A stretch of DNA of 20,376 nt, taken from positions 1-20,376 of the forward strand of contig SHMW01000078.1 in the NCBI GenBank assembly GCA_008080735.1. Reading direction: 5' to 3'. The notes below the pieces were generated by a model. It was given only the letters and a program-made list of their open reading frames with translations, ran no database searches and was not told where the DNA came from. This document shows, one piece after another, positions 1-20,376 of the stretch. The stretch is from Promethearchaeota archaeon. Its GTDB lineage: Archaea > Asgardarchaeota > Lokiarchaeia > Sigyniarchaeales > SOKP01. Each line of letters begins with the position of its first letter. The first letter of the stretch is position 1. Made by a program: the position numbers and the translations under genes.

Positions 1-309
1 AGATTTTAAACCATTTTAGCTTTCTTTTTCTTTTTTTATCTAATAAAATATATTATATTAAACCAAAAATGATTAAAGTGTCGCAAACTACTCAGAAGTT
101 TGAAATAATTAATAAGGAAGCATTTTTAAAAGGTGGTGTAGGACATATTTCAGTTGAAGTTCATATGAAATCAAATGTTACCTCACTAATGTTTGTGTTT
201 GATTTTACTCATAAATATCTTTGCTTTTTGGTTATAGAGCATTTAATAAAAATATTTATTAATACATGCATCAAATGTTTTCTATATAGCTTATTAAATG
301 GTGCTTTAA

Positions 310-1320
310 ATGTCAGACTACAATTTTGAAGAACGAATATCCTATAAAACCTTGATTATTCTACAGTTAATAATCATCATTACGGCGATTCTAGGCTTAG
401 GTCTTGTAAAATATGTCGATGCAGTATATATAGATAATAGTATTATCCAATCGATTTTTAAAGTGATTACCTATTTGGGAGATACTCTTGTTTTTATCGT
501 AATTATTGCCATAATATATATTGTATATGATAAGAAATATGCCAAGAATCTAACTTTCGCTCTGTTAACTACTGTCTATATCAATAGCTTTTTAAAGGAT
601 GTATTTATGGATCCAAGACCCGCGGAGAATTCTATACCTGGCGGATATCAAGAAACAAGCTATGGATTTCCTTCTGGTCATTCTCAGGGTTCATCAACGT
701 TCTGGGGTTATGTGGGATATGAGTTCAATGACAAACCAAAACCAAAGCTTATTCCGGTTATATTTTCAGGATTAATCTTTTTGGTTGTTCTCTCGAGACT
801 GATTTTGGGAGTACACGATGTACAAGATGTTACAGGCGGTTTAATTTTAGGAATCGGTGTATTACTCGCGTTTATATACTTAGAACCAATTGTCTCGAAA
901 AGGATAAATTCTCTTGAAATGCTTCAGAAAATCCTTATAGGTGTTGTTGCTTCCCTTGTGTTATTTATATTTGGAACTTTGCTATTTCCAACTTCAGGGG
1001 AGCAATTATTAGCTAGTCCAACACCTTTCGCTGATACTGGGGCATATGCGCAAGTCGGTGGCGTAATTTTAGGAATATCTGTTGGTTATGTATTGGAAAA
1101 CGAGTATGTCGATTATCAACCGTCCAGACTAGAGATGAAATGGAAAATTATTAACCTAATTATTGGATTAATTGTTGTATTCGTGATATATTTCGGGTTA
1201 GAATTTCTCAAAGATATTTTCAATTCAGTAATTTTTAGATACTTCCGCTATGCGATAATCGCTTTTATTCTTGTTCTCGTGGTGCCATGGATTTTTACAA
1301 AAATTAATCCAACGCAATAA
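310..1320 (+). CDS. PAP2-family integral membrane phosphatase
   Basis: All three PAP2 motifs are present: KDVFMDPRP, YGFPSGH and SRLILGVHDVQD. Multiple hydrophobic TM segments. Confidence 0.92.
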   Translation: MSDYNFEERISYKTLIILQLIIIITAILGLGLVKYVDAVYIDNSIIQSIFKVITYLGDTLVFIVIIAIIYIVYDKKYAKNLTFALLTTVYINSFLKDVFMDPRPAENSIPGGYQETSYGFPSGHSQGSSTFWGYVGYEFNDKPKPKLIPVIFSGLIFLVVLSRLILGVHDVQDVTGGLILGIGVLLAFIYLEPIVSKRINSLEMLQKILIGVVASLVLFIFGTLLFPTSGEQLLASPTPFADTGAYAQVGGVILGISVGYVLENEYVDYQPSRLEMKWKIINLIIGLIVVFVIYFGLEFLKDIFNSVIFRYFRYAIIAFILVLVVPWIFTKINPTQ

Positions 1321-1330
1321 TAATATTTAA

Positions 1331-1350
1331 TTTCCTTTTTTTTATTCTCT
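1331..1350 (+). terminator. oligo-T archaeal terminator candidate
   Basis: TTTCCTTTTTTTTATTCTCT directly after the tandem TAA stops of the PAP2 gene. Confidence 0.5.
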
Positions 1351-1409
1351 TAAAATAAGCAAGGACTAAATCAGAGAACGAAAGCTCTCACAAAAAATAA
1401 TACGCGTAT

Positions 1410-1562
1410 TTAATAAGCAATTTCGGCTAAACTTAATTCCTTAAAAAGAACTCTTTTCACCATGCGTTTATCTTTCTCTCTTACCTTTTCGTGAGGTATA
1501 ATAACATTATTGATATAAATGTCATCACGAGTCTGATGCGGTTGGACCATTTCTAACATCAT
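1410..1562 (-). CDS. small hypothetical protein (50 aa), below ORF-track cutoff
   Basis: Manual translation gives MMLEMVQPHQTRDDIYINNVIIPHEKVREKDKRMVKRVLFKELSLAEIAY*. It fills an otherwise empty 470-bp gap and has protein-like composition. Confidence 0.55.
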   Translation of the reverse strand: MMLEMVQPHQTRDDIYINNVIIPHEKVREKDKRMVKRVLFKELSLAEIAY

Positions 1563-1792
1563 TTTAATCCCATTCAGCACTATTGTTGATCTTCCTTACT
1601 CTCTAATTAATTACTTTTTTAATAAGATTTTCCTTTTTCTCAAATTACAGATCCGAACTATTTTCTTTTCTAAATAAGGCTCAATCTCAATTATATATTT
1701 TTTTAAAAACCTAATTAAATCTGAATGTCAATCGATTAACAAGTAAACCGACGAAAAGAATTTATGAGAACCTATTATACGACATTATTTGT

Positions 1793-2746
1793 TCAATATT
1801 TTCCTTTTTGAATTTCTGACTTTAATTTTTCTAAAAATCCGCAATTTATTGTGCCATTTTTTACAATATTTTCATATTTAAATCCCGCTCGATCTCTATG
1901 GCCTCCACCATTGAAAGTTCTTGCGAGATCTCGACAATTAATCGCATCACTATAGACTACTAACTCATTATACCGAGTATCAATTCCGATATAGGCTTTT
2001 TTATCGGGGTTTTGTTTTTTTAAGACTTTAGCAATCCTCCCTGCTCCAATTTTAGCATGAGAAACTAATACTTCTCCTATATTTTCAATTACTATCGATC
2101 TTTTATTGCTTTCAGCTCTTTTATATTGGGTTTGTTCCCATCTGCGTAATTTGTTTGTTTGATCCGTAAACCATTCATTTTCAAACTTACCTTCAGAGAG
2201 CAAGTTCACAATCCTTTTTTTATTTTTATTGTATTTCTGTCCTCGATTGTAAGAGATAATTGATTGAATTTGACTGGCAATTGTATAGTTATTATCCCCA
2301 AAATCAGTGTCATGAGCAAACTTTGCAATTCTCTGAGCGATTGTATCATCGGGTAAATAATAATCTTTCACAATTTCTGCCGAACATTTCTGATCATCAT
2401 TTAAATATATTTCCAGAAGACCTCTCAGTCTTTTAACAATGGAATTTTCTACAATATGGTGATCAAACCAATAGATTTTGCATCCTGAATTCATAGATTC
2501 TTCAAATAAAGAAAAAAGTTCAATAAAGCTTTCATTAAAACCGATATCAGTTATTATAAAAATATCTGGTTTATTGCTAATATCCAATATCTCTTTTATT
2601 TTCTGTTTAAAATTAGTATAGTGGGCATAAAAAAGATGGATATCTTCCTTGTTTATATTCTCTTTTATATTAAAGTATCTTTTGATTATTGCTTGGCTCC
2701 CTATTCCGTCAAGATCCACTTCATGAGTCAATGAGGTAATTTTCAT
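1793..2746 (-). CDS. DHH/DHHA1 family phosphoesterase (nanoRNase/NrnA-B-like)
   Basis: Motifs THEVDLDG, ITD, FDHH and the C-terminal DHHA1 GGGH. Confidence 0.9.
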   Translation of the reverse strand: MKITSLTHEVDLDGIGSQAIIKRYFNIKENINKEDIHLFYAHYTNFKQKIKEILDISNKPDIFIITDIGFNESFIELFSLFEESMNSGCKIYWFDHHIVENSIVKRLRGLLEIYLNDDQKCSAEIVKDYYLPDDTIAQRIAKFAHDTDFGDNNYTIASQIQSIISYNRGQKYNKNKKRIVNLLSEGKFENEWFTDQTNKLRRWEQTQYKRAESNKRSIVIENIGEVLVSHAKIGAGRIAKVLKKQNPDKKAYIGIDTRYNELVVYSDAINCRDLARTFNGGGHRDRAGFKYENIVKNGTINCGFLEKLKSEIQKGKY

Positions 2747-2792
2747 AGAGTGCGGTCATATATTATGATTTTATAAAGTTGGGCTTGCTTTT

Positions 2793-3248
2793 TTAACATA
2801 ATTCCAATAAAGCCTCAATTTTTTCTTTGCCTTCTGGACTCTTAACCTCTTCAAGAATGTTCCTTGCTAATTCCTTTTTCTTTTTAAAATAATGTTTTAA
2901 GCGCTCTTCGGGGCTCATATCCGGATATCTCCGTTTTAACGCCAGATCCCTTCTGGGACAACCCCCGCGTCGCATGCAACAATATGAGATTGATCCAAAA
3001 CAGACGATATCGGAATCCCAATTATGCTCTTCAGAAAAATTTTCTTTAATCTTAATAAACTGTTGATGAGACATTCCTAACTCAGATAAAACTTGGTCTC
3101 TTTTACATTTAAAACCAAATGTGAGTGAATAACCAGGTTTACAACAAAATGTTAATGCTCTATAATCGCCACCCATACAAATAGGTACGGGGGCATGATT
3201 TTCCCAACCAGGTAAATCTCGAAGCTTATCCTCTTCCAATTCAAGCAT
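2793..3248 (-). CDS. methanogenesis marker 9 domain (Cys-rich, COG4008-like) protein
   Basis: WENHAPVPICMGGDYRALTFCC...C...CFGSISYCC....CPRRD matches the remembered marker-9 pattern with 8 core Cys. Confidence 0.8.
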   Translation of the reverse strand: MLELEEDKLRDLPGWENHAPVPICMGGDYRALTFCCKPGYSLTFGFKCKRDQVLSELGMSHQQFIKIKENFSEEHNWDSDIVCFGSISYCCMRRGGCPRRDLALKRRYPDMSPEERLKHYFKKKKELARNILEEVKSPEGKEKIEALLELC

Positions 3249-3439
3249 CTTTCTTTAAAAATAACATGTACATTAAAAATCTATTAATATGGATTAATGA
3301 ATTATTTGATTTTAATTTTCCACTTAGCTTATATTTTTTCCCATCGGATTAACGAAAAGCTCTTTTCTATTTATTTTGAGCCTTGAATTAAAAACAGATA
3401 TATTTTCTTAAAAGTGAAAAGAAAGGGCCCGGGGCGGGA

Positions 3440-3468
3440 TTATCGATGAGGAGTCAATCTCAATCATT
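3440..3468 (-). other. tRNA intron 2 (29 nt) at T-loop position 59/60
   Basis: BHB-like: outer helix is the T-stem, central helix TTCG/CGAT (one U-U), bulges AT^A and AA^T, inner helix ATGA/TCAT. Removal restores a 7-nt T-loop. Confidence 0.8.
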
Positions 3469-3504
3469 ATCGAACCCGCCTCTAAGGATTCACAGTCCCC
3501 AATA

Positions 3505-3539
3505 GTGGCCATTATGGGGAGAAAAGAACCCCCAAAATT
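3505..3539 (-). other. tRNA intron 1 (35 nt) at D-arm position 22/23
   Basis: 4-bp helix GGTT/GGCC flanked by 3-nt bulges AG^A and AC^T, with an intron hairpin containing TGGGG/CCCCA. Removal restores the D-stem. Confidence 0.82.
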
Positions 3540-3570
3540 CTAACCGCTATACTACCCGGGCCATAATAAT

Positions 3571-3584
3571 ATATATTTAAAAAC
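3571..3584 (-). promoter_or_regulatory. TATA-box candidate for tRNA-His
   Basis: TTTTTAAATATATAT on the minus strand, about 10-20 nt upstream of G-1. Confidence 0.45.
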
Positions 3585-3691
3585 ATTGACTAAGTAAGGA
3601 AAATAATACAAGTTCTTAAAAAAGTTTTATCGATTGAAAACTACTTAAGTCATTGGTTTTAATCCGAATCGTGAAAATTAGAAAGATTTAA

Positions 3692-4231
3692 TTAAAGTCT
3701 TCTTTCATCTCTGACAATAAATCTTTGGAAAGCCTCATTATCATCATCAATAAACTCCCAAAAATCCTCGTATATCTGTTCAAGACTTTTATTTTTTTGC
3801 GTACAAAGAGAGTCCGCACTAAATTCTGAATGATGCTTTAATTGAGAATCATTATCTTCTATTTTTGAAGCTGACTCTTCAGGATCATATTTGAGATAAT
3901 TTCCCTCACAAATTAAGTTCTTTATGAGATGCTCATCATCTGGCCCTTCTTTTTTATTATCCTCCTGCTCTTTAGTTATCGACTTTATCTCAAAATCGAC
4001 CTTTTGGTATCCTCGTATTTTAAAATGCTTATCAATAAAGGCTTGAAATGCATGTTCACAGATTAATCCTTTATGAACTGATATCGTGGAAAGCCCTTTC
4101 TTTTGGTCAAAAATCGTTTTGGGAAACTCAATAGTCTTTTTCTTATTACAATTAGGACAGATTAAAGTGACGCTCACAGGACTCTCAAAAGAGGGTTGAG
4201 TTTGAGAATGCTCAATATTATTAATCATCAT
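3692..4231 (-). CDS. hypothetical protein with N-terminal putative Zn-binding module (paralog of 11012..11866)
   Basis: CPNC...ICEH...IRGYQKVDF, then a low-complexity linker and an acidic/aromatic C-terminal segment IYEDFWEFIDDDN. Confidence 0.8.
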   Translation of the reverse strand: MMINNIEHSQTQPSFESPVSVTLICPNCNKKKTIEFPKTIFDQKKGLSTISVHKGLICEHAFQAFIDKHFKIRGYQKVDFEIKSITKEQEDNKKEGPDDEHLIKNLICEGNYLKYDPEESASKIEDNDSQLKHHSEFSADSLCTQKNKSLEQIYEDFWEFIDDDNEAFQRFIVRDERRL

Positions 4232-4293
4232 TGAACTTAAAATATAATGTAAAAATATTCATAAAAACCCCTTGGAAAAGGAAAAAAATACCT

Positions 4294-4854
4294 TTACTCG
4301 ATGTGAGTTCTAATATATTGTAAAAAGTTTTGGACAGCATCTTCTAAGGATCCCGTATTGTCAATAATATAATCCGCATCGGGAAAATCTTGATATAATT
4401 TGGCTCTTTCAATCCGTTCTTCCAGTCGTTTTCCGTGCTCCCTTCCTCTCTCTTTTATCCGTTCGATAGTCGTTTCTAACGGCACTCTGATAAATATTAC
4501 TTTGAGATTTTTGTAAAGTTTTCTGGCATCGGGAATTATAGTTCTACTTACGTTGACGACAATAGGGTGTCCCTCTGAAAGGAGACTATCAATTTTTATG
4601 GGAACTCCATAATTAAGACCATAAATATGCCATTTTAATGCAAATTTCCCCTCTTTTGCGAGTTCATTAAATTCTTTCTGAGTTACTGGTATGTTTTCTT
4701 CAGTTTCAGAAGGTGGTCTGGTAATATACCGTCTTGGGGTGTAAATTTTCTTTAGGTTCGAAGGATATTGTTCCATCGCTCCAGATATAATGGAATCTTT
4801 TCCAGAACCCGAATTTCCCACGACTAAAAATAACGTACCTGGATAATCTTTCAT
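4294..4854 (-). CDS. phnN: ribose 1,5-bisphosphate phosphokinase PhnN (guanylate kinase-like)
   Basis: P-loop VVGNSGSGKDS plus PhnN-typical RRYITRP, FALKWHIYGLNYGVP, VNVSR, RGRE and IDNTGSL. Confidence 0.85.
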   Translation of the reverse strand: MKDYPGTLFLVVGNSGSGKDSIISGAMEQYPSNLKKIYTPRRYITRPPSETEENIPVTQKEFNELAKEGKFALKWHIYGLNYGVPIKIDSLLSEGHPIVVNVSRTIIPDARKLYKNLKVIFIRVPLETTIERIKERGREHGKRLEERIERAKLYQDFPDADYIIDNTGSLEDAVQNFLQYIRTHIE

Positions 4855-4915
4855 TCAAATCATCACAGTAAAAAAAAAAGCATAATTAAAAAAAATATTG
4901 AGTTTAGGTGTTAAA

Positions 4916-5656
4916 TTATTTCTCAATTGCTCCCAGCAGTTCCGCCAATCTATCTGGTAAAAGAAAACCTAAGTAATAAAATATAGCACTTAAGATGAGA
5001 ATGCTACGTACTATTACAACAGTGATCTCATCCATTGGAATTAATGCATCAAAAAGTGCTCCCACAATAAATAAAGTAAATGCAATAACTAAGAATCGTC
5101 CTTTCCACTTCACTTTCTTGTCCGTTGCTTTCAATGATTTATATGAAAACATATATCCTGTAATAATAGTTATTAAAACGGATAATAATTGAAAAACAAG
5201 AGTGAGGATCCCGGGCGAATAATAAAATTCGTCTCGAATTTCACCAATGTATTCTGGGTATGAAGATGGATTAAGTAATAGTATGATCAAGATTACTTCA
5301 TAAATCGCAGAGATAACGAGGAACGGGATTGTGATTTTCTTTTCTGAATTGGGATAAATTATATGACTAAATGAATAGATCCAACACACAAGCGCTACGG
5401 GAATAAATAGATTTGCCAGAGAAAAGAACAATAATTCTTCAAATTCATAGTTTGCTATGAGAATTGAGAGAAATGAGAATGAGCTCCCCCACCATGCACT
5501 CGACAAAAAAATCCATGCTAAACCGACAGTTATGATCTCCTTTCTTTTAAGCGTTTTATATTTCGTGAGGAGGCGTATGCCGATTATAATTGAGAGAAGG
5601 ACAAATGTTAACGTCGTTATACCGTGAATATAATCAAATAAATTTAGGTTTGCCAT
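4916..5656 (-). CDS. 7-TM membrane protein of unknown function
   Basis: Seven hydrophobic segments. The ATG at 5656 is preceded by a GGTGA SD, so it is preferred over the GTG at 5665. Confidence 0.8.
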   Translation of the reverse strand: MANLNLFDYIHGITTLTFVLLSIIIGIRLLTKYKTLKRKEIITVGLAWIFLSSAWWGSSFSFLSILIANYEFEELLFFSLANLFIPVALVCWIYSFSHIIYPNSEKKITIPFLVISAIYEVILIILLLNPSSYPEYIGEIRDEFYYSPGILTLVFQLLSVLITIITGYMFSYKSLKATDKKVKWKGRFLVIAFTLFIVGALFDALIPMDEITVVIVRSILILSAIFYYLGFLLPDRLAELLGAIEK

Positions 5657-5856
5657 AAAATTCACCGATAATGTATTAATCTATAATTTTAATTTATTTT
5701 AATTTCATCATTGAACTTAATAAATGCATCATAAAAAACATTATTTCAGCATATCGAATTCAATCGACTTTCTCGGAATGAATTTTTATAAATGCGAAAG
5801 CTTAAAAATAAAAATTTTGAATACATATTACATAATACACAATATAAATTATTGCT

Positions 5857-6279
5857 ATGAGTAATCAACAGCGTCTTTCTGACATCCCCGAGTCTTATCA
5901 ACGATATTTGGATGAAATTTATTCTATCGCGAGTAAGAAAAGAGGCGGATGGGTGTCTAACAAAGAAATTGCCGAAAGTCTTAACGTAGAACCGGCATCC
6001 GTTTCTGGGATGTTAGAAAAATTAAGAGAATATGATCTTATTAAATGGGAGCCGAGAAAAGCAATACGGTTAACTTCAAAAGGTAAGAATATAGCTGAGC
6101 AATTAAAAGAAATCCATCAACTATTAAAATCCTTCTTCGAAAAAGTCTTAAAACTTGAAAATGAAGAAACCATCGAAGATTTAGCTTGTCAAATAGAACA
6201 TCACATTACGAAGGATGTCAAAAATTCCTTGAAGGATTTTTTAAATAATTATATAAAGAAAAATAAATTAGATGAATAA
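5857..6279 (+). CDS. DtxR/MntR family transcriptional regulator
   Basis: YLDEIY, HTH IAESLNVEPASVSGMLEKL, wing LTSKG and dimerisation motif ACQIEH. Confidence 0.92.
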   Translation: MSNQQRLSDIPESYQRYLDEIYSIASKKRGGWVSNKEIAESLNVEPASVSGMLEKLREYDLIKWEPRKAIRLTSKGKNIAEQLKEIHQLLKSFFEKVLKLENEETIEDLACQIEHHITKDVKNSLKDFLNNYIKKNKLDE

Positions 6280-6320
6280 AACGATTTTAAATATAATAAT
6301 CATTAAGCTAAGGATTCCAA

Positions 6321-7082
6321 ATGTCTGATGAATTAAAGAGAAAGATAGAAATTATCAATAAATATTTTGAAGGCTTTTCGAATTATATTGAATTACAAGA
6401 TCTAAGAGATTTTTTATTATTTACTCTGAACAGTCAAGTTTCTTCTAATATATTAGCGCAACTCGGCATGGGGGGTAAACAAGAGGTCATAAATCTACCC
6501 TTTAATCCCGCGTTCAACATTTATTACCAAAAAATTAATCTGATCTCTGCTGGAAATTTAATTGTATATTGTAAAAGAGAGTCAATTTCAGATAAATTTA
6601 TTATAGAGAAAGACGATCCAGTTTTAAATGATTACTTAAGTGAAATGGAAAAGGATTTGGCATTTAGGACTAGAGAAAAGTTTATTATCCCTAAGATAAG
6701 TGATTGTACACCCTTCCAAGAAGATGAGAATCAAGCATTAGCTCTAAAAATTGATGATCTCTATCATGACTTAAAAAGCTTCATGGCAGTTACCGAACCT
6801 AATATTCTTTTTGTGATAGATGGCCCTCAAGAGTCTGATCCTGACCTCTTATTTGCGTTTAATATGATGCCGGAAATGCCCGGTAAAACGGATAAAAAAG
6901 TTTTAAGAATGGATGTATATTTAGATCCAGAACATAAAACACGAGATACAAAATATTTAAAGCGTGAAGAGGACTATAAACTTACATTTTTACATGAGAT
7001 TAAAGAAATTGGGCATGCTGAATTGTTTAAATCCTCGTTCTCACTTATAATTCATATCAAATCATTCAAAAAGCCATTTTAA
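6321..7082 (+). CDS. hypothetical protein (253 aa)
   Basis: Long ORF with ATG start, 41 nt downstream of the DtxR gene on the same strand. No recognised motif. Confidence 0.8.
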   Translation: MSDELKRKIEIINKYFEGFSNYIELQDLRDFLLFTLNSQVSSNILAQLGMGGKQEVINLPFNPAFNIYYQKINLISAGNLIVYCKRESISDKFIIEKDDPVLNDYLSEMEKDLAFRTREKFIIPKISDCTPFQEDENQALALKIDDLYHDLKSFMAVTEPNILFVIDGPQESDPDLLFAFNMMPEMPGKTDKKVLRMDVYLDPEHKTRDTKYLKREEDYKLTFLHEIKEIGHAELFKSSFSLIIHIKSFKKPF

Positions 7083-7315
7083 TCTTTTATAACCCTCCCC
7101 AACCTTTTTCGAATAATATTTTTATTTATTAATCAGTTTCACGGTTATAAGTTTTCAAAAAATCGATAAATAGTTGATAGAAAGAACCTATTTAAACCAA
7201 TTATTCATCAATCATTAAGCCGTTAATGCTTAAGCGACTAATATCGTGGTTTTATAAGCAATCCGACAAAATATATAATCTATATAAAGAATGTATATTA
7301 TGACATGGATTAAAA

Positions 7316-7510
7316 ATGAGAATAATAACAATCAACCTTCCAGAAAAATACTTGGATGCTATTCAGATCTTAAACGACCTCGAAATATATCCATCTAGGT
7401 CTGAAGCAATTCGAATCGCTTTAGAAAACTTTCTTAAAGATGAACTTCGAATGTATGAAGATTTGGAAAGTGAGAAGTTTCAAATCCTTATTGAAAATAA
7501 ACAAAGCTAA
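7316..7510 (+). CDS. ribbon-helix-helix (CopG/NikR-N-like) DNA-binding protein
   Basis: MRIITINLP beta-ribbon followed by helices with YPSRSEAIR. Confidence 0.9.
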   Translation: MRIITINLPEKYLDAIQILNDLEIYPSRSEAIRIALENFLKDELRMYEDLESEKFQILIENKQS

Positions 7511-7575
7511 TTTTTTCTTTCTCTTATTTTTCTTTCTTTCTCTATTTTAATTCAACCCTCAACAAAAAAGAAAAA
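7510..7575. terminator. bidirectional oligo-T terminator region between convergent RHH and rubredoxin genes
   Basis: T-rich tract at 7511-7545 on + and A-tracts at about 7564-7576 (T-tracts on -). Confidence 0.5.
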
Positions 7576-7598
7576 AGGAAATATTTGCTGATGTAATT

Positions 7599-7739
7599 CT
7601 AGTCTTCAATTTTTTCAAATTGATCTTTCGGAGCTCCGCACACCGGACATACCCAGTCATCTGGCAATTCTTCAAAAGGAGTACCCTCCTCTTCCTCATC
7701 ATATACGTAGCCACAAACAAGACATTCCCATTTCGCCAT
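7599..7739 (-). CDS. rubredoxin (46 aa), not in ORF track
   Basis: Manual translation gives [46 protein letters not shown], with CxxCGYxY and LPDDWxCPxCG. GGTGA SD upstream. Confidence 0.97.
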
Positions 7740-7850
7740 AGTTATTCACCAAATAAGGTTTAGATATTAAAAGAATGGATGATTTTTTAAGACTATCAAA
7801 TTTTAATGATATATTAATTAATCTAATCAGCTGAATCACAGTTTATAGAG

Positions 7851-8891
7851 ATGAAAGTTGCAAAATATTATAATAATAAAGATATTAGAACCGCAGAAAT
7901 TCCAAAACCTTCGATAAGTGATGATGAGTTTTTAGTTCGGGTAAAAAAATCAGGTATTTGCGGTTCAGATGTATTGGAATATTATCGTTTATCAAAGATG
8001 GAACGATTAGGAGTCGATTCATTGATTTTAGGGCATGAAATAGCAGGTGATATCGTAGAAGTTGGGGAAAAAGTTAAAAATTATCATGTAGGCGATAGGG
8101 TTTTTGTATCTCATCATGTACCTTGTTTTGAATGTCATTATTGCGAACAAGGGCATCACACAGCATGTCATTTACTACATTCAACCAATTTTGATCCAGG
8201 TGGGTTCGCTGAATATGTAAGGATTCCAAATATCAATATTGAAAAACAAGGGGTCTATGTACTTGATGATGAAATGTCGTATGAGGATGGAGCTTTTATC
8301 GAACCCTTGGGGTGCGTTTGTAGAGCTCAAAGATTAGCAGATATTCACAAAGGACAATCACTTCTTATCCTTGGGAGTGGGGTCTCTGGACTGCTTCATC
8401 TAAAGCTAGCAAAGGCAAAGGGAGTAGAGCGAATTTTTACCACTGATATAAGTAAATATCGTCTTGATAAGGCACTTGAATTCGGTGCTGAGGCGGTATT
8501 AAACGCTACAGAAAATATTTCAGAGCAGGTCAAGCAACTCAATGATGGGAGATTGCCAGACGTGATTTTAGTATGTACAGGTGCGTTATCTGCTGCGAAA
8601 CAAGCTTTAGAATGTGTGGGTCCGGGAAGCACAATCGTATTTTTTGCAGTCCCAAAACCAGGGATTAATCTCGAAATTCCAATAAATGATTATTGGAGAA
8701 ATGAGGTAAAACTAATGACTTCATATGGCGCTGCCCCACCTGATTTGGACGAATCCTTTGAATGGATTAAATCTAAAAAAATTAATCTCACGGAACTAAT
8801 CACCCATCGATTTCCGTTAGAGCAAGCACAAGAGGCATTTCGAACGGTCTGTGACGCAGACGAATCTCTCAAGGTACTTTTAGAACCGTAA
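7851..8891 (+). CDS. Zn-dependent medium-chain dehydrogenase (sorbitol/L-iditol 2-dehydrogenase-like)
   Basis: GICGSD, LGHEIAG, structural Zn CFECHYC...C and Rossmann GSGVSG. Confidence 0.92.
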   Translation: MKVAKYYNNKDIRTAEIPKPSISDDEFLVRVKKSGICGSDVLEYYRLSKMERLGVDSLILGHEIAGDIVEVGEKVKNYHVGDRVFVSHHVPCFECHYCEQGHHTACHLLHSTNFDPGGFAEYVRIPNINIEKQGVYVLDDEMSYEDGAFIEPLGCVCRAQRLADIHKGQSLLILGSGVSGLLHLKLAKAKGVERIFTTDISKYRLDKALEFGAEAVLNATENISEQVKQLNDGRLPDVILVCTGALSAAKQALECVGPGSTIVFFAVPKPGINLEIPINDYWRNEVKLMTSYGAAPPDLDESFEWIKSKKINLTELITHRFPLEQAQEAFRTVCDADESLKVLLEP

Positions 8892-8931
8892 ACAATATGA
8901 ATCGAATATATTTAATCGAAATCCACTAGTA

Positions 8932-9885
8932 TCATCTATTGAGATGGAGTAAGTGGTTTTTAATAATCCAATACTCCCAAAAAGTATAGATTTCTTTTAA
9001 AAATCCTTCCATTTTCTTTTTAGGGAAGAAAAGATCTTTTTTTAATAGTTTGTCGATTTTTTCTTCTAATTTGAACTCAGGATCTTGACTTTCTAACCCA
9101 TAACGAATTTTTGCTTCATTTTCTCTAAACTTTTTTGTCATATAGTTAAAAGGTGTCATCTCTGGCTTTCTAACAATATAGCCATGGCTTGATGTCAGAA
9201 ACTCGACGTTTTTTCGATAAATCTTCTCGACAATCTCAATATCGCGTTTATAGCGATCAATAGAACATTGCTTAAAGCCATACCACGGACCAAACCCGTC
9301 CCGTTCAGGGCTGGAGATGTCAAACCCAAGACAGCTTATATGAAGAATCTTTTCCTTTTGGAGCAGAAAACCCACATGAGAGATAGAATGCCCTGTCAAT
9401 GCTATCGTCTTTACTTCTAAATTTCCTAATTTCAAAATTTCACCAGGGATAAAATGGGATACATGTTCGCAAGGGATATAACCATTGATTTGCCCGAATT
9501 GTTGAATTGATGAAAATTTAACCCCTTCCTCGAATTCATAACAATTATAGAAATTTTTTAGTTCGAGTAAATTTTTTGCCTCAGCTTGAGGAGCAAGAAT
9601 TTGAGCACCCTGTTGTTCCCATGCGTGTACATGGGCGATATGATCCATATGTCCATGAGAGTTTATATAATGAGAAATATTTCCAAATAGTTTCACAAGT
9701 GCGTCAACAAATTTCGGTTCGATGTTTAGATCCAATACAATTAATTTATCGTTCCTTCCCTCTTTTGGCAAGACAATTAGCCCATCAGAGCATGAGAAGT
9801 AAAAGGGAGGTGTTGTTTGTTTCACCAAAAGAACCCCATCTGCTACCTCTTCAATTTTTAATCCATCTATTTTTCTTTTGGACAT
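8932..9885 (-). CDS. metallo-beta-lactamase fold hydrolase
   Basis: SHGHMDH, GHSISH and SSHG motifs. The ATG at 9885 is preferred over the TTG at 9897. Confidence 0.88.
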   Translation of the reverse strand: MSKRKIDGLKIEEVADGVLLVKQTTPPFYFSCSDGLIVLPKEGRNDKLIVLDLNIEPKFVDALVKLFGNISHYINSHGHMDHIAHVHAWEQQGAQILAPQAEAKNLLELKNFYNCYEFEEGVKFSSIQQFGQINGYIPCEHVSHFIPGEILKLGNLEVKTIALTGHSISHVGFLLQKEKILHISCLGFDISSPERDGFGPWYGFKQCSIDRYKRDIEIVEKIYRKNVEFLTSSHGYIVRKPEMTPFNYMTKKFRENEAKIRYGLESQDPEFKLEEKIDKLLKKDLFFPKKKMEGFLKEIYTFWEYWIIKNHLLHLNR

Positions 9886-9983
9886 TTTCTCAACCAAAAG
9901 GAATATTATAATGGTAGGAATAATAAAGCCTAAAAGAAAGATTTAACCTTTAGAAAAAGAGATAAATAAAAATTAGTAAAAAT

Positions 9984-10790
9984 TTAAAGACCCTTTGGTC
10001 CATTTTCGTAGATTTCATATGCCTCGTTAACAGAAGCATTTTCATGTACAATCGCGCCAACTGCTGTGATCATCCCTATGGGGCTGTCGCTGAGAAATAT
10101 GTTTCTGCCCATGTCGACTCCGACGGCTCCCTTATCTATAGCATTCTTAGCCATTTGTAATGCATCTCGTTCTGGGATTTTTTTACCTCCCGCTATGACA
10201 ATTGGAACAGGACAAATACCGGTTACGTCTTCAAAATCATCACAATAATAAGTTTTTACAAAGTGAGCGCCCATTTCTGCGGCTAATCTGCTCGCCATCC
10301 CTAAATATCGAGCATCGCGAGCCATTTCTCTTCCGACTGCGGTGACGGCTAATACAGGAATTCCATAATCTTGTCCCCAATTCACGAGTTTGGATAAGTT
10401 CATGATAGTTTGTTTTTCGTATTCGCCCCCTACAAAGATTGAACATGTAATTGCTGACACATTTAATCTAATCGCATCTTCGATGGTCACATTGATTTCT
10501 TCATTGGACAATTCCTTCATCATGCTAGATCCAGCAGATACTCGCAATACTATGGGTTTATCAATTTCGGCAGCCACACAAGATCTTAGCATCCCTCTGG
10601 TAAGCATTAAGGCGTCTGCATGGTCAAATAAGGGATTTAAGTCGGTGAAGCATTTAAGTTGCCCGGGAATATTCCCAAAATACCCGTGATCCATCGCGAG
10701 CATAACACAGTGTCCAGTTTTGGGGTTGATAATCCGAGATAATCGATTCTTCATTCCCCAACCCATTTGAATATTTTGCATATTTTTCAC
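9984..10790 (-). CDS. lsrF: LsrF-like thiolase / class I aldolase (DhnA/FbaB superfamily)
   Basis: WGMKNRLSRI, MLAMDHGYF, RDARYL, GAHFVKTYYC (catalytic Lys), VIAGGKK and GVDMGRNIF. The exact start is uncertain. Confidence 0.88.
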   Translation of the reverse strand: MKNMQNIQMGWGMKNRLSRIINPKTGHCVMLAMDHGYFGNIPGQLKCFTDLNPLFDHADALMLTRGMLRSCVAAEIDKPIVLRVSAGSSMMKELSNEEINVTIEDAIRLNVSAITCSIFVGGEYEKQTIMNLSKLVNWGQDYGIPVLAVTAVGREMARDARYLGMASRLAAEMGAHFVKTYYCDDFEDVTGICPVPIVIAGGKKIPERDALQMAKNAIDKGAVGVDMGRNIFLSDSPIGMITAVGAIVHENASVNEAYEIYENGPKGL

Positions 10791-11011
10791 TTCTCTTCTT
10801 TTGTGTATATTGTATTTTATATGGTAAGCTATTTAATTTTTAAATTGTTTTAAATTTTATAGTTTGTTGGTATACGACCTCACAGAGAAGAATACACAAT
10901 AAAATATGTATCTTTAGAGAGATAACCTATCCTTTAGATTACGAGAAATTATTCAAAGGAGAAATCAGAATATATTCTCCTATTAGATTACTCTTCAGAA
11001 AAATTTAAAGA

Positions 11012-11866
11012 TTATAAGAAGTTTAAGAACTCTTGGACCTTATTTTTAATTTTCGCCGCTAAATCTTCTGAAATGTTCATTTTGATAAACTTTCGTATCA
11101 AATTCAAGCGTGCTTTTGACATTTTAGGTGCTTTTAAATCTTTTGCTATTACTTCAATTAGTTCTGTATCATAAATCTCCTTCGTATCCTCTAGAATTTT
11201 GACCGAATGTTCCACTTCTTTGAGTAAATTATTGATATCTTGTTTTAAGAGAACTCTTTGCTCTTCTTCATCTATGATTTCCAAGGCTTTCTTCACTATA
11301 GTCTCCTCAAACTCCATTTTTTCTTCCCATGGCGTTTGAAGGATATTGTTGTGCGCGTCAATCAAAAGGGCGTTGTTCTTCAATTTTATATCATCATATT
11401 TTTTCTCCTCGATAAACTGGATTTCGGGAGAATCGCTGTATGTATTCGAAGTAATAGTGTCAAAAAATTCATTGAGTTGCGTTTCAAGCCCATCTTGTGG
11501 ATCATCCCTAATAATATATCCAGAATAGCCGAACAATTTTGCGTGAATTAGATTGAAAACCCCATATAATCCAAATGTGTTAATGAGTCTTTTTAATCCA
11601 ATTTTACCTTCAATAGGAGCTTTGGCTTTTTCGGGCTGTGTTTTCATGAGAATATCGATTTTTTCATAGCCCCGTATCAAGCCCTTAGGGTCTAGGAAGA
11701 CGATGAATTGATGATCCGGACATACCGCTCCTGGAGGGACTTGTATTTTAATGCTTCCAAATTTCTTTTGGGCAAATACTTTCTCTGGAACTGCGATCTC
11801 CTTTTCAGTTTGACAAATAGGACATGTTAGCTTTATATTTCGAACTTTATTTTCTCCTTCTGACAT
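11012..11866 (-). CDS. hypothetical protein with N-terminal putative Zn-binding module and alpha/beta plus helical C-terminal region
   Basis: CPIC...VCPDH...IRGYEKIDI. GGTGA SD upstream of the ATG. Confidence 0.85.
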   Translation of the reverse strand: MSEGENKVRNIKLTCPICQTEKEIAVPEKVFAQKKFGSIKIQVPPGAVCPDHQFIVFLDPKGLIRGYEKIDILMKTQPEKAKAPIEGKIGLKRLINTFGLYGVFNLIHAKLFGYSGYIIRDDPQDGLETQLNEFFDTITSNTYSDSPEIQFIEEKKYDDIKLKNNALLIDAHNNILQTPWEEKMEFEETIVKKALEIIDEEEQRVLLKQDINNLLKEVEHSVKILEDTKEIYDTELIEVIAKDLKAPKMSKARLNLIRKFIKMNISEDLAAKIKNKVQEFLNFL

Positions 11867-12065
11867 TGTTCACCAACAAGTGATTCTTTCTTTTATGTTT
11901 AGTTTCTTATTATAATTAATCTCAAATTGCACATAAAAATTTTAGTATGTTTATGAGATTATTTTAAGGTTATATATTGATAATCAGTTTAAAAATTTCT
12001 AAAAGATGGAAATTATCAATAACTTATAGTTTTAGATTATCAATAAGAAACAGCAGCAATATGGA

Positions 12066-12257
12066 CTATTCTTTTTCAACTAATTCTTGTCCACATTTAG
12101 GACAGAGATAAGCACTTGAAGTAGGAGGGTCGTATAATATTAATTTACCTTTTTTCTTAATCTTTTCTTCCCATTCCTCAATTTCCTCATCCATACCAGC
12201 TAGGCTACCTTCTCCGACGATGATAACTTCTTTGCCACAATTTTCACAATATAGCAT
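12066..12257 (-). CDS. small zinc-ribbon-like protein
   Basis: YCENCG...YLCPKCG: two CxxC knuckles separated by a long charged insert. Confidence 0.75.
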   Translation of the reverse strand: MLYCENCGKEVIIVGEGSLAGMDEEIEEWEEKIKKKGKLILYDPPTSSAYLCPKCGQELVEKE

Positions 12258-12459
12258 GATCTGACTTACATATATACAACATCTAATAAATCCTTTTTCA
12301 CCTTAAAATATGAGTTTATCTTATTTTCACATCAAAGAACTATTTTTCTTCAAATTAACTAATATCAGTCCAAGTTATTCTATGGTAATTCCTAAACTTA
12401 CTATTGGAAAAAAAGTCTTTTCCGATAAAAGAATAAAAAAAAAGATGTAAATATGATTT

Positions 12460-12960
12460 TTATCTCTCGTTTAGTATTGATATAATTCCTATTATCAATG
12501 GGAGGATTCCTCCAATTAAAACGAAGAGGATTCCAATTGGAATGGCTGAATTAAGCCAGCTATCGGTTAGGGCAATGTTACTTGTAATCCAATAAGCGAT
12601 CGATAATAAGGTAATAAATAGACCTCCGACGACCCAAGTATAATATGTTTTACCTAAATTATCTTTTTTTGCATTCCAACCAATAATGATATAAAGTGTG
12701 CTAAATATTGAAATTAGGATTGTTAGGAAAAAGCCCATAAAATGCATAGTATTATAAATACCTTCGAGACCTTCGCCACCTAAACTAAACAAAATATCAT
12801 CGTTAATATCAAGAATTAGGCTATGAATCCATATTAAATATGGATCTCCATCAAATTGTCTTGTACCAAAAAACCCAGGCAATGCCAACCCTAAAACTAA
12901 AAACACGACGCTTAAAAAACTTATAATCCAGTAATATTTCTTGAATTTCTCTAAATTCAT
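12460..12960 (-). CDS. four-TM membrane protein of unknown function
   Basis: Four hydrophobic segments with a longer loop after TM1. Confidence 0.78.
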   Translation of the reverse strand: MNLEKFKKYYWIISFLSVVFLVLGLALPGFFGTRQFDGDPYLIWIHSLILDINDDILFSLGGEGLEGIYNTMHFMGFFLTILISIFSTLYIIIGWNAKKDNLGKTYYTWVVGGLFITLLSIAYWITSNIALTDSWLNSAIPIGILFVLIGGILPLIIGIISILNER

Positions 12961-13081
12961 TTTTATTTACCCCATGAATCGATATTTTAACTAATTTTCA
13001 TTAGTTAATAACTATTAAACTCAATCATATAAAAAGCTTTATACAAAATCATATGTGAATGATCAAGCGATTTAGTAATGA

Positions 13082-14008
13082 CTAAGAGAACAAATTTTTC
13101 AACCATAAAATTATTGAATCCAGAGTTTCATCAATGTGTTCTTGAAAAATTAAATGCGACCCATTTTCAATTATCTCTAATTTCTTTGGCTCACATGTCA
13201 GTCGCTCGTATATTTCTTTCATATAATCAACAGAAAACAGATTATCATTATCTCCGTTGATTATCATTATAGGTATCTCTATATCCTCAACTGGTCTCGC
13301 CAAAGGCGCTTTTAATTGTGTTGTGAGCGCTGTAAGGCTGTATTTCTCCGTGAAAAATTCATCCTCTAGTAAATATTCGACACTTTCGAGAACGTTCTGA
13401 TCTTTTGCTAATTGTTTAAAATCTAAGTAAATAAATACACTTAAATGTAGTTTTGGAAGGACTCTTGCTAAGATGGGCACAGCTGGGAGTAATAGTCTCA
13501 AAATTCCTTTAATATTAATAATTTTTTTATAAGCTTTCTCATCAAATATAGCTGCATTATGACATACCGCACCACTTAGTCTTGGATCGTTTGCAGCACA
13601 ATAAAACGCGGTAATTCCTCCCAAACTCGACCCCATCACCACAATTTTATTTCCGAATCTCTCTCTGATATAAGATGTAAGGTCATAAATGATTCTGGTA
13701 AATATTTCCATGGTAAAATGCCCGCGAGATCCAGCACTTAACCCGTGCCCAATTAAATCTGGAGCAAAAACACGATATCCTTTCTTATATAGCTTATATA
13801 AAAATTCTGCATAGAATCTACTATAAACGGAAGTACCATGGATAAATATGATATTTTTGTCTGTGGACAGCACCTCTCCGTAGAGATCTATATGAATTTC
13901 TGTATTTTCTGAATTAATATAAATCTCTGCTATCGAATTCTTGATTTCTTGAGGATCTTCAGAAAAGACATAATGAAACCAATAATCATCGAAAGTTTTT
14001 TGCTTCAT
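13082..14008 (-). CDS. alpha/beta hydrolase (lysophospholipase/monoglyceride lipase-like)
   Basis: IHG, DLIGHGLSAG, nucleophile GSSLGG, GDND (Asp) and GSH (His). Confidence 0.9.
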   Translation of the reverse strand: MKQKTFDDYWFHYVFSEDPQEIKNSIAEIYINSENTEIHIDLYGEVLSTDKNIIFIHGTSVYSRFYAEFLYKLYKKGYRVFAPDLIGHGLSAGSRGHFTMEIFTRIIYDLTSYIRERFGNKIVVMGSSLGGITAFYCAANDPRLSGAVCHNAAIFDEKAYKKIINIKGILRLLLPAVPILARVLPKLHLSVFIYLDFKQLAKDQNVLESVEYLLEDEFFTEKYSLTALTTQLKAPLARPVEDIEIPIMIINGDNDNLFSVDYMKEIYERLTCEPKKLEIIENGSHLIFQEHIDETLDSIILWLKNLFS

Positions 14009-14164
14009 ATGTTAAATAATTTGTGCCCTTAACAAAAAAAGATTCGTACACTAAAACACAAATTTCTGATTAAAAAAGACTAAAATTTAAAGTTGAACTC
14101 AAATCTAACATTTAAATACTAAAAAAGAGAAGGTATATATCATATTAAAAGGAGCTAGTTTTAA

Positions 14165-15268
14165 ATGTCAGAAAAAATTTGGTATAAAGCAGCCAAAATA
14201 ATTGTAAGGGGGAGCGGAAACCCCTTATTTCAAGCAAACGACACTCTCGTAGAGCTATTACAAACATTATTAAATAAAGAGGAAGCGGAGTTTATTCTCA
14301 ATTTTCGGAAACCCCGTTTAACTTATCGACAACTAAAAGAAAAGACAGGGATGGAAGATGCCAAATTAAAGGAAATTCTCAATTCATTAATGGATAATGG
14401 ATTTGTTATGGATTGGCCCATCAAGGATTCAGATGAGATGGAATATAGATTATTGCCGCCTGTCGCAGATACTTTTGAATATTCACTTGTCAGATTTGAT
14501 CGACCTTATGAGCAGAAGAAGAAATTAGCAGAAATTTACAATAAAATGTTTGAAGAAGCAAATGAAATGACCCAAACAAATTATGGAGGACTGATGCCTA
14601 TTTTCAAAGATCAAATGCCTATTTTCGCAAGAATTATTCCAATAGAAAAAGAAATTCCTGTCCCTAAAGAAAAGGTTTTACCTTTACATGAAGCGTCAAA
14701 AATAATAGACCAACAAGAGATAATATCTCTTTCTGAATGCCCTTGCAAACTTCAGAAAGGTCTTATGGGAGAATCATGCCAAATCGCGAGTGATATCAAT
14801 CGCTGCATCCATTTTGGAAATATTGGTAGATATTTTATTGAACATAATCTTGGAAAGCAAATCACTCGAGAAAAGGCGAAACAAGTTTTAAAGGAAGCTG
14901 AAGCGGAGGGGCTTGTTCATAAAACATTTCACGACGATTTCGATCTGAATGAGAAAGAAAATGCGATTTGTAATTGCTGTAAAGATTGTTGTATTTTATT
15001 CCAGAGCTATTATCGTGGAATATTTCCATTTCACACTCTCACATCCTATATCACATATTTGGATAAAGATAAATGTAAAGGGTGCGGAACTTGTGTGGAA
15101 AAATGCCCAATTGAAGCTTTATCAATGTTTGAGGGAATTTCAACTCATGACGAAAATAAGTGTATTGGTTGCGGAGTTTGTACCACCCAATGTCCTGAAG
15201 GAGCAAGATCTTTAATTCAAACAGAACAGAGAGAGATCTATCTCCCTCCTCCAAAGATAACCGAGTAA
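14165..15268 (+). CDS. 4Fe-4S binding protein with N-terminal winged-helix-like region and CPC/CNCC..CC Cys cluster
   Basis: C-terminal 2x CxxCxxCxxxCP, and central CPC..C..C and ICNCCKDCC. Confidence 0.88.
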   Translation: MSEKIWYKAAKIIVRGSGNPLFQANDTLVELLQTLLNKEEAEFILNFRKPRLTYRQLKEKTGMEDAKLKEILNSLMDNGFVMDWPIKDSDEMEYRLLPPVADTFEYSLVRFDRPYEQKKKLAEIYNKMFEEANEMTQTNYGGLMPIFKDQMPIFARIIPIEKEIPVPKEKVLPLHEASKIIDQQEIISLSECPCKLQKGLMGESCQIASDINRCIHFGNIGRYFIEHNLGKQITREKAKQVLKEAEAEGLVHKTFHDDFDLNEKENAICNCCKDCCILFQSYYRGIFPFHTLTSYITYLDKDKCKGCGTCVEKCPIEALSMFEGISTHDENKCIGCGVCTTQCPEGARSLIQTEQREIYLPPPKITE

Positions 15269-15424
15269 GAAGTGAAAAATTATTTATTCGATTCTTTTCT
15301 AAGACTCGAAAGTATTTTTTGATAATCTTATTCTTATTTCCAAAATTACTGAAAATATTAAAACACAAATAATAAGCACTAAATTATAAATATCAATAAT
15401 TCTTACAAAAAAAAGTTGGTTTTC

Positions 15425-16318
15425 ATGATAATAAAGGGTATAGATGATGAAAAATGCATAAAATGTCTGGAATGCGTAAAGGATTGCCCCTCCTCTCTGT
15501 TTTATAAACCTCCCACGGAGATCGGAGAGAAAAGAAGGGTGATATTTGAGGATCCTAACGACGGATGTATAGAATGTGGACACTGCGTAGCGATTTGCCC
15601 TACTAGTGCTATTCTTTATGAAGCAGAGGACGAAGCTCTGGAATTTGAGGAGGCTAAAAGCCCGGATAAGATATTGGACTATGAAGACCTTATCAAATTT
15701 ATTCGAGTACGGCGGTCTATTCGAAGATATAAAGATAAAGAAGTGCCAAAGGAGGTTATTGAATCTGTCCTTGACGCAATTCGATATGCCCCTAGTGCGA
15801 GGAATGATAGAGCATGGAAATACATCGTATTAAAAGATGAGGAAAATATCGATAAGATAAGGCAAGCGGTTATTAAAATGCTCGGGTTATTAAAAAAAAT
15901 CGTTGATCATAAGCGATTTTTAAAATACTTTTTGCCCAAAAGTATCAAGCATATGGTCACAGAATCAAGAACAGAAGTGAGTTTGAATAATTTTTTTGAG
16001 GAGGTTGATCAAGGAAAGGATCCCGTGTTCTATGAGGCGCCAGTTCTGCTTATTTCTTATGCTCCCGAACTTAACTCATTGGCTCTTAATGATGCCGGGA
16101 TTGCTCTCACGCACGGAATGTTTGCTGCTCAATCACTTGGTTTGGGAACTTGTTGGATTGGGTATGCTCAAGAAGCCATAAATCGTTATGATGAGCTAAA
16201 AAAAATGTTGGGGATTTCGGATGAGATGAAAATAACAGGGGTGCTAATTCTTGGATATCCCGACTTGAAATTTCATAGAGCTCCACCGCGCGGATCGCTT
16301 GATGTCTATTGGATGTAA
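15425..16318 (+). CDS. nitroreductase family protein with N-terminal 2[4Fe-4S] ferredoxin domain
   Basis: CIKCLECVKDCP and CIECGHCVAICP, plus RRSIRRY, APSARN and GLGTCWIG. The ATG at 15425 is preferred over the TTG at 15416. Confidence 0.93.
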   Translation: MIIKGIDDEKCIKCLECVKDCPSSLFYKPPTEIGEKRRVIFEDPNDGCIECGHCVAICPTSAILYEAEDEALEFEEAKSPDKILDYEDLIKFIRVRRSIRRYKDKEVPKEVIESVLDAIRYAPSARNDRAWKYIVLKDEENIDKIRQAVIKMLGLLKKIVDHKRFLKYFLPKSIKHMVTESRTEVSLNNFFEEVDQGKDPVFYEAPVLLISYAPELNSLALNDAGIALTHGMFAAQSLGLGTCWIGYAQEAINRYDELKKMLGISDEMKITGVLILGYPDLKFHRAPPRGSLDVYWM

Positions 16319-16376
16319 AAATATACTTTTTTTCCCCTAATTATCTTTACTTTTTTTCCACAAAGAATGTTAAGAT

Positions 16377-17215
16377 TTACGTTTCCCCTCCTCCATATAA
16401 AAAGAAATCTTGAATTAATTTCGCACCAGGGACAACAGAGTATTTTTCTAAATTGGAAATCCCATTTTCAATTAATACTTCATCATCAATAAAAAAATTT
16501 CCTGTACATTCTTTACTTGGGCTAGTGAGAATAAAAAAGGCAGCATCTGCTACTATTTCGGGTTTTCGGGAATGTTTAATGGAGGTTTCTCCCCCTAACA
16601 AATTCTTTACCGCTGCAGTTGCGATTGCTGTTCTGGGCCAAAGGGCGTTGACGGCTATTCCATCCTTCTTAAATTCTTCCGACATACCTAGCACACACAT
16701 ACTCATCCCATACTTGGACATAGTATAGGCGACATGGTTTGCAAACCATTTAGGATCAAGATTAAGGGGCGGAGACATATTTAGAATATGCGGATTTTCT
16801 GCTTTTTTAAGATAAGGGATACATACTTTTGAACAAAGGAAGGTGCCCCTCACATTTACAGAAAACATCAAATCAAATCGTTTCATTGAAGTATTTAATG
16901 TGGAACTTAGATTTATGGCACTCGCATCGTTTACCAAAATATCGATTCCACCAAATTCATCGATCGTGTCTTCTACAGCCTTTTCTACTTGGTCCTTAAA
17001 TCGAATATCTGCGATGCAAGGTAATCCTTTTCCACCCACCTTCTCTATATCTTCTACAGAAGAGTACACTGTTCCAGGAAGTTTGGGATGAGGTTCTTTT
17101 GTTTTCGCTACAACAGCAATGTTAGCCCCCTCCCTAGCAGCTCGTAATGCGATTGCTTTCCCGATACCTCTACTTGCACCTGTTATGAAAAGGGTTTTTT
17201 TTTTAGACTAACCAT
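16377..17215 (-). CDS. HSDL2-like short-chain dehydrogenase/reductase; start codon out of frame across an A10 run (frameshifted)
   Basis: The frame upstream of 17069 encodes KKKTLFITGASRGIGKAIALRAAREGANIAVVAKTKEPHPKLPGT, bounded by a TAG at 17210-17208. YTMSK active site and NALWPRTAIAT are present. The ATG at 17215 is in a different frame. Confidence 0.88.
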
Positions 17216-17342
17216 ATTCATCATAAGCTATAAGTTTTAATAATGAATCACAATAAGACGGGTACATAAATAACTATTTTATTTATATTTTAAAATTGGT
17301 TATAAAATCAGATGAATTTGTAGCTCTGTTAAATAATTACAT

Positions 17343-18053
17343 CTAATCTATTAAGGTTGTAAATTTTTCGTACCAAGCCTCAAATTCCATAAAATAATCA
17401 TATCCGCAGACTTTGAAAATGTCATAGCTTTTGAGCCTCTCATTGAGGCTTTTTGCCCCATCTAAGGTTCTTTGATAAGGACCATATGGATTAAATTTAA
17501 TCGTTTCTTCCCTGATGAAGATATAATCGCAAACAAATAATACATCCTCATAGACATAACACGTAAAACCTTCTGTGTGACCATCAATATGAAAGGCGTG
17601 AATTCCATCCAAATTAAAATCAGTTTCGAATAATTTATCAAAATCATATTTATTTGCTATTGAATTATTTGAATCATATTTATGTATCCATAATTCATTA
17701 GAGAAATGGGATTTATATAAATTCGCCGCGGCGATGAAGTGATGATGAGTAAATACATTGATCTTGGATCTTTCCAGACTTTTATCAAAGGTTGAGGGAC
17801 AATCAATCCATATTATACCTTGCGGTGTCTCAATTTTGTAGGCATTATGTTCAAGTCCTAAAGATGGCTCAGAGTTTAAACAATAGACCTTATTATTTAC
17901 CTTAGTTTTCATTACTTTGTATACTTGTGAGCACTCTTCCGCAGTAATGAAATTATCTTGCGAAGCGCCGCAAAACGGACAATTAGCTGGATGATGACCT
18001 ATAATGTTGAAACCGCAAACCTTACACACATATTGTTCTTCGGGATAAATCGT
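17343..18053 (-). CDS. rubredoxin-like domain fused to a degenerate MBL-fold domain (start uncertain)
   Basis: YVCKVCG...CPFCGA, then IDCP, THHHF, GHTEGF and CDY. The open frame extends upstream of the GTG at 18029 to a TAA at 18062-18060. Confidence 0.78.
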   Translation of the reverse strand, partial: TIYPEEQYVCKVCGFNIIGHHPANCPFCGASQDNFITAEECSQVYKVMKTKVNNKVYCLNSEPSLGLEHNAYKIETPQGIIWIDCPSTFDKSLERSKINVFTHHHFIAAANLYKSHFSNELWIHKYDSNNSIANKYDFDKLFETDFNLDGIHAFHIDGHTEGFTCYVYEDVLFVCDYIFIREETIKFNPYGPYQRTLDGAKSLNERLKSYDIFKVCGYDYFMEFEAWYEKFTTLID

Positions 18054-18163
18054 AATTTTTTAATCACATATTCTATTGTTTTTCTTGGAATTTGATAAAT
18101 TAATGGTTTATTCAAAAACTTTCTCTTATAAAATTTAAATGAGATAAAATCAAATAACCTATT

Positions 18164-19447
18164 ATGGAAATAGATATTTCTTCGGATGATTCAGCGTATT
18201 TATATACAATAATCGATAAAATTATTGATGAATGTGGACCTCGTATGCCTTGCAGTGAAGAGGAAGCACAAGCCGCAGACATTATCAAAAGCGAATTGAA
18301 CAAATCATGTGATGAGACCAAAATTGAACCGTTTTCGTGTCATCCCCGCGCATTTTTGGGTTTTATAAAAATTAATGTACTTATGGTCTTTACATCGTTT
18401 CTAATCTTTTTTTTCCAACCACGGGGATATGGCTATTTTGTTTCTCTCCTATTTTCCGTAATCATCTTCTTGTTAAATGCTGTGGCTTTTGTTATCATAT
18501 GGAACGAATTCTTTAATTATAGGGAGTTTATAGACCCACTTTTTAAAAAACGGCAGTCTCAAAATGTCGTGGGAACCATACGGGGAGAAGGAGAAATCCA
18601 AAAAATTATTATCTTCTCCGGTCATCATGATTCTGCACTTCAATTTAATCTTTTGAGATATTTGAAAGTAGGATATGGAATTATAATTTTTCTTGGATTA
18701 GCAATAATGGTGTTTTGGCTTGTATGCTCTCTGTTTTATTTCCTATCCACGCTGTTTAACATTGATGTTTTCCAAATTTTCTTCAATATAGCGATCTGGG
18801 CATTTATCATCGGAATTGTTCCTTTGATTGCCTTGTTTAATTTTGTTTCACCAGGAAAACGTGCCAACAAAGTACCGGGAGCTGTTGATAATTTAAGTGC
18901 TGTATCCATCGTCATTGGGATTGCCAGATATCTTCAAAAACATAAGGAATTAATACCCAATAATACGGAAATAAGGTTAGTCTCATTTGGATGTGAAGAA
19001 GCGGGATTAAGAGGCGCATATCGATATGTTGAAGAGCATGAAAAGGAACTAAAAGATTTAGACGCGGAAAATATTAATATGGATGGAATAATGAGTGAAA
19101 ACGTTATAAAGTTTGTTGAATATGAACCCACCACTCGGACTGAACATTCGGCAGAAGTAGTTCGAAAGTTAGTGGCGGCGGCGGAAAATGTTCAAGTAAA
19201 CGCAGAACCTTTTGGATCAGGAGGAGTGGAGAAATTAATAGGTCAAATAAGTGGAGGAACGGATGCTACAGCATTCTCCAAAGCGGGAATCAAGGCAAGC
19301 ACTATTTCAGCAATGGAATTAAAAAAATTCTTTAAATTTTATCATCAACCAACCGATACACTTAATATGATACAAAAAGGCTCACTCGAAAAAGTCTTGA
19401 AGATTTGCTTGGGATATCTCAAAAGCCAAAAAAAGGAAGATAGTTAA
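18164..19447 (+). CDS. M28 family metallopeptidase with internal TM hairpins
   Basis: SGHHDS, GAVDN, GCEEAGLRG, NMDG, GGTDA and YHQPTDT motifs, with two pairs of hydrophobic segments inserted. Confidence 0.9.
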   Translation: MEIDISSDDSAYLYTIIDKIIDECGPRMPCSEEEAQAADIIKSELNKSCDETKIEPFSCHPRAFLGFIKINVLMVFTSFLIFFFQPRGYGYFVSLLFSVIIFLLNAVAFVIIWNEFFNYREFIDPLFKKRQSQNVVGTIRGEGEIQKIIIFSGHHDSALQFNLLRYLKVGYGIIIFLGLAIMVFWLVCSLFYFLSTLFNIDVFQIFFNIAIWAFIIGIVPLIALFNFVSPGKRANKVPGAVDNLSAVSIVIGIARYLQKHKELIPNNTEIRLVSFGCEEAGLRGAYRYVEEHEKELKDLDAENINMDGIMSENVIKFVEYEPTTRTEHSAEVVRKLVAAAENVQVNAEPFGSGGVEKLIGQISGGTDATAFSKAGIKASTISAMELKKFFKFYHQPTDTLNMIQKGSLEKVLKICLGYLKSQKKEDS

Positions 19448-19463
19448 GAAATTTATTTAGATT

Positions 19464-19679
19464 TTACATTTCAGTTCCAATCATTACATTAGTAGCTTTA
19501 ATTACCGCAAATGCTTTTCCGCCCTCCTTAAGGCCTAAGCGGTCTACGGATTGATTTGTAATGATGGACGTGATTTCGATACCCCCAGGAAGCTCGATGA
19601 TAACTTCAGCATTCACGGCTCCCTTGGTAATTTTTTTAATAGTACCTTCTAATTGATTTCTAGCACTTAATTTCGCCAT
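19464..19679 (-). CDS. mop: molybdate/tungstate-binding Mop (TOBE domain) protein
   Basis: SARNQLEG...GAVNAEV...SIIT..SV..LGL..G...A.IKA signature. Confidence 0.93.
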   Translation of the reverse strand: MAKLSARNQLEGTIKKITKGAVNAEVIIELPGGIEITSIITNQSVDRLGLKEGGKAFAVIKATNVMIGTEM

Positions 19680-19759
19680 GGTTTAAACAATTTATTTGAA
19701 CTATTTAACTATTATTATTTCAGAGTATTAATGAAACTTAAAAATAGCTTATATTTTGT

Positions 19760-20170
19760 CTATTCTTCAATAATAGGAACTATTGCATTGTTTGGACAGG
19801 ATCTGAAGCACTTTAAACAAGCTGAGCAAGTATTTAGATCACTCCCATCAAAAACAATTTTCTCTACTCCTTTATTAAAAGAAAATCTGTTCTGAAAACA
19901 AAAATCATCCTCCGTGCAAGAAAGGCATAAATTGCACCTATCTTGATTGATTTTAAACCCCTTAAGCTTTCCCTCTTCGAGTGAGATAACTTCGACGGCA
20001 CCATGCTCACAAACCTCCATACATTTCAAGCATCCCTTACATTTTGTATAATTTACATATCTCATAGAATCTTTCCAAAAAATTGCTTTGGTCGGACAAG
20101 AATAGGAGCATTTTTGGCACCTTTTGCAGAGATCGGGATTTATACTAATAGGAAATAATTTCTCGGACAT
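19760..20170 (-). CDS. polyferredoxin-like 4Fe-4S protein (four cluster motifs)
   Basis: CKRCQKCSYSCP, CKGCLKCMEVCE, CNLCLSC....C and CSACLKCFRSCP. Confidence 0.9.
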   Translation of the reverse strand: MSEKLFPISINPDLCKRCQKCSYSCPTKAIFWKDSMRYVNYTKCKGCLKCMEVCEHGAVEVISLEEGKLKGFKINQDRCNLCLSCTEDDFCFQNRFSFNKGVEKIVFDGSDLNTCSACLKCFRSCPNNAIVPIIEE

Positions 20171-20278
20171 GTATCAGCGACTATGTTGAATATATTATAT
20201 TTTAAAATAGGAAATAAGAATCATTATTCAAAATAAATAAAGAAATAATAAAAAGATAATTTTTTTGAAATAAAAGCA

Positions 20279-20376
20279 TTAGCGACTATCTTCTTTAGTA
20301 ACTAGCTTTACAAAAAGGATGATTAATATTGTTGGAATGATCCCTAAAAATCCGATTAGATAAATCGATAGTGAAA
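20279..20376 (-). CDS. partial CDS: C-terminal TM segment of a gene starting beyond the window
   Basis: Manual translation gives ...SLSIYLIGFLGIIPTILIILFVKLVTKEDSR*, a hydrophobic helix with a charged tail. Confidence 0.6.
   Translation of the reverse strand, partial: SLSIYLIGFLGIIPTILIILFVKLVTKEDSR

Follow-up and report, generated by a model that had tools for sequence, protein, structure and literature searches.

The Thermoproteales are the classical hosts of non-canonical and multiple tRNA introns. Among the Asgard archaea, heavily interrupted tRNA genes with overlooked D-arm introns were reported in 2024 (Valentin-Alvarado et al., PMC11291895) and again in 2026, when a preprint by Goswami et al. 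on 90 genomes described D-arm introns that tRNAscan-SE had overlooked, repeated intron gains, an enrichment of BHB motifs and a two-paralogue EndA (10.64898/2026.10.13.758758). The tRNA-His(GUG) gene analysed here resembles the multi-intron genes of these two studies in carrying several short BHB-type introns at D-arm and T-arm positions, and it shares with them overlooked D-arm introns, repeated gains in close relatives and the two-paralogue EndA found in most genomes. The published studies were centred on Atabeyarchaeia and Jordiarchaeia/Freyarchaeia and reported median inserts of 22-23 nt (PMC11291895; 10.64898/2026.10.13.758758), whereas the present gene comes from a Loki-type lineage in which the tRNA-His introns are mostly exactly 30 nt; tRNA-His was not singled out in the main text of the 2026 preprint. 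The gene is a well-supported example of the already described Asgard interrupted tRNA genes and is not new in kind. An earlier note, made from the sequence, had suggested that it bears on the origin of eukaryotic tRNA splicing. That suggestion overstated both its novelty and its weight, because the Asgard enzyme type and intron-rich tRNA genes had already been published, and a single gene does not advance the question.

As presented in the 2026 preprint, the system of Fujishima et al. (2010) is alike in that it includes BHB or relaxed-BHB introns, as many as three, at a wide range of non-canonical positions and depends on a broad-specificity (alpha-beta)2 EndA (10.64898/2026.10.13.758758). It belongs to another phylum, and, as far as that account goes, the present gene differs from it in showing no significant cross-position intron similarity and no second genomic intron copy. 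As for the enzyme, an Asgard (alpha-beta)2 EndA with an L1 loop was published in 2018 (Kaneta et al., PMC5829648); the proteins encoded in this genome are like it in being a pair of paralogous subunits, of which the catalytic one carries the L1/CSL loop, and no difference was found. The Crenarchaea-specific loop, its K44 especially, enables cleavage of D-loop BHB and bulge-helix-loop motifs (Hirata 2011, PMC3241643). The present gene resembles the A. pernix pre-tRNA-Thr2 of that study in having a D-arm intron, and the Lys/Arg pair of the specificity loop aligns with K58/R60 of the enzyme described below; unlike the A. pernix (alpha-beta)2 EndA, which was biochemically tested, the enzyme here has an activity predicted from its sequence.

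The window, i.e. the whole stretch of 20,376 nucleotides that was analysed, belongs to a MAG of the Promethearchaeota, Loki-type Asgard archaea that also include the relatives used for comparison, in line with the Asgard-type genome supposed in the earlier note. Reading the minus strand from 3562 to 3426 gave exon, intron, exon, intron and exon in this order (23/35/36/29/14 nt), and the joined exons formed a 73-nt RNA that was called tRNA-His(gtg) by ARAGORN. The coordinates, segment sequences and tRNA-His(GUG) identity given in the earlier note were exact. The features of the locus are collected in Table 1.

Table 1. Features of the tRNA-His(GUG) locus and its surroundings, with positions in the window.
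Feature	Position	Strand	Content or basis
tRNA-His(GUG) gene	3426..3562	-	137-nt precursor body, G-1 to C73; ARAGORN call on joined exons
Exon 1, 23 nt	3540..3562	-	G-1, acceptor 5' strand, D-stem 5' strand, D-loop to G22
Intron 1, 35 nt, at 22/23 (D-arm)	3505..3539	-	internal G/C hairpin; motif-free spliced alignment
Exon 2, 36 nt	3469..3504	-	D-stem 3' strand, anticodon arm, 4-nt variable region, T-stem 5' strand, T-loop to U59
Anticodon GTG within exon 2	3493-3491	-	ARAGORN on spliced sequence
Intron 2, 29 nt, at 59/60 (T-loop)	3440..3468	-	motif-free spliced alignment
Exon 3, 14 nt	3426..3439	-	U60, T-stem 3' strand, acceptor 3' strand, discriminator C73
BHB-1 central helix, exon strand G18 G19 U20 U20a	3542..3545	-	pairs with intron bases 3507-3510
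BHB-1 central helix, intron strand GGCC	3507..3510	-	BHB scoring at fixed boundaries
Competing 11-bp helix	3526-3536 with 3481-3491	-	precursor nt 27-37 with 72-82
AT-rich TATA-like box, candidate promoter	3570..3583	-	8-21 nt upstream of G-1; sequence reading
T-rich tract, candidate archaeal terminator	3410..3425	-	directly after C73; sequence reading
Flanking protein genes	2793-3248 and 4294-4854	both -	matching genes in L002-L081

The spliced RNA has an acceptor helix of 8 bp, made up of G-1:C73 and seven further pairs, with G-1 encoded in the genome. Its D-arm contains G18G19, the GUG anticodon sits in a 7-nt loop (CUGUGAA) closed by a 5-bp stem, and a 4-nt variable region is followed by the T-loop UUCGAUU. 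The cloverleaf thus formed after splicing has U8, A14, G18G19 and a UUCRAUY-type T-loop, as is characteristic of archaeal tRNA-His; the D-stem is weak, with two G-U pairs, and is identical in compact relatives. CCA is not encoded after C73. T-rich 3' flanks are present in the tRNA-His genes of relatives too, and an AT-rich box similar to the upstream one was seen in front of the compact same-genus orthologue. Since the archaeal TATA-to-start distance is usually longer than the spacing at this box, its assignment as a promoter is tentative.

The intron boundaries were fixed first without any splicing motif, by spliced global alignment of each gene to a compact reference, and BHB motifs were scored only afterwards, which avoids circularity. 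The alignment to intronless orthologues placed an insert of 35 nt at 22/23 and one of 29 nt at 59/60, and no intron was found at position 37/38 of the gene, in agreement with the positions proposed in the earlier note. In a sliding test, no shifted boundary gave an identical spliced product at either intron, and exon 1 and exon 2 are contiguous in the compact orthologues L004, L005, L006 and L030. For both introns, the boundaries obtained without a motif were the BHB cut sites.

The central helix at intron 1 pairs GGUU with GGCC in all four positions (two G-C and two G-U pairs), with bulges AG|A and AC|U, and the inner helix consists of 3 bp, one mismatch and then 6 bp. It is without a contiguous exon-exon outer helix because C16 lies opposite A24, a mismatch where that helix should begin, and, with the inner helix only, intron 1 is therefore of the relaxed HBh' or bulge-helix-loop type. 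At intron 2, UUCG faces CGAU with 3 of 4 pairs formed and a U54-U mismatch, the bulges are AU|A and AA|U, the T-stem takes the role of the outer helix, and 4 bp make up the inner one. The flanking helices of the strict hBHBh' motif are thus both present in intron 2, and the inner alone in intron 1. The scoring agrees with the earlier description of both motifs as relaxed (two G-U pairs and no good outer helix in one, a U-U mismatch in the other). Under the criterion used in the 2026 preprint, which asks for four central pairs and one flanking helix, intron 1 would be classed as canonical and intron 2 as relaxed. Against a random background of about 650,000 boundary pairs within the window, motifs of equal quality occurred at a frequency of about 0.003 for intron 1 and about 0.0001 for intron 2. 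No C/D or H/ACA box was seen by eye in these 29-35-nt introns.

Folding of the precursor gave an optimum of -52.4 kcal/mol. An explicit structure with the acceptor stem, the anticodon arm and both BHB motifs reached -45.2 kcal/mol, and enforcing the BHB cores alone gave -47.4 kcal/mol, so that the explicit BHB structure lies 5-7 kcal/mol above the optimum. The unconstrained fold nearly forms the motif of intron 2. In the computed ensemble, the probability of the BHB-2 core was about 0.5, and that of the BHB-1 core only about 0.19, a minority conformer, owing to competition from a helix of 11 bp, with a probability of about 0.79, in which intron 1 (UUUGGGGGUUC) pairs with the 3' side of the anticodon arm. 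This helix could have arisen by chance, act as a folding trap or go back to the origin of the intron. The stretch UUGGGGG of intron 1 was also seen to be similar to the 5' half of the anticodon stem. Across relatives that share an intron position, the predicted BHB probabilities ranged from 0 to 0.99, some of the zero values coming from boundaries without register correction. Because of this variation, the unfavourable folding of BHB-1 is a caveat and not a refutation.

Relatives were retrieved via BLAST, an exact 19-mer from exon 2 and a family-wide pattern search, and in the retrieved set there are fully compact tRNA-His genes of 73 nt, including one of the same genus (G006, locus L004). Throughout the family, tRNA-His is flanked by the same 151-aa and 186-aa protein genes with 57-77% amino-acid identity. 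The tRNA-His loci are therefore orthologous, and the flanking genes provide a fixed landmark for comparing intron states. At this syntenic locus, the number of introns in the orthologues varies from 0 to 3, and at least six positions are occupied, near 8/9, 15/16, 20a/21-22/23, 37/38-38/39, 45/46, 58/59 and 59/60, which makes the locus a clean natural series for intron gain and loss. Within one genus, the source genome has introns at 22/23 and 59/60, G004 has the 22/23 intron only, G003 has an anticodon-loop intron only, and G006, the closest by its flanking proteins, has no intron. A contiguous 17-nt word of the tRNA-His anticodon arm, with at most one mismatch, was found by pattern search in 27 of 61 family genomes; the remaining genomes may have an anticodon-arm intron, as in G003, or may lack the gene in their assemblies.

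After splicing, 23 distinct orthologues aligned gap-free, except L012, in which one D-loop base is missing, and 505 of the 506 stem cells in the alignment were paired. Compensatory changes were seen in the acceptor and T stems, including the G7:C66 pair of the source gene, and G-1:C73 was present in the source gene and in all 23 orthologues. At the 22/23 introns, GGUU on the exon side is invariant and lies opposite eight different intron strands (GGCC, AATC, GATT, AACT, AACC, GCTT, GTCT and GCCT), each of which keeps at least three of the four pairs, and at the 59/60 intron of G061 the pair G57-C is replaced by A57-U, a compensatory change. Judged from these alignments, the maintained pairing of the central helix is the pattern that would be expected of introns held spliceable by selection; no p-value is attached to it because the relatives are not independent samples.

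The genome was found to contain exactly two genes with PF01974 matches, encoding proteins of 200 aa (contig C72) and 205 aa (contig C37), and each paralogue carries both PF02778 and PF01974, the N- and C-terminal EndA domains. The 200-aa protein aligned end to end with 3P1Z_B, the alpha subunit of the A. pernix enzyme (E=1.8e-37). Its K58-P-R60 aligned gap-free to K44-P-R46 of the Crenarchaea-specific loop in A. pernix, and it keeps the catalytic Tyr, His and Lys relative to 3P1Z_B, while 3AJV_B reads Ala at the aligned His. In an alignment to M. jannaschii 1A79, Tyr and His are replaced by Phe and Val in the 205-aa protein, which is, on the basis of these replacements, a structural, non-catalytic beta subunit. 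With one catalytic alpha and one non-catalytic beta subunit, the genome encodes what is predicted to be a two-subunit Crenarchaea-type EndA capable of cleavage, as anticipated in the earlier note, which had reasoned that such a genome needs an enzyme of broad specificity. Besides, two full-length paralogues of the RtcB ligase were found (C10:27830-29137 and C1:51843-53150), scoring 570 and 556 bits against PF01139. In the mechanism that we propose, the two-subunit EndA, consisting of the catalytic alpha with the K-P-R loop and the non-catalytic beta, would cut each 3-nt bulge after its second nucleotide, RtcB would ligate the three exons, and a CCA-adding enzyme would finish the 3' end of tRNA-His. 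Cleavage and ligation of the tRNA-His precursor presumably take place in this way in the cell.

The source assembly comprises 4.1 Mb in 140 contigs and is 93% complete with 7% contamination. ARAGORN with introns allowed counted 32 tRNAs in it and the Rfam tRNA model 28, and neither genome scan revealed another His(GUG) tRNA in the assembly. A profile of spliced tRNA-His searched against the genome with nhmmer had a single significant match, the source locus itself (E=1.6e-11), and a structural scan of the genome for GUG anticodon arms found nothing else that was tRNA-like. The intronless tRNA-His elsewhere in the genome that the earlier note had named as grounds for a pseudogene was thus looked for and was not found in the 93%-complete assembly; this completeness and the 7% contamination leave some room for a second tRNA-His copy. 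As this gene is the sole tRNA-His found, translation of every His codon would need correct splicing by EndA/RtcB at two sites, of which the one at intron 1 has a weak motif. Among the rejected candidates, a GUG-arm match on contig C88 and a BLAST match at C2:45860 were not tRNAs, and the ARAGORN call 'tRNA-His(atg)' at C2:49175-49276 was a mis-parsed tRNA-Gln(CTG) with a D-loop intron. This tRNA-Gln(CTG) on the plus strand has an insert of about 27 nt after nt 16 in the D-loop; the mis-parse by ARAGORN gives it a 13-nt intron. An insert of about 27 nt was seen at the same place in tRNA-Gln(TTG) at C6:47858-47959, also on the plus strand.

We consider it very probable that the locus is a single functional tRNA-His(GUG) gene with two protein-spliced BHB-type introns, at 22/23 and 59/60, that would be removed in the cell. 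One alternative is a decaying pseudogene, in which the inserts inactivated this copy while a working tRNA-His lies in an unassembled part of the genome. An assembly in 140 contigs at 93% completeness would allow for such a gene, and the motif of intron 1 is weak and thermodynamically a minority conformer. However, the exons are intact and form a clean cloverleaf with the compensatory G7:C66 pair, the relatives have tRNA-His at the syntenic locus, both inserts lie exactly at BHB-compatible sites, with the same positions occupied in many relatives, and a second His-like sequence was absent from the ARAGORN, Rfam, profile and GUG-arm searches. A pseudogene is accordingly given very little credence. 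Still less probable, in our judgement, is an artefact of binning or assembly, with the contig derived from another organism or the inserts representing assembly errors. The genes that flank the tRNA match those in relatives of the same genus and of the same family, independent assemblies of relatives have inserts at the same positions, and even a mis-binned contig, which an estimated contamination of 7% would permit, would still hold a real gene.

It may also be asked whether the motif at 22/23 is too relaxed for EndA, so that the D-arm insert would be excised with different ends, by a different route or not at all, leaving the T-loop insert as the sole true EndA intron. Only the cut at 22/23 restores the D-arm of the compact orthologues, and sliding of the boundaries is impossible. 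The four central pairs and the inner helix would be scored as canonical by the 2026 preprint, and the EndA of this genome has the loop that enables cleavage of D-loop BHB and bulge-helix-loop motifs (10.64898/2026.10.13.758758; PMC3241643). On the other side stand the ensemble probability of about 0.19 for the BHB-1 core, a local folding optimum that has a different register with 1-nt bulges, and the substantial minority of D-arm inserts without a canonical motif in the published genomes (10.64898/2026.10.13.758758). Taken together, these observations make a different fate of the D-arm insert about as improbable as a pseudogene, and EndA cleavage at both introns is the reading that we retain.

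The earlier note had further expected that standard annotation could miss the gene, and this held for ARAGORN and the Rfam tRNA model, the two tools for which it was demonstrated. On the unspliced DNA, ARAGORN reported zero tRNAs in the entire window, and the Rfam tRNA model gave none at the gathering threshold in the window and none at E<=1 on the tRNA-His locus. Both detected a compact tRNA-His orthologue; the gene escapes them because it is split by the D-arm and T-loop introns. The tRNA sets of Asgard MAGs look incomplete because interrupted genes escape standard finders. Since ARAGORN and Rfam recover only about 30 tRNAs from this genome, roughly one third of the expected tRNA set is probably hidden in the same way as tRNA-His. 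When tRNA genes with an intact T-arm were defined by anchors, 22 of 32 had a length of 102 nt or more, in most cases 102-106 nt, corresponding to one insert of about 30 nt; the parsimony-based census of tRNAs in the genome is crude, confuses class II tRNAs and was used qualitatively only.

The lengths of the tRNA-His introns in relatives were strikingly uniform, with 44 of 64 distinct introns exactly 30 nt and 8 of 64 of 29 nt long. The peak at 29-30 nt was common to D-arm, variable-region and T-loop introns at loci L002-L081, and the 35-nt intron 1 of the source gene is a length outlier. In an all-against-all local alignment of 53 distinct introns, the best true score for similarity across positions was 12.5, compared with 9-14 for shuffled sequences. 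It corresponded to a shared 12-mer (TGAGAGATTCTC) between one 22/23 intron and one 58/59 intron, the top-scoring pair having been set aside as the same intron mis-classed by position in the alignment. Copying of introns between positions was rejected, as the similarity was within the shuffled range, and a blastn-short search for other genomic copies of either intron gave chance 11-18-mers only. The range of 0-3 introns at at least six positions, the four states in one genus and the predominance of exactly 30 nt raise the idea that the locus records an active mechanism inserting fixed-length BHB mini-introns, which we regard as an unlikely though not negligible explanation. In a genome of another genus (G009, loci L002/L063), introns were seen at 20a/21 (or 22/23), a position ambiguous because three registers yield the same product, and at 58/59. 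The latter is one base from the 59/60 site of the source gene and looks related to its intron in sequence, and the two may have come to differ in position by intron sliding.
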